Below are positions 1 through 64,000 of a stretch of 64,000 bases of DNA, piece after piece. The stretch covers positions 2,108,001-2,172,000 of the forward strand of contig CAKKNE010000001.1 in assembly GCA_918797485.1 (NCBI GenBank), in the 5' to 3' direction. The stretch comes from Pelagomonas calceolata. Its lineage: Eukaryota. A model generated the notes under the pieces. It was not told the DNA's origin, ran no database searches, and was given only the letters and a program-made list of their open reading frames with translations. The position numbers and the translations under genes were made by a program. Positions within the stretch are counted from its first letter, which is position 1, and each line of letters begins with the position of its first letter.

Positions 1-169
1 CGTTCTTCAGGTCCGGACGGCTTCCTGGGGGAACCATACTCGTGGGAGCGGCGACGCGTGGTGGCGGCCGACCTCTTCGCAAGTCTTGACGTATTGTTTG
101 CAACCCCGCGAGCATGTCTTGCGCCCGGCCCGAGGCCGCGCGGCGGATAGTTATTCCAATATAATATAC

Positions 170-984
170 TTACTCTTCCGCGGATTTAAGCTCGACCTCG
201 ATGGCCTCGCCGACCTTGCGGAACCGCTCCTGGACCATCGCGACGAGCAGGTCCGCGCGGCCGCCCAGCTTCGCGTAGGTGCCGTGGGCCTGGATCGTGA
301 CCTTCTTGACCTGCGCATAAACCGACCAGTGAGCGGACCGGTCCACGAGACGAAGACGTCGCACCGAAATTGATTTTGGGACGCGGCGTGTTCGTGCCCC
401 GAAAGCGACGGCCATCGCGACAATCTCCCACGCCGCCCACACGGGCGGCGGGAGCAATTTGGCCTCCGCCTCCGAGAGCGGAGTCGATACCCAACCTGCG
501 CCGCAATATGAACGCGCGCACGGGCGAAAATTACACAGCCGCCACCAGCCCCGGTCCTCATCTCGTCACCGTCCGGCAGGCAGCCGTCGACGACGGCAAT
601 AATATGCCGCGGGAACACCGGCGCCTGGCACCGCAGTTCTAGCGCCCGCTTCGCCTCCTCGAAAAACTTGGTCTCGGCCGTCGCAAAATCCGGTTTCGCC
701 CGGTCGGCGACCCAAACCTCCAGGGCCAGAGGCTCTTCGCAGGTGGCGAGGACGCACGAGGCGTCTGCTTTCACGCCTGGATACGCGCCGAGCAATACGG
801 CTCGTTGCGGCACGAAGTGGACGGCTTTGCGGCCTGGGACAATGTCACAGTCACTCCTCCAAAAGTGTCGTGTACCGTTGCCGCCTTCCGTCCAGCGGTA
901 ACCGCCTTGCTCGTAGACGTTCTGAGGAGGGCCGTTCGGCACGCGTGCGGTCGTGAAGGCGACGGGAGCCGTCTGGTTTTGCAT
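170..984 (-). CDS. Hypothetical protein, probably 2 exons (intron acceptor near 496)
   Basis: MQNQTAPV... frame switches to ...WVSTPLSEAEAKLLPPPVWAAW...KSAEE* after a GCGCAG acceptor; no recognisable domain. Confidence 0.4.
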
Positions 985-1282
985 GCCCCAACCAAGCAAT
1001 GCAAGGCAAATGGATACAGGAAACCCGCGGCGCGGAACGTTAGGAGACGCGTGCAGGCTGTCGCAGGCGCTCCCGACGCTTCGCAAACGCCGCGAGGCCA
1101 ACGCCAATCGCGCGGTATTTTTGGTCGGACGCGGCGACTTGGCTCTATATATATTCGAATTCTGCATTACTCGGGACTTCTAACCGGCGCACGAGGCGGC
1201 TGCATTATGGTATCGTAGTTCTGTGAATTAGCGCCATGCGAGGAATAACGGCCGCGACGCCGCGCGACGACTCCTGGTCCGT

Positions 1283-3319
1283 CTACAAGACGCGCAGCTC
1301 GTCCGCCCGGACAGTCTCCCTGAAGCAGCCCTTGTCGAAGAAGACGATGAACACGCCCGGCGTGTCCTCGGCCTCGACGACGCCCTCGCGCCCGTACTTC
1401 ATCCAGACGACGCGGTCGCCGACTGCAGCCTCTCGCTGGAAGCGCCGCTTCGGCGGCGGCGGCGCGTCGACGACCCTAGGCCGCTTGTCTCCGCGGCTCG
1501 ACCGGCGCGCCGGCTTGGCCGACGCGAAGAAGGCGTCCAGCTGAGCGTGGCTGGGCGACGGCCGCCGCGCGATGGGCGGCCGCCGCGCGCCCGCCGCAAA
1601 CCGCCGCGCTGTTCGGGGCGCGGCGACCGCGTCCTTCTGCTTCTGCTCCTCGTGGGCCTTGGCGTCGGCGCGGTCGATGTCGCGCACGAGCTCTTCAGCC
1701 CGCTCCGCGCCCAGGCCGAGCGGCCCCAACAAGGCCACGAGCGACTTCACGGCGTCGCCGTCGTGCGGACCCGCCGACGTTATCATCCTTTGCCGCGCCT
1801 TGAGCCGGGCCGTGGCGTCGCGCGAGGCGATGGGCCGCTCGCCCTGCGACGGCGCCGGCGTCGGCGCCGGGGCGTCGCCCGACTCCGTGCGCGGCGCTTC
1901 GGGCGACACCACGTCCACGTCCATGGGCTGCGTCGCGTCCGGCGCCGGCGCCGGCGCCGGCCCCGCAGCGGCCATCGCCGCCGCCGCGATCTTGTTGAGG
2001 ACGCGCGTCGCGGGCGCGAACAGTTTGGGGCCCGTTTCTCTGCTGAAGCCCTCGGCCTTCTTCGTCGGCTTGGGCAGCACGTCGGCCGGGAGGAAGGACG
2101 CCAGGGCGGCCGCGAGGGCGTCGTAGGCCTCGCCCAGGCCTTTCATGCCATCCGCGTCACTAGCACGTGCTCGCGCCTTGGCGTCGTCCAGATGCGCGTA
2201 TGACCGCGGTTCGCGCCGCGCCGCCGGCGCGAACACGCCGGCGAGCAGACCACCAGCGAGTTTCGCCCTTAAGACCTCCGTCGCGAGCTGAACCAATCCT
2301 TCGCGCGTCGGTTTGCGCCGTCCGTTGGTAGACGCCGCTGCCGTGACAGCGCCATCCCCTAGCCCGCAGCACTCCGTCGCGACGGACACGAGCGCGGCGC
2401 GGAACGCCGCCTCGTCCGTCTTCGCCACGTCGCGCTTGTGGCCGTCGCGCTGTGGCCGCTCCGAATCATACTCGACCTTGCGCAAGCGCTGCAATTCCGT
2501 CGCCCACTCCGGCGTCTCGCACGCGCTCGACGCGTTCTTCACGCAGAACTGCGAGGGGACGACGCGTTGACGCACGCGCGTGATGCTCAGGGACGCAGGC
2601 GCACGCACCTCTACCGCTTGCTTCTCGTTCATCCCTCCAGAAGTCTGGAGGGCCTCGCAGGTCGAATCCAACGCGGCGGCCTTGTAGCCGAGTGGACCGG
2701 CCGGTTCCGCAAACTCGGGCCGGATGCCGGGGCAGGTCCATGGCCCGCTCCACGAGGACGTCTTCTTCTCGTCCTTCGCCGCCGACGGCTCTTTTTTTGG
2801 GGCCTCCGGGGCGGCGGGCTCCTGCTTCACCGCCGCCGGCTCTATTTTGAGGGCCTCCGGGGCGGTCGCCGGGGCGGGCGCCGGGGCGGCCGCCGGGGCG
2901 GGCGCCGGGGCGGCCGCCGGGGCGGGCGCGACAGCCTTTTCGCCGAGGCCCTCGGGCTTCGCGTCGGCCACGCCCTTCTTCGACGCCTTGCTACCGCCGC
3001 CTCGCGGCCCGAACGAGGCGTGGACCGTCGAATCTAATTGCTGGACCGCGACGTCTGCTCCTCCGGGCCCGAGACTCGCCATGATGCCTTGCACGACGTC
3101 GGCGCCATCGGCGGCGTTCAATAAACGGACGGTGCCGTCGGCGACGAGCGGTATGCCCGGCTGCTTCTCGGCGGACTTCGCAGCAGCGCCGGAAAGGCAA
3201 ATCGCAGCTACTCCGGATACGAGGCGGCTCGGCGACGCTGCAGCGATGCCGGCGGCCAACGGCTGCGCGTACGCCGCGCAGCGGCGCGTCAACGTGATGA
3301 AGGTCAGGGCGCGTAGCAT
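1283..3319 (-). CDS. Hypothetical Ala/Pro-rich protein with C-terminal SH3/Tudor-like barrel
   Basis: Long uninterrupted ORF; APAPAA repeats; C-terminus AVGDRVVWMKYGREGVVEAEDTPGVFIVFFDKG. Confidence 0.55.
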   Translation of the reverse strand: MLRALTFITLTRRCAAYAQPLAAGIAAASPSRLVSGVAAICLSGAAAKSAEKQPGIPLVADGTVRLLNAADGADVVQGIMASLGPGGADVAVQQLDSTVHASFGPRGGGSKASKKGVADAKPEGLGEKAVAPAPAAAPAPAPAAAPAPAPATAPEALKIEPAAVKQEPAAPEAPKKEPSAAKDEKKTSSWSGPWTCPGIRPEFAEPAGPLGYKAAALDSTCEALQTSGGMNEKQAVEVRAPASLSITRVRQRVVPSQFCVKNASSACETPEWATELQRLRKVEYDSERPQRDGHKRDVAKTDEAAFRAALVSVATECCGLGDGAVTAAASTNGRRKPTREGLVQLATEVLRAKLAGGLLAGVFAPAARREPRSYAHLDDAKARARASDADGMKGLGEAYDALAAALASFLPADVLPKPTKKAEGFSRETGPKLFAPATRVLNKIAAAAMAAAGPAPAPAPDATQPMDVDVVSPEAPRTESGDAPAPTPAPSQGERPIASRDATARLKARQRMITSAGPHDGDAVKSLVALLGPLGLGAERAEELVRDIDRADAKAHEEQKQKDAVAAPRTARRFAAGARRPPIARRPSPSHAQLDAFFASAKPARRSSRGDKRPRVVDAPPPPKRRFQREAAVGDRVVWMKYGREGVVEAEDTPGVFIVFFDKGCFRETVRADELRVL

Positions 3320-4233
3320 ATCTTGCAAGGAATGACGCTGAACGCTTGAGGATTGCCAAAGCAAAGAGCTAGCGTACAATAGGACACTAGCAGCGCGACA
3401 GGTCCGGGCAGGCTTCCTGAGGGACCCTGGTATTTTTATCCGATTCTTTGGCTAGCAAGTTGGAGGAGCGAACAGACACACTAGCTCGGGTCATGTGATG
3501 GGATTGGACTCAAAAACGCGCGGGACGGCGGACCCCGAGCATCCCTCCGCACGCCATCGCCGCGCCACACAAGAACCGATATAACAAGAACCACATCTAT
3601 ACTCGGTGGGGCGCGCTCGCGCGCGGGGATGGGATCACGGCGCCGGACCGTGCTTGAACGACGTCGGGTTCGTGGGCGGCGTCGGCGCGAACACGTCGGC
3701 CATCTTCGGCGACCGGAGCGAGAGGGCCGAACTTCGGGACGCGCAGACCATGGCTAGAGTTGGGATCGAGGGGTGCGTCGGCTTTTCTCGAACAGTTTCC
3801 ACGAACCCTTGTAACACATCCCTCTGCAATTTGCCCGCTCGCGCTTCGCCTACTGGTGACGGGGGCCGTTCCGACGCCGACCGCTCCAGCAGACACAAGT
3901 CATCAAATGATCTGGAAGTGATCCGAGGCCGTAAGGTAGAAGGATTCGACCGACCGACCGTATGGGCCACGGGAGCCCGCGAAATTTGTCCGCGACATCC
4001 GTCTCCGGAGTCTATACGCCGTCGAGGTTCCATAAAGAGGGCTCTCGGTCGCTACGACGCGACGCCAAAATTCATCAAAACTTTTGGCACATCAGGCCGC
4101 AAAAGCGGTTGTGTATCTCGCCGGCACGCAGCCAGAACTGGACGGCGCGGGCGCAGGACTCCTCCGGACCATCGATTCGGCCCGTGGGCAGCGCGTCGGC
4201 CCGCGGCGCGACCGCTGGGCCCGCCCACCAAAA

Positions 4234-7051
4234 ATGGCCGGCCAACCGGCCATGCGAGCGCCGCGGCGCCGCGCCGCATCGACGGCGCGGCTCGGCGCGC
4301 TGCTGGCCGCGCTGCCGGCGGCCGCCGCGCGGCCCTACCTCGGCGCGTGGGTGCGCAACGACTCGCTGGCGCCGACCTTCGACCGGCGGCTCCTGAGCTA
4401 CGCGCCCCACTTCCACGAGGCCCAGATGGGCCGCAACCGCAAGTGCGACACCGGCCACGACGTGTCCTGGCGCTGGGCTTGGTTTGCTTGCCGCGTCCCC
4501 TTTCCCGTCTTCATGATCTCTGATGGCTGAGCCCGCTTCGGGTCCCCGACGAGAGATATACCCCCCAGACGCCATCGACGCGCCGCTACGCCATCGACGC
4601 GATCCACGCGCACGCAGGAAACCCGTCGGCAAGAAAAGGCCGATGAAGCTGAAGTCGGGCGACGGGCTGTGCGACGCGCTGCGCGGCGTGCGCGTCATCA
4701 ACATCGGCGACTCGCTGACGCACCAGCTCGTCGAGACTTGGTGCGTATGCCGCGTCCCTTTTTTCCCCCGTCTTCTTGATCTGAGGCGTCCCGCGGCCTG
4801 ACGGTAGAGTTATCTTGGAGCCGACCACGACGCCATCGACGCGCATTTACGCCATCGACGCGACCCGCTACGAAACGCAGGCGAGCGCGGCGCATCGCGT
4901 CGTCGTGGCCGGTCCCCGACGGCTACGCCTACAAAAAGAGCGAGGAGGGCCACCTGTCCAAAGAGATCGACCTGGCGAACGAGTTCGCGCGCCAGACGCG
5001 CGGCGGCCGGCGGCGGCGGCGCCTCGGCCCGCACAAGGAGGCGCGCGAAGCTGCCGAGCGCGAGGCGCGGCAGCGTTCCGACGCCGACGAGCAATGCGCG
5101 AACGGGGCCACGTTCCAGTTCATCGAGCCGCAGCGGCCTTGGAGCCTCGTCCCCTGGGCCTTCCAGGAGCACGACCCGAGCGTGGCCAAGTGCGGCGTGG
5201 CCTTCCGGAACCAGACGCGCGACTTCGCGACGCACTTTTGCCGCGTCCAGCCTTTCCCTTCTGTCGCGGTGGCCGGGCCCGCGGAGCCGACGGTCGAGCT
5301 CACTCCACGCCGTCGCCGCGACGCTCGAACTTTTCGATCTGTGCTCTGTCGCGGTGGCCGAGCCGCGGAGACGACGGTCGAGCCCACGAGAGAGCCCACG
5401 GCTGAGCCTCGGACCCCCTCCACGCCATCGCCGCGACGCTCAAACAACCGCAGGCACAAGGCGAGCGAGTTGTCGGTCTGGCGGGCGGTCTTCGGCAAGG
5501 GCGCGATCGAGAAGGACAAGAAGAAGCGCGAGAAGCGGAAGCAGCGGCACAAGGCCGAGCGCACGCGCATGGCCGTGGTCTACAACTGCTTCGCGCACCT
5601 CGAGAGCATCGCGCGTTTCCCGCGTCCTGTTGGTTCTTGTGTCTTCGTCCTTCTGGCGCGGTGCCGAGCCCGCCTGGCGTGGACCTATCCACATGACTTT
5701 GCAATCACGAGAGACATTCTACCGCCCAACACGCCATCGACGCAGGCGCTCGAGGTCATGAACTGCTACGCCGAGGAGGCGCCCGACCGCTTCCCGACGT
5801 CCGCTTGCCGGCGTGGTGTTGTTTCTCGTGGCCTTTCGACGCGTTGATTTCCACACAGGCGCGCGGCGGCGCACAAGCTCGCGCTCGCCGACGTCGTCGC
5901 GTGGTGGCGCTTCGAGCTCGCCGCCATGGCCCGCGCGCTGCGCACGTCGGCGGACCGGGCGCGTTTCCCGCGTCCTTTTTTTGTGTCTTCGTCCTTGTGG
6001 CGTCGCGCTCGCAACGAGGACTTGGGGCGGTTACGGGGCAGTCGTCGAGGCCGCAGTACGACGCTATATCCAGATGAAATGTTTGGCACTCCTGGATGGG
6101 CCCTTCGTCGTCGGAACCAAAGGCCGGGTTGGGCGCGGGAAGAACGCCGGCCACCACGAGCGACGACCGAGCCCTGACCCGTCGCGGTGGCCGAGCACAA
6201 CACGCCGTCGACGCAGGCGCGGGACGAGCTCGGCATCGAGCTCCGGTCGTTCTACCGCACGTCGCCGCCGGCCGCGGACCGCTGGGTGCACCGCGCGCGC
6301 TACGAGGTACGTTTTTTCGGCGTCCTTTGCTGTGGCCCGGGCGGCCGTCCTTCGCCGAGCTTCGACCCGTCGGCCGGACCCCGCCGCGCGGTGGCCTGCG
6401 CCGGAGCTCACGGCTGAGCCGACTTCGGGTCCCCGACGAGAGAAAGACCCCCCCCAGACGCCATCGACGCGACCCGCTACAAAAAACGCAGGTGAAACGC
6501 GGCGACAAGGCGAAGCAGGCCCTCGCGCCCGCGCTGAAGTTCAAGGCGGTCGACGAGAAGGCGTTCGACAAGCTCGCGCGGAACGTCGAGCGGCTCGCGG
6601 CCGGGTCGGTGGCCACGACGGAGTTCGTGGCCCGTGTCCTTTTCTTGGTCACTTCGGGTCCACAACGAGAGATATACCCCAAGACGCCATCGCCGCGACG
6701 CGCCACCGACGCAGGTGGGCCCGGGCCGAGGGCGGCGGCGCCGCGGCGCCCCTCGCGGTGGTCGCGGAGCTGGCCTCGCCGCCGGCCGGCGAGGACGAGT
6801 ACGGCCACGAGGTCGTCGACGTGGCCAACGGCGCCGCGGCCGCGGCCTTCCTCGCCGCGGGCCACGGGGTCATCGACGTCGCGGCCATGCTCGGCCTGCG
6901 CGTCGACGCGCACCCCGGGTCGACCGCGGGCGGCACGGACGGCCTCCACTTCTGCATGCCGGGGCCGCTGGACTACGCGCTGGATCTCGTGTTGGCTCGC
7001 GTTGGCTCGGCGTTTGATTCCGTCGTTCCTGAGATTGATGCGCCCCATTAA
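4234..7051 (+). CDS. TBL/PC-esterase (SGNH-like) O-acyltransferase/esterase-like secreted protein, about 9 introns
   Basis: Hydrophobic N-terminus; IGDSLTHQ motif near 4700; DGLHFCMPGPLD (DxxHxCxPG) motif near 6940; exons separated by ...CGCAG/...CACAG-ending introns. Confidence 0.65.
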
Positions 7052-7066
7052 TTTTATCTGTAGTTT

Positions 7067-7519
7067 TTACTCTGGCGATTCCGGGGCGCCGCGTTCGACG
7101 GCCGCTTGCCCTTCAGCTTCCGCCTCTTGTAACTCAGCATTGGCCCGCGCCGCTTCAGCTCTCACCATTTCAGATTCGGCGTTAAGTTCTTGTCGCAGTC
7201 TCACGAAGCTCCGACCAGCCTCTAGGACATCTTGGTACGATTGCATTAACTTTACGTTCCGATCCATTTGTACAATGATGAGTTGCTCGCGTTCCTCGCA
7301 CGTCATTTTGGAAGCAACCTCTAAAAATTCCTTGACAAAGCGGCGAATCACAACCGCTTTGTCGCAGGTGACATAATCACTGTCACGGGTCCTTTGGTCT
7401 ACGACAAAGAAGCACTCCTTCACGACGGAAGCTACCCGCGCGAGCTGTCGCTTGTCTTTCACAGACGACGCATCGTATTTACCTTGAGAGAGCTCGACGA
7501 GGAACTGCAGGAGTATCAT
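7067..7519 (-). CDS. Hypothetical protein with C-terminal coiled coil
   Basis: ORF with ordinary amino-acid composition in a lower-GC segment; start uncertain. Confidence 0.35.
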   Translation of the reverse strand: MILLQFLVELSQGKYDASSVKDKRQLARVASVVKECFFVVDQRTRDSDYVTCDKAVVIRRFVKEFLEVASKMTCEEREQLIIVQMDRNVKLMQSYQDVLEAGRSFVRLRQELNAESEMVRAEAARANAELQEAEAEGQAAVERGAPESPE

Positions 7520-8464
7520 GTTGTCGCTCGCCGCTGCTGCGAAGCCGCCGCGCCCAGTTTTTTGGCGCTGGTGCAAGGTGTGCGAGTATGCAGGCGCGGC
7601 GAGGCTGCAGGCGATGCGCTAGGGCTTTGCTTTACGAGTGCACGGATGTCTACCTGGCGCACTGCTGGCTGCAATTGCCGAGTGTACGGCTGTGTCAGCA
7701 CACAATAGCGCGTAATAATGTTCGCGCAAGGCTCATGAATCTAGTATGTTTATACTAGTACTGGTACAGCAGTATCTCAATCTGGAACGACCGGACCCGC
7801 AGACCATCGACGCGAGACATTTTGAAGCGAACGAGGAGCCCTCCACGCGATCGACGCGACGGACTCCACGACGTCGCCGCGTCGTCATCGCACCGGGCGC
7901 GTCGGTAAATTCCTCGACCAAGGGCCGCGCTTGGCGCCCGCGAAACGACGGCGCCGTCGCGCGGGAGATGACGTCCGTGCGGCCCGCGCCTCGTTCGTGA
8001 TCATCGCAGGCGAGCCCAACCCGTCGCCACCACTCCAGCACGTAGAGGAGCAGTTATTCTTCGTACGTGGCGGCTTTTTCACGTGTGCGGCCTCGCGGAG
8101 CGAGTTCAGCACCGTCGTTCCGCGGCACCGTCGCGACGGCTGTGGGCTGGTCCGTTTTGCTCGTCTCGACGTCCGTCGAGGTCTGCGTCGCACGAGAGCG
8201 GGCGCGAGGGTTGGAAACGCGCCGGTCGCGTAGGCAGGCTTGCCGCGCACTGTGTTACGCGGCGCGGTGGTGTCAGCGCTGCGTGCGCGCGCGCTTTGGC
8301 CGCATTTGGGCTGCCATGCGTTTTTTGCTATTTGCTCCAAGTGAGGGCGCTCGTTTTGCAGGCGGCTTGGCGAGCTGTGGCGGGGAGCAGCCTTGTTTGG
8401 TTTTGGCGGTGTTTCTGACGCGCAAGCAGAATTTTGACCCGGGTTGCACGTCAAATCGGGAAAT

Positions 8465-8500
8465 TAGAGGGTCAAATCGAGAATCACGGGTTTTTTCTAT
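8465..8500 (+). promoter_or_regulatory. Candidate upstream Pol III element for tRNA-Pro(CGG)
   Basis: AGGGTCAAATCGAGAATCACGGGTTTTTTCTAT, closely similar to the element upstream of the permuted tRNA (11044-11080, -). Confidence 0.5.
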
Positions 8501-8565
8501 TGGGTATTCAGATGACACTGATTTTTTCGAATCATCTCTCCCAGCGCTCGTCGTCGCGAGCGCTG

Positions 8566-8661
8566 GGGAGCATGGTCTAGTGGCATGATTCATCCTTGGT
8601 AACAATGGAATCACTGCGCTTCGGGTGCGCGAGGTCGTGGGTTCGATTCCCGCTGTTCCCC
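8566..8661 (+). tRNA. tRNA-Pro(CGG) with 24-nt non-canonical intron at 27/28 (8592-8615), copy 1
   Basis: Acceptor GGGAGCA/TGTTCCC+C73; D arm GTCTAGTGGCATGAT; anticodon arm CGCGC-TTCGGGT-GCGCG after splicing; T arm GTGGG-TTCGATT-CCCGC; oligo-T downstream. Confidence 0.9.
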
Positions 8662-9002
8662 TTTGTTTTTTTTGCTTTTTTTGGCCTCTCCGCGCTCTAT
8701 CCTACGGGTTCCGACCGGAATCCGGCTCAACGGGCACAACGGGCGTCCGGCGTACACACGACGCGTAACGGGCGTGGTCGTGGTGGGCGTGGAAGCGGGG
8801 CTAGCTAGAACTCAGCGCTCGGGCGACGCTCGGCCGACTTCGGACGGCGGGCTAGCTAGTCCTCAGCCCTCTCGCAACCGACACATGCTTCGTGACGATG
8901 GAGCGTCCGGCCGGCGTCGGGCGCGACTGTTTTCTATTGGGTATTCAGATGACACTGATTTTTTCGAATCATCTCTCCCAGCGCTCGTCGTCGCGAGCGC
9001 TG

Positions 9003-9098
9003 GGGAGCATGGTCTAGTGGCATGATTCATCCTTGGTAACAATGGAATCACTGCGCTTCGGGTGCGCGAGGTCGTGGGTTCGATTCCCGCTGTTCCCC
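9003..9098 (+). tRNA. tRNA-Pro(CGG) with 27/28 intron, copy 2
   Basis: Identical to copy 1. Confidence 0.88.
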
Positions 9099-9363
9099 TT
9101 TGTTTTTTTGGCTTTTTTTGGCCTCTCCGCGCTCTATCCTACGGGTTCCGACCGGAATCCGGCTCAACGGGCACAACGGGCGTCCGGCGTACACACGACG
9201 CGTAACGGGCGTGGTCGTAGTCCTCAGCCCTCTCGCAACCGACACATGCTTCGTGACGATGGAGCGTCCGGCCGGCGTCGGGCGCGACTGTTTTCTATTG
9301 GGTATTCAGATGACACTGATTTTTTCGAATCATCTCTCCCAGCGCTCGTCGTCGCGAGCGCTG

Positions 9364-9459
9364 GGGAGCATGGTCTAGTGGCATGATTCATCCTTGGTAA
9401 CAATGGAATCACTGCGCTTCGGGTGCGCGAGGTCGTGGGTTCGATTCCCGCTGTTCCCC
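9364..9459 (+). tRNA. tRNA-Pro(CGG) with 27/28 intron, copy 3
   Basis: Identical to copy 1. Confidence 0.88.
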
Positions 9460-9794
9460 TTTGTTTTTTTTGCTTTTTTTGGCCTCTCCGCGCTCTATCC
9501 TACGGGTTCCGACCGGAATCCGGCTCAACGGGCACAACGGGCGTCCGGCGTACACACGACGCGTAACGGGCGTGGTCGTGGTGGGCGTGGAAGCGGGGCT
9601 AGCTAGAACTCAGCGCTCGGGCGACGCTCGGCCGACTTCGGACGGCGGGCTAGCTAGTCCTCAGCCCTCTCGCAACCGACACATGCTTCGTGACGATGGA
9701 GCGTCCGGCCGGCGTCGGGCGCGCCGGCTGCCAGCGTGGAACGCCAAATGATCGTCGAGCGGGGCGTGTTCAGAAAAGAAATACAACAGCGAAA

Positions 9795-10712
9795 TTAACG
9801 CACCCCATTCTCACGCCGTCCAGCAGCCACAAAAAGCGCCACCGCAAACGTCCCCAGCGCTGCGACTGACGCGACGGGCCGCGAGAACGCCGCGGGGTAG
9901 AACTCGCGGAGGCAATTGCGCTCCACGACGACCTTCGCGCCGACGGCGACCCAGTGCGCCGCGGCCGCGCGCGCGACACCGCGGCGGAGCACTTTTTGAT
10001 CAGCTGTCGCGAGCGAGAGCGCCGCCGCCGCGTATAGCACTGAAAAAGCGCCAAAGGCCCGCGAGAGACGCCGGCCCAGCATCGTCGGCAGCGTCGCGAG
10101 CGGGAACGGCGCCACCGCCGCGACGAGCGCCCAGCCCGCGAAGGCGAGCGCGACGGCCCGCCAGACCGTCGACTGCGAACTCCGCTTCGTGTTCGGCGAC
10201 GACACGTAGGCCGCGCCGCAGAGCAGTGCCGCGCTGCCGTGGACAGCGGCAGCAACTGCCCGCAGCGGCGCGGGGTAGGTGATGGCCGCGGAGTGCGCCA
10301 TGTGCGCGAGGCCGGGCGCGCGCGCCGCCGCCGTGGCCGTGAAACGCGGCGCGAAGACGACGGCAGCACAGAGCCAGGCCGACGCCGCGGCGAGGCCGAG
10401 CTGCACCGTGCGGTCTTCGGGAGCGGCCTCGAACGACGCGGTCAGCAGCGGTAGCGGCGTCAACGCTTGCAGGATGGACAGGCGCGCGTGCGCCGCAGGC
10501 AGCGCGAGCGTCGGATGCCGCGACAGCGCCGTGACGGCGCAGGCGGACCAGGCCGCGACGGAGGCCGCCGAGGCGAGGCGGTAGGCATTGCTCTGAGTGG
10601 GTGCAGCGGTGCTTGCGGCGCTCCGGCGGGTCGATCGCTGGCGTAGGCGCGTCGGCGGCGTCGAGAGGGCTTGTGCGTGCCCGGATAGGAGCAATACGAT
10701 TGCGCGTCGCAT
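9795..10712 (-). CDS. Probable plastid-targeted multi-pass membrane protein
   Basis: MRRAIVLLLSGHAQA-L + Ser/Arg-rich transit-like stretch; several hydrophobic helices. Confidence 0.6.
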   Translation of the reverse strand: MRRAIVLLLSGHAQALSTPPTRLRQRSTRRSAASTAAPTQSNAYRLASAASVAAWSACAVTALSRHPTLALPAAHARLSILQALTPLPLLTASFEAAPEDRTVQLGLAAASAWLCAAVVFAPRFTATAAARAPGLAHMAHSAAITYPAPLRAVAAAVHGSAALLCGAAYVSSPNTKRSSQSTVWRAVALAFAGWALVAAVAPFPLATLPTMLGRRLSRAFGAFSVLYAAAALSLATADQKVLRRGVARAAAAHWVAVGAKVVVERNCLREFYPAAFSRPVASVAALGTFAVALFVAAGRRENGVR

Positions 10713-10800
10713 GGCTGTGCGGTGTTCGAGGCGGACGGGAGGTTTGGGCGGCTCGGACCCCCCAAAATGCCAAAGGGGGGGGTCAAAGGACCAAAAAAAC

Positions 10801-10808
10801 AAAAAAAA
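10801..10808 (-). terminator. Pol III oligo-T terminator of the permuted tRNA
   Basis: T8 run on the minus strand about 11 nt after the 5'-half exon. Confidence 0.7.
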
Positions 10809-10819
10809 GAAGCACACAA

Positions 10820-10984
10820 TACCACTAGACCACTGAGCCGGAAACCGGGCTGACCACTGAGTCTTTAGAACTCATCAGCGGGGAATTGAACCCCGGACCT
10901 CATGCGTATACACATAGAGTATAGCTCGCAATTTAGTGAAAAACTCCCTAAGATTCCTCCCGGTTTTACACGGGTCGAGAATCA
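10820..10984 (-). tRNA. Circularly permuted tRNA-Pro(AGG) with four introns
   Basis: Exons in transcript order 10984-10976, 10952-10946, 10930-10925, 10900-10876, 10851-10847, 7-nt linker, then 5' part 10839-10820; rejoined = 72-nt GGCTCAGTGGTCTAGTGGTATGATTCTCGCTTAGGGTGCGAGAGGTCCGGGGTTCAATTCCCCGCTGAGCCC; BHB-like motif at every junction. Confidence 0.88.
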
Positions 10985-11043
10985 AGGAGGTGTGCGCCTG
11001 CTTCGAAAGCTACTTTCCGCGAAACCGCGGTATGTGGATCGGC

Positions 11044-11080
11044 ATAGAAGAAAACCCGTGATTCGAGAATTGACCCTTTA
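11044..11080 (-). promoter_or_regulatory. Candidate upstream Pol III element for the permuted tRNA
   Basis: TAAAGGGTCAATTCTCGAATCACGGGTTTTCTTCTAT, ending 60 nt before the first exon; matches 8465-8500. Confidence 0.5.
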
Positions 11081-11152
11081 TGCCACTCAGGGTAAGTGGA
11101 GCTATCTCCATCAACTAATGCCCGCAAACCGCCGCCGGCAACGCCAAAAACC

Positions 11153-11869
11153 ATGAGCGCTGCGAATTCACAGCCACGGCCATCGATGCGGACCGTAGTC
11201 CAAGGCATCATCGACAGCCAGCAAAGCCGGGCGCTTGTCCAGCCGGCGGCGGGGCGCGCGCCACTGCTCCTACGCGTCAAAGGTACGCTGATGTGCGAGG
11301 AATACGACGAGCGACACGAGCTGCGCGTCATGAACTGCGCCGGCGGGATGCAAGCGGCGGAGTCCTTCGACGAGTACATGCAGGTGGTCGTGGGCGAGAT
11401 AGTCGCGCTACGGGATGCGGTACTCATGTTCTTCCCGCCCGACCCAGCGGAGAGTGAAGGTAATAACGATCATGTCCTCCTGAGCTTGTGGCACGAAGGC
11501 CTCCGGTCTGTACTCGCGCACCTGGGCGTCCCGTGGCCGCTGGGAGAGGCACTGGAGTGCGTCGACATCCGGGACTTCGACGGGCTCGACGACGATCGCG
11601 ACGCCGTGGCGGACATCGACACTTGGCAAATCCTGCATGACGCGATGGACCGGCTCACGGAGCGGTGCATGGGCAACACGATCGACACCTACAAGCTACT
11701 GGGCGCGCCGCACGAGGCCGACGGGACTGTGGAGACGCATCAAGACGGCCTGTGCTGGGCCGTGGCGGTTGAGGGCAAATTTGAACAGGACTTTGGCAAG
11801 GAATGCGACCCGGAGTACGAACCCCCTCTGCCGGTCTGGGGCCGGGGCTCCCTAGGTCAAAACTACTGA
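11153..11869 (+). CDS. Hypothetical acidic protein
   Basis: Intronless ORF with GC3-biased codons. Confidence 0.6.
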   Translation: MSAANSQPRPSMRTVVQGIIDSQQSRALVQPAAGRAPLLLRVKGTLMCEEYDERHELRVMNCAGGMQAAESFDEYMQVVVGEIVALRDAVLMFFPPDPAESEGNNDHVLLSLWHEGLRSVLAHLGVPWPLGEALECVDIRDFDGLDDDRDAVADIDTWQILHDAMDRLTERCMGNTIDTYKLLGAPHEADGTVETHQDGLCWAVAVEGKFEQDFGKECDPEYEPPLPVWGRGSLGQNY

Positions 11870-11991
11870 TGTCCGCTGTGGTTGTGATACTAAGTGTAAA
11901 AGAATATAGTTATATCTGGGCGCGTGTCGGGGTCGCGTCGATGGCGCACAGTAAAGTTGCAGAAACCTTCGAGTTACCACGCGCGCAGCGA

Positions 11992-14561
11992 CTACTTCGA
12001 CGCCCCCGCATGACTAGCAATAAGCTCGTCCACGATCCCGGGATCCGCGAGCGTCGACGTGTCGCCCAGCCCGGACACGTCCGCACCTTCCGCCGCGATC
12101 TTGCGCAGGATGCGGCGCATGATCTTGCCGGAGCGCGTCTTCGGCAGGCCCGTCGGCGCCCAGTGGAACGTGTCCGGCGACGCGAAGGCCGCGACGTCCG
12201 CGCGCGCGCGCAGCTTCAGCTCCTTGGCCAGCTCGTCGCCGGCCTGGCCCTCGGCGTCCTGCGTCAGCGTGACGAACGCGTACAACGCCGAGCCCTTGAC
12301 GTCGTGCGGGACGCCCACGAGCGCGGCCTCGGCGACCTGCGTTGTGTTGTATTGTTGGCGCGTCGCGTCGATGGCGTGTCGCGTCGATGGCGTGCTGGGG
12401 GACGCCGCAAAAGCTCACCGCGGGGTGCGCCACGAGCGCCGACTCGACCTCCGCCGTGCCGATGTTGTGGCCCGACACCACCACCACGTCGTCGACGCGG
12501 CCCGTGATCCAGTAGTGGCCGTCCGCGTCGCGCCGCGCGCCGTCGCCCGTCAGGTAGTAGCCGTCGTAGCTGAAGTACGTGTTCTCGAACCGCTCGTGGT
12601 CGCCCCAGCACGTCCGCGCCATCGACGGCCACGGCTGCTTCAGCACCAGCAGCCCCTTGGCCTCCTCGCCAATGACCGCCGGGATCTCGGCGCCCGTCGC
12701 CGCGTCGAGCAACGCGGGCACGCAGCCGGCGACGGGCGTCATGGCCGCGCCGGGCTTGTGCGGGCCCGCGCCGGACGCCATCGTCGGCGCGATCTGGATG
12801 ACGCCCGTCTCGGTCTGCCACCACGTGTCGGCCTGCGTTTCGGACGCGCTGATCGACGGCGCGCCGCGGCGATGGCGTTAGGACGCCGCGAAACGCACGA
12901 CGGGGCAGCGGTCGTCGCCCACGACCTCGCGGTACCACCGCCAGGCCTCCGGATTGATCGGCTCGCCGACGGAGCCCAGCAGCTTGAGCGACGCGCGCGA
13001 CGTGGACGTGACGGGGTCGTCGCCGGAGCGCATGAGCGCGCGGATCGCCGTCGGCGCCGTGTAGAGGTGCGTCACCTTGTGCTGGTCGACGATGCGCCAG
13101 AGGCGGCCCGCGTCGGGCCACGACGGCACGCCCTCGAAGACGATCTGCGTCGCGCCGTTCAGCAGGGGGCCGTAGGCGACGTAGGTGTGGCCCGTGATCC
13201 AGCCGCAGTCGGCCGTACAGAACCAGACGTCGTCCGCGCGGACCGGCGCGTCGAAGACCGTCCGGAACGAGTGGCCCGCGCCGACCATGTAGCCGCCCGT
13301 GGCATGTACAATACCTTTGGGCGCGCCCGTGCTCCCAGACGTGTAGAGGATGAAGAGCGGGTCCTCGGCGGCCATCCACTCGACGTCTGAGCCGTCGGTG
13401 GACGTGACGACGTTGTGCCACCACGCCTCGTCGGCGGCGAGTTGCGGTTCCGGGTACGCGGCGTCGTCGAGGCGCCGCAGGATCACCGCGCCGCCCGCGA
13501 CCGGCGTGCCCTGGTCCCGCGCCTGCGTAGGCATGCCGCGTCGATGGCGTCCGGCGGGGTCCTCTCGCCACGCACAGCGAGACGCGTGCCGCGAGAACGC
13601 GGGGGAGGATCCCAAGGCGGCGCGAGCCCCAAGGCGCGTCGCGCGACGCAAGGACGAGCAAAGAACAAAAGGACAAACAACAAAAGAAGGACGCCGCAAA
13701 AACACAGAAGCGAGCGCGTCCTTGGCGATGCCCCACAGGTCGATGACCTTGCCGCCGCGGCGCACGCCGTCGGCGGCGATGACGCACGTCGCGCCCGCGC
13801 TGGCGATGCGCGACGCGAGCGAGTCCCGCGAGAAGCCGCCGAAGACCACCGTGTGCACGGCGCCGATGCGCGCGCACGCGAGCATGGCGATCGCGAGTTC
13901 GGGGACCATCGGCATGAACAGCGCGACGCGGTCGCCCTTCTTGACGCCCCGGGCCCGCAGCGCCGCCGCGAGCTTCTTCGTCTCCTCGAGGGCCTCGGCG
14001 TAGGTGTAGGTCTCCGGCTGTAAGGGCGACGTCTCGCCTTCATCATTTCTCTCGGCGATGAAGCAGAGCTTGTCGCCCAGGCCCGCCTCGACCTGGCGGT
14101 CCAAACAGTTGTAGGCGATGTTCGTCGCGCCGTCCTCGAACCAGCGCGCCGCGATGGGCCCCGCGCTGCGCTTAAAGTTCGCGCTGTACACATTCGATCT
14201 ATCAAACGGCGTCTGCCAGTGGTAGCGGTCGGCCTCGGACGCCCAGAAGCCGGACGGGTCGTCGAGGGACGCCTTGTAGGCCTCGGCGGCGCCGTCCGCC
14301 GTCAGCGCGGCCTGGGCCTCGAAAGCCTCGGGCAGCGGCGGGCAGTAGTCCTCGAGGGCCTGCGCGCGGCGGGTTTCGGCGTTTTGTGTCATTGCAGCTT
14401 CGCGTCGACGGCGTCATCAGCAAAGCGAGAAGGCACCGCGACGGGTTGCGACGCGGCCGGCGCACCGCCGCCGGGCGCTGACTGCTGAGGCGCTTCATGT
14501 GCGGGCGCGGCGCGACGAGCGCTTGCGCCGCCAGCGGCAGGACGAATGGTGTAACTCGCAT
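11992..14561 (-). CDS. ACS: Acetyl-CoA synthetase, plastid-targeted; introns ~14360-14465, 13523-13711, 12833-12898, 12337-12418
   Basis: [42 protein letters not shown] motifs; signal + transit leader. Confidence 0.95.
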
Positions 14562-14871
14562 CGCTGCAACCTGTCCTTCACTCCTGCCGCACCGCGTCGG
14601 CGGCGCGCGGTTGTGCCAGTGCTCTTGCTCTCCTGCCAAAGTGCAGCAGCCCAAAGCCGATCTCGGACGCGGCCGCGCGCCAGCGTGCGCGTCGTCGCGG
14701 AGGAGTCCGTGGCGCCTCGGGAGACGGATGGGCGCGGGGGGTCGGGGCTCGGTGGTCCTCGAGTGTGCGCCGCCGCCCGCGCGGTCTCGATCATGTCCCG
14801 ACGGCTCCGGGCGACGGCCGCGGGGGACGGCCGGCAGGTACTGCGGAAGAATGGAAGTGCCAACTAATTAC

Positions 14872-15412
14872 TTAGAAGGAAGGCTCCTCGGCGTCGCGCG
14901 CGGCGGCCGGCGCCTCGCCCGAAGAGCCGCCCGGGCCCGAGTCCGCGGCGGCTGCCGGCGCGGCCGGCGTCGCGTCGTCGGCGGCGCTCGGGTCCCGCGC
15001 GCTGCTCGACGGCGGCGGCGTTTCGCGGGCGCGGAGCGCGGCTCGCGCGTCTCGCAGGGCCCTAATCCAAGTTGTGGCCGGGTGCGCCGGAGGTGCGTAA
15101 GATCTGATACTGTAAAAACTTAGGAAGCCTCGCGGATCCACTTGTCGTCGTCGTCGGGCGCGTAGATCAATGTGCCGTTGTCCAACCGAATTTGATACGG
15201 AGCAAAGAACCCAGGCTCGAAGCTTTCCTCGTGGTAGTGGAGCTTGATGACACGGCCTGGTGCCCATGTGCCTCCTCTGGCACACTCGACGCGCGCGCCG
15301 ACGGCGAAGCGTAGGGAGACGTCGAACGACAATACCTCAATTTACATCTAACACACCGCGGCGCGTTGTGGGCCAGTGGGGCGGCGCAGGCGGCGCAAGT
15401 TGTGAGGATCAT
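14872..15412 (-). pseudogene. Chimeric/truncated MYND-type Zn-finger family relic
   Basis: MILTTCAACAAPLAHNAPRCVRCKLRYC (half MYND) joined out of frame to LRFAVGARVEC...APYQIRLDNG domain, then AHPATTWIRALRDARAALRARETP tail. Confidence 0.55.
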
Positions 15413-17298
15413 TTTGCGTTGGCGGGGTCTGTGAGGGTCGCGGCGGCGGCCGGCGGCGTGTACGTGGGAAACCCGTTTTGTTGCTTTTGTTTTTTCCCCC
15501 GCGCCGCGCGCACAGTTGTTTGAGGGACGTTCGGTTCGCTACTGGTCCCAAGAGAGCAGTGGGACACTTACTGGGGGCCGAAAAAAATAATTTCTTGATG
15601 TCGCGATACTGACGACGCCGCCATGGCGGGCGCGTCGGTGGAATCCTGTCGATTCGTGGTCCGGAGGTCTCTCGGAGGTCGCTTAGGGTCGGTACCAGAC
15701 GTACGCAAGCGCCTACACCGCATGCGCGGCCGCTTCCATCGGTGGATACATATAGGCAAGGTGCTTGGCAGTGCGCGGACATCTACCATGATCCCCCAAA
15801 GTTTTTGATCCAGAGCTCTCTGGAGAGCCCCAAGCACCAGCGCATGCGGTGTCGGCGACTACCCGACCCCAGACCTATCCCAAACATTGTCCGAGAGCCG
15901 ATCAGCATCCGAAAAAAGTAAATAATTTGGGCCCGATGGCGCCCCGTTCCCGTCAAATACGCAATTACCCGAGGGCCCCCAGTAGTCGCCGTAGCGGTCT
16001 CGTCGGACCCCATACTACCCCAACGGTAGTCAACTACAAGTATATGACATCTACATTATAAGAAGGGTACTTTTGGCTGCCCACGCTTGGGACGTGAACA
16101 TCTTGATCTGGACCTCGCGCAAGTCGGTCGATCATAGAAAAAATGATCGCGTCATGGTCCATGGTGATGGTACACGGGCTGACGGTCGCAGATCCAAGTA
16201 ATTTGCCGATCTTAGCAAGATCATGGGCTCGCGAGACCGACTACCCGCGCCGAGCATCTTTGGGTCTCGGAGCAATGTAGTACACAATCAGGCCAGTTAT
16301 CTGGCCCGTCCCACACCCGAAGCGCCTGAAACGCAAATTTATTTCATAACTCACGGGCCTGGGGCCTTTCCAGTGCCCCGCGTATGCACCGTCGTCCGCG
16401 GAGAACGGGCAAGTCGGTCGATCGTGAATAGAACAACGGCGTTATGGTCCATCTGGATGGTGGCGTCGCTGATACCCGCAGGTGTAGGCACCAAGCTGAT
16501 TTTGGATACACGTGGGGGCGCGAAGTTGACGAATCGCGAGGCTCTAACGGAATATCTAAAATAGCTCAGTGTGCGCTGATGTGGGCTAGATTGAATCTAC
16601 CACTAACAAACGAAAGGAAACGAACATAAACTCGGGAGTTGTCTAGTAGAATTCTTTTCCCGCCCTCCGAGCGCGGGCCGTCGGCTCCGGTTCCGCCGAA
16701 CTTGTATGAAAACTGGGCTGGAGTTGATATAATGTCCTATCCGGACGGTAGATGGCGGCGTCAATCGCTGGTCTATTTTGGCAAGTCGTAAGACTCATCC
16801 GCGAATGTCGCGGGTGGTGCCTTCCGGGAGGCGCGAGGGTATGTTCCCGGGCAGCTATTCTGAAATATTTGGTCGCGGCGATCGACTGGGATGTATTCTG
16901 AATTTGGGTCATTCTTTTGACGCTATCGAGGCGTGTCTTCAGATTTGCTAGTATGTCACATGCTAGCTTCTTGCTGCTTCCCCGGGCGCTATTCGTAAAG
17001 AAATGGTCTCAGTGGACGACTATGATGAATTATGAATTTGGGAGGTCACTTTTAGTCATTTCGAGGCGGATCTTCGAATTGGGGGCAGTGGCGGTTCCTC
17101 GTCCACTACTATATTTAAAATATAGTAGTTGTTAATAATTGATCCCGGCGAACGACGCTCACGTAGAGGAGGAACTGACCCAAACAGAGGCAATGCATGT
17201 CACGTATCTCTACACAATGCGTCTAGCCCCCCGCGCCACCGCCGCGACGCCGCGGCGATGACGGACGATGCGTCTAGCGGCGACGACGGACGAGGCGT

Positions 17299-17906
17299 CT
17301 AGCCCCCCTTGTTCTTCTTGGGCTTCGGCGCCTTGATCGCCGCGACGGGCTCCGGCGCGGCCCGCGCCCCAGACAACTTGGCCGCGACGTACATGACCAC
17401 GAAGACGACGGGGAAGATGCCAAGCCCGATGATGAGCGCGTTGCGGCCCGTGTACTCGACCCAGGGCAGGTAGGCGTGGTACCAGCGCGGGACGCAGTGG
17501 ACGCCGAGGCGCGACCGCTCGCTCGGCGACACGCCCTCGCAGGCGTTGTTGTAGCCCGCCGCCGTGAGGAGGGACCGCGTCGCGAGCGTCGCGTTCTCCA
17601 GCGCGGGGAAGGGGTCCGCGCCGGCGGCGAGCGCCGCCTCGACCTGTGCGCAAATCGACCAGTGAGTCCGTTGCGTCGATGGCGTGCAGCTCATGATGAA
17701 GCCGTGGGCGGCGACGCGCCGCGACATTTGATTTATGCGCTGGCCTCGACGGTCGCGACGTCGTCGCCCGCGGCCGCGGCCGCGAGTTTCGCCGCGCAGC
17801 CGGCGTCTCCATCAGCCTCGCAGGCCTGGAGGAACGCGGGCTTGGCCGCGCCGTCGGCCGTCGCCGCGGCGAGCGCCATCGCCCCCAGGATAAGTTTTTG
17901 CCACAT
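17299..17906 (-). CDS. Secreted/type-I membrane protein, one introner intron (17644-17750)
   Basis: MWQKLILGAMALAAATA signal; C-terminal TM and Lys-rich tail; frame restored by removing the intron. Confidence 0.7.
17644..17742. mobile_element. Short introner element, degenerate TIRs, perfect 8-bp TSD GCCTCGAC
   Basis: TSD at 17636-17643 and 17743-17750; ends CTGTGCGCAAATC...GATTTATGCGCTG. Confidence 0.8.
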
Positions 17907-18132
17907 TATCCTTTTTTTATCGCGCTTGCTTGCACGCGTCACGCCTCGCTCTTGTCCGACGTGAGTGATAAAGCGGTTGCTTGACGCGCGTCGTAGTCTC
18001 TTGCAGCCTAAAATAGCCACGTGTCGTCGTGGCTCCAGGATTATTTTTAGCTTTTTCCTGGCTGGTAAAGACACTAGCAAGCGTGCGCGGGATAAGGATT
18101 GGGAAGCGAGAGATTCAAATTCGATTACTCCC

Positions 18133-21100
18133 TCAAGTGGGCGCCGCCGACGACGCCGGCGCAGGAGGCAAGGGCTCCTTCGCGGGCGACGGCCACGCGG
18201 GCACCTTCGGCAAATAAGAGACGGGGTCCGTGGACCGCGGCGCCGAGTCGCTGGACGCGGACGAGCCCGGCGAGCCGCCGGCCTCGGCCGCGGGCGCCGG
18301 CGCCTCGGCGACAACCGGCGGCGCCAGTACCGTCACCCAGCCGCGCTGGATGTCGTATTTCAGATCGGCCTTCGTGCCGCCCAGCGCGACGTACTCGCGC
18401 GCCGTCGTCGCCGCCTTGTACAGCTCGTAGCGCTCCGCGGACTTGCCCTTCTTCGGGTTCTCCTGCCGGACGGAAATCGGCGCCGCCCGTTCGATGAGCA
18501 ACGCGGCGTCGCGCGTCTGCGGCGACGGCCGCGGCCGTTTCCGCTTTTTCGTCTCGCCGTCCGAGCCCCGGTCGTCGAACGACACCGGCCCGTCGTGCCG
18601 CGGCAGGGCCGCCCGTCTCTTGAGGCGGTCCGCGCGCGAGGGCTTCCTTTCCACGTCCGTTTCAACGGGCCGCAGCGCGAGCTGCCTCCTTGTATGTATG
18701 GCCGCGGCGTTGGCGTGGGCCGCGTCGTTGACGTCGCAGGCCGGCGCGTCCTCCGAGTCGTAGTCGACCAAACGCGCGTCCCTCGCTAGAATGTAGCCGT
18801 TGCCGTCGCACAACGCTAATAAACGCAGCGCCGCGCCCGCGAGGTCGAACGACCTAGCTTTGCCCGTGCCTGCGTCGACGGCGTTCTCGCGGCGATGGCG
18901 TCGATGGCGTGGAGTGGCGTAGAACACGCCATCGCCGCGACGCGTCGACGGCGTCAGCAACGGCATCGCGTGGCGGGGGCACAGAGCACGCCATCGCCGC
19001 GACGCGTTGACAGCAACACGACGTCGTGTCGAAGAAACAAAAAGGACGCGGCCAAAGCACGGTGCCAGATCGTGCAGCCCTTGCGCGCCATGGCGTAGAG
19101 TAACAATTCGCCCCCCTCGAAGTGCGCCGACGACGCGGGCACGACGACCGCCGGTACTAAATCTTCCCGGCAGATCGGCCCATCACTAATCACGTACTCG
19201 AGGCACTGCTTCTTCGCGTACCAATCATCAATACGGCCGTCCCACCTGACTCTGTATTTGGCGAAGCCGCCTCCCGGTAAGGGCCCGGAACCTTCCTCCA
19301 CAATACCGTACATAGTACCGTACTCTAGCCACCTCCTCCGACACTTCTGGCCGATGCTTACAGTAGAAGAGCGCTCCACTAACAAGGAAGACGTCGGGTC
19401 GTCCGGGGCCTGGGCTAGCCGTCGCGAGTCGACCCAATCTCTGCGAGATACCCACACAACATCACCCTCGCGCGACGCCCAGGTCTCGATGGGCAGCTCC
19501 CTCCGCAATTCCTCGAGGCAGTGCTCGCGGAAGTTGCCCTTCTCGAAGGGCGGCAATGATGGTACGGACCTTGCTACTAAATCTAGAACAATTCTCTTGA
19601 CCGCGGCTCTAGATGGAGGCGCCGCGTCGCACTCCTCAAATTTATCATTCATCGTCTCGTGATCCAAGCACAGGTCGTTCAAGGACGGCGAGAAGGCGAA
19701 GTCGTCGAAGCCTAGCAGGCGTAGCTTGACGTCCAAAGCCAAAAATAAAATACGTCGTCTGAGGTCGGGCGGGATCGCTAATGATAACCGACCTTTGGAG
19801 ACGGCGCCGGCCGCGGCCGCCAACACTTCGAGGTTCTCGAGGCCATCTTCTCCTTGCGCCCCTTCCGGTATTCGCGTGACGAGTCGAGCGCCATTCACTA
19901 GGTCATCAACCTCGTACACACCGCCTCGCTGGACATACTCGTAGCACGCCGGCGCGACGTCCGGCGAGCCCTTCCTTAGTACATTTACTGAATGATGTAG
20001 TCGAGCGTTCCTGGCTACTCGTTCGGCCACGTCGCCCGCTCGCGGTATGAATCGAGGCGCCTCGTAGCGCGGACCGCCTACATCATGGCCTCGCGCTCGT
20101 AACGCTCGTCTCGCTAATTCAGGAGCACTCAACCCGTCCGGCGCGTCGCTCATGTCCTGCCTCGGTTCGAGAGATGACGCAATTTCATCTAGCTCCAACT
20201 CTTCCGACTGACCGTTTAGGTAAAACACCTGGAAGATGTCCAAATGCTCGTAGGTCTTGCCGTCCTTGATGACTTGACCACGCGTCCTCTCGTGGGACAT
20301 GACGACGCCGACGATGGCGCCTCGCAACCCTTTGGGGCATTCCGCGGACTGGCTCTCGCCGTAGCCGTCCCGGTCGCGGCCGCGCAATACGGCTGAACGT
20401 AGTCGCGCGTAGCCCAGTTTCAGGCCCGGACAAATAGAATCGGGGCCGAGCGTCTCGCCCGGCTTCGCTCGAGCTTTACAAGCCTCGCGCATCTCGTGCG
20501 GCGCCCAGTCCTCGCGCCACGCGTTTAGGGAGGACACGGCGTAGGCGCAGCGCTCCTCCGTCGTGACCTGTGTGTTTTTTGTGTGTCTGACGCCATCGAC
20601 GCGCCGACGCGATACGACGGACGCCGCAATGCATACGTGGTAGCCGAAGGTATACTCGAACTCCTTGTGCGGCGTCGCGAACTCCGCGGGTCTATAAACG
20701 TGGGACAGCGGCGCCGTCGGCAGGCGACAGAACCCGAGCGCTTCGCACTGTTGGACGTCTTTGGGCGCCATCCGGTCGTGGCCGGAAGAAGAAAAGTAAA
20801 TCAAAGAGTACCGTTCGCCCTTGAACGGCAGCGTGCAGTGCGGCTGGTTCCCGTTGAACAACCTCAATTCATTCCTACAAGGCAAGACACCGCGATCGGC
20901 CGTCCAGAGCTCGCCGCCCGTAAATTCACCTAGGGCTATAATCGCAGAAGGGCCGTCGTTCGATTTGTCGGTGTGCATCGCTGAGGCATAAGCGTAGTTC
21001 AGCTGGATCGACGCGAAGGGGAAGCCCTCCGGTAAAATTTTGTCCCCGAACTCGGCCAACAATCGCGCCAACCGCGGCTGCCGTCGCGTCCAGCCCGACG

Positions 21101-21464
21101 GCCGCGCCGGCGCGTGCGAGCGCGAGAGCGCCCCCAGCGTGATGGACCGCACGGCGACGTCCTCGTCGGTCCGCACGTTTTTTCGGTCCTCGTTCTCCTG
21201 CACCTCGCACCGCCGCAGACACGCGAGTACCGTCTCGGCCGTGACCTCGCTCGGCACTTCGTCGAGATCATTATCTTTGTCGCGCTCGCGCTCGGCCCAG
21301 GCTCTTGGCGAGATTTCGAGCTTCGGTGGCTTTGCTTCTGTCGGCTGTGGCGCGTCGAGCGTCGACGCCGGCGGTTTCGCGTCCGCCGGGCCGGCCGGCG
21401 GCGCGGCTTCCGTCGATGCTGCTTGCGCGTCGGTCACCGATTGTGCGGGCGGCGCGCTTTCCAT
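18133..21464 (-). CDS. 2OG-Fe(II) dioxygenase-domain protein (TET/JBP-like) with small basic C-terminal domain; introns ~20568-20638 and ~18870-19060
   Basis: SIQLN...MHTDKSNDGPS..IALGEFTGGELW...FNGNQPHCT.PFKGERYSLIYF (HxD...H...RxS). Confidence 0.65.
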
Positions 21465-22010
21465 CGCTGCTGCTCGCGACCGCTCCTTTAGCTTCGGATG
21501 CTGCAGGCCTGCCACAGCTTTTGCAAAATCTAGCAGCTCTCCGCACAGCTGCTTGCACTGAGTCTTGAGGACTATTTATTCTTCGAGTTCTCACGTACTC
21601 TAAGGCTGCCGCGACGGGTCGTTAATGCGATTTGCGGACGGCACTGCCTTCCATCCCTGAGAGCCAAAGCGCAGCTCGTGGGTTGCGAGGGCGTCTAGAA
21701 AGGTAGCGAGCGTGGGTTCGATGCGTCTTGCGGGTTGAATCGTCCTGCCCTTCGGTCTGAAATCAAAACGGGTTTTGCAGCAATTTTTTTTTCCTTCTGC
21801 GCGCGTTTGCTGTCAGCTGCGCACGCCCAGCAGCAGCTAAATAGCTCCATTTTTGCAAGCACGTATCGCAGCCATCAAAAGAACGGCACGAAACGCCGCT
21901 CCAAAGTAGCCAGCAGAGCCCAAGAGAGGCAGCAGGCCAGCACGCCGTCGACGCGCGCAACAGCACCAAGCCGCAGCAGCACGCCACCGGCGCGCCCAAA
22001 AATAACAAAA

Positions 22011-22880
22011 ATGTCCGTCACCAAGTCCGGCGTCGGCCCCGCCGAGTTCGCGAAAGACCTCGTATTAGGCGGCAGCAGCGGCTGCCTCGCGAAGACGATC
22101 TGCGCGCCCCTGGAACGCGTGAAAATCGTCTTGCAAACGGCGAAAAGCAACGACGGCATGCTGCGCACGGCCCAATCGATCGTCCGAGACCAGGGCACGA
22201 CGGCGCTCTGGCGCGGCAACCTGACGAACTGCGCTCGATATTTCCCGACGCAAGCCATCAACTTCGCGTGCAAGGAGCGCTACCAGAAGCTCCTCGTGCC
22301 TGATCGAGCGAACGGCTTCGCGCCGTGGTTCCTTGGATATCTCGCGGCCGGCGGGGCGGCAGGCGCCACCTCGTTAACAGTGGTCTACCCGCTCGAGTTC
22401 GCCTATACGCGCTTAGCCGCGGACGTCGGTTCAAAAAAACAGTTCAACGGGTTGTTGGACGTCGTGAAGCAAATCCGGGCGAAGGAAGGTATAGGAGGCT
22501 TGTACCGGGGCTATCCCGTGTCCGTTGTCGGGATTGTTGTTTACAGGGCGGGCTACTTCGGTTTTTATGATGCGGGAAAACAAGTCTTCTTTACCGATGG
22601 AGGGAAAGATACGTCAGTGTTCCTGAAGTTTGGACTGGCCTTGTGCGTCGACATCTCCGCGGCCGTGTTTGCTTATCCGGTCGATACCGTTAGAAGGCGC
22701 CTCATGATGCAGTCCGGTGCTTCTAGTGTAGAGTTCGACGGCGCGGCGAGCGCCGTGCGGCACATCTACAAAAAGGAGGGCGTCGGCGGCTTCTTTCGGG
22801 GGTGCATGGCGAACAACGTGCGGGCGATCGCGTCGGCGCTCGTGCTCGTGTTGTATGATGAGGCGAAGAAGTACGTCTGA
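22011..22880 (+). CDS. AAC: ADP/ATP carrier (mitochondrial carrier family)
   Basis: APLERVK, WRGNLTNCARYFPTQAINF, YPLE, YPVDTVRRRLMMQSG signature. Confidence 0.92.
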   Translation: MSVTKSGVGPAEFAKDLVLGGSSGCLAKTICAPLERVKIVLQTAKSNDGMLRTAQSIVRDQGTTALWRGNLTNCARYFPTQAINFACKERYQKLLVPDRANGFAPWFLGYLAAGGAAGATSLTVVYPLEFAYTRLAADVGSKKQFNGLLDVVKQIRAKEGIGGLYRGYPVSVVGIVVYRAGYFGFYDAGKQVFFTDGGKDTSVFLKFGLALCVDISAAVFAYPVDTVRRRLMMQSGASSVEFDGAASAVRHIYKKEGVGGFFRGCMANNVRAIASALVLVLYDEAKKYV

Positions 22881-23152
22881 GTTCGGTTTTGGGGTGTGTG
22901 GTGTAATGTACATTCTCTTACTGAGGCCTAGCGGCGGCGGGGGGAGCGCCTCGACGGTGTGGCGGCGGCGGGCTCGTCGCGGCGGCGCTTCTTTGTCTTG
23001 TACGTGCGGGGCATCAGCTGCCCGTCGACGACCGGGTTCGTGTGGCGGCGGCCTTCGAGGCCCGCGAGCAAAGGAAAAATATAGATATGCGCTCGCTTAC
23101 GCGGCCCGGACAATTAGGATTAGGGGAGATAAGGGCGGGAAGCAGCACCGTG

Positions 23153-24389
23153 TCACGACGAGGCGTCGCCGCGCGCGTCCTCGACGTCGTCGTCGACCTC
23201 GCGTGTTGACGGACGCGGCGCGCGCGGCGGTAATGTGGGAGGTAACGGCGGCGGCGCGCCGCCCTGCTCCATGAGAGCTGCTCTTAACTCGAGGATGTGG
23301 TGCAGCAGGCTCCGTTCCCGCTCCTCGGCCGCGACCAATCGCTTAGCTAACACACTATCTCTCCCATGGCTCTCAACGGTAGCCTTCACGATGGAGTCCA
23401 CAATGGCGTGGGCCGTCGGCTCGGCCCGGCCAATATGATGTTCATCTCCATCTTCCGAATTCGAGGACCCGCGTTGCGACCCACCAGACGAGTCTCCTGA
23501 CGAACCAGATCCAGACGACGACGTCACGATCTGCTGCTTGCGCGCGGCGAAGGGCTCGTCCTTCGTCGACGAATTTGAGAGGTCGGAGACGCCCCGCTTG
23601 ACGACGTCGCGAAGCTCCTCGCGCAACGCCTCGTTCTCCTTCGTGAGGCGCGCGCACTGCGCGTCGGCGCGCCCCTGGGCCGACTGGATGGCGCCCATGG
23701 CTAGAGCTCGTAAACCGTCGAACTTCTCGCCCTCGCTCAACGCTTCCCGCGTCGCGGCGGCCACGGACGCGGCGCTCTCAGCTAGAATACGGTCGCGGTC
23801 CCTCCGGTGCTCGTCACAGGTCCTTCTCACGGCCTTGAGGATCGCCGCCGTTTTTCGCGAGAGGGCGTCCCGCGCCTCTCGAGCAGCTTGGTCGCGCGCG
23901 CGTTGGAGAGCAACGTCAGCGTCCGTCGAGGCGTCTCTCGTCGCTACATATGAAGCGAAGCGGTCTGCTAATTTGGTGCGCGCGGCGGCGTCGGGGACCT
24001 GCGATGGCGTCGCGTCGATGGCGTGCCGGGATCGACGAACTGATGCGCGAGACGCGGCATTTTACAACAGCGGCCAGTTCCTCCAGGAACGCCCGCTCGG
24101 CGCCCCGCTCGTCGTCCTCGGCCTCGAGGAAGCTTGAGACGAGCTCCTCCTTCTCGGATGAAGACGCGTGGCGCGCGACGTCGCTGAGGTAGGCCTCGAG
24201 CTCGACCGGCTTCGTCGAAAAGGCCACGCCGTTCGTCGCGCCGAGGCGCGTGGCGCGGGCATGAAAAGCGTCGAGCTGGGCCTGGTCCTTGACGGCGTTC
24301 CAGGTCCGGCCGTCGCGCGAGACGCGCAGTTTGTAGCTCTCATTTTTTTGGCCGTCGCTCTCTACACTAATCTCGTAGCTTGACGCCAT
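23153..24389 (-). CDS. PX-like domain plus coiled-coil protein, one intron (~23999-24062)
   Basis: N-terminal PX-like pattern (YKLRV...LEAYL...VSSFL), coiled-coil C-terminal exon. Confidence 0.55.
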
Positions 24390-24785
24390 TCTTTCGACAG
24401 CAGCAGGGCGGCGTGGCCAAGGAGGGGCACAGGAGCAGCCGCCCGAAGCCTGTTGTGCAGCTTTTTGTTGTGTAAATCGTCCAAGTGCGCCGACTTGGCT
24501 GAAGTGCGTACATGCCAAGGGCAACCCTTCGCGAGCGCCTCTAGCAGTCGTCAGGGCACCGCTTTGGAGCTTCTATTGGCCAAGGAGAGGCCTACGAAAA
24601 AAATCGGGCGAAAAAACCCGCACCGCTACCCAGAACGCTCGGAGCACACAAGATCCGGACACGAACAGCCATCTAGTACCCCACGGACGCCTCGACGCAC
24701 GCCTCCCACGACAACAACCAGAGGTCGTTTGCCCACGACGAAGGCTGGTGGTGTATCGCAATAGCGCAGCCCAAACGACGCAGCG

Positions 24786-26657
24786 ATGGACAGCAAAGTC
24801 ACCGTAGCCGTGCGCTGCCGCCCGCTCATGCCCCGCGAAGAGCGGGCCGGCGCCGAGGCCGTGGTAGTATTGACAGACCGCCAGGTGAGTGTAGGAGACC
24901 CAGTGGAGCTCGCGGCGCGCGGCTCGTCGCCGATCCTGGGGCGAAACTTCGCCTTTGACTTGGTGCTGGGCGGCGACAGCCAGGCGGAAGTCCACGAGAC
25001 GCTGGGCGTGCCTTTGTTAAGACATGCGTGGCGAGGCCTCAACGCGAGCATCTTCGCTTATGGGCAAACAGGTAGTGGCAAGACCTACTCCATGACGGGT
25101 GGTGACGGTGATGAGCGAGGTATCATTCCTAGGGTTTGTGAGGGTTTGTGGGACGCCGCGGACGCCCATTCCGCAACGCACGAGACCACGGTGGAAGCTT
25201 CATATATGGAGGTATACAATGAACGCGTCCGCGATTTACTGGTACCGACCGGAAGACCCTTAAAAGTAAGGGAGCACCCGACGAAGGGTGCGTGCGTTCC
25301 TGAACTCACGGTGGTGAGGGTGCGAGGAAGAAATGAATTAGCTGAGCTACTAAGCGTCGGGAGTGACGCTAGAGCAACAGCAGCAACTAGGGGAAATGCC
25401 CGGTCCAGTCGTAGTCATGCGGTCGTGTCGTTGGTCGTATCACGACGAAGGAGAAGCGGTTCTTCGGAAGGTATTACTGAAGAGGGCTGGTGGTCCGGCC
25501 TCGATGCACCTGGATCATGTACATCAACGATCAGATTGGTCGATTTGGCAGGGTCGGAGCGCGTGGCCGTGACGGGCACGGACGGCGCCCGTCTCCAAGA
25601 GGCCAAGGCCATCAACAAATCATTAGCGGCGCTATGCGATGTGGTCAGTGCACTGGCAGCCAACTCAAGAAAGAAGAAGGCCTTCGTGCCTTATCGGAAT
25701 TCAGCGTTAACCTGGCTCCTCAAGGACTCGCTGGGGGGCAACGCCCACGCGGCCATGCTTGCTACTGTATCCCCTTCCGATAGGCACTTCGAGGAGACCG
25801 TGGCAACGTTGAAATACGCCTTTAGAGCAAGACGCGTGAAATGTCGAGCGACGGTGAATCTGGTGGAGGACCTGCCCGAGGAGGTCTTACCGTCACCTCC
25901 ATCACCCGCGGTCGTCGTCAGACGGAGCTCGCCGCGGCGGTCGCCGCAACAGCCGAAGCAAGTGAGGTGGCCTCGATTGACCAACCTCAACCCGGACCCG
26001 GCGTTTGCGGGAGCGGCCTGGGCGCCGATCCGGGATGGGGCGACGGTATTAGGTTGCACGGCCGAGGCCGATTGCGTGGTCCGAGGGTCAGGCGTCGCGC
26101 CGCGGCATGCCGTCGTTTGTTGTTCCTCAGCTCAAGGAGTTGTGGTTTTATGTGCTCTACCAGGAGCGGAGACGCACGTCGACGGCAACCGAGTCGCCAT
26201 GGACGAGCGCGAAGCTACAAGACTAGAACACGGCAGTCGCGTCGTGTTGGCAAGACGGCTAGCTTTCAGGTATGAAGCTAGACAGGACGAGTCACTGGAC
26301 GCCTTTGATGCCACAGACGCCTGGCACGCGGCCATCGCCGAGGTCTCGCAGAAAGGCAGTGGTGCTTTCGCCGACGAGTTCCGAGGCCTGTCGCAGCTCG
26401 ACGACGAGGAGGCCTCACAACCAGCTCGGGCGGCGTCGCCGGACCCTCCGGAGTACACGACGGCGCGCGCGCCGGACCCCGTGCCCCGCGTCGTCGTGGG
26501 CGGCGGCCCGTCGCCGCGCAAAAGTGCGCCGCGGCCGCTGACGCCGCCGCGGTCAGAAGCGCTTGGCGACGCGGACTTGGATGATTTGGCCGCGGCCCAA
26601 GCGCAGCTCGACGCGATACTGGGGGCGCCGCCGGCCTACGTGGCGTCGCGGCAGTAA
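24786..26657 (+). CDS. Kinesin-3 family motor with FHA-like domain
   Basis: VAVRCRP, AYGQTGSGKTYSM, SSRSHA, LVDLAGSER, PYRNSALTWLLKDSLGGN; LTNLNPDP preceding FHA-like region. Confidence 0.92.
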   Translation: MDSKVTVAVRCRPLMPREERAGAEAVVVLTDRQVSVGDPVELAARGSSPILGRNFAFDLVLGGDSQAEVHETLGVPLLRHAWRGLNASIFAYGQTGSGKTYSMTGGDGDERGIIPRVCEGLWDAADAHSATHETTVEASYMEVYNERVRDLLVPTGRPLKVREHPTKGACVPELTVVRVRGRNELAELLSVGSDARATAATRGNARSSRSHAVVSLVVSRRRRSGSSEGITEEGWWSGLDAPGSCTSTIRLVDLAGSERVAVTGTDGARLQEAKAINKSLAALCDVVSALAANSRKKKAFVPYRNSALTWLLKDSLGGNAHAAMLATVSPSDRHFEETVATLKYAFRARRVKCRATVNLVEDLPEEVLPSPPSPAVVVRRSSPRRSPQQPKQVRWPRLTNLNPDPAFAGAAWAPIRDGATVLGCTAEADCVVRGSGVAPRHAVVCCSSAQGVVVLCALPGAETHVDGNRVAMDEREATRLEHGSRVVLARRLAFRYEARQDESLDAFDATDAWHAAIAEVSQKGSGAFADEFRGLSQLDDEEASQPARAASPDPPEYTTARAPDPVPRVVVGGGPSPRKSAPRPLTPPRSEALGDADLDDLAAAQAQLDAILGAPPAYVASRQ

Positions 26658-26984
26658 GTCTAGTTTTCCTACTTGAGTCCTCGTTCCTCGTCGTCCGCGT
26701 CGGCTGCTCTCTTTCGCGCCGGCTCATCTGTCGTCGGAGTAGTGAGGGGGTTCTTTCTATTCGCCTGGTTCGGGCGCTTGCTAGTGTCTTAGGCCGCTAT
26801 CGGCTGGTTTTTATGTGGCACCTCGGGACTTGGCTTTGAGTTGCGTCTGTGGGCCACATTTCTGCACTTGCGCTGTTTAGCGGTCATTTCTGTACTTATA
26901 CCTTGCAAGCCAAGAGCAATCGCCGGTTCCTGGACCGTTTCACGGCGATTTTTTTAGGGCTCTCCGAGACAGGTTGATTAATAT

Positions 26985-27551
26985 ATGTACGTCCACCACG
27001 TCGACGGCGCGCCGCAAATAATCCACATGGAGTGCTCGCCGATCCGCCGCAACGCCGAGCGCCGCCGGACGGCGCACTTTGATCAAGTCACGCCCGGCGA
27101 GCCGTTCCGCACGCTCGCCGACGAGAGCCCCCTGAGCCTGGTCGGCGACGGCGACGAGAGCCCCCAGGGCCTCCGGCGCGAGGCGTCGGCCGCGACGGTC
27201 ATGGACCTCGAAGAAGCTCAAGAACTCCCCGAGGCGCCGACGCGGCCCGTCGCCTCGCCCGCCGAGTCCTACGATAGTCACCTCGAGGCCTTCCGCCCGG
27301 TCCAGGCCGGCGTCTTCTTCGGCGTCGAGAAGCTCAAAGGCGAGCCGACGTTCAACGGCTTCAGCCTCGGCGCCGAGCCGTCGACGCCGACGAAGCGCGC
27401 CTCGCCGAGCTTCATCTCGCCGGACGGCGTCGAGGGTTTCAACTTCGAGGGAGGGATCGACGAAGGCGACCTGTCGCCGACGAAGAAGACGAAGGTCAGG
27501 CGCGGTAGGGCCACGCCGCCGCAGCACAAGCTCCCGATCCTCTTCTTCTGA
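26985..27551 (+). CDS. Hypothetical low-complexity S/P-rich protein
   Basis: ORF with strong GC3 bias. Confidence 0.55.
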   Translation: MYVHHVDGAPQIIHMECSPIRRNAERRRTAHFDQVTPGEPFRTLADESPLSLVGDGDESPQGLRREASAATVMDLEEAQELPEAPTRPVASPAESYDSHLEAFRPVQAGVFFGVEKLKGEPTFNGFSLGAEPSTPTKRASPSFISPDGVEGFNFEGGIDEGDLSPTKKTKVRRGRATPPQHKLPILFF

Positions 27552-27699
27552 ACGCGACGCCGCGGGACTGCCGTCTCGGTAGTCTAACCCCGCGGCGCGG
27601 CGCTCACCATCATCATGAACAATGTCCGTCCACTTCTCTCCCATTGCCTTCCCCATCTCCTACCACGTCTAATGTTTCGGAATTACAAATGAACACAAC

Positions 27700-29009
27700 T
27701 TACTCGTCACCCAACAACAGCGGCCCCAGCCGCGCCGCGTCGCCGCACCTCCTTAACCCCCAGAGCTCGAGGAGGTGCGCGAGGACGACGTCCGCGACGC
27801 CCGCGGCGCGCAGCTTATCCAGCGCGCGCGCGGCCTGGTTCCGGTAGAAGTCCTTCTGCGGCGCCGCGCGCGGCCGCTGCGTTTCAGGCGGCGGTGCCGC
27901 GTCGTCCCGGAGCGCCGCGTACCATTCCTCGAGGGGCGCGTAGCGCGTCGCGTGCACTTTCCGAGCGAAGGCCGGCGCGTCGTCCACGAACTCCGCGAGC
28001 GCCTCGACGAGGGGCCCGCCCGGGTCCGGCGTCTGGAAGACGACGGCGGCCCGCTTGGCCTGGGCCTGTGTGGAATTCAAATTTCGGCCGTCCCACGCGT
28101 TCGGCGCGACGTGCTCCCGTAGCTGCGTCTGCGCGATGGCGTGGTGTTTCCAGGCCATCGACGCGACGTCGTTGAAACCTAACTCACTGGTTGATTTCCA
28201 CACAGGCGTGCGCGGCCGGGAAGAAGGTGTTGATGGACGCGGAGAGGTCGCGGGCCTGCGTCGCGTGTTTTGTGATCTTTCGCACTGCCGCGGCTCTCTC
28301 GCGAGACCCGTAGACTCTCTGACGGCCACGTCGACGACGTGTCGCGGCGACGAGCAGCCGTCTCGGGACGCCATCGACGCGGACGACGCGCCTCGCAGTG
28401 GTGGAACCAGAAGGCCGGGATCGCCAGCGCGTCGCCGGGTTCGAGGACGACGTCGAGGTCCGGGTCCGGCATCTCCTCAACGTCGATCTGCGCTTTCCGG
28501 GCGAGCGGGTGCGCGTCGGGGAAGGGCCTCATGGTCCAGTGAGATGATGGCGCCCAGCACCTGATTCGCTTCGTGCCCACGCATTGGCCCAGAATATTGT
28601 CGGCGACGTCGTAGTGTGCCTGGGTCGTCGAGCCGTTCCCGCCGACCCAGAGTGAGGTCTTGCGCGGCAGCGCATCCACGACGTCGTCTCCCACAGCTCC
28701 GCGCCACCAGTCCGCGCCATCATTCTTGAAGGTTGTAGTGTAGTAGTAGTAGTCGCTGCTCTGGGATGCGCATTTGTCGAGGAGCTCGCCGCCCGTCAAC
28801 GTCTCCCACTCAACTCTAAAGCGGTCCGCGCCGACGGTCCGCTTCTTCGTATTCGAATCGTCCTCGCTGTAGCAGAACAGGCCTGTAACCGAGCGCTTCG
28901 CGACGAGTTGTGCCGGGAGCGCGTCCGCGAGGCTGACGTTTCGCAATTTTTGTCGTAGGGTCTGGCAGGCGACGAGGGCGGGCTTTTTTAGTGAGGATGA
29001 TGCTGCCAT
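27700..29009 (-). CDS. JmjC/cupin-8 hydroxylase; introns ~28258-28392 and 28066-28213
   Basis: LWVGG...TQAHYD...GTKRIR...LEPGDALAIPAFWFHH. Confidence 0.85.
28066..28205. mobile_element. Introner element (TIR CTGTGTGGAA..TTTCCACACAG), GC donor taken from TSD
   Basis: TSD GCCTGGGC (28058-28065) vs GCGTGCGC (28206-28213). Confidence 0.8.
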
Positions 29010-29364
29010 TTTCTATCGCTGCGCTTCGACGGCTGTGGTTGGCTCTGCAGCCTGTGGCAGCACTTTGGTGCTGCGATTCAGGGGCGTCACGGGTGCTCAA
29101 GACGTTGTGCACTGCTAACGCCGGTCACGCACGGATGCCAGACGAGCGCTTTGGGTCGGTGGTGCTTGCGAGGGCGGGCTTTTTTAGTGAGGATGATGCT
29201 GCCATTTTCTATCGCTGCGCTTCGACGGCTGTGGTTGGCTCTGCAGCCTGTGGCAGCACTTTGGTGCTGCGATTCAGGGGCGTCACGGGTGCTCAAGACG
29301 TTGTGCACTGCTAACGCCGGTCACGCACGGATGCCAGACGAGCGCTTTGGGTCGGTGGTGCTTG
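28973..29364. repeat. Exact 196-bp tandem duplication covering the JmjC start and upstream region
   Basis: 28973-29168 repeated at 29169-29364. Confidence 0.95.
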
Positions 29365-29523
29365 TCGCGCCTGCGCTTTGCCAGGGCCGAGGCTGTGCTG
29401 CTCTCAGAGGTCCGCGCGCCGTAACATATCCCGTCGACGGGATATGTTACGCGAAGGCACTGGAACCCGAGAGGCCATACACATGCGCATGACTAACCAA
29501 CGTAAAAACAATTATAAAGACGA

Positions 29524-29991
29524 CTAGATGCCGAACGACGTCCCGCACCCGCAGCTCGTCTCGGCGTTCGGGTTCTTGAATTGGAAGCCGCCGCCGATGA
29601 GCTCATTGCTGTAGCCCAATTCCAACCCGAAGAGGTAGAGCATCGACTTCGGGTCGATGACCACCTTGAAGCCCTCGGGCCACTCCTCGACGTGGTCCTG
29701 CTCCGTGATGTCTGCCTCCTTGCAGAGATCCATGGCGTAGCTCATGCCCGAGCAGCCCCCCGCCTTGACGCCCATCCGCAGGTGCGTGCCGGGGCCCTCG
29801 GCCGCGCGGAGCTTCGCGATGTGATCCTGGGCCTCAGGGGTGATGGTTATCACATAGTTTGACGTATCGGTCGGCGCGGCGGTCTCGGTGGACGCGCGAC
29901 GAGGTATCCGCCGTCGCGCCGTCGGCGTGCTGGGTGGAGCAAGGGCAGTGACTGCGGAGAGGACGGCCGCCGCCGCCCAGATATGCCTCAT
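29524..29991 (-). CDS. sufA: Plastid Fe-S cluster A-type carrier (SufA/IscA, HesB family)
   Basis: LRMGVKAGGCSGMSY, NPNAETSCGCGTSF; bipartite leader. Confidence 0.92.
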   Translation of the reverse strand: MRHIWAAAAVLSAVTALAPPSTPTARRRIPRRASTETAAPTDTSNYVITITPEAQDHIAKLRAAEGPGTHLRMGVKAGGCSGMSYAMDLCKEADITEQDHVEEWPEGFKVVIDPKSMLYLFGLELGYSNELIGGGFQFKNPNAETSCGCGTSFGI

Positions 29992-30401
29992 TGTTTGCAC
30001 GGCGCTTGAATTGTAGTGCCTTTTCTCTGATGAATGCGACTATGAGCCAGCGCGCTCCTGCAGCGGCCTATCTATTTGCCTGGAGCCAAGCTGGCAATCG
30101 AGCCCGCGGCGACGGCGGCCGGCTCCGCGAAGAGGTGTCTGTTGAGTGCTGCAGACGTCGCAGGACGAGGGATCAATACACAAAAAGGCGCAAGGCACAG
30201 GCCTGAGAGGCCCAGTTTGGCCTGCTCTCACAGCCCAAAAGGCTCTGCAGCAGCGCTGTCGCAGTTACGACGCCGTCAGCTAGTCCACACCCTCGCTGAG
30301 GGCCAAGCTACTCGCGCTGCAACTGAAATTCGTGCACGGCGAGCACCGCTGCGCCGCAGAGACGCTGCAGCAGATCAGGCCAGCAGCCTGCAGCCGAAGC
30401 C

Positions 30402-31250
30402 ATGGCCGAACCAACGCAAAAGCGCTCCCGCGACGCCGACGCCGACGCGACGGAGGACGCGAGCCACCGGGAGAAGAAGATGCGCGAGTCGATCAATGGC
30501 GCAGCGGCCGAGCTGCTATGCCCGATCACGCTAAAATTGCCGATTCAGCCCGTCATGGCTGAAGACGGCAAGATCTACGAGGAGAAAGCTATCCGCGACT
30601 GGTTCGCGAAGAAACGAGAGAGAGAGGAGCTTCCGACCAGCCCGAGCACGGGCGCCGTCATCGGCACGAAATTGCTGCCCGCCGTGCAGGTGCGGAACAC
30701 CATCGAGTCGCTGATTCAGACCGGCGCCATCGAGGGCGAGCTCGCCGAGGCCTGGCAGAAGGACTCGGCGAAGAAGCTGGCGGAGGAGACGTGGGTGAAG
30801 GAGATGCGCGCGAAGGCAGAAGGCGGCGACGGCGACGCTATGTATTGGCTCGGCCTGGCGTACGATACTGGTTCAAAGGGCCTCGCGGAAGACGAGGCGC
30901 AAGCCCGCGCGTGGTACGAGCGCAGCGCGGCGGCCCGGAACCCGAAAGGTCTAGGAAGTTTCGCTGAGTGTCTCCTGACGGGCGCCGGTGGGTCCCAGGA
31001 CATTACGCTCGGGCTCGTGATTGTGACCCAGGCGGCGGAGCTCGGCTCAGACTTTGGCGCGTATGCACTTAGCGAAGCGTTTTTCTTTGGCAATTACGGC
31101 CTGCAGAAGAACTCCGCTCAGGCGCGGTTCTGGCTGAAGAAGGTCGTCGACGGCGAGTGCAAGTTCAAGAACCTGCACAAGGACCATGTTGCCCTCGCGG
31201 CGAATATGCTCACGGTAATGGACGCGCCGCGCCAGTCCCGCGATGTGTAA
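30402..31250 (+). CDS. U-box plus Sel1-repeat protein
   Basis: LLCPITLKLPIQPVMAEDGKIYEEKAIRDWF...SPSTG; AEGGDGDAMYWLG/ARAWYERSA Sel1 repeats. Confidence 0.9.
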   Translation: MAEPTQKRSRDADADATEDASHREKKMRESINGAAAELLCPITLKLPIQPVMAEDGKIYEEKAIRDWFAKKREREELPTSPSTGAVIGTKLLPAVQVRNTIESLIQTGAIEGELAEAWQKDSAKKLAEETWVKEMRAKAEGGDGDAMYWLGLAYDTGSKGLAEDEAQARAWYERSAAARNPKGLGSFAECLLTGAGGSQDITLGLVIVTQAAELGSDFGAYALSEAFFFGNYGLQKNSAQARFWLKKVVDGECKFKNLHKDHVALAANMLTVMDAPRQSRDV

Positions 31251-31422
31251 GAAGTCACGGTGAACACAACAGCGCTCGCGACGACGGGGCAACCGAGAAT
31301 CTGCACCGGACCATATACTTTATACGGGGGGAGGATGATGTCGACCAGTCCAGGTGTGGGGAAGGGGGCGATCCGTGCCGGCGAGCTTGGGTGCGGCTCA
31401 GACCGCGCGTCGTCGCGTCCAA

Positions 31423-32556
31423 TTAGGCGAGCACCGAGTAGGCGGCGCACGCGGCGTTCCAGGCGAGGCACGGCACGGCGTACTGGCCCGACATGAGGCC
31501 GGCGTTGCGCGCGACGACCGAGATGGCGGCCCAGCCGCCGAAGAAGAGGAGGCCGTTGTTGCGCGCGTCGGACTCCGAGCCAGCCATGACTTTCCCGCCC
31601 AAGACCAAGTTGTTGATCGCGAGGCCCTGCAAGAGGATCGTGGGGCCGACCTGTGTGGAAATCAAATTTTACGGCGCGTTCGTGCTGAATCGTCGCGTCA
31701 ACCTCCACTCCATCGACGCGATGCCTCGATGGCGTGGCGGTGTGCCAGTTCCTGACCGCTCGACAGAGCCAGCACGGCCGCGTCATCGCCGAGCAATGAG
31801 TTAGTGAAGAATCATCGGGTGCACCCGACGCACTGGTTGATTTCCACACCGGGGCCGACCTTGCCCCCCATGATGTTCGAGGTGAGCCACTCCGGCGCGA
31901 AGAGGAGGCCGAGGCCCCAGCCGAGCATCTGGACGCCAACGACGTTCTGCATCGTGAGGTCGCGGTTCTTGGGGAGGACGGCGTTGAGGCCGTTGGTGTC
32001 GAGCGTCGTGACGAAGTTGTAGAGGCCTCCCGAGCGGCGCACGGCCGAGAGCGCGAGGAGCGCGCAGATCGTCTGCGTGCGGCCCGCGACGCCCGCCGCG
32101 TTGCGGAGCATGTAGGCCCAGCCGCCGAGCCAGAGCGCGGCCGACGAGGCGGCCTGGGAGTCGGAGTCGCGGCCGAGGCGCGCGCCGAGGAGCGCGGCCG
32201 CGAGGCCGGCGCCGCGGATCATGACCGCGTTGGAGCCGCTCGAGGCGACGCCGAGGACCTTCTCCGCGACGAGCTCGGGCTTGATGATCGAGCAGGCGCC
32301 TGCGAGCGACCCGAAATTAGGAACATTTTCGTGTTCTGGCCGGCAAAACGGAATGAATTTGCGGACGCTGATACGCGCCGAGCGCGAGGCCGCCCCACGA
32401 GTAGATGGCCTGGCTGGAGGCGCCGATCTCCGACGGCGCGATGGCGTTCTTGATGCCATCGACGTCAAGGGCGGCCTGCACCGGGGGTGCCCGGGCGAAT
32501 CGCACGGCGGGCGTGCGGAAGGCGGTGGCGACAGAGACGAGAGCAAGAACGCGCAT
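31423..32556 (-). CDS. Plastid-targeted membrane protein; introns ~32300-32372 and 31651-31859
   Basis: MRVLALVSVATA-F leader; hydrophobic helices; frame restored by removing the introner. Confidence 0.7.
31651..31851. mobile_element. Introner element, 201 bp, 15-bp TIR, perfect 8-bp TSD GGGCCGAC
   Basis: CTGTGTGGAAATCAA...TTGATTTCCACACCG; TSD 31643-31650 / 31852-31859. Confidence 0.92.
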
Positions 32557-33286
32557 GTTTTTTTTTAGGTCTGCGCGGGCAAAACAAAGATAATTCAGGG
32601 AGGGGGGCAGAGATAGTCGATCGCGCGCGCATGGCGGGAGCGGCGGGGGGCGCGCGCTCCAGCGCGTTGCTCCCCGGGGCGCGCAAGACAGATGCACGGT
32701 ATTCGGGGCGAAAAAAGCGGCCGCAGGAGCGCTTTTTGCATTCAGCGGCTGCGGGCAAGCTTTTGGAGGGGCTACCCGGCTGCGGGTGCTGGTGAGGGCG
32801 TACCTGGGGAGCGTAAGGTGCGATAATGTTAGTTCTGCCTGGGGGGCGGCGGCATCAAGATTTGGAGGGGGGGGTCTCGCGCTAGATCGCCGTTCACCTG
32901 TCCGTTCGCCGTCCTGCGGACCGCTTGGAGGCAGAACGCACCTCTCTCGTCCCCCACAACCAGCGTAAATGCCCAGACAACAAGGAGCTTCGCTTCCAAC
33001 AGACCCCTCCCGTCCCATTCTGACGAGTGTCGGTCGCGAGGCGCCTCCGCAGACGCTTCCAAATACCCCCAAGAGGCCTCCCCCATCTCGCGTCGAGAGA
33101 CAACCCGACAAGCCTAGTAAAGCCTCTCTTGGCAGGCGCTGCCCATCGACTTTTTTGGCCCGGCATAGGGCTGCCCCGCGCGCCGCAGGGCTGCCCACGC
33201 CCCGCAGGAGTCCTCACGCCGCCGCCGCGCCCCACCCAAGCGCGAGACACAAGCAGAAACGCAGCACCACACAACACAACACAACC

Positions 33287-35519
33287 ATGCGCCGCGCCAC
33301 CTCCGCCAAGCGCGCCACGCAGCGTTTAAGACGCACGGTCAAGAAGCCCCTGGACATGAAGACCCAGGACAAATTGCGGAAGGCCCTGCGGGCCAAGTGC
33401 GGCTCGCGGCCGGACGAGCGTTTTTTTCGGAAATACGACCGCGACCGGTCCGGCGAATTGTCGGTCCAAGAAGTCGAGGAGATGTTCCGCACGGGCCTCA
33501 AGATTACGAAGCGCGAGGCCTCGCCGGCGGACGTACGAGCGTTAGTGGCCGCGATGGACGCGGACGGCAGCGGGACGTTATCTCTCGCGGAGCTAGCTGC
33601 CTTTGTGGGCAACCGGCCCGTCTCCCCAGGAAAGAGCAAGATGAAGCGGCGGATGATCAAGAAGACGACGGCCTTCTTTCCAGCAGCGTCCGGGGAGCCG
33701 CTCGCGCCGCCGTATCGCGCGCCGCCGGCGTCTATTCAACGCGGTCGCGTCGATGGCGTCACGTGGACGCTGGACTCACACAGGCCGCCCGCACACGCAC
33801 TTCGACGCCGAGGCCCTGAAGCGCTTCCGCGACGGCGTCCAAAAGTCGTTGGCGACCATCCGGACCGACACGCGGACCGCGCTCGAGAACAGCAACTCCC
33901 AGAAGAGCGAGAACCTCTCGCCGCGGTCCATGCTCAAATTTTTAAGGGAGGATCTGGACGTCCCCAGAACTGTAGTGAGGGACGGCGACGCTCTAGAATT
34001 ACTCAAGCTCGCTGATGTGGACGACTACGGCACGCTGGCCTTGGACGACCTCGCCGCGTTTTTAGAGAGGGGCCCTAGAGCGTTCTACAACGCCCAAGCA
34101 TTACCGGGTAAGTCGATACAGCTACCGAAGCCGCCGGGCTCCGATTCGCAGCGATTTGGTAGAGTAGTTGGTGCGCTGGAAGCGCGATTGGAGAATGGCG
34201 ACACTCGTTCAAGGTTCGCCGCCGTCGACCATGATGGCGACGGCAAGGTCAAGGTCGAGGCGTTTCGGGAGGCCGTGCGCGGCTCGGCTCTGCATTTGAC
34301 CGAAGAAGATCTAGATGAGGAGGACTTGGATGCGCTCGTGCAGATGATCGACAAGAATCCTGGAGGTAGAAAAGTGTATGAAGTTGATGTCCGGAAGCTC
34401 GCTCTTCTGTCAAAAAGAGGCGGCGACGCGATCTCCGATCTGTACGACGCGGAAAAACAATTTCTGAGGAAGACGGCAAATGAACGCAAAAAGGCCATAC
34501 AACGACGGACGGCGGAAGATAGATATACGACATGGGACGCGGCCCAACCCAAACCCGATCCGAGACAGAAAATACCTCCGCTCGGCCAGCGGCTCATCCC
34601 GTGCAATCTGTTCGCGTGGTTGGACGACCCCGTCGGCTATGTCGCGCCGCTGGACGCCCCCAAGTTGTCAAGTAAGGATGATTCGACCGGGCCTTCTGAT
34701 TTGGAAGCGTTAATCAAGCTCAGAAACGCCCTGCAGCTCCACGAGGCGCTGGGCCAATCGCTAGCTGCGGGCTCCGTATTGCTAAAGATGGGCCGGCGGC
34801 TCCGGGACCGTTCTCTCGCAAGATATTTCCCGCGCGGCGCGCATCGCGCCAAGGAGCTGCGATGTGCTGGAGAAGCATTAGACGCCGCCTCATCACTCTT
34901 CAGGACGTACTTCGACGACGCGACGCACCACCTGTCTCTCACAGCTTTGTATGAAGCGGCCGACTCGTTTTTGGAAGCGGAGGATGAGCTCGTGAACTCG
35001 CTTTCACAAGTGCGGGGCCCCGTGCCCGACGACCTCGAGGACGACGCGGCGTCCGAGCGGTCCCTATTGCTACGCTTCGCCGAACGGTCGTTGGCGGAGT
35101 TCAAGGAGGCCCACTCGCTCCTGGATGTGACTGGACTCACACCGAAAGAAATTGCTAGGTACGCGAACGGCCTCGCGCTCGTCGCGGTCGTGCAGTCGCG
35201 GCAACCTTTGCATGAAGGGGCGCAGAAGGTCCAGCGGTCCTTTGGGGATGCGGAACGGTTGCATGCGGCGCTCCAAGGGGACGTGGCGGCGCTGTGCAAG
35301 GCCGAGTGGCAGAAGCGGCGCGCGTTCGAGCGGTCGCGCGCGGGCTATCCGGCCGAGGCTTTGGAAGCGATGCGGGCGCGCGAGGAGTTGTTGGAGAGCG
35401 CCCTTGGCGTTGACCACGTCGAGACGGCCGGGGCGCGGCGGCTGCGCGTGCTCTGGTCTCGGGGCTTGGGCGGCGGCGCGGGGATTGGGGGGAACGCGCC
35501 GGAGGTGCCTAAGATGTGA
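33287..35519 (+). CDS. Multi EF-hand protein with TPR-like C-terminus; intron ~33740-33783
   Basis: DRDRSGELSVQE, DADGSGTLSLAE, DVDDYGTLALDD, DHDGDGKVKVEA loops. Confidence 0.8.
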
Positions 35520-35546
35520 TACTGTGATTACATTACAACAGACAAC

Positions 35547-36755
35547 CTACGACGACGAATGAGAACGCGAGTCGAGCGCCTCCACGTGCGCCACCGCCGC
35601 GGCCACGAGCCCACTCCTCTCGAAGCCCCCGGCGCCGTCGGGCACGCCGTAGCCGCCCTCGAGAATCGACACCACGGACGCGTCCTCGTGAATCGCGCCC
35701 AGGAGCGCGCGCGTCATGGTCCCGTAGTCTTCGGGCCGCAGACCGACGCCGTCGAGGACCTCGGGCGACACGTGCGGAGGCAGATCTGGATCGTCGGGCG
35801 TCCACGGGTTGAGCTGCCCCGCGTCGCCTTCGAGGGCGTCGAAGCCGGCGGAGATGACGAGGAGGCTCGGCCGGAACGCCGCGAGCTTCCGGGAGATCTT
35901 GTCGACTGCGGATACGAAGCGCTCGCGAGCACCAGGCTCGATCCACGCAGGAGTCACCGATACGTTGCAAACGGATGGATTTCGTCCCGGGCCCATGTAT
36001 CCCGCCGCCCCCGTCCCCGGGAAGAAATCCAATGAGCTGTCCTCGTAGACCTCGCGCAGGTGCGCCGACGCATACAGGAGCCGTTCCGAGCCCGCCCGCA
36101 TCGCAAAGTCCTCCGTCCCATTGCCATGATGAACGTCAAAGTCCACGATAGCGACGCGCGTCTTCTCCGACGTTAAAGCCTCCGCCGCGGCGACCGCAGC
36201 GTTGCCGAGCACGCAAAACCCGCAGCCGCCCGCACTTACATCGTAGCCCTCGCGCATCGCGTGGTGCCCCGGCGGTCGCACGAGCACAAAGGCGCGCGAG
36301 CCGGGCGTGGCATCGCGGACTGCTGCGAGCGCCGCGCCGGCCGCGCGCGTCGCCGCGGTCCACGTGCCCGGGCCGACCGGCGTCGCGCCAGCGGCCGCGT
36401 CGACGCCGCTCTCGCCAAGGACGCGCGTCCGCAGCATCGGCGACAGGCGGCCGCGAGTCTCGATGCTCGAGACCGCGTCGAGGTAGCGGGCCGAATGAAC
36501 GCGCAGCAGAGCTTCGCGGCTCGCGGGCGCGAAGTCGCGGCGCCTGGCGTAGGTCTGGAGCGCTGCCGCGATGGCCGCGAGGCGCGCCGGCGACTCCTGG
36601 TGCTCCGCGTCGCCGTCGCCCGTTGTCACGTGCCGCGCGCAGTCGTCGTGGCAATAGATCACGGGGCTGCTCTCGCGTCGCTGGCGTTTTGGCGGCGGCG
36701 GCTGGACGTTCGTCCCTTGACCATCAGTACTGCGCTTTGACGCATGCCGCTCCAT
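35547..36755 (-). CDS. Histone deacetylase family (class II-like) amidohydrolase
   Basis: HQESPARL, RPPGHHA, GFC, DFDVHHGNGT, SAGFDA, LEGGY. Confidence 0.92.
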   Translation of the reverse strand: MERHASKRSTDGQGTNVQPPPPKRQRRESSPVIYCHDDCARHVTTGDGDAEHQESPARLAAIAAALQTYARRRDFAPASREALLRVHSARYLDAVSSIETRGRLSPMLRTRVLGESGVDAAAGATPVGPGTWTAATRAAGAALAAVRDATPGSRAFVLVRPPGHHAMREGYDVSAGGCGFCVLGNAAVAAAEALTSEKTRVAIVDFDVHHGNGTEDFAMRAGSERLLYASAHLREVYEDSSLDFFPGTGAAGYMGPGRNPSVCNVSVTPAWIEPGARERFVSAVDKISRKLAAFRPSLLVISAGFDALEGDAGQLNPWTPDDPDLPPHVSPEVLDGVGLRPEDYGTMTRALLGAIHEDASVVSILEGGYGVPDGAGGFERSGLVAAAVAHVEALDSRSHSSS

Positions 36756-37220
36756 CGCGCTGCAGCTCAGCAGCACAGTGCAATCGTTTCAGGTGTCTAG
36801 TGTCCGCCAAGGATCAATACGAATGGAAAAAGCACGTCGCACGACGTCGCACAGTACGTAAATAAGCACGAAAGTGTGAGGCCTCGTGTGGTGCTGTCTG
36901 CTCTTGCCATGGCCTCCTTTGGCTGAGACAGTGGTAACACTCTAGAGCTGGAAGCAAATTCCAGCACCACTCGCCACCCGGTTATCGAAGACGCAATGGT
37001 CCCCGCAGACGCATGAATGGCCACGTAGCGTGCGGGTTGGCCGATTTCTGCTCAAGCATCGATCGCTTTGCAAGGCTGCCCCACGCACGCGCGGCCCACT
37101 CGCGGCAGCGGACGCTGCACAGCGCGGAGCTCCCTTCCCGCGCTCGCACGCCGACGCGTCAGCGACGACGCGACGCCAGCACCCTATAGGCTGCCATCCT
37201 AAGAAATGGCAGAGGCCGAG

Positions 37221-40200
37221 ATGAAGACGCGCGCCGCCGCCGACGAGCCGCGGCGGCCGACGCTGACGCTCGACGACGAGTCGAAACCAAAGTTAACCAT
37301 TGGCGACGACGACGACACCGACGCCCTCGTGCCCGCGGCGACGCCGAGATTGGTGTCCGCCTATGCCGCCGAATTAGCGTTCGAGAGCTCCAAGCTCTCG
37401 TGGAGGACGCGCATCGCGGACTACTTGAGAATAAACCCCTTCGCGTACAGCGCCTTCAACACGATCTGCACGGTCCTCGCCATCTGGTTGTACCTGGAGA
37501 GCACGGCGTTTGGCTATGAGGAATCGTTGTGGGAGAACCGCTTAGATATGTTCCTGTCGTTGTGGTTCTTTCTCGTGTACTGTTTTGAAGTTTGGTTAGC
37601 CCATGATCGGTTGTATCATTGCGTGAAATACGAGACGGTCTGTGACCTCCTCAGTGTGTTGCCGGGCGTGCAGCATCTGGGACTGAAATACTCGGAAAGG
37701 GTTCTGTTCTTCCGAGCGTTTCGGTGCTTGAGGAGTCTGAGAATGATTAGGGTCGTGGGCTTCTGGACGCCGGGCTTGACGCGACGGTTCATCGAGGCAT
37801 TTATGTCCTTGGTATGTGGTGTTTTTATAATAACAGCATTAGTCTACCACGTGGAGAAGATCCGGACGGACCAGTTTTCGGTTGGGCGGATGTCCTTCTT
37901 CCGATCCTTTTATTTCACAGTTGTTACGTTAACGACCATTGGATATGGGGATCTATATCCAGCAAGGTTCGAATCTAGGTTGATCGTGGCCGTTTGTGTC
38001 CCGATGATCGTTGTTTTAGTACCGGTCAAGCTCGCTAGATTGCATGAAATGACGACAGAAAGGAAGGTCTACGCGAGGGTCGCTAGATTGGTCGCCCCGA
38101 CGACCGACTGGTTCCACGTCGTCGTGTGCGGCAATTTTGGCGGCTTAGCCGGCACCGAAGGCTACGGCCTCGCCGGCCAACTACCTGTGGCGTTGGAACA
38201 CGTCTATGATAGGAGACGGATCAGCCAGCAGAACACGTTCTTGAGGCTAGTTTTGTTGCAACCACACGATCCCAGTATACAGGTCAAAAATAGATTATTG
38301 GAGCACCCCTTCTACGAGACGCGATTACGGTGGGTCACGGGCACGGCCTTCGACGAAAAGTCGCTCGTGAAGCACGCCAAGGGGCACAAAGCGCGGAGCT
38401 TCGTGGTTTTGGGCGATGACGCGGTGCCGCACTCGCGCAAGCAGCACGAGGACAACACGACGGTCCAACGAGTTTTAGCTATTCGCCGACGGTTACCGGA
38501 TGTCCGGGTAGTGGCCCAGCTACTGTTAGAGCGAAATGCCCACCGATTGGCGAGGGAAGACGTTCGAGTAGTGTGCTGCGACGCGTTCAAATACGCCATG
38601 CTCGGGCGGAGCGTCGAGGTGCCCGGCCTGGCGCTGTTACTCACTACGCTGTTAGCCGAAGCGCCGGGCGCGGAGTACGCCCAGAATTCGCATATCGGGA
38701 ACACGCCGGAACTCTTACAGCCGGAGAACGAGATGCTCAAGAACCACAAGGTCCGTGACTCAGCGTAGAAAATCAACTTTGGTCGCGGTGATGGCGTCTT
38801 CATGAGACCACACCGAACGTACGCGCGCAGGCCTTCTCCTCGAAGAACGCGCTCGTGGACAACCAGCAGGCCGCCGAGAACCTGTTTGCGGAGCTCAAGG
38901 TCGGTAGAAGCGCGCAGCTCGCTTCGTCGGCCTTGCCGCACGGCGCGGCCGGTTTAACGTTCTCGGCGTTCGTGAAGCTCGCGGTGCAGGAGCACGACGT
39001 GCTGCCCGTTGCCGTGTGTTCCCATTCGTCCGTGTGTACGTTCCCCGGCGAGTATGTGTTGCGGGAGGACGACCGGTTGCTCGTGTTAGCTAGGCAGCCG
39101 TCTGACGTCGCGGCCTTCGAGCGCTGGGTCGCTAGGAACGCTTGGGAAGAGTTAAATGAGAACAGCGTCGCCGAGGTATTGCCGGTGCACGAACTCGTTA
39201 GATCAACATCAGCAGCGCGGCACTTGAGTGACGAGTTACGAGACAAAGTAGCGAGGCTGAATGGCAAGGAACGGAGGGAGTACTTCGAACAATGGCGAGC
39301 TAAACATGTCGTGGACGAAGTGCCCGCCGATGTCAAGGACCATGTGGTCTTCTGCGGGACATTACAGGGCGCTCCTTATTTCTTGAAACCTCTAGCTTCG
39401 GACGCCGACGCCGACGGCCGGATCCCGCAAGTTTGTTTGTTGACGCATGATCCCTCGGAGTGGGCCGACGAACACAAACTCGAACACGCTTTGCGGTCGT
39501 GCATCTTCTACGAGCCCCTTGCCGACGAAGACGCGCAGCGCTTGTGGATCGTTAGGGGTGATCCCCGGACCGCGCCCGGTAGAGCAGATTCAGGATGGCC
39601 CTCGGCGCTCGAAAGATGTCGCGTGGACACCGCCTCTACGTTTGTCATGCCCAACGTGAATGGCACGGTCGCGGAAGAAAACCTAGGTGGCGACGGCTAC
39701 AACGTCCAGGTCACCAGAAACGTCCAGGCCCACTGCGCTTTATATGGCCATTCACCAAAACTACTCGTGCAGCTACTGGACCCGGGCCACGTCATCTTCT
39801 TCAATCCGTGTGAAGAGTTACTGGATGCCGGGGAGATCTACGTTGATACGTACTTGCAATGCGCGGCCGTGGCGATGCACTCGTCGGAGGCGGCGTTTGC
39901 GTTTGCGAACCAGTGCCTGGCCGTGGATCGGTTACCGATAGATGCGGCCGACCCGGTGCTGGGCGACGGGCAAAGGTACGAGACGTGTCGAGTGATTCTA
40001 GTGCGCGTCCCGCCCAAATTCGTGGGAAAGCCCTACTCTACACTAGTACAACACGCCGTGGACCGCAAGCTGCTGCCCGTGGCGCTGTCGCGCTTTCCCG
40101 AGTCGCGGAGGAAACCCTATGTGTTCGCGCACCCGCGCGGCCACGACGTCGTCGGCGCGCGGGACTGCGCCTTCGTTCTGGTGAATAGGCTGTCGGACCT

Positions 40201-40222
40201 GACGGAGTACCGGGCGGTCTAG
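37221..40222 (+). CDS. BK/Slo-like Ca-activated K+ channel; intron ~38751-38831
   Basis: S4 RAFRCLRSLR, pore TLTTIGYGD, RCK starts HVVVCG and HVVFCG. Confidence 0.88.
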
Positions 40223-40385
40223 CTGCTCTCTTCCTAACTTTAGAATTCATACGGCTTCCCTTTTTCAATAGTCGGCGCCCGCGTCGAATGCGTCGCGGCG
40301 ACGGCGTCGGGGTCGGGCACGGCCCCTACGCCATCGACGCGAGGGAGAATAGAAAGATCACATGCTGTATTCAAGGGGGCCCCGC

Positions 40386-41475
40386 CTATCGCGCGACGGC
40401 GCCCTCGACCGGCGCCGCCGACGCCTCCATGGCCGCGGCGGGCGCCGACGCGATGGGCACGGCCGCCGCCGGCGTCTGCACCGGCTTGAGCACGGACAGG
40501 CGCACGGCGAGCTTCTTCTCGGGCTGCGAGATCTTCTCCACCTCGGCATTGCAGCCGAAGAAGGCGTCGAGGGTACCTTTCCGATCTAACGCGGCCCAGA
40601 GCTTGTAGGGGCATTCCGGCGAGTAGAAGACGAGGGACAGCGTCACCTCGTCCGTGTCGTCCGCGCCGCCGCCCGACAGCTCCGCCTCGATTAATGTCGG
40701 AGGATCTGGGCCGAGGCCGGCTAATCCTAATTCCTTCAACGCCGGCTCCAAATGGACGCCCTCGAAATATCTATGGGCGGTCACGTCCTCCAACAGCAGT
40801 TTCATGGCTTCTGAGGCGTGCTTGTCGAACTGGGCCTTGAGGCGATCTTCGTTTCCTACCTGTGTGGAAATCAAAATTTTACGGCGCGTTCGTGCTGAAT
40901 CATCGCGTCGTCCTCCACGCCATCGACGCGATGTCTGCTCGATGGCGTGGCGATGCCGGTTCCTCACCGCTTGACCGAGCCAGGACGGCCACGTCATCGC
41001 CGAGAAATGACTTAGTGAAGAATTGTCGGGTGCACCCGACGCACTGGTTGATTTCCACACAGTTTCCAACGTAGGTCACGGGCACGGGCTTGAGTTCATT
41101 TACAGCAAACGCCGCGGCACCTAGAACCGCGGGCGTCGCGAACAGCGCGGCGACGGGCTCCTGCGCCGCGATCGCCGCGACGGCGATCGCGGCGCCCACG
41201 CCGCCGAACACGGGCGGCAGCGCGAGCTTCTGGCCCTCCTCGCCCCGTCGCTCCTCGTAGGTGTACTTGAGCTTCACCGGCTCCTTCGCCACTGGTTCCT
41301 CGACCACTTCCCTTTGGACGACCTCGCCAGTTTCCCAGTCGATCTCCTCGCGGTAGATCTTGAGGTCGGCGACCTGGCTTCTCACTTTATGATGCTGCAG
41401 TTCAGTGGTGCGCGGCGCGGCGGCCGGCCCGACGAAGGCCGCGGCCGTGGCGCAGAGGGCGAATGCGAGGATCAT
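40386..41475 (-). CDS. Plastid-targeted membrane-anchored protein; introner intron 40860-41070
   Basis: MILAFALCATAAA-FVG leader; ...PVTY|VGNEDRLKAQ joins in frame. Confidence 0.75.
40860..41062. mobile_element. Introner element, 203 bp, same family as 31651-31851
   Basis: Perfect TIR CTGTGTGGAAATCAA; TSD TTTCCTAC / TTTCCAAC; interior highly similar to the 31651 copy. Confidence 0.92.
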
Positions 41476-42416
41476 GGCCTGCGGGCGGCGCGCGTCGCGG
41501 GCGCGGTCTCTTTTCTTTGAATGCCGATGCCGCGTGCCGACTTCCGGGCGTTCTCGCAGGCCTTCAGCGGCCCTACGCACGGCCGCGACGGGCTCGCGGG
41601 TGGACTGATTCAGGCTCTCCCTTTGCGTGGTTTGACGGCTCAGCGCCTTTGCTAGCTTTGCGGTGCGAGCGGGCGCTTTTGAAGCGCAGCACGATGCTCG
41701 CGCGTGACTGTCGACGCGGCTGGGCACCGGCTAAAGGCTCTGACGTCACGAATGACGGGGACGAGCGTGCTACAAAGCCGATTTGATGGCAACCTCGATT
41801 AGGCCCCGTGCTCGGCCTGTGCGACCCGCGCCCGCTCCGCCTGTTGAAAGCCATGAGAGCCAACCTTGTTCCAGGCCTGGGGCCGCCGCCAAGACCGGAT
41901 GGAGCGAAGGCCTCAAAGAGGTCCCATTTGAGTGACAGGGCTACTTGCACGGATCGAGGAAGCAGGGGCAGGTTACGTCCAGAACGAAGGCTGGTTCTAG
42001 GCTTCTCCTGGAGCCGCAATTGGGTTGGTTTCGCATGGGCCCCTTACAAAGGCAGCACACGCCTCGAGGGCATATTAGCTGTGCGTCAAGCAGGCCGTCC
42101 ACCGCAGACCAAAAAGTCAGCCTCAGAGTCCCCACCCCACCGCGCCAGAGCAGCTGCGGCCCACCAGCACGCAGTCGCGTGCTCGCGAGACGCGCAAACG
42201 CGGTCGCACGGCTGCTGAAACACCAAAAACACGACGCCTGCGGCGCGCCAGCGCAGTCCGGCCCGCCCGCGAGCGGCCGCCGCGCCCCCGCACCGCTGCG
42301 GCGCTGGACGAACGCAGAGAAAGCAAGCACACAAAAAGCAGAGAGGCCAGCCGTCGCCGCGACGAGTGACGAAGACGGCCACCAGCTCATTTCAAAATTC
42401 GCCCGCACGCAGGTCG

Positions 42417-42713
42417 ATGAAGCTCTCCAGCGCGCTCCTGCTCCCCGCGGCGGCCGTCGCCTTCGTCGGCCAGGCCCCGGCCCAGAAGGCCAACGTGGCG
42501 CGCGGCGCCGTCCTCGAGCGGCCCGCCGCCGCGGCGTCGCCCGTGCTTGGGTTCCACGTCGACGGCCACGCCGTCGTCGTGAACAGCGCCGCGAAGCTCG
42601 ACGAGGAGCAGTGGCACGAGCACGACGGCGTCCTCCACAAGCACGCGGCCGCCGGGGACCACGCCCACGCGGGCAACTGGCACGAGCACGACGGCGTCTG
42701 GCACTCGCACTAA
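42417..42713 (+). CDS. Small His-rich plastid-targeted/secreted protein
   Basis: MKLSSALLLPAAAVA-FVG leader; two WHEHDGVxHxH repeats. Confidence 0.75.
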   Translation: MKLSSALLLPAAAVAFVGQAPAQKANVARGAVLERPAAAASPVLGFHVDGHAVVVNSAAKLDEEQWHEHDGVLHKHAAAGDHAHAGNWHEHDGVWHSH

Positions 42714-43124
42714 GCGGATCGGCCAGGCTGGCTGCTCCGCGTGCGCAGGCGTGCGGGCGCGGGGCGCGGGAAACTCCCCCCTTCCCTAGTCCCTCCCTCC
42801 CCCGTCTGGCGTAACCGGATTGTGTCGTACTATAGAATACCCGGCGTCGCGTCGATGGCGTACCCGCACGCCGTCGCCGCGATCGCTGCCGCGCCGATGG
42901 CGCACCCTCACGCCGTCGCCGCGACGCCGGACTCGGAGGCCCGCGAACGAACCTGCACCTCGTCGTCGAGCTTCGCATGGCCGTCGACTCGTCGGACGTA
43001 AAGCAACCACCAAGCACGGTCGCTCGCAACAGAAGCGTAGTGTAAGATATATAGTAGAGCTTAAGACAGAGGACGCGTGTGCGCACCGGCGGGCGCACCG
43101 GCCGCGTACAACCACCGGAAAGAC

Positions 43125-44017
43125 CTAGAACCAGTGGTTCGCCGAGCGGCCCTCCTCGTTGTTGTTCGGCGGCTTGCCGCCCTTCTTGCGCCAGTCGTCG
43201 TAGGCCTCCTTCGTGAAGTCGCCGAACTTGACCTTGGCGTAGACGTGGCCCGACTTGGCGACCTTGGCGTTGCCGACGTTGTTCTTGTAGAAGGTCTGCT
43301 TGGCTTGGAGCTTCTCGAGGTACTCCTTCACGCCGAGGACCTGCGCGCGACCACGTGATGACGGTGCTCGACAGGGTGCCAGTGGCGTAGAACTACTCCC
43401 ACGACGACGCCATCGCGGCGACGGCGTGCCACGTGACGGCGTTCGCTCGACGCCATCGCCGCGACGGCGTGCCGGTGGCGTGCTACGCCGTCTCGACGCG
43501 AAAAGAAGAACGAAACAAAACGCCGGGCCGGCACCTGGGGCGCGCCCTTCGGGTACTTGGCCTTGTTCTGGACCTTGGCCGCCTTCTCCTTCTGCTGGCG
43601 CGCGGCCCAGTCCGAGGCCGAGAGGCCGTCGGGCACGTACCTGGGCGTTTTTAAATACCGTGAGCGGGCGCGCGTTCGCGGCCAGCTCAACGGCGACGAG
43701 CGCCAGCCTTCGCGTGTCGAAACTCTCATTTATTCTGGGAGTATCTTGTGCAGCTGCGCGCGGCGCGGCCGCCGGCCGCGCGCGACAGCCAGCCAGAGAT
43801 GCTTTTTCAACAGCTATACATTGATCCCGCCGCGCCGCGCGGGGTCCGGCGGCACCGCGCCGCGCGTCGGGGGGGGGCTCCGGGGCGGTGAAGCTGCTCA
43901 ATTAGTGTGTCGGACGCTGCACGAGCACCCATTCACAGCCACGCTCGGCCTGGAGACGCTGCGCGGCGCGAAGGCCGTGGCGCTGCCGGCAAGGGCGAGG
44001 ACTAGGGCGGTCTTCAT
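43125..44017 (-). CDS. Small basic plastid-targeted protein (paralog of 52415-53094); 2 introns
   Basis: MKTALVLALAGSATA-FAP; YVPDGLS...KYPKG...VKEYLE...AKVKFGDFTKEAYDDW. Confidence 0.75.
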
Positions 44018-44337
44018 CTGCAAATCTACCCCCTGCTTTTTTGTTGAGCAAGGACCACGACGATATGAGCACAAGCCTCCATCTGCGAAGCATGCAAGCT
44101 CGTGGCCCCTTCCTGAACTATAGCGGGTCAAGCTAGTACCAATCCGAGGACACGTCCCGCCTTTTTCGGAGGTCCCCACCCGGCTTGTCAGAGCTGGGTG
44201 TCTCACCGCCTTGCCGGGCACGAGCTCCGCTGCTCGGCGCGCATACGCGCCAGCGGAAGAAGTACAGAAGCTGAACAGCGAGGAGCGAAGCGCCAGTCGA
44301 GCCCTTACTCCGCAGCGCACAAAAAAAGCTACAAAAA

Positions 44338-45432
44338 ATGCCGAGGCAGAGCCTCACAGCCCTCCTGCCGCTGGCCAGCGCCATTTTGCACACGCAGACG
44401 CCGCCCCAGAGCTTCCACGCCTTGCCGCGGGACCACCTCTACCGCGCCTTCGACGGGCTCATCGTGGATGCCTCCCCTAGAGGACCGCTGCACGACGGCG
44501 ACGCGTCGAACGAGAAGGCGATGTGGCTGCTCGACGCCTTCGAGGCGTCGGGCAAGCCCGTGGCGTTAGCGGTCGATGGCGTCTGCGACGAGGCCATCGA
44601 GCACCAGACTTTGACTAGAATTGGTGTGTGCGACCCGTACGAGCCGTTCGTTTCGTTGAGGGAACGACTCTGGCCTCGCACGAGAGAAGAAAGACGTAGG
44701 GCAGCCAGAGCCCGGGCGCCGGCCGTCGTCGGGCCCATGGCCGCGGCGGCGCTGGGCCGGGCCGTGGTCGACGATTACATGCGAAATGATGCCTCTTATG
44801 TGTCTGATGCCCTTAGGGAGCATTTGCACCGAGTTTTTGCGAGGGTCGGGAGGCGGTGCTGCGGCCTCGCAGCGGGCGCCGGCGACCATGCGGCGTTGTT
44901 AGATGTTTTAAGAGCAAGGCCCGTCGCGTTCCGGGAGGCGGCGCGCGACGAGCAGGGCGTGGAAGCTTCCTGCTTGATCGCGACGGGCGGGGACCTGGTC
45001 TGGGACACGCAGGGCGGCAACGACGGCTTCGTGTCGTTGTCGGAGTTCGAGCAGCTGCGCGGCGAGGATGCTGTGGATGCGTTCCTCGAGACTGAGTTAA
45101 GTGCTCTGGTGCGCCAGGGCGTGCCTTTATTAGCGTTCGACGGCGAGCACCGGCAACTGGAGAGGCGGGGCGTGGCCCACACGGCGGCCGTGTACCGGGC
45201 CCTCGGTGGAGACGCCGAGGAGGTCGGCTTCCTCGGCGACGACGCGTTGTTGTTGAGGTGCGCCGTCGACGAGCTGGTGCGGCGCGGCGCGCGCGCCGAG
45301 CGCATCCTGGTGCTGTCGGCGAAGGACCGGCCCTGCCGCGCGGCCGAGTCCTACGGCATGGCGACGGCGTTCCTCGGCGGCGGCGAGGGCGACTACGTCG
45401 GCCTCGACGAGGCCTGGGACCCGGCCCTGTAA
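44338..45432 (+). CDS. Hypothetical protein, possible degenerate HAD-like fold
   Basis: Intronless ORF; C-terminus resembles the HAD motif-IV region. Confidence 0.55.
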   Translation: MPRQSLTALLPLASAILHTQTPPQSFHALPRDHLYRAFDGLIVDASPRGPLHDGDASNEKAMWLLDAFEASGKPVALAVDGVCDEAIEHQTLTRIGVCDPYEPFVSLRERLWPRTREERRRAARARAPAVVGPMAAAALGRAVVDDYMRNDASYVSDALREHLHRVFARVGRRCCGLAAGAGDHAALLDVLRARPVAFREAARDEQGVEASCLIATGGDLVWDTQGGNDGFVSLSEFEQLRGEDAVDAFLETELSALVRQGVPLLAFDGEHRQLERRGVAHTAAVYRALGGDAEEVGFLGDDALLLRCAVDELVRRGARAERILVLSAKDRPCRAAESYGMATAFLGGGEGDYVGLDEAWDPAL

Positions 45433-45522
45433 AGATGATCCCCTGTTTGACTTTTCTTTGCTTAGAGCTAGGCGGGGCCGACGCCCCTACGCCGCCGCCC
45501 CGAGATGTTTTGTACTACCTAA

Positions 45523-46401
45523 TTACGCCTCCGTCTTCGGGGGAGGAGCTTTCTTTGCGGGCGGCGCCTTCTTTGCGGGCGGAGCCTTTTTGGCCGCAGG
45601 GGCCTTCTTGGCCGGCGGCGCCTTCTTGGCCGCGGGCGCCTTCTTCGCCGGCGCGTCGCCGTCGGCCTCCTTCTTCGCGACCTTCTTCACCTTCGGCGGC
45701 GGCGGGTTGAAGTACTTGTCCAGGTCCTTGGCGGCCATGTTCAATACCTCGAGCGCGCCCTTCTCGTCGAGGATCTTCTTGACCTGCTCCTCGCTGTAGC
45801 CCTCGAGCTTCGCGTCGAGGATGGACTGGCAGCCGCCCATGAAGGCCTCGTCGAGCTGTTTGGGGGAGATCGTGACCTTGGCGAAGGCCTCGCGCTCCCA
45901 GGGCATGACGCCGAACAGCTCGTCCTCAGGCTGCGGGCCCGTGCCGCCGATGCCGCCCTGCGGCAGGAACGTGGGGTAGGACGACGGGTCGTCGGTTCCG
46001 AACCTGCGTGGAGATCGATGGCGTAGGGGACATCGTGCCGCGTCGACGGCGGCCATCGAGCAGACGCGGTCACGAGGAAATTTGATTCGCGCTCCGAGCC
46101 GCACTGGTTCTGCAGCCGCGTGCAGCGGTCAAGCGTGGATCTCGGCGCGAAGGCCGCGGCCTGCGGTGGGTGTTGTCTCTCTTTGCAACTGTGCTCGGCG
46201 TCGCGGCGGCGGCGCGCGGCTCAGCCATTCTTCTATCACGCGTACGACGTTTCCAGTTGAAAGCGCAGTGCTGGCCGGCCGCCGCGTCGCGCGCGCATCT
46301 TCAAGCCGCAAAACCGGCGCTGTCTGCTCGAGTTGCGGCAGGCAAAAAGCACGGATGGGGACACTGCTGCCTGCAGACGCTACGAGAGACAAGCGCAGCA
46401 T
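45523..46401 (-). CDS. Probable plastid-targeted protein with H1-like (AKKAPA/P)n tail; about 2 introns
   Basis: MLRLSLVASA exon, AAAFAP exon, last exon with 18-bp tandem repeats. Confidence 0.55.
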
Positions 46402-47057
46402 GTTGATTACTCCAGTAGCTTTGTTGGAAGGCTGGTGCCGATGTCAGACCCTCGATATCTGGCGCCAGACACCTTGCAAGGACTTGCTTGGGAGACAGCC
46501 AGGTCATGCCGGCGGGAGCTCCATCATCGAGGCACACGCGCAGTCTGGTCCTCCCTGACTCCCAATTCACGTATAAAAAGCGCCCGATAAGACCAAAGGA
46601 AACAACCCGACGCGTCCGGCACACCGAAACTTCGTCTCGCAGCGTCCCGCGCGCGCGGCGGCGACGGCGCTTGCAAGACGGCTGCCCTTGGCGACGCCCT
46701 CTCGGAGCCACAATTGGCAACATCCACGACCGCGTGTTTGTGCTTTCGACGGTCGCGCATTCAATTCACTGGAGTTCACGACGCGGCGCCCGTCTGCGCT
46801 TCGAGCTGCGCTTCGGTCAGCTCCGTCCCCTCCTGGAAAACAATTGCGCACCTTGTTATACATTTCAACAACCCCAATACACCCGCTCCTCGGCCGCGAT
46901 CAAACCGCTAGCGGCCTGTAAGACACTAGCCCAGCAAGCCCTGGGCCGTGCTGCAGCCCAGAGCACTACATTGCTCGCACGCGAACGCATCGGCACGCGT
47001 GGCCCCCCACGACATCGGTCAAATCAGAAGCGCTGCGAGCGTCTCAAGCCTAATACC

Positions 47058-47801
47058 ATGCGGCTAGCAGCACCACTCTGCTGCCTAGCCACCACAAGTC
47101 GAGCGCTCATCGCACCTGCACGACGCTTGACGCCCCGGAGGATGATGTCGGAGGCGCAAATCCGCCGAACGCTGCTGAGTAGGGCGCTCATGGCACCAGC
47201 ACTGCGACAAAGGACGCGCTTGTACTCGGAGACGCAAATCGACAACCTCGAGCGCAGCTGGAACATCAGCCGCGACCCGGAGCGGAGCGAGCTCTACCAG
47301 GACATACTAGCGACGGCGGCGGCCGCGACCGCCGCCTGCTGGGCGCTCGCGTTGGTCACGCTCGCGCTCTCGCCGCCGCGGCGTACGGCGACGGCGGCCA
47401 AAATAGGCGCCCGCCTCGCCGCGGCGCGCGGCTGGCGCGGCGTCGCCGCGACGTGGCTCGCCGGCGCGAGGTGGGTCGCGGCGCCGCCGCTGGCCGGCGC
47501 CCTGCTGGCGCTCGGCGCGCGCGGCGTCCGGTCGGGCGTCGGCATGCGCACGGAGCGCTGGCACCGGCTCGCGACGGCGCCGCTCGCGATCGCGTTCCTG
47601 CCGCTCGCGGTCGTGCTCTACGTCGACGCGGAGCTCTCCGCGCGGCTCCCGCTGACGTCGAACGAGATGGACGGCGGGAGCTTATTGATGCGCTGCGCGT
47701 TTGGGGCCTGCATCCCCTTCTTCCTGCTCTTCGCCGTCGGCGCGAACGTCGTGAGGGGCGCGCGGCGGCTCGTCCGGCGGCCGTCGCCGCCAAGTGACTA
47801 A
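47058..47801 (+). CDS. Probable plastid-targeted membrane protein
   Basis: Signal/transit leader plus about 4 TM segments. Confidence 0.6.
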   Translation: MRLAAPLCCLATTSRALIAPARRLTPRRMMSEAQIRRTLLSRALMAPALRQRTRLYSETQIDNLERSWNISRDPERSELYQDILATAAAATAACWALALVTLALSPPRRTATAAKIGARLAAARGWRGVAATWLAGARWVAAPPLAGALLALGARGVRSGVGMRTERWHRLATAPLAIAFLPLAVVLYVDAELSARLPLTSNEMDGGSLLMRCAFGACIPFFLLFAVGANVVRGARRLVRRPSPPSD

Positions 47802-47915
47802 TACTAGTAGCTTCCAAGGATATAGCACCGGTGCCGTACAGATAAGGGGAGGGCACTCAGCAAAGAACAGAACAAACACAGGACCATTCTTACACAGCGG
47901 CGAAGAAAGAGGAGG

Positions 47916-49289
47916 CTAGACGAGCGAAGCGTAGGACGGGCGCCGGCAGGCCGGCGCGAACCGCGCCGCGGCGAGCGCCGCGGCGAAGAGCGCCACGATC
48001 AGCAGCCCGACGGCCGTCGTGTGCGCGTCGAGCGCGTCGGCGACGGCGGCGAGCGGCCCGAATGTGGACGGAAAGCACCGCGCCAGGAGGCCGCCCGCCG
48101 TCACGAGCCCGATGCCGAGCGAGGCGGACGCGCTCGCGGCCGTCAGCCCGCAGCCCAGGAGCAGCGCGCCGGCGTCCGCGCCGTCGCCCTTGGCGAGCGC
48201 GAGGAGCACGAGCAATCCGTCGCACGTGTCTACCAAAGCCATGCCCGCGGCGAAGAGCGCCGGCAGCAACATCACGAGGACCGCGGGGACGCCGTCGGCC
48301 GCCCCGGCGCCGCCGAGGGCCGCCAGCGCGAGCAGCCCGACCTCGGACGCCGTGTCGAAGCCCAACCCGAAGAGGAACCCGACGGGGTACATCTTCCACG
48401 CGCTGTCGACGCGGCCCAGCACGTACCGGCAGCAGGCGCAGCCCACGAGGCAGCCGGCGGCCTCGACCCGCACTTCCTCGCCGTCGTCTTCGAGCGATGC
48501 GGCGTGGGCGTGCAGCGGGCCGTGGCCGTGGTCGCCCGCGACACCGCGCCTTGCTGTTCTCCACGCGCGGTACTGCGGCCCGACGGCCGCCAGGTTGATC
48601 GCGCCGATAATGATGAGCGTGATCGACGACACGGCGTCGCCCACGTTCGCGCCGGCCGTCGCTAATGACGCGACGTGCGCTCTCGCGTAGGCCGAGCCCG
48701 TCGAGACCGCCGCGCAGAGCAGCACGACTACCGTCGAGTGGCCCAGCGAGAACCAGAGGCCCACCAGAGCCGCCGGCCGCTGCGCCGCGGAGAGCTTGCG
48801 GGCCACGTTGTCGATGGCGGCGATGTGGTCGCAGTCGACGCCTGTGTGTTCGATCGCGTCACCCCCCACGCCATCGACGCGATATCGGCACAATCGATCT
48901 TTCATCACACACTGGCTCATGCCGTGCCTTAATCCAAAACCGAGCGCGAGCAAGCCGGGGCCCACGAGCGCCGGGTACGTACCGCCGAGCGCGAGGAGCA
49001 TCACGAGCAAGACGCCGAGCGTCAGCGCGACGCCGAGCAATGCAACGCGCGCGACGGCGTGGTTCTGCGCCGCGCCCAGCGGCGCGAACTGCTTGTCATC
49101 CCGCGCGTCGATGACCGACGTCGGCGAGTTTGCATCCTTTCTTCTCGCAGGTTGCGGCGGCGTGCCTTGCGCGGCTGCGGTGCATCGCTGCGGGTGCTGC
49201 GGACGCCACGCATCGTCTTGCGATTGAGTAGCCGCGCTAGCAGCGCTGCTTGATGCATCGACTGCTATTGATGCATAGCCTGTATGCAT
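47916..49289 (-). CDS. High-affinity nickel/cobalt transporter (NiCoT family); intron 48842-48922
   Basis: GLRHG|VDCDHIAAID, GLWFSLGHSTVV, VGFLFGLGFDTASEV signatures; His-rich loop; start uncertain. Confidence 0.9.
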   Translation of the reverse strand: MHTGYASIAVDASSSAASAATQSQDDAWRPQHPQRCTAAAQGTPPQPARRKDANSPTSVIDARDDKQFAPLGAAQNHAVARVALLGVALTLGVLLVMLLALGGTYPALVGPGLLALGFGLRHGMSQCVMKDRLCRYRVDGVGGDAIEHTGVDCDHIAAIDNVARKLSAAQRPAALVGLWFSLGHSTVVVLLCAAVSTGSAYARAHVASLATAGANVGDAVSSITLIIIGAINLAAVGPQYRAWRTARRGVAGDHGHGPLHAHAASLEDDGEEVRVEAAGCLVGCACCRYVLGRVDSAWKMYPVGFLFGLGFDTASEVGLLALAALGGAGAADGVPAVLVMLLPALFAAGMALVDTCDGLLVLLALAKGDGADAGALLLGCGLTAASASASLGIGLVTAGGLLARCFPSTFGPLAAVADALDAHTTAVGLLIVALFAAALAAARFAPACRRPSYASLV

Positions 49290-49503
49290 CGTGACGCGGT
49301 CGTCAAGTTTAAATTGGTGCTCGGCTGCAAGAATGAGCAAAAATGCAAAGCCGACAGCCGCGCTCGGAGCCTATAGCCAGCCCGGCTCGTCGCTGCATCA
49401 CACAGCAATTTGCCCAAGATCGAAGCACACGCCGCAAAGGCCCCACGAGCGCGATCTCCTTTCGTAATCTTACAACGCCTAGGCTCACGAAGTCGAACAC
49501 CAC

Positions 49504-50192
49504 CTACTTCTTCACGCGCCGGATGAAGCCCAGCTCCTCGCCCGTCTTCCGCGGCGTGTCGGCGTTGCGCTTCTGGACCTGCCTCCCCGCCTCGGTCAAG
49601 GCACCGTTCAGGTCCGGTTTTGGCGCCTTCGGGGTGCGCGTGATGAAGCCGGCCTGGGGGTTCTCGAGCTGCCGTTTCAACGGGAACTCCTTCGTCTGTT
49701 GCGGCGCGGGGGGCTTCGAGGGCGCGGGCACGTTCTCGCGGGGCGGTTCCGTTTTGCGGAGCTCCGTGATGGCCTCGTCGAGGTCGCGCGGCCCCGGCGC
49801 CTCCTCGGGCGTCGGCGCCGCGGGCGTCGGCGCCGGCTTCTTGTCGCCCTTGGGCGCCTGCGTGGATTCTGGTTGTGACGTTCTGTATACGTTGTTCTTC
49901 ACGCCATCGAGCCGGCGACGGCGTCTTCATAACTCTTGATTTTTTGACGCGGACGACGCGCCTTGGGCGCCGCGGCGGCCTTTTTGCCGCCACTCTTCTT
50001 GGCTTCCCGCGCCGCCGCCATGTCTTGCAACCGGCCAGCGTTGGCGGCTTCCGGCAGTGCTACAAGCGGTCCCGCAAGGGAAAGCCCGGCGATGCCGCTC
50101 TTTGCGAGCAGCGCTCTCCTGGTCTGAGGCGGCCTCTGCGGCGCGGGCGCCAGCGCCAGCGCACAGCTCAGCGTCGCGACAGCGAGCTTCAT
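49504..50192 (-). CDS. Probable thylakoid-lumen-targeted protein, one intron
   Basis: Signal peptide, TRRALL twin-Arg, hydrophobic stretch ending ANA. Confidence 0.6.
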
Positions 50193-50616
50193 GGTCGTAC
50201 CTTCTGGGGCCGATTTCTTGCCCAGATCACACGCTAATTGCGCTCAGACCAGCTATCAATAGATTTGCTGCCGAGTGCTCTCTCCCCACGGCAACGGCAC
50301 GCTCCAAAGGTTCCTCAGTAAAACAGGCCTCTTTGCACGATTTCCGCCGCATGCGTCGCAACGGGACGGATCGTGGCCGTGCCGCGGTGATCTAATTCGC
50401 GCCGGTTGAAGCGTCGCGGTCGGTCCCGCGAGTGAAGGCGTACTGTCCCTAAGCGTACTGCCTGCGCTAAAGACCTCCGTCGACCTCCACGCCATCGAAC
50501 AGATGCAGTTGCGGGATGAATGGTGTCGCATTGATACATCGCGGCGATAGCGGGCAGACAACCGCGCGAGGACAGAGAAGTATAAAATCTTAGTGTTTTG
50601 TCGCGAAGCGCGCGGT

Positions 50617-51615
50617 TTACTTCGTCGCCGCGTTGGCCGTCGAGATGACGAGCGGCTCGACGGCCTTGCCGGCGGCGGCCATCTTGATCGCCTCGCCCGA
50701 CTTCGAGAAGACGGCCTCGGCGGCGGGCACGAGCGTGGCGATGGAGGACCGCGTGGCCTGGGCGCCGGCGGTCTTGACGGCGGAGACGAGGGCCGCGCCC
50801 TCGGCCTTGGGCATGGAGAACGTGAGCTCGGCCTGCGCGACCCAGAGCTTCTCGGAGGCCTCGACGGAGCCGGGCAGGCAGATGCCGTTCTTGCCGACGG
50901 GCACGGCGGAGTTGGCCGGCTTGAACTTCTTCTGGAGGTCGTCGATCTTCGACGAGGGCACGGACTTGACGGCGGCGCTGTTCTGGAGCTTCTGCGCGAA
51001 GGCCTCGGAGCCGCCAAGAGTGACCTGTGTGGAATCAACCAGTGTGTCGGGTGCATTAAGTCATTTCGCGGCGATGGTGCGGCCGTGCTGGCTCCGTCGA
51101 GCGGTGAGGAACCGGCATCGCCACGCCATCGAGCAGGCGTCGCGTCGATGGCGAACGCACAGTAAAATTTTGATTTCCACACAAGAACTGACGCACGACG
51201 AGGGGGAAACGCCCTTGTAGACGACCTGCTTGAGCACGCCGGCGTACTCGGAGACCTTGCCGTCGGGGATGGCGAGGAGGCCGTCGACGGCCTTGTTCAC
51301 GACCGCGGACGCGTCCGCGGGCTTGACCTTGGCGTCGATGAACTCGATGAACTTGTCCGCGAGGGCGCCGGCGTCCGTGATCGAGTTGACGACGGGGTAG
51401 GACGCCGCGCCGAAGGCCGCGAGCTTCTCCTCGAGGGGCGTGCCGAGGACGAGCGAGTCGGCGGCGAGGGCCGGGGCGACGGGGAGCGCCGCCGCGACGG
51501 CGAGGACGCCGGCCGCGAGCTGCTTGCTCGCCGCCTTGACCTGGGCCTTGGCGCGCGGGTTGAACGCGGCGGCGGAGCCGAGGCAGAGCGCGACGAGGGC
51601 CTTCTTGAGCGCCAT
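50617..51615 (-). CDS. Peridinin-chlorophyll-protein (PCP)-like lumenal protein; introner intron 51025-51192
   Basis: Tripartite leader (AAA-F...ALA); LAAFGAASYPVV and following helices resemble PCP (LGDASYAF). Confidence 0.6.
51025..51184. mobile_element. Introner element of the 31651/40860 family, opposite orientation, internally deleted
   Basis: CTGTGTGGAATCAACCAG...TTTTGATTTCCACACAA; diverged TSD AGAGTGAC / GAACTGAC. Confidence 0.85.
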
Positions 51616-52414
51616 TTTAGTTATACCTGCGGCGGATGCGCGCGGTTTTGCACTTCCTGTTCGCGCGACGACGACGACAACGAGAGCGTTTATGTTTGAG
51701 TTTGCGCGACGACGACGACGAGGCGGGCGTGCAGGGGTTGAGTTTATTGCAACACTTCCAGCGCGCGCGCGGCGACGCGAGGCGCGCGCGCCATGAAACA
51801 AGTTGCAACGCGCAATTGTTTGCACGAAGCAGCGAGTGGCGCGCGCGCCGGCGTCTCGGTGCTGGAGGAGCTGTTTTGAACGCGGCCGCGCGATCCGTGT
51901 GGTTTGCAGCGAGTTTTGCTTTGGCAGCGTGCTTTTTGCATGGATTTTGCGCGCTTTCGCCGCGCGCGCGCGACGGATTGGGTAGCGTCGCGTGTGATAC
52001 ATGGCCGGACGCTGCTATGCACTGCGGTAAACTATGCGGATCCGATCTAGTTGTGCTTTTAGTTTGGCTCCTCTCTTTGCGGCGCGAGCACGAGTAAAAA
52101 CAACGTCAAAAGTGGGAGTGCCGTACAGCAGCGGTGCGGCTTCGTACAGGTCTGCTCGCGACCGCGGGACCAGTGGTCGCGGTGTGCATCCAGGCGGCGG
52201 AACGTGGGCGTCCGTCGGGCGCGCGGATGTAAATTGGGACGTGAGCTCTCTGAGGCGTCCCTCGGCGGGTGTTTCTTAGGAAAGTAGGGTGTTTGGAGAC
52301 ATCTGATTTTGACTCGCGAAGACCCTAATGCACGCTTTCACACGAGCCTCGTCGTCTAAATGCCCCCCACTGTCTTTGTCAGGACTCAGTCGTGCCAGCG
52401 CAGACTCCAAAACG

Positions 52415-53094
52415 ATGCGCGCCGTCATTGCTTTCCTCGCTCTCAGCGGCGCTGCTGCGTTCGCGCCTGCGCCCGCGCAGCGCAGCGCCACGGCTTTGAA
52501 CGCGCAAAAACCAGCGTAAAAATCACCACGTAAGGCGCATGCTGCCTCGAAACCGCGCCGGCGGCCGCGGCCGAGCCGCGCAGCAGCACGCAGTAGCCGT
52601 TCGCGCCTTCTTGCACGCCTGAAAAGTCATGCATGCAAGTAGTGTACACCCGCGGCGTATCCGCGCCCGGCCGGCTGCGTACCAGCCCACCACTACACTG
52701 TTTCGCAACGCGCTGTTAGAACCCGCGACACGCGCCACGCCGCCGCGCCGCCGCCGCTACGTCGTCGCGCCGCCGGTCACGCGAAACCCTTCACAGGTAC
52801 GTCCCCGACGGCCTCTCGGCCGCCCAGTGGAAGAAGATGCAGGCCGACAAGAAGAAGAACGCCGCCGCCAACAAGCTCAAGTACCCCAAGGGCGCGGCCC
52901 AGGTCGTCGGCGTCAAGGAGTACCTCGAGGACCTCGCGAAGAAGCAGACATTCTTCCGCGACGCCGCCGGCAACAGCCGCGTCTCCGACACGGGCCACAA
53001 GTGGGCCAAGGTCAAGTTCGGCGAGTTCACGAAGGAGGCCTACGACGAGTGGCGCGCCAAGGGCGGCAAGAAGCTGCCGAACCAGATGTACTGA
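52415..53094 (+). CDS. Small basic plastid-targeted protein (paralog of 43125-44017); 1 intron ending 52797
   Basis: MRAVIAFLALSGAAA-FAP; YVPDGLSAAQW...KYPKG...AKVKFGEFTKEAYDEW. Confidence 0.75.
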
Positions 53095-53124
53095 GCGCCC
53101 GGTGCGCGCGGCGCCCCCTCACTT

Positions 53125-53673
53125 ATGACCTGTCTAACATATGAATCCTTCACGAATCGACGGAGCGCGTCTCGAAGCGCGGCGCGCGGGTGGGGGAGCG
53201 AATCCACGAAGCGCATCTCGAAGCGCGGCGCGCGGGCGGGGGAGACGCGCGCCCGCCACAATTTGCCGCGACGGCGTGCTGGTGGGGTAGGACTACTCCC
53301 GCGCCGACGCCGTCGTCGCCGCAGCGGCGATGGGGGGGAGTTCGCCGTTCCGTTCGCGCCGACGGCGCCTGCGCAGCCCGCGACTCACGACGGCGGCTTC
53401 AATCTCCTGCAGAGCATCGTCGTCCGCGACCTAGACCCACACCTCCCGGTCAACAACAATTTAGACAACCCGGTCAACGCCCTTGGCGAGACGTTATCCG
53501 TCGTGTGGGTCCACAGCGGCACGGGCGTCCTGTGCTGCAGTTGCCCCGACTTCTATTGGATGGGCGACCCGACCAACCCCGGATCGCACCACGCGTGCAA
53601 GCACATCATGTGCGTGCAGTGCGGCTCGGGCCCGAGCGGTGTCTATGCCAACGCGGCGCAAGCGATGATGTAA
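53125..53673 (+). CDS. Small SWIM-type Zn-finger protein or fragment
   Basis: CSCPDF...HACKHIMCV; true start unclear. Confidence 0.4.
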   Translation: MTCLTYESFTNRRSASRSAARGWGSESTKRISKRGARAGETRARHNLPRRRAGGVGLLPRRRRRRRSGDGGEFAVPFAPTAPAQPATHDGGFNLLQSIVVRDLDPHLPVNNNLDNPVNALGETLSVVWVHSGTGVLCCSCPDFYWMGDPTNPGSHHACKHIMCVQCGSGPSGVYANAAQAMM

Positions 53674-53954
53674 TAGGTTTATCAGTAATTATCAGAATAA
53701 ATATTTACCAAATCTTGACCCGGTGGGGCCCGCGTCCGGCGGTGTCCCAGCCTGCCGCCGCCGCGCCTTCCAGCGCCCGGCCTCGCCCAGCATCCGCTGC
53801 ATTGCGTTGACTCGCCGGAAAAGCGCCGATCCCTTGCGCAAACAGCGGGAAGGTCATATCATCCACAATTGACCTCTACTCTAGCACAGATAAAATAAGC
53901 GAACGCGAATAAGCATCAATCCCAGCAAACATCCCGGCAAACAACAAATTAAGT

Positions 53955-55535
53955 TTAAGCCCGCCGCTCGCGCACACTACAAGTCGTCGAGTCCCCCAAA
54001 TTCAGCGTGAGGTCGTACTTGTACCGCAGCGGCCCCGACCGGTCGAAGCGCAGCGAGAAGCCCCTCAATATCTTCGCCACGCCCACGACGGCCTCCGTCA
54101 GGCCGAGGCGCGTCCCGAGGCAGCCGCGCGGCCCGGCGCCGAACGGCAAAAAGGAGAACGACGAATCCGCGCCGCCCCGCTCCGAGTCGAGCCAGCGCTC
54201 GGGCCGGAACTCGTCCGCGTCAACACCCCAGCGCCCGGGGTCGCGGCCGAGGGCGTACGGCGAAAAGCACGCGACGGCGCCCTCGGGCGCGGGCGTCCCG
54301 AGCACGTCGCAAGCCGAGAGCGCCGTCCGGCCGACGAAGGGCACCGGCGGGTACAGCCGCAGCGTCTCGCGCGCGACGGCGACGTGGTAGGGCAGCGCGT
54401 CGCGGACCTCCTCCAATCTCAAACCCTCCAGATCCGCGCGCCGCGCCTCGTCGACGGCGCGTTCCAGGAGCCGCGCGTGCCGCGGCTCGTGGAGAATATA
54501 CAAGGACGCGGCGAGCGTCGACGCCGTCGTGTCGCTCCCGGCGATGACCAAGTCAAAAAGAATGTAGAGGATGTCGTCGTCGTCCAGCGTCCCGTCCCGC
54601 AGCAACTGCGAGAGGAGGTCCGGCGCGTCGGCGGCGGCGTCGCGCCGTCGCGCTTCAATCAGCTCCTTCACCAGCCGCCGGAGCCGCGGGAGCAGCTCCT
54701 CGGTCACCCGGACATAATTCTTGCTCAGCGGCGGGTAGAGCTGGTACAGGGGCGGCACCTCGTTCGCCGTCGCGACGATGGCCTCCAAATAGGACGCGAT
54801 GGCATCGCTCAGCTCCGCGTCGGCGTCGTCTGGCTCGAGGCCGAACGTGACGCGCAGGACCACCCTCAATGTTAAAGTCCGCGTCTCGGCGTAGAGGTCT
54901 AATCTATTCAAACACCGCCAACGCGCGGCCAGGGCGTCGCTCTCTAGACTAATCGCTTGGAGGAACGACGCCATCGCCGCGCCCCGCTCGAACGCCGGAG
55001 TGCAGAGCCGCTTTTGGCGTTTATGCCGTGAGCCTTGCTCGTAGACGATGCCGCGGTCCAGCGCCAACGTCTCGAATAGGGGCACGCTGAATCGGCGCGG
55101 CCACTCGTCGGCCGCCTCGACGCACACGTGCTTGACCGATTCGGGCGACAGCAGGAAGTAAAAGTCGCCGGCCGGGCCCAGCGGCACGCGGACGCAGCCG
55201 TCGTAGCCCTTCGCGCGCAGCGAGAGCATGTACTGCCACGGGGACCCGTCGAGCGCGATGCCGGCCAGAGCGTCGAGGAAGCCGGGACCCTTCGGTTGAA
55301 TTGCTGTCGATGGGTCGGTGGCGAGGCCGAAGCGGCGCGTCGATGGCGTTGCCGACCGCCAGCCGGACGGAGCCGCCGCGACCGGCCATCGCCGCGCTGG
55401 ACTCGACCAGCACGGCGCCGCCGTTGCTCGCCTTCGACGTCCCGCGAGTGCGCCATACCAATGCGAGTACTGGAGTGCTGCCACAGGAAGCAAGAAGAGC
55501 AGCACACAGCTGCCGGCGCGGCCGCAGCGAAACAT
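53955..55535 (-). CDS. Cytochrome P450 (5' structure uncertain, probable intron near 55300-55400)
   Basis: AGSDTT, ETLRLYPP, FRPERW, FGAGPRGCLG heme motif. Confidence 0.9.
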   Translation of the reverse strand: MFRCGRAGSCVLLFLLPVAALQYSHWYGALAGRRRRATAAPCWSSPARRWPVAAAPSGWRSATPSTRRFGLATDPSTAIQPKGPGFLDALAGIALDGSPWQYMLSLRAKGYDGCVRVPLGPAGDFYFLLSPESVKHVCVEAADEWPRRFSVPLFETLALDRGIVYEQGSRHKRQKRLCTPAFERGAAMASFLQAISLESDALAARWRCLNRLDLYAETRTLTLRVVLRVTFGLEPDDADAELSDAIASYLEAIVATANEVPPLYQLYPPLSKNYVRVTEELLPRLRRLVKELIEARRRDAAADAPDLLSQLLRDGTLDDDDILYILFDLVIAGSDTTASTLAASLYILHEPRHARLLERAVDEARRADLEGLRLEEVRDALPYHVAVARETLRLYPPVPFVGRTALSACDVLGTPAPEGAVACFSPYALGRDPGRWGVDADEFRPERWLDSERGGADSSFSFLPFGAGPRGCLGTRLGLTEAVVGVAKILRGFSLRFDRSGPLRYKYDLTLNLGDSTTCSVRERRA

Positions 55536-56108
55536 CCCAGCCAAGGCGACGTGGAGAACAGACCGACGCGAGCCGTAACGGCACGAAGTGTGCTCAATCC
55601 CGTGCCGCCGGGCAGCCTGCCGGGGGCCCCACTCCCTTCTTGGCTTTTGGAGGCCAAAGCCCCGCACGACCGACCGCACGCGTGCGAGGGCGTCCCCGGG
55701 GGCTGCGAGTCGTCGGGCGTCGCCCGCCGCTCCGATCCAAAAGGACGCTTCGGGCAGGGACCACCCATCGCTCGCCAGCCGCTCCCGGGGCGGGCCGCCG
55801 CGGACCTGACGCGCTTTAGGCCGCGTCCGCGCCTCCGGGGGCCTTGACACACGGCAACATGAGCCAGAGCACGAGGTCCCTCGCGCCAGGCTTCGTCAAT
55901 TGGCCTCTCTAGGCCATCCTGATACAGCTCAAGCCGACGTCGGTGCGTCCCGCGCGCCCCTCCGCCCCCCCCGCAGCCCCGCTCAGCTCCTTCCCGGCTC
56001 CGGCGACGCGCCCGGCACGGGCAGCCGGAAAAGGCATCCACCTCGTCGGCCCCAAAAAAGCGCAAGACAGGCGCGCCACCCACCGCCGCGGCGCAGGCTT
56101 TCGCAGAG

Positions 56109-56761
56109 ATGAAGGTCATTCTGTACCTCGCGGCGGGGGCCGCGGCCTTCTCCTTCGGCGCGAAGAAGGGGGCCAAGTCCGCGCCGAAGCCGTCGGCCGG
56201 CCGTCAGGTGGCCAAGGGCGGCCAGACGGCGTCGACCATCGTCGTGCCCGACACGCTCAAGCCCTTCGCGGGCTTCGGCAACCCCACCATCGTCGCGCAG
56301 CGCGCGGCGGAGCGCGAGGCGAAGAAGGAGGAGACGCTGTCGAAGCTCATCCCGACGTCCGCGGCGCAGTGTCAGGAGCGTCAGGGTGTTCGCGTAACGT
56401 CTCGATTCGACGCAGGCCGGGCCGCTTCCTCTTCGCGTTCGGCCGGCCGGACGTGCTTGCGGCGCGCCGCGCGGAGCGCTGCGCCAAGTGGGAGTGGAGC
56501 GAGGAGTTCCTGAACAAGGCGCGCCCCGACAAGTTCGGCGTCGGCAACTACGGCGCCGGCGACCTCTACGACGACGGCCTGACGCGCCTCGAGCGCAACC
56601 AGATGGTCTCGGGCCGCGAGGGCTTCCTCACGGGCGCCGCGAAGCTGCGCTACCGGCGCATCACGGGCCAGATCGAGGACGCCGACGCCTCGGGCCTCTC
56701 CGCGGAGATGCAGAACTCGGCGGGCAAGGGCAACTCCTACATCGACGTGGAGTACCGCTAG
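56109..56761 (+). CDS. Plastid-targeted hypothetical protein, one short intron (~56366-56415)
   Basis: MKVILYLAAGAAA-FSF leader; frame switch at GACGCAG acceptor. Confidence 0.65.
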
Positions 56762-57801
56762 GGGTTCGCGTAGTCGCCGGGGGGAGTAGGCGTGCGTAGT
56801 CTACCCTAGTTTTGGCGACGGCGCCTCCCGCGTGCGCGCATCTCGAGCCGCACGCGCGGCTCGCCGTGTGTGTCGCACGATCGCGCCGACGACGCGCCGA
56901 CGACACCATCGGACGCGCCGACGACGCAAGCCCGACAAACACGTTTGCCGCGAGATGTCACACAAATACTCTTAAGCTGCGACGCGCGCGCGGGGTCTTG
57001 GGGCGCGCGGCGCCCGGACTAAAATCGCCGCGGCGACGTGTCATGAATTAGTGGTAGGCGGCGAGGTGCTGGGGCCACGTCCGGCGCGAGACGGCGAGGA
57101 CCGCCTCGAGGTCGATGGTTGTCGCGCGGCCGAGGCGCCGGTCGTCGTCGCCCGCGAAGATGAGGCTCAGGAACGAGCGGCCCAGGGCCTGGGCGCCGAA
57201 CTTGTTCATTGGCTGTTGCTGGCGCTAGGGCACCAAATCCGGGTCGTTTGGCGCCGCGTTTTGGGGTGTGGCGCAAGAATGCCGCGTGAGGCGTCCTCGA
57301 CCAGGGGTTCGGCAGCAATGCGGGCGCGAGGTGGACGCCTGGGGCAGCTTTTGGTCGATCTGTTGCAAAAAAATGGGGTGACTGGATTGGCTTCGCCGCG
57401 CGTGCCCCGCGCGGACGGTGATTTTGCAGGTCCAGACCCGTCGGAGGAGCCGCTCCCGACGCGGGCACGCCTCGCGGCGGCGGCGAGGTCGGCCCGGACG
57501 GTGCGCGTCGCGGCGGCGGTGGCCGCGCGGAGGCTCCGCAGCTGTGCGCGCCACGAGGCATCCGCATCCTCCTTGGAATTGTAGAGGACGTGCCGGCATC
57601 TCGCCGTCCGAACCGCTCAGCTCCGTTGACGCGTGCCCCTGCAGAGGCGCAGATTGGCAGACCGCTATCGAGCAGCTGCGCCCGTTCAATTGGCAAGCCG
57701 GAAACGGCGTCAGACCGCGTCTAGGTCCAGTGCTTCAGCGGCGGCTTCAAACCAGAAAAAGCGGCGAGTCCAAAAGCGCAAGCAGCTCTCACAAAATCAA
57801 G

Positions 57802-58932
57802 ATGTCTAAGCTCGTCCTCGCGATCACATTTGCGGGCGCCGCGACGAGCGCGGCGGCGTTGAAGCCGGTAGACCGCCTCGACGCTGCCAGCGTAACGCTA
57901 GATCGGCCCGTCGCGCCGCTGCCGACCTTCGCGCCGCTGCCCGTCGTCGCCGACGCGCCGGAGAAGGCGCTGGAAGACGTCCCGGACCTGCCGCTGCGCC
58001 GCGCCGCGCTCCGCGAGTGGGCCGCGGAGAACAATCGCGTGGAAGGCCTGGGCGAAAAGATTGACATCGACGTCGACGGCATCATCGCGGCGGCGCCGGC
58101 CAAAAAAGGCGACATCCTCTTCGCCATGAGCACCGAGTCCGTAGTGACGGCCCACGCCGCGTACAACGACCCCGACCTGCTCTCGCTGCGGCCGATCGCG
58201 CAGAAGGCCGGGCCCGGGTTCGGCGTCGTGGCGGTGGCCGCGCTCCTCGCCGCGGAGGAGGTCCGGGGCTACCGTCGGAGGTTGGTGTCGTCCTGCGCCC
58301 CGGAGGCCCCGGGTACCGTCGAGCCCAGCGAGTGGGGCCCCGCCCTGCGGCCGCTGTGGGCCTCGGACCAGCTCGACGCCGCGGCCTTCATCGACCCCGA
58401 CGTGGCTCCGATCGTCGACCAGGGCTGCGCCATCGTCCTCCCGCTCCTCGAGGCGGCTGCTCGCCGGTCGTGGTCGGGGCCCAAGCCGGAGCGGCCGGCC
58501 GCGCGCACGGTCTTCGAGCGGACGCCGGACCACTGGCGCCGCGCGGAGCTCTACGCAGACGGCGCCGCCCCCTCGTGGTCGCGCGGCGACCTCGAGCGCG
58601 TCGCCCGCCGGAGTTTTGGACTGGTTTTGGCGGCGCAGAAGCCGCCGCCGGGCTACGTCAAGGACGCCGGTGCCAACGTCCTGACCGACGAGGGCGCGCC
58701 GTCGGCGTGGCTCCAGCGCGTGGGCGAGGGCGAGGAACAAACGGTCGTGTCCGAGCCGCTCGCGCTCGTGCCGCTCGTGGGCGAGCTGATGGGGCCGGGC
58801 GCGGCGAACAGCGTCCTCGGCGCGCCGCCGCCGCAGAAGGCCGGCAATCGGGGCGAGGGCGTTTGCATCTGGTGCGTCGCATCGCGCGACATCGAGGCGG
58901 GCGAACGACTCGTCGCGGCGGATCCCTGGTAA
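57802..58932 (+). CDS. SET-domain-like (Rubisco-LSMT-like) protein with signal peptide
   Basis: LREWA...GIIAAAPAKKGDILF; LALVPLVGELM...CVASRDIEAGERL. Confidence 0.6.
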   Translation: MSKLVLAITFAGAATSAAALKPVDRLDAASVTLDRPVAPLPTFAPLPVVADAPEKALEDVPDLPLRRAALREWAAENNRVEGLGEKIDIDVDGIIAAAPAKKGDILFAMSTESVVTAHAAYNDPDLLSLRPIAQKAGPGFGVVAVAALLAAEEVRGYRRRLVSSCAPEAPGTVEPSEWGPALRPLWASDQLDAAAFIDPDVAPIVDQGCAIVLPLLEAAARRSWSGPKPERPAARTVFERTPDHWRRAELYADGAAPSWSRGDLERVARRSFGLVLAAQKPPPGYVKDAGANVLTDEGAPSAWLQRVGEGEEQTVVSEPLALVPLVGELMGPGAANSVLGAPPPQKAGNRGEGVCIWCVASRDIEAGERLVAADPW

Positions 58933-58984
58933 ACATGTCATACTCTAACTATCTTTATCACGCAAACACGAACGAAGGAAACAA

Positions 58985-60874
58985 CTAGTGCATGTGCGCC
59001 GCGCCGCCGTGCGCGTGGAAAAGGTGCTCGCCGTGGCCGTGGCCGTGCTCGTGGTGGTGGTCCGTCGCCACGGGCGGCAGCTCGTGGGGCGTCTCGTACT
59101 GCGAGGCCGCGGCGGCGGCGTCCTCGGCGACCATGAGGGGCACGGCGTAGCCCTCGTATCGGCGCGCGCCGTCCGGCTTCGACGCGTCCTGTGGCGCGTC
59201 CTTCGTCAGGACGGGCATGTAGGCCCACCGGCCTTCGACGCGCACGCGCGCGGTCGCGTCGGCCTGCCCGAGCAGTTTCCTAGAAGCGTCGGCGGCGAAG
59301 GCCTCGGTCCACGTCTTCGTGGGCACGCCCTCCGTCGCCTGTTCCGCGGCCCAGAAGGGCACCGCCACGGACGGGTCGACGCTCTGCACGGCGGCCTCCA
59401 ACAAAGCGCCAAAGGCCGCGAAGTTGGAATCTAACGTAGAATGCGTCCGCGAGAGGCCCGTCGCCTGGAGCGCCGCGGCCGGCTTCTTGACCTCGCCGTC
59501 GAAGCCGAGCGCCGCGCGCCGCTCCAAACCAAGAGCCTGGCCGACGAAGCGCTGGCCGAAGGTCTCCCAATCCGTTTGATCGCCCTTGACCTCCAGCCGG
59601 TGGCCGCCGACGTCTCGCACCTCGCTTGGTACCCTTAGAGGTTTAGACTTCTCGACGAGGTCCGCGGCCGCGTCCGCGCCGACCTTCCCCGCGAGGAGGT
59701 CGTGGTCCTCGCCGTCGGCGCCGAGGAGCGCGTGCGCGGCCCAGAGCTCGTCCATGCTCCGGAAGGCGGGACCGTACTTTTGGCGCCCCCGCGCCGCCGG
59801 CGTCTCGTACAACTTCACAATGGCTTGGAGGAACCGCGACCGGTCGGCGGGCGTGAGCGCCGTCGCCGCGCGCCGCGCGTGCCGCACGTCGACCTGAAAT
59901 ATGGCCTTGCCTCCCTTGGTTTCGACGGCGAGCGTGTAGGCGCCGGGCTCCGTTAACGTGGCGTTGCCCACGACGACGCGGCGGCCGGCGCCGAGCTCGA
60001 TCGGTTGCTCGCATTGCTCCTCGTGCCCGTGGTCGTGTCCGTGGGCTTCGGGCGCGCCGTGGTCGTGCTCATGACTCTCGGGCGCGCCGTGGTCGTGTGC
60101 ATGAGCCTCGGGCGCGCCGTGGTCGTGCCCGTGGGCCTCACTCGCGCCATGGTCGTGCTCGTGACTCTCGGGTGCGCTGTGGTCGTGCCCGTGACTCTCG
60201 GGCGCGCCGTGGTCGTGCTCGTGACTGTCGGGCGCGCCGTGGTCGTGCTCGTGACTCTCGGGCGCGCCGTGGTCGTGAGCGTGGGCCTCGCCGTGGGCGT
60301 GGTGCGCGTGTCCGGCGTCGCCGTGGGCGTGGTCCGCGGCGCCACCGTGGTCGTGCGCATCAGACTCGCCGTGCGCGTGGTGCGCGTGGCAGTCGCCGCC
60401 GTGGCAGTGGTGCGAGTGCCCGTCGCCCCCGTCGTGCGCGTGCCCCTGGTCCGCGTCCGGCGCCCGCTGGAGTTTGAGGGAGTAAGTATCGTGGTCGTGG
60501 CCGCGCTCCGCCGCCTCGGCTTCTGCGAGCGTCGCTTCGAGCCGGGCGCGCTCTTCCTTTAACCACGCCGCGCGGTCGGCCGGCGGCGCCTGGCCCAGCG
60601 AGTGCGCGATGGCCGCGAGCTCAGACGCGATTTGTAAGGTGTTCGCCGCGGCGTCGAGCTGCGCCTCATGATCCGCGTCGGAGCGTGTCACGACGAGTAC
60701 CGTCTCGCGGTACGGCTCGACGACGCAGCCGGCGACGCAGTCTTCCACGCCGTACGCGTTCTTCGCGACGAGGCTTAGCTGGAAAGGTCCGTCGTCGTCG
60801 GCGTGGTGGTGGCCCTTGTGCGCGTGGACTGCGCCCGCGGCGAGCACCAGCCAAGCGTAGGCTGTGCGGCGCAT
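58985..60874 (-). CDS. Secreted His-rich protein with degenerate tyrosinase-like domain
   Basis: Signal peptide; HxHDHGAPES repeats; RRAATALTPADRSRFLQA...KYGPAF and EAAVQSVDPSVAVPFW. Confidence 0.75.
   Translation of the reverse strand: MRRTAYAWLVLAAGAVHAHKGHHHADDDGPFQLSLVAKNAYGVEDCVAGCVVEPYRETVLVVTRSDADHEAQLDAAANTLQIASELAAIAHSLGQAPPADRAAWLKEERARLEATLAEAEAAERGHDHDTYSLKLQRAPDADQGHAHDGGDGHSHHCHGGDCHAHHAHGESDAHDHGGAADHAHGDAGHAHHAHGEAHAHDHGAPESHEHDHGAPDSHEHDHGAPESHGHDHSAPESHEHDHGASEAHGHDHGAPEAHAHDHGAPESHEHDHGAPEAHGHDHGHEEQCEQPIELGAGRRVVVGNATLTEPGAYTLAVETKGGKAIFQVDVRHARRAATALTPADRSRFLQAIVKLYETPAARGRQKYGPAFRSMDELWAAHALLGADGEDHDLLAGKVGADAAADLVEKSKPLRVPSEVRDVGGHRLEVKGDQTDWETFGQRFVGQALGLERRAALGFDGEVKKPAAALQATGLSRTHSTLDSNFAAFGALLEAAVQSVDPSVAVPFWAAEQATEGVPTKTWTEAFAADASRKLLGQADATARVRVEGRWAYMPVLTKDAPQDASKPDGARRYEGYAVPLMVAEDAAAAASQYETPHELPPVATDHHHEHGHGHGEHLFHAHGGAAHMH
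60025..60280 (-). repeat. Coding 30-bp tandem repeat (about 8 x HxHDHGAPE[S/A])
   Basis: GGTCGTGCTCGTGACTCTCGGGCGCGCCGT-like units. Confidence 0.9.
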
Positions 60875-61223
60875 CGGTGCTGGTCGTGCGCGCCGTGCGT
60901 GCACAGTTTCGCTTCTAAAATGGGTCGCGCGTGCAGCCAGCGATGCCGGTGCTCTGTCTTCGCGTTTGTGCGTGCAACGAGAGACTCTGCGCTGCACTCG
61001 ATGCAATTGCCTCTGCGAGCAGCTTGCCTCTCTGCGACACGTGCTCAAAGCAAACGGACTGCTTAACTTGCGGCAGAGGTCTTGCTTCGCTGAAACGAGG
61101 ACGCCAGAGCGCCGCAGGAATTCGTGGCACCGCGCTCGTTGCACCGCAGCATCAGATTCAAGTACAACTTGTGAGCTGCAGGCCTGAAGCCTGAAGTACT
61201 CCACCAACGAGACGACAGCAGCG

Positions 61224-62603
61224 ATGGGTCGCGGCGGCGCCTTGACGCGGACGCAGCTGCGGGCACAGATTCAAAACGGCAAGCTCACGAGGAAACAACT
61301 TTGGGCGCCGCGGTGGATGCTGGCCGCGCACGCCTTCCAGTGCGTCGGCGACCGCTCGTGGGGCCTCTTCCTACCGCTCTACCTCGCGGAACTCCGACCT
61401 GGAAGCGTCGCGCCCGTTGCTGTGATAGAAGTCGTGCGCTACGGCTTCGGCATGCTCTTCGCGACGAAGGTCGCGGAGTGGTGCGAGACGCAAGGACACT
61501 CAAAAGTACTGCGGCGGCTGCTGATCTGCGAGAACTTGGGGGTGGTGCTGGGGGCCTTGTTGTCGCGGGCGGCGCTCGGGGATCTCGGGAATCCGGCCTT
61601 CTGGGCCGCGGCTGTTTTTTTTGGCGTCGACGCGGTGTGCTCGTCAGCCTTACAAACGCTCGTCGGCAAGGTGGCCGTGCGGTCTCTATCATCTTCCATC
61701 CAAGCGACGCGGCTCGCGGAAACGAACGCGCGACTCGTTAGATTAGACATGGCCGTGGCCCTGTCGTGTCCGTTGGTCGTGGGCTACTTATCCAAAAGAC
61801 ACGGCGGGCTCCGAGGCCTGCATTGTCACGACGACGACTGCCACGCGCACCACTTCGGGGCGGCGGCGGCGTTAGCTGTTTCTCATGTGATTGGCGGTGT
61901 TGCCGTTTTCATATGTAGCGGCAAGTTCCGGTCGTGCCTCAGCGACAGTCCGCCGCCCTCGCCGCGATCGGTCATCCCCAAGTCACCTTCCAAATTAGAA
62001 GGTCTAAATGCGGTAAAGAAGCTGGACCCCTTCGCGCGCGGGTGCCTGGACTGCTACTGTTTATTGTATTTCACGGTACTGAGTCCGCACGGCGTCACGG
62101 TGGCCTGGTTACGAGGAGTGCGGCGCACGGACGCGGCCGTGATTGGCTTATTTCAGACGCTCGCCCAGGGCGCTGGTTTATTGGCGACGTTTTTCACACC
62201 ATTCGTCGTGGAGCGGACGGGCGCGCGAAAAGCCGCGCGCGTCTCGAACGCGGCGCAAGTTTTGTGTGCGGCTTTATCTGTCTTCGCTCTGTACCATGGC
62301 CACGAGAAGGTATTTTTAGCTGGTTTATGTGCGTCGCGGTTTGGCTTGTGGGCCTTCGATCTGCTGGAACGGGAGATTCTGCAGACGGCCGCGCGGAGCG
62401 ACGACCAGTGCATGGCGCTCTTCGCGGAGCAGTCGCGGCGCACGTCGGCGGCGTCGTTACTTATATTCGGGGCGTCGGCCTACCTCTCGGACGCCGAAAA
62501 ATTCCCCTACCTCCTCGGCGCGTCGCTCGCGACGCTCGTCGTGTCGATGCTCGTGCTCGACCGCGGCGCGCGGCGCGCGGACGCGCTCGCGAAGCGGGAC
62601 TAA
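61224..62603 (+). CDS. Ferroportin (SLC40)-like divalent metal transporter
   Basis: GDRSW, ETNARLVRLD, LLYFTVLS, SRFGLWAFDL..REILQ motifs; His/Cys/Asp loop. Confidence 0.85.
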   Translation: MGRGGALTRTQLRAQIQNGKLTRKQLWAPRWMLAAHAFQCVGDRSWGLFLPLYLAELRPGSVAPVAVIEVVRYGFGMLFATKVAEWCETQGHSKVLRRLLICENLGVVLGALLSRAALGDLGNPAFWAAAVFFGVDAVCSSALQTLVGKVAVRSLSSSIQATRLAETNARLVRLDMAVALSCPLVVGYLSKRHGGLRGLHCHDDDCHAHHFGAAAALAVSHVIGGVAVFICSGKFRSCLSDSPPPSPRSVIPKSPSKLEGLNAVKKLDPFARGCLDCYCLLYFTVLSPHGVTVAWLRGVRRTDAAVIGLFQTLAQGAGLLATFFTPFVVERTGARKAARVSNAAQVLCAALSVFALYHGHEKVFLAGLCASRFGLWAFDLLEREILQTAARSDDQCMALFAEQSRRTSAASLLIFGASAYLSDAEKFPYLLGASLATLVVSMLVLDRGARRADALAKRD

Positions 62604-62627
62604 GGTATTCGGTCGTAGTAACGGTAC

Positions 62628-63329
62628 TTAGTAGTCCCCCACGTGGAACGCGTACTCGACGACGCGGCGGACCATCTCCGGCGGGAGACGCGGGAACTTG
62701 GGGACGAACGTAGCGGTGATGGCGTTGAGGTGGTTGCGCTCGTATCGCTTGAAGCCGCCGGCGGCCCGGATTTTCTGTACGTACGCAATGTCCGTCCCCG
62801 TGGGGAGAGCTGCGCCGGCGCGGAAAAAAATCGGGTACAGTTTATGATACATACCCACATTTCTGGTAAAGATAGCAGCTTCAAGCGGCGTCCTACCATA
62901 TTGATTAGTCAGGTTCACATCTCCGCCCGCTCTGATGAGCTCCTGGACCATGGCTTTTACTCTCAAATTATCATAATCTGACATAAATACATAATGTAAC
63001 GCTGATTGACGGCCATTGGTGGTGTAATTCGGGTCAGCGCCCGCGTCTAAGAGCAGTGGTACGAACTCTGGGTGGCTGAGGATTGCCCAGTGCAAAGGCG
63101 TCACATTGGCACTGTTTCCCACGTTTACATTGGCTCCGCTAGCTATGAGCAACTCGATGCAAGCGACTCGGTCTCCTCCTTCTACGCCTCCGCACAAATA
63201 GTGGAGAGGTGTGAAGCCGTACGGCGGATCCGCCGCGTTTGGCGAGACGCCATCCTCGAGCGCTCGTCGCAAAGCGTCGACGTCCCCGGAGGTTGCGGCC
63301 CTGTGTATCGGTAGTGATGGTACTTCCAT
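62628..63329 (-). CDS. Ankyrin-repeat protein
   Basis: Several TPLH...GADVN repeats. Confidence 0.9.
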   Translation of the reverse strand: MEVPSLPIHRAATSGDVDALRRALEDGVSPNAADPPYGFTPLHYLCGGVEGGDRVACIELLIASGANVNVGNSANVTPLHWAILSHPEFVPLLLDAGADPNYTTNGRQSALHYVFMSDYDNLRVKAMVQELIRAGGDVNLTNQYGRTPLEAAIFTRNVGMYHKLYPIFFRAGAALPTGTDIAYVQKIRAAGGFKRYERNHLNAITATFVPKFPRLPPEMVRRVVEYAFHVGDY

Positions 63330-64000
63330 CTATTTGTCGACGGCTAAGCAAAGGTGCCCGCTCAGTTGCTTTTTTAATTGCTTAAATTGCCACTCAGTGG
63401 CACTTACTCGCCTGGGCACGTGACAAGGCTCTATCTGATGAACCGTTGGTGGCGCCGGGCGGTCCTTTTGCGCCGCGCGCGCGTCGCGCCTGCAAACCCG
63501 TTTTGATACATGAGGACATACCAGGTAAGGTACATGGGATATATATATGGGCCCATATATATATTCTATGTGCTTTCTATAAATATATCGCGGAGCAAGG
63601 GGAACGAAAGCCGCCCGGAGGCTGCTATATATAATAATATATAAATATATACACTCCCCATGGCGGTCCATTCCGCGCCCGTGCCACTGACGGTCCCCCC
63701 GTATTCGAGCGTAATTAGCCTGGAGGACCCGTTGGCCCTGAGGTCATACACAACACAGAACTTAAAAGTACCCCCCACCCGCCGCCCGCCGTCGAATCGA
63801 ACCCTTCCGCCTCCGCGCCTCGACGGCCGCCCGGAAGCCGTCCATGCTCATGGCCCCCGCCGCGTCGTCGATCAAGTCCCGGCCCATCCGGCGACCGGCC
63901 GTCGACACGCGAGCCCCTACGCGTACGCGGCAGCGCGACCGCAGGTGCCTTAATTCCAACTCGTTCAACGCTCCCAAGTTCTCGTTCGCCCGCCTCAGCT

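What the first reader, a model, noticed from the sequence alone, without database searches (positions are those of the whole stretch)
8566..9459. tRNA-Pro(CGG) with a non-canonical intron at position 27/28
A 24-nt insertion ATCCTTGGTAACAATGGAATCACT sits at the top of the anticodon stem rather than at 37/38. It folds as TGAT-[TCA]-TCC-TTG-GTAA-CAA-T-GGA-ATCA-[CTG]. BHB-rule cuts (TC^A, CT^G) restore the C27-G43 pair. Eukaryotic tRNA introns are normally confined to 37/38, so this independently supports the BHB-type splicing system suggested by the neighbouring permuted gene.
Basis: partly seen in the sequence, partly recalled or inferred. Interest (0 to 1): 0.72.

Follow-up and report, generated by a model that had tools for sequence, protein, structure and literature searches.

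The report
Oddly placed intron in algal tRNA
The marine alga Pelagomonas calceolata carries three tandem copies of its proline (CGG) tRNA gene with a 24-base insert in the anticodon stem, shaped like an archaeal cut site and likely removed by a shape-reading tRNA-splicing enzyme; this kind of intron is known from red and green algae, but I found no report of it in this algal group.

Summary
Confirmed. Three identical tandem copies of tRNA-Pro(CGG) (8566-8661, 9003-9098, 9364-9459) each hold a 24-nt insert at 27/28. The host is Pelagomonas calceolata (neighbouring gene 100% identical). Of the cuts tested, only this one gives both the best cloverleaf and a perfect 4-bp central helix. The motif is relaxed (HBh', no outer exon helix) and not the lowest-energy fold. 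The tandem array is seen in public DNA runs. Two syntenic metagenome orthologues keep the insert and have unchanged exons. A more distant, probably pelagophyte, orthologue lacks it, so it is likely a recent gain. Against necessity: the genome also holds a conserved intronless tRNA-Pro(CGG) paralogue, without a terminator, in front of an MJ1316-domain gene. All 11 RNA reads over the tRNA came from that paralogue, so splicing is not shown. The neighbouring permuted four-intron tRNA-Pro(AGG) follows the same geometry and shares an upstream element. Position 27/28 is already known in Ostreococcus; the stramenopile host is what is new. This scan has already noted the neighbour, and tRNA-Gln and U6 cases on other DNA of this genome. 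Verdict: likely a real BHB-type intron (0.8), new member of a known kind.

The parts
8469..8494 (+). Upstream element (GGGTCAA, 5-nt spacer, then a core ATCACGGGTTTT), likely an external RNA polymerase III promoter; only copy 1 has it whole
   Evidence: The 26-nt pattern and the 12-nt core (allowing mismatches) each occur exactly twice in 64 kb, here and before the tRNA-Pro(AGG) gene. The core is unchanged in L014 and L028, while the spacer varies. Promoter function is inferred.
8490..9724 (+). Tandem triplication: units 8490-8926 (437 nt), 8927-9287 (361 nt, 76-nt deletion) and 9288-9724 (437 nt)
   Evidence: Units differ by 2-3 mismatches. The unit-end to unit-start joint is in contigs of X2, X3 and X5, with a matching loose end in X1; the 76-nt deletion is in X1, X2 and X3.
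8542..8565 (+). 9-bp leader hairpin directly before G1; a longer leader could pair with the 5' acceptor strand
   Evidence: Sequence; folding depends on where transcription starts; only loop changes in L028, one stem change in L014.
8566..8591 (+). tRNA-Pro(CGG) copy 1, exon 1 (nt 1-27, with intact A box)
8592..8615 (+). 24-nt intron at 27/28. Central helix 8586-8589 with 8610-8613; bulge 8590-8592; intron stem 8593-8595 with 8607-8609; 3' site 8614-8616
8616..8661 (+). tRNA-Pro(CGG) copy 1, exon 2 (nt 28-73, anticodon CGG, B box, discriminator C73)
8666..8682 (+). T8 and T7 runs, polymerase III terminator-like
   Evidence: Sequence; unchanged in L014 and L028
9003..9098 (+). tRNA-Pro(CGG) copy 2, intron 9029-9052
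   Evidence: identical to copy 1
9364..9459 (+). tRNA-Pro(CGG) copy 3, intron 9390-9413
   Evidence: identical to copy 1; covered without differences by contigs of X1, X2, X3 and X5
10820..10984 (-). Neighbour: circularly permuted tRNA-Pro(AGG), junction 21/22, introns at 30/31 (10975-10953), 37/38 (10945-10931), 43/44 (10924-10901) and 68/69 (10875-10852), 7-nt spacer 10846-10840
   Evidence: Joined exons give a 72-nt cloverleaf, ARAGORN 123.6; each intron has a 4/4 central helix; the junction has a 3/4 helix and a 9-bp leader-trailer stem.
11051..11076 (-). Second copy of the upstream element, before the tRNA-Pro(AGG) gene

Best explanation
This is a tRNA-Pro(CGG) gene in three tandem copies whose 24-nt insert at 27/28 is likely an intron cut out by a tRNA-splicing endonuclease that reads a relaxed bulge-helix-bulge shape instead of measuring to position 37/38. 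Shown: gene, insert, cut register, 4-bp central helix, retention in two close orthologues, absence in a distant orthologue. Inferred: polymerase III transcribes it (intact A and B boxes, T runs, shared upstream element). The D-stem 3' strand pairs with the intron's 3' end. The enzyme cuts after the second base of the TCA bulge and of the CTG segment, a ligase joins C27 to G28, and the D and anticodon stems re-form. The intron is likely a gain on the Pelagomonas line. The triplication likely raises the dose of the tRNA for the commonest proline codon.
For: Single register with top cloverleaf and 4/4 helix; shuffle nulls 0.8% and 0.045%. The spliced junction matches the intronless gene at the syntenic locus of a distant, probably pelagophyte, contig (L034: same acceptor stem, T run). 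The 4 exon differences from L034 are one D-loop base, a double compensatory change at 49-65 and a C-G to U-G change. Of 60 metagenome loci, 2 carry the insert; both are syntenic and have exons identical to the window's (L014 99%, L028 about 90%). The two intron changes in L028 lie outside the helix and stem. All 5 differences from the intronless paralogue fall on the paralogue's branch and none on this gene's, although paralogue loci have diverged to about 78-93% in their aligned segments. Same geometry at 4 of 4 introns of the neighbouring AGG gene. CCG is 145 of 261 proline codons in 14 hand-picked window ORFs. Precedent for spliced ectopic nuclear introns in C. merolae and Chondrus.
Against: No spliced or unspliced RNA from this gene: 11 of 11 reads covering position 9424 in four polyA runs carried the paralogue's base; polyA libraries are a poor test. 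An intronless, strongly conserved paralogue exists in the same genome (DNA runs X1, X3; 8 metagenome loci, 1 of 72 columns variable against 48 of 161 upstream), so this gene is not provably essential. The cut-ready fold is a minority conformer (intron stem about 0.3 here, about 0.14 in L028), and the outer helix is absent. Exon conservation in L028 is biased because my pattern fixed 38 of 72 bases: for the 34 free bases P is 0.07, not the 0.004 of the naive test. The intron diverged at about the flank rate (2 of 24 against 7.4%), and both changes falling in free positions is not significant. Copies 2 and 3 lack most of the upstream element.
Confidence: 0.8

Rival explanations
1. The insert killed the gene. 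It is a small inverted duplication that made a pseudogene, since triplicated by chance, and the intronless paralogue supplies tRNA-Pro(CGG).
For: A conserved intronless paralogue exists and is the only copy seen in RNA. The insert's 3' end is the reverse complement of nt 22-27, as a template switch would leave, and the bulge-free helix is the lowest-energy fold. Yoshihisa 2014 notes that odd insertions in one of several synonymous eukaryotic tRNA genes are usually taken as pseudogenes (PMC4090602).
Against: No exon change on this gene's branch since the split from the paralogue. Terminator, synteny and upstream element belong to this gene, while the paralogue has no T4 run within 250 nt in the 6 loci with enough downstream DNA. 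The same geometry at four more introns 1.4 kb away is unlikely by chance.
Confidence: 0.12
2. The insert is removed, but not by the standard endonuclease at the BHB register: either a different nuclease and ligase act, or the cut is shifted and gives a slightly altered tRNA.
For: The cut-ready fold is a minority conformer. Neighbouring excisions still score as tRNA-Pro (121.3, 118.6). Very short nucleomorph introns are spliced by an unknown route. I could not look at the alga's endonuclease genes (no genome).
Against: Only the 27/28 cut reproduces the junction found in the intronless orthologue L034. Five introns and one permutation junction obey the same 4-bp and 2+1 spacing.
Confidence: 0.06
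3. Assembly artefact: the insert or the triplication is an error.
For: The three copies are identical, and one of the DNA runs may be the source of the window.
Against: The insert-bearing gene lies in contigs of four DNA runs from three studies; the repeat joints are in them too. It is also in two metagenome contigs.
Confidence: 0.02

Closest known systems
27/28 intron of the permuted nuclear tRNA-Ser(TGA) of Ostreococcus lucimarinus (Maruyama et al. 2010, seen only as Table 1 of Soma 2014, PMC3978253)
   Same: Same insertion site, in a nuclear tRNA gene of a marine picoalga that also has permuted tRNAs.
   Different: There the intron is 56 nt, classed 'no H', in a permuted Ser gene of a green alga. 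Here it is 24 nt with a perfect central helix, in an unpermuted Pro gene of a stramenopile.
Ectopic BHB introns of Cyanidioschyzon merolae nuclear tRNAs (Soma et al. 2013, PMC3728597; parts 1-2 of 6 read)
   Same: Short (11-69 nt) introns away from 37/38 with strict or relaxed motifs including HBh', beside permuted genes; an upstream promoter is proposed.
   Different: Reported sites are the D-stem, D-loop, variable arm, T-stem and T-loop, with none listed in the anticodon stem and at most three introns per gene. Splicing was shown by RT-PCR there but not here. The upstream motif there is TATA-like; here it is a different element.
Chondrus crispus D-loop (20/21) and T-loop (58/59) introns (PlantRNA 2.0, 10.1101/2021.12.21.473619; whole main text read)
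   Same: Nuclear tRNA genes missed or called pseudogenes by standard scanners because of ectopic introns.
   Different: Two fixed sites, red alga, experimentally validated.
Non-canonical BHB introns of Crenarchaeota (Yoshihisa 2014, PMC4090602; passages)
   Same: Same cut-site geometry, including HBh' forms and anticodon-arm sites such as 25/26, 29/30 and 30/31.
   Different: Different domain of life. 27/28 is not among the archaeal sites named in the passages I saw (the list ends in 'etc.'; figures not seen). No sequence link was tested.

Membership tests
Non-canonical BHB-type tRNA intron (archaeal / C. merolae type) | Removal restores a normal cloverleaf with conserved tRNA bases | tested here: met
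   72-nt tRNA-Pro(CGG), ARAGORN 123.3, best of 30 excisions; junction equals that of the intronless orthologue L034
Non-canonical BHB-type tRNA intron (archaeal / C. merolae type) | 4-bp central helix with cuts after the second base of two 3-nt segments | tested here: met
   TGAT/ATCA 4/4, segments TCA and CTG; the only such register of 14; pair probabilities 0.86-0.97
Non-canonical BHB-type tRNA intron (archaeal / C. merolae type) | At least one flanking helix (relaxed hBH or HBh' form) | tested here: met
   Intron stem TCC/GGA, 3 bp, kept in L028, though formed in only about 30% of the ensemble
Strict hBHBh' subtype | Both flanking helices present | tested here: not met
   Outer exon helix is 0 bp (A21 faces C29)
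Non-canonical BHB-type tRNA intron (archaeal / C. merolae type) | Spliced product exists in the cell | tested here: inconclusive
   Four polyA runs, 6-12% of each read: no joint, and 11 of 11 reads at 9424 come from the paralogue
Non-canonical BHB-type tRNA intron (archaeal / C. merolae type) | Cut by the tRNA-splicing endonuclease (EndA / Sen2-Sen34) | not testable with these tools
   No genome held; needs biochemistry
Canonical eukaryotic tRNA intron | Position 37/38 | tested here: not met
   Excisions at 35-37 score 111.2 and give a Thr reading with a broken stem
Spliceosomal intron or introner element | GT/GC...AG ends; about 210 nt for this alga's introners | tested here: not met
   Ends are AT...CT and the length is 24 nt; introner traits from passages of 10.1101/2021.10.25.465678
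tRNA pseudogene with insertion | Decay of exons, boxes or terminator | tested here: not met
   No exon change private to this gene against L034 and the paralogue; terminator intact; statistical power is modest (P 0.07 on unbiased bases against L028)

The most novel reading that the evidence does not exclude
The Pelagomonas host nucleus has independently and recently evolved ruler-free, archaeal-style tRNA splicing and is being invaded by BHB introns. This intron was gained after the split from a pelagophyte that keeps the gene intact, and disrupted genes are driven from a shared upstream element. In the boldest reading, the intronless tRNA-Pro(CGG) copy parked without a terminator in the leader of an MJ1316 (RNA cyclic-end recognition) gene couples that RNA-repair-type gene to tRNA processing.
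Probability: 0.3. Interest if true: 0.8.

Novelty: new member of a known kind. Interest (0 to 1): 0.52.

Why it matters
Ectopic tRNA introns in eukaryotic nuclei are described for red algae, prasinophytes and remnant nucleomorphs, and reviews leave open whether they are ancient or convergent (PMC13578239, passages). A case in a stramenopile host nucleus, with an intronless orthologue at the syntenic locus of a relative, points to recent gain and convergence. It also gives a culturable, abundant ocean alga in which to ask how the eukaryotic endonuclease loses its 37/38 ruler. This single-intron gene is the simplest substrate for that test, and the intronless paralogue is a built-in control that can be told apart by five bases. 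In practice, standard scanners miss or miscall these genes (none found; called Thr or Ile when introns are allowed).

Tried and rejected
Default ARAGORN found nothing; very relaxed ARAGORN gave 316 mostly spurious calls and read this gene as tRNA-Thr with a 20-nt canonical intron, rejected because the 27/28 cut scores higher. PolyA raw reads X21-X24 gave no joint. I first took their insert-free tRNA reads as possible spliced product and rejected that when the same insert-free sequence turned up in DNA contigs of X1 and X3. A few reads in 1 of 4 runs (X24, depth under 2) cover the AGG gene's upstream part on its sense strand; too few to use. Viral collection: 0 hits for the tRNA pattern and 1 hit for the upstream element, without a matching core or evident tRNA, taken as chance. 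The idea that the leader (8495-8565) hides a second, permuted tRNA or the tRNA-Asn that precedes the gene in L034 was rejected: no matching acceptor stem, no Rfam hit. The paralogue as a mobile element was rejected, since it is single-locus and syntenic in 8 contigs; as a retrocopy of mature tRNA it is unsupported, since no CCA follows. The naive exon-conservation test (P 0.004) was discounted for pattern bias. The bacterial promoter scan is not applicable. An Atlas search of one window protein gave no taxon. The organism with the T-loop inserts stays unidentified. Maruyama 2010 is not held, so its full list of intron sites, and the figures and supplements of the other papers, were not seen; they may hold more 27/28 cases. 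Literature searches listed no paper on disrupted nuclear tRNA genes in pelagophytes or other stramenopiles; most hits were seen as listings only, and subscription papers are not covered.

Full report
1. What is in the sequence. Positions 8566-9459 hold three identical 96-nt genes, one per unit of a tandem repeat of 437, 361 and 437 nt. Rfam calls each a tRNA with an unaligned anticodon arm. Removing 24 nt after nucleotide 26 (Sprinzl 27/28) gives a 72-nt tRNA-Pro(CGG) with the top ARAGORN score of 30 excisions tried (123.3). That register is the only one of 14 scored that has a 4/4 central helix (TGAT/ATCA), with TCA and CTG at the cut sites and a 3-bp intron stem. Shuffled inserts reach this in 0.8% (helix) and 0.045% (helix plus stem) of 100,000 trials. 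The outer exon helix is absent, so the motif is the relaxed HBh' form. Folding puts the central helix at 0.86-0.97 but the bulged, cut-ready register at only about 0.3, because a bulge-free 6-bp helix competes (-5.7 against -5.3 kcal/mol locally).

2. Organism. GC is about 64%. A UniRef protein named Pelagomonas calceolata is 100% identical to window ORFs over stretches of 118 and 111 residues. A window protein lies on a 6.28-Mb contig. The window is nuclear DNA of this pelagophyte stramenopile.

3. Is it real DNA? On 9290-11200, contigs from four DNA runs (three studies; one may be the window's source) cover the insert-bearing gene without differences. The unit-to-unit joint is in X2, X3 and X5, with a matching loose end in X1, and the 76-nt deletion is in X1, X2 and X3. 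Contig depth over the unit is 2.2-2.3 times that over the neighbouring gene in three runs; the tool warns that this is no copy number, so I take it only as consistent with several copies.

4. Relatives. One metagenome scan for the two exon halves with 0-30 free bases between them gave 60 loci. Two carry a 24-nt insert at 27/28, and both are syntenic with the window. L014 (99%) has the same intron. L028 (about 90%; 84 substitutions in 1135 flanking bases) has identical exons and two intron changes, both outside the helix and stem. Because my pattern fixed 38 exon bases, only 34 are a fair test (P 0.07). Fifty-eight loci have no insert there. L034 (GC 0.69) has the same acceptor stem, a T run, and the homologue of the window's gene at 4780-7050 within about 1 kb, although inverted and preceded by a tRNA-Asn. 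The named relatives of that protein are from P. calceolata and Aureococcus, so I read L034 as a more distant pelagophyte. Its tRNA differs from the spliced window tRNA at four bases, all compatible with the structure. The insert is therefore most simply a gain on the Pelagomonas line. Polarity rests on one close outgroup plus many distant intronless genes.

5. RNA, and a paralogue. In four polyA raw-read runs (one sample; 6-12% of each read) there was no joint. The 11 reads over position 9424 all carried other bases and had no insert. They are not spliced product: the same insert-free sequence stands in DNA contigs of X1 and X3 and in 8 metagenome loci at one other, syntenic site. This paralogue differs at five bases (a 7-66 pair swap, 22, 26, 38), all derived relative to L034 and the window gene. 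It is strongly conserved (1 of 72 columns variable against 48 of 161 upstream; part of the 72 was fixed by the pattern) and has no T4 run within 250 nt in the 6 loci with enough DNA. It lies about 60-100 nt before an ORF with an MJ1316 domain (E 3e-19). So splicing is untested, and the gene cannot be called indispensable. On the other hand, the intron-bearing gene is the one with the ancestral location, the terminator, the upstream element and no private exon change. CCG is 145 of 261 proline codons in 14 ORFs that I picked by hand, which fits amplification of a working gene.

6. Neighbour. On the minus strand at 10984-10820, six pieces join into a 72-nt tRNA-Pro(AGG) (score 123.6). It is permuted at 21/22, with introns at 30/31, 37/38, 43/44 and 68/69, each with a 4/4 central helix; the junction has a 3/4 helix and a 9-bp leader-trailer stem. 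The joint shuffle probability for five 4/4 helices is about 2e-8 (registers were chosen by the mature sequence, and for two introns the helix picked between equivalent shifts). Both genes, and nothing else in the window, are preceded by the same 26-nt element; copies 2 and 3 lack most of it. I parsed this gene before looking at earlier notes. The scan had already reported it, and also a three-intron tRNA-Gln and a U6 gene with similar inserts on other DNA of this genome (the last two not checked by me).

7. Mechanism. Inferred from established tRNA biology: polymerase III transcription, 5' and 3' trimming, pairing of nt 22-25 with the intron's 3' end, two cuts by a tRNA-splicing endonuclease that reads local shape, ligation, then refolding of the D and anticodon stems. 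The yeast-type ruler mechanism would not reach 27/28 (PMC3728597 and PMC3978253). Confidence 0.8; pseudogene 0.12; other enzyme or register 0.06; artefact 0.02.

8. What is known. Ectopic nuclear tRNA introns are validated in C. merolae (PMC3728597, parts 1-2 of 6 read) and Chondrus (PlantRNA 2.0 preprint, whole main text) and in nucleomorphs (PMC4090602, passages). A 56-nt 27/28 intron without central helix is tabulated for O. lucimarinus (PMC3978253, parts 1-2 of 11 and passages). A 2026 review names no stramenopile case in the passages found (PMC13578239). A P. calceolata genome preprint does not contain the word tRNA in its main text, and an Aureococcus announcement gives only a count of 123. 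PMC4033280, PMC3218864 and PMC8450103 were seen as passages. Six searches listed nothing on disrupted pelagophyte or stramenopile nuclear tRNAs. Maruyama 2010, figures and supplements were not seen.

9. Verdict. The intron type and even the site are known; the host lineage, the evidence for recent gain and the paired intronless copy are the new parts. New member of a known kind, interest 0.52.

Noticed in passing
L010, L017, L019, L026, L041, L048, L054, L057 (in L054: tRNA at about 2049-2120 on the - strand, ORF 1554-1979 on the - strand); also in DNA runs X1, X3 and RNA runs X21-X24: Intronless tRNA-Pro(CGG) paralogue of Pelagomonas-like algae: nearly invariant, no polymerase III terminator, about 60-100 nt before an MJ1316-domain ORF, and read in polyA RNA together with its 3' flank. 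Possible tRNA-mRNA cotranscript tied to RNA repair.
   Followed up: partly
L003, L009, L031, L047, L056 (26 nt) and L024, L029, L049 (27 nt): tRNA-Pro(CGG) genes of two other unidentified eukaryotes (GC about 0.55) with unrelated inserts at 59/60 in the T-loop (central helix 3/4, 5-bp outer helix); L021 and L050 have identical exons without insert. More non-canonical introns outside this genus.
   Followed up: partly
window 8469-8494 (+) and 11076-11051 (-): Shared upstream element before both tRNA-Pro genes, found nowhere else in the window; a possible seed for finding other polymerase III genes of this alga.
   Followed up: partly
window 10984-10820 (-): Permuted tRNA-Pro(AGG) with four introns, including one at 68/69 in the acceptor stem; already reported by this scan.
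   Followed up: yes
L034 2474-2633 (-): Intronless tRNA-Asn(GTT) 13 nt before the orthologous tRNA-Pro(CGG), a likely dicistronic pair that the window lacks.
   Followed up: no
window 8520-8570: The leader has a T6 run and a hairpin that can extend into the acceptor stem; predicted folding of the tRNA depends on starting at or after about 8540.
   Followed up: partly
window 28973-29364: Exact two-copy tandem repeat of 196 nt.
   Followed up: no
window about 9830-10700 (-): A gene of no Pfam family between the two tRNA loci has a diverged second copy or allele (about 85-90% identical) in all four DNA runs.
   Followed up: no
window 60027-60432 (-): Histidine-rich 30-nt repeat (HEHDHGAPES-like units) inside a long ORF, possibly metal-binding.
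   Followed up: no

Follow-up and report, generated by a model that had tools for sequence, protein, structure and literature searches.

Do the tRNA-like fragments that lie out of order on the minus strand of a Pelagomonas calceolata contig form a gene, and by what route could one tRNA be made from them? The question comes from a preliminary description of the window (the whole 64-kb stretch of DNA analysed here), which proposed a circularly permuted tRNA-Pro(AGG) gene interrupted by four introns. The window has a G+C content of 60-70% and long unspliced ORFs. Its kinesin is 97% identical to an environmental protein, and its best named matches are from Chrysophaeum taylorii (47%) and Pelagophyceae sp. 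CCMP2097 (52%), followed by Triparma and Tribonema; these relatives point to a pelagophyte, which bears out the initial suggestion of an apparent stramenopile. The locus turns up in many marine metagenome runs, which suggests a picoalga widespread in the ocean as the host. From the analysis presented below, we consider it likely that the locus is a single pelagophyte nuclear transcription unit for a six-piece permuted tRNA-Pro(AGG), with predicted maturation as in Cyanidioschyzon merolae.

Layout of the locus and the joined tRNA

Six pieces of a tRNA-Pro(AGG) are found on the minus strand between positions 10997 and 10812, in the order nt 22-30, 31-37, 38-43, 44-68, 69-73, linker and nt 1-21. 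Hence nt 22-73 (10984-10847) precede nt 1-21 (10839-10820) on a single strand, with the 3′ part of the tRNA upstream of its 5′ part, as in circularly permuted genes of the Soma 2007 type, and the pieces together span no more than 165 nt, bounded by a single upstream element and a single putative terminator. The features of the unit, in transcript order, are as follows, where BHB denotes the bulge-helix-bulge motif.

11041-11080, minus strand: upstream element, a 30-nt inverted copy plus TTCTAT, with a putative role as Pol III promoter
10985-10997, minus strand: leader, comprising helix strand GCGCACA (10997-10991), CCTC (10990-10987) and bulge bases CT
10985/10984, minus strand: predicted leader cut site, placed by the BHB rule; the MFE fold pairs leader with trailer
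10976-10984, minus strand: exon nt 22-30, located by script and recognised by ARAGORN in the joined sequence
10953-10975, minus strand: intron 1, 23 nt, at 30/31; central helix TTCT:AGGA, bulges CGA/ATC, inner helix CCCG:CGGG
10946-10952, minus strand: exon nt 31-37 with anticodon AGG, located by script and recognised by ARAGORN
10931-10945, minus strand: intron 2, 15 nt, at the canonical 37/38; central helix TTAG:CTAA, bulges GGA/ATT, with a T5 run inside
10925-10930, minus strand: exon nt 38-43, located by script and recognised by ARAGORN
10901-10924, minus strand: intron 3, 24 nt, at 43/44; central helix TGCG:CGCA, bulges AGC/TGA, inner helix TATAC:GTATA
10876-10900, minus strand: exon nt 44-68, covering the variable loop, the T arm and the first 3 nt of the 3′ acceptor strand
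10852-10875, minus strand: intron 4, 24 nt, at 68/69; central helix CCGC:GTGG, bulges TGA/TCA, inner helix TGAGT:ACTCA
10847-10851, minus strand: exon nt 69-73, AGCC plus discriminator C; CCA is not encoded
10840-10846, minus strand: 7-nt linker GGTTTCC, between C73 and nt 1
10820-10839, minus strand: exon nt 1-21, covering the 5′ acceptor strand, the 5′ strand of the D stem and the D loop
10812-10819, minus strand: trailer, the third bulge base followed by TGTGTGC, which pairs with the leader; predicted cut at 10820/10819
10793-10808, minus strand: T8-G-T7 run, following the trailer and TTC; putative Pol III terminator

All the pieces and the linker that had been quoted initially were located by script on the minus strand at the places given for them, and the four intron positions (30/31, 37/38, 43/44 and 68/69) and the permutation at 21/22 are right in standard tRNA numbering, in which nt 17 is absent from the AGG product. 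The span originally assigned to the gene, 10820-10997, does hold all the pieces, but the unit is longer: 10812 is the end of the trailer helix and 10793 that of the T8-G-T7 run. The search for a second 5′ piece found none in the 64-kb window or upstream of the gene, which excludes a split or a conventional reading of the locus; a split, trans-spliced tRNA was also rejected on the grounds that the pieces are not in separate units with promoters of their own. As a side observation, the last 10 nt of intron 4 repeat tRNA nt 3-12. The intron might be a diverged tandem copy of the 24-nt unit formed by the last exon, the linker and nt 1-12, but 13 of 24 positions match in total, with those last 10 nt as the one matching stretch.

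Joining the pieces by their coordinates yields 72 nt, which ARAGORN identifies as tRNA-Pro(agg) with a 7/4/5/5 cloverleaf, and all 13 of the invariant positions checked (U8, A14, G18, G19, A21, U33, G37, G53, U54, U55, C56, A58 and C61) carry the correct base. The proposed 72-nt canonical eukaryotic tRNA-Pro was thereby recovered. The product is identical at 67 of 72 positions to an uninterrupted environmental tRNA-Pro(CGG) gene from another eukaryote (L001, with L002 identical); the three small upstream pieces agree with that gene at 21 of 22 positions, the wobble base being the sole difference, and the last piece (nt 69-73) agrees at 5 of 5. Similarity to the spliced tRNA-Pro(CGG) of the window itself (see below) is lower, at 53/72 overall and 19/22 over nt 22-43, and by our reading two of the three differences in the latter interval form a compensatory pair, 28:42. 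Eukaryotes decode CCY codons with an AGG tRNA after editing of A34 to I. Together, CCC and CCT account for 70 of the 191 proline codons in the seven ORFs with Pfam support (out of 11 scanned, the four without a Pfam family being omitted).

The genomic sequence gives no hint of this product to standard tools: ARAGORN finds 0 genes in the whole window, missing the permuted gene, and the Rfam tRNA model has no match at the locus either at the gathering threshold or at E<=10, partial matches included. It had indeed been predicted that standard tRNA finders would probably fail here.

The splice sites were defined by one rule, which places a 3-nt bulge after a 4-nt helix strand, sets the cut behind the second base of the bulge, and holds for the opposite strand as well. 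Under this rule, the central helix is complete (4 of 4 pairs) in each of the four introns, with a uniform cut after the second bulge base, as had been claimed. The permutation junction follows a relaxed form of the motif, in which GTGG:CCTC contributes three of four pairs with one U-U mismatch and the bulges are TAT/CTT; the adjoining 7-bp helix GCGCACA:TGTGTGC, also noted at the outset together with the mismatch, is present in the unconstrained MFE fold as well. Introns 1, 3 and 4 have inner helices of 4, 5 and 5 bp, respectively, immediately following the 5′ bulge. Intron 1 has an outer helix of 6 bp formed with the leader and intron 2 uses the anticodon stem, as in an ordinary pre-tRNA, while introns 3 and 4, which we read as the relaxed HBh′ form, are without an outer helix. 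All nine helices can be drawn together with no base used twice.

With only intron 2 left in place, the MFE structure displays the anticodon stem, the 4-bp helix and a 3-nt bulge, i.e. a canonical pre-tRNA. The MFE fold of the primary transcript (-67.3 kcal/mol) favours other pairings over the full BHB set, and enforcing the motifs of the leader/trailer junction and introns 1, 3 and 4 gives -42.6 kcal/mol, with the leader/trailer central helix one base off register; folding energies by themselves are no support for the full set. The central helices of introns 1, 3 and 4 take up nt 25-28, 38-41 and 63-66, respectively, and each of them excludes the mature anticodon stem or T stem.

Neighbouring tRNA-Pro(CGG) genes and shared flanking elements

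Three tRNA-Pro(CGG) genes are arranged in tandem on the opposite strand, 1.4-2.4 kb from the permuted gene, inside repeats of 361/437 bp.

8566-8661, plus strand: tRNA-Pro(CGG), Rfam 33.8 bits
9003-9098, plus strand: tRNA-Pro(CGG), Rfam 33.8 bits
9364-9459, plus strand: tRNA-Pro(CGG), Rfam 33.8 bits

Each contains a 24-nt BHB intron at 27/28, with central helix TGAT:ATCA, bulges TCA/CTG and the cut again after the second bulge base. Removal of the insert leaves a 72-nt tRNA-Pro(cgg) with its anticodon placed as in the AGG product, although ARAGORN is lenient on these candidates and accepts other odd-length ones as well. The position of these introns means that the genome needs BHB-guided splicing at non-canonical sites independently of the permuted gene. 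The preliminary description had deduced from the permuted gene an archaeal-like tRNA splicing system of broad specificity; the three CGG genes, following the same helix and bulge rule, require on their own account a system that accepts non-canonical sites.

The permuted gene also has flanking sequences in common with these neighbours. Its upstream element (11051-11080) is 87% identical to an inverted copy at 8465-8494, these two places, ahead of the permuted gene and of the first CGG gene, being its only occurrences; the sequence AATCACGGGTTTT has only two occurrences in the 64 kb. An AT-rich box of the TTTTCTAT type is located about 57 nt upstream of the first exon. The T-arm motif has four occurrences in the 64 kb, one in the permuted gene and one in each CGG gene, and the long double T runs, of a shared T8-N-T7 design, lie nowhere but behind these four genes. 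Since in the permuted gene the B-box region comes before the A-box region, an upstream promoter is to be expected, as has been argued for C. merolae (PMC3978253, PMC3728597). We infer that the upstream element acts as the promoter and the T8-G-T7 run as the Pol III terminator. A scan for bacterial promoters and terminators found nothing, its model not being the right one here. The T5 run inside intron 2 could end some Pol III transcripts early.

Predicted maturation and alternative explanations

The following route may be envisaged. In the transcript made by RNA polymerase III, which would begin downstream of the shared element and end at T8-G-T7, the leader and trailer would pair over 7 bp and present the relaxed bulge-helix-bulge motif. 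Cleavage at 10985/10984 and at 10820/10819 by the tRNA-splicing endonuclease, and joining of nt 21 and nt 22 by a ligase, would then produce a 165-nt circle. Introns 1, 3 and 4, whose central helices are in competition with the anticodon stem and the T stem, would be removed first; intron 2 at 37/38 depends on a complete anticodon stem and would therefore be the last to go, after which the circle would measure 79 nt. This circle would be opened when RNase P and tRNase Z excise the 7-nt linker. With CCA addition and the deamination of A34 to inosine, the tRNA would be able to read CCU and CCC. In all, five BHB-guided cut-and-join events and two end cuts would, if this is true, turn six pieces into one tRNA.

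How easily could such an arrangement appear by chance? The two long pieces were held fixed, and all combinations of three successive introns conforming to the rule were enumerated upstream of the T-arm piece. A combination was retained if the 22 nt it yields pass a generic cloverleaf filter, which asks for Y32, U33 and R37, all five anticodon-stem pairs and no fewer than three of the four D-stem pairs. On the 3′ side, every rule-obeying intron that restores the acceptor stem was enumerated. The real sequence has exactly one solution per side, which is the configuration initially described. Among 3000 dinucleotide shuffles of the flanking segments, the upstream side was solved in 9, the 3′ side in 26, and both together in 0, in a test that ignores proline identity, the inner helices and the leader/trailer helix.

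The DNA itself is well attested. Part of the locus (10500-11300) is contained in 20 of the 24 listed runs, and at least half of the sampled words in 14 of the 24; the matching runs come from 14 studies, marine metagenomes among them, and three rows may represent the source itself. Moreover, an independent contig from a different run matches 10809-11060 with zero differences. We considered whether contig ends at 10809 and 10992 could be transcript ends, and rejected this, as the RNA label was a guessed one and, to judge from contig totals and depth, the runs look more like DNA. The small pieces, just 5-9 nt long, might raise the suspicion of chance or of an artefact of assembly, but the two sides were never solved together in the shuffles even before proline identity is demanded, these pieces agree with a natural tRNA-Pro at 21/22 and 5/5 positions, and the stretch recurs across those studies and in the identical contig. 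This explanation is effectively refuted, and we assign it a negligible probability.

From its sequence, then, the gene is real, intact and very probably functional as a BHB-dependent circularly permuted tRNA. It might still be imagined as a dead relic, no longer expressed or matured, of a tRNA-Pro gene that duplication and insertions have broken up and whose task has passed to a conventional Pro(AGG) gene elsewhere. In keeping with that, two poly(A) RNA-seq runs with the same organism label, of which roughly 6% each was read (12.9 and 9.8 million records; the presence of the organism in the sample was not shown), had 0 reads on 10760-11060; such libraries exclude small RNAs, and zero coverage in them says nothing for or against a small Pol III product. 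Metatranscriptome runs contain small shares of the stretch and do not count as evidence either way. Nor was an orthologue recovered from contigs: a pattern scan of metagenome contigs (last exon, linker and 5′ exon) returned four loci, all of them conventional, non-permuted tRNA genes, which supplied the natural comparator used above, and a looser pattern (T loop, 20-50 nt, 5′ exon) gave 0 matches in prokaryote-genome contigs and 0 in viral contigs. The internal T5 run and the U-U mismatch at the junction could likewise be taken as signs of decay. Against this, all 72 nt are intact with 13 of 13 invariants, the four insertions and the junction restore the tRNA exactly under one BHB rule (a result obtained in none of the 3000 shuffles), and the flanks retain a promoter-like element and a terminator-like double T run, resembling those of the neighbouring genes. 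Preservation of the tRNA, the BHB rule and the flanks together is not expected of random decay, which makes a relic unlikely.

The locus could also be expressed and cut at its BHB motifs and yet have stable circular RNAs or intron-derived small RNAs as its main products, or it could lose its introns first and mature with no circle. The order of processing of the permuted gene is indeed a predicted one, which leaves some room for such products or routes, but joining the pieces gives a flawless tRNA whose anticodon is needed, and the published circle pathway calls for just such a linker as the 7 nt that separate the discriminator from G1 (PMC3978253). We regard these variants as very unlikely in comparison with maturation of the permuted tRNA through a circle.

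Comparison with known disrupted tRNA genes

The permuted tRNA genes compiled in one source number 34, of which 11 are in C. merolae, 19 in Ostreococcus and Micromonas, two in the nucleomorph of Bigelowiella natans and two in Thermofilum pendens, and seven of the 34 have one extra intron (PMC3978253); Auxenochlorella also possesses such genes (PMC12633428). The circle pathway is established in C. merolae and green algae (PMC3978253, PMC3728597), and tRNA processing in C. merolae is ordered (PMC3728597).

A close parallel is with the C. merolae genes described in 2007 and 2013, in which the 3′ part also precedes the 5′ part and the two are separated by a short intervening sequence; it is 7 nt long here, and the known range is 1-74 bp (PMC3978253). 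Shared with C. merolae, too, are the BHB at the leader/trailer junction, BHB introns at non-canonical sites and the lack of an encoded CCA, as well as an upstream AT-rich element and a downstream T stretch that here would stand in for a usable order of A and B boxes. The junction of C. merolae is of type I, in the D loop at 20/21, and that of the Pelagomonas gene is at 21/22. The host, however, is a stramenopile, a pelagophyte, rather than a red alga. The number of introns is also different: one permuted gene has four here, whereas the known permuted genes are described with no more than one each, and C. merolae has at most three in any tRNA gene, four of its genes combining permutation with one intron (PMC3728597). 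Maturation was demonstrated by experiment in C. merolae and is a prediction for the pelagophyte gene.

Permutation in a photosynthetic eukaryote links the gene to those of Ostreococcus, Micromonas, the B. natans nucleomorph and Auxenochlorella, and a circular intermediate was shown in green algae (PMC3978253, PMC12633428). In these lineages, in contrast to the pelagophyte gene, the junction is mostly at 37/38 and an extra intron is described in one gene only, from O. lucimarinus; non-canonical multi-intron genes are not reported for them in the accessible parts of these sources. The permuted genes of the B. natans nucleomorph were reportedly described by Maruyama et al. in 2010. On the archaeal side, strict and relaxed BHB motifs occur at many cloverleaf positions in Crenarchaeota (Thermoproteales), as they do here (PMC4033280, PMC3978253), and permutation and an intron are combined in the same gene in T. 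pendens (PMC3978253). However, archaeal permuted genes encode CCA, whereas the pelagophyte tRNA is of eukaryotic type, with A34 and no CCA. The stated maximum for archaeal tRNA genes is three introns (PMC4033280).

The present gene is thus more fragmented than the maxima found in the accessible text of these papers, i.e. three introns, or permutation plus one intron. It would be the first permuted tRNA gene in pelagophytes and the most fragmented yet described. In agreement with the preliminary description, which knew of no earlier report, the literature searched (full text, with few subscription journals, and including the accessible part of PMC8450103) was without permuted nuclear tRNA genes in stramenopiles. 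In the accessible sources permutation is known from few lineages, namely a single red alga, the prasinophytes, one nucleomorph, Auxenochlorella and a single crenarchaeon; a stramenopile would widen the range. The anticodon-stem, variable-loop-border and acceptor-stem sites would also raise the known limit for a eukaryotic tRNA-splicing endonuclease.

Going beyond this locus, we lean slightly towards the view that pelagophytes, and perhaps other stramenopiles, use BHB splicing in the style of C. merolae or archaea on their nuclear tRNAs, and that this gene is possibly the only source in the cell of a tRNA reading CCU and CCC. If so, standard tRNA annotation of abundant ocean algae would be systematically incomplete: a tRNA set compiled for this host by standard finders would omit at least the permuted gene and, in the case of ARAGORN, the three CGG genes as well. 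The question of origin would also be reopened, between a red-algal endosymbiont and independent emergence, and the origin of disrupted tRNA genes would become testable in a culturable organism.

Nuclear tRNA introns outside 37/38 with BHB-like motifs are present in Chondrus crispus and in the Guillardia theta nucleomorph, which represent lineages of red-algal ancestry (bioRxiv 10.1101/2021.12.21.473619, PMC13578239). No permuted genes are reported there in the accessible portions of these two sources, and the introns are fixed at 20/21 and 58/59, in the D and T loops. The pelagophyte introns are placed differently, in the anticodon stem, at the border of the variable loop and in the acceptor stem.

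Tandem tRNA-Pro(CGG) genes and their flanks

Three tRNA-Pro(CGG) genes lie in tandem near the permuted tRNA-Pro(AGG) gene, and a non-canonical site, 27/28, is occupied in all three by a 24-nt bulge-helix-bulge intron. Rfam calls every copy, while ARAGORN, run on the window, called none of the three.

8566-8661, 9003-9098 and 9364-9459 (+): tRNA-Pro(CGG), three tandem copies (Rfam, 33.8 bits)
8540-8567, 8977-9004 and 9338-9365 (+): 5′ leaders of the CGG genes, with one near-perfect 28-nt palindrome each (CCCAGCGCTCG..CGAGCGCTGGG)
8710-8729, 9147-9166 and 9508-9527 (+): 20-nt stretch about 50 nt 3′ of each CGG gene
8465-8494 (+) and 11051-11080 (-): 30-nt element, two copies in inverted orientation, 87% alike

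The leader palindrome extends into the first tRNA bases of each CGG gene, which allows the leader to sequester the 5′ strand of the acceptor stem. The 20-nt stretch downstream, which contains a CCGG-N3-CCGG hairpin in each case, is 80% similar to the junction of the permuted gene formed by its last exon, the linker and GGCTCA, and could be either what remains of an earlier tRNA-Pro junction or a chance likeness in GC-rich DNA. The inverted copies of the 30-nt element flank the tRNA-Pro cluster on both sides, each followed by TTCTAT; CGG copies 2 and 3 retain only its TTTTCTAT part. The element may serve as an upstream promoter for Pol III.

Repeats and T runs within the permuted gene

10861-10852 and 10837-10828 (-): 10-nt direct repeat CTCAGTGGTC
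10939-10943 (-): T5 run within intron 2

The final 10 nt of intron 4 are exactly matched by tRNA nt 3-12. Between the two copies of CTCAGTGGTC lies the last exon, followed by the linker and G1-G2, and the repeat may be a footprint of the origin of intron 4 or of the permutation. The terminators of the permuted and CGG genes themselves are T8 and T7 runs, as opposed to the internal T5, which suggests that Pol III of P. calceolata needs long T runs.

Neighbouring ORF and environmental comparator

9795-10712 (-): 305-codon ORF
L001 about 1145-1473 (-) and L002 about 847-1175 (+): densely spaced conventional tRNA genes on environmental contigs from another eukaryote

The ORF begins about 80 nt 3′ of the permuted gene's terminator on the same strand, and the tRNA unit therefore lies within its promoter region. 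The uninterrupted tRNA-Pro(CGG) serving as comparator is found among the conventional tRNA genes of both environmental contigs.
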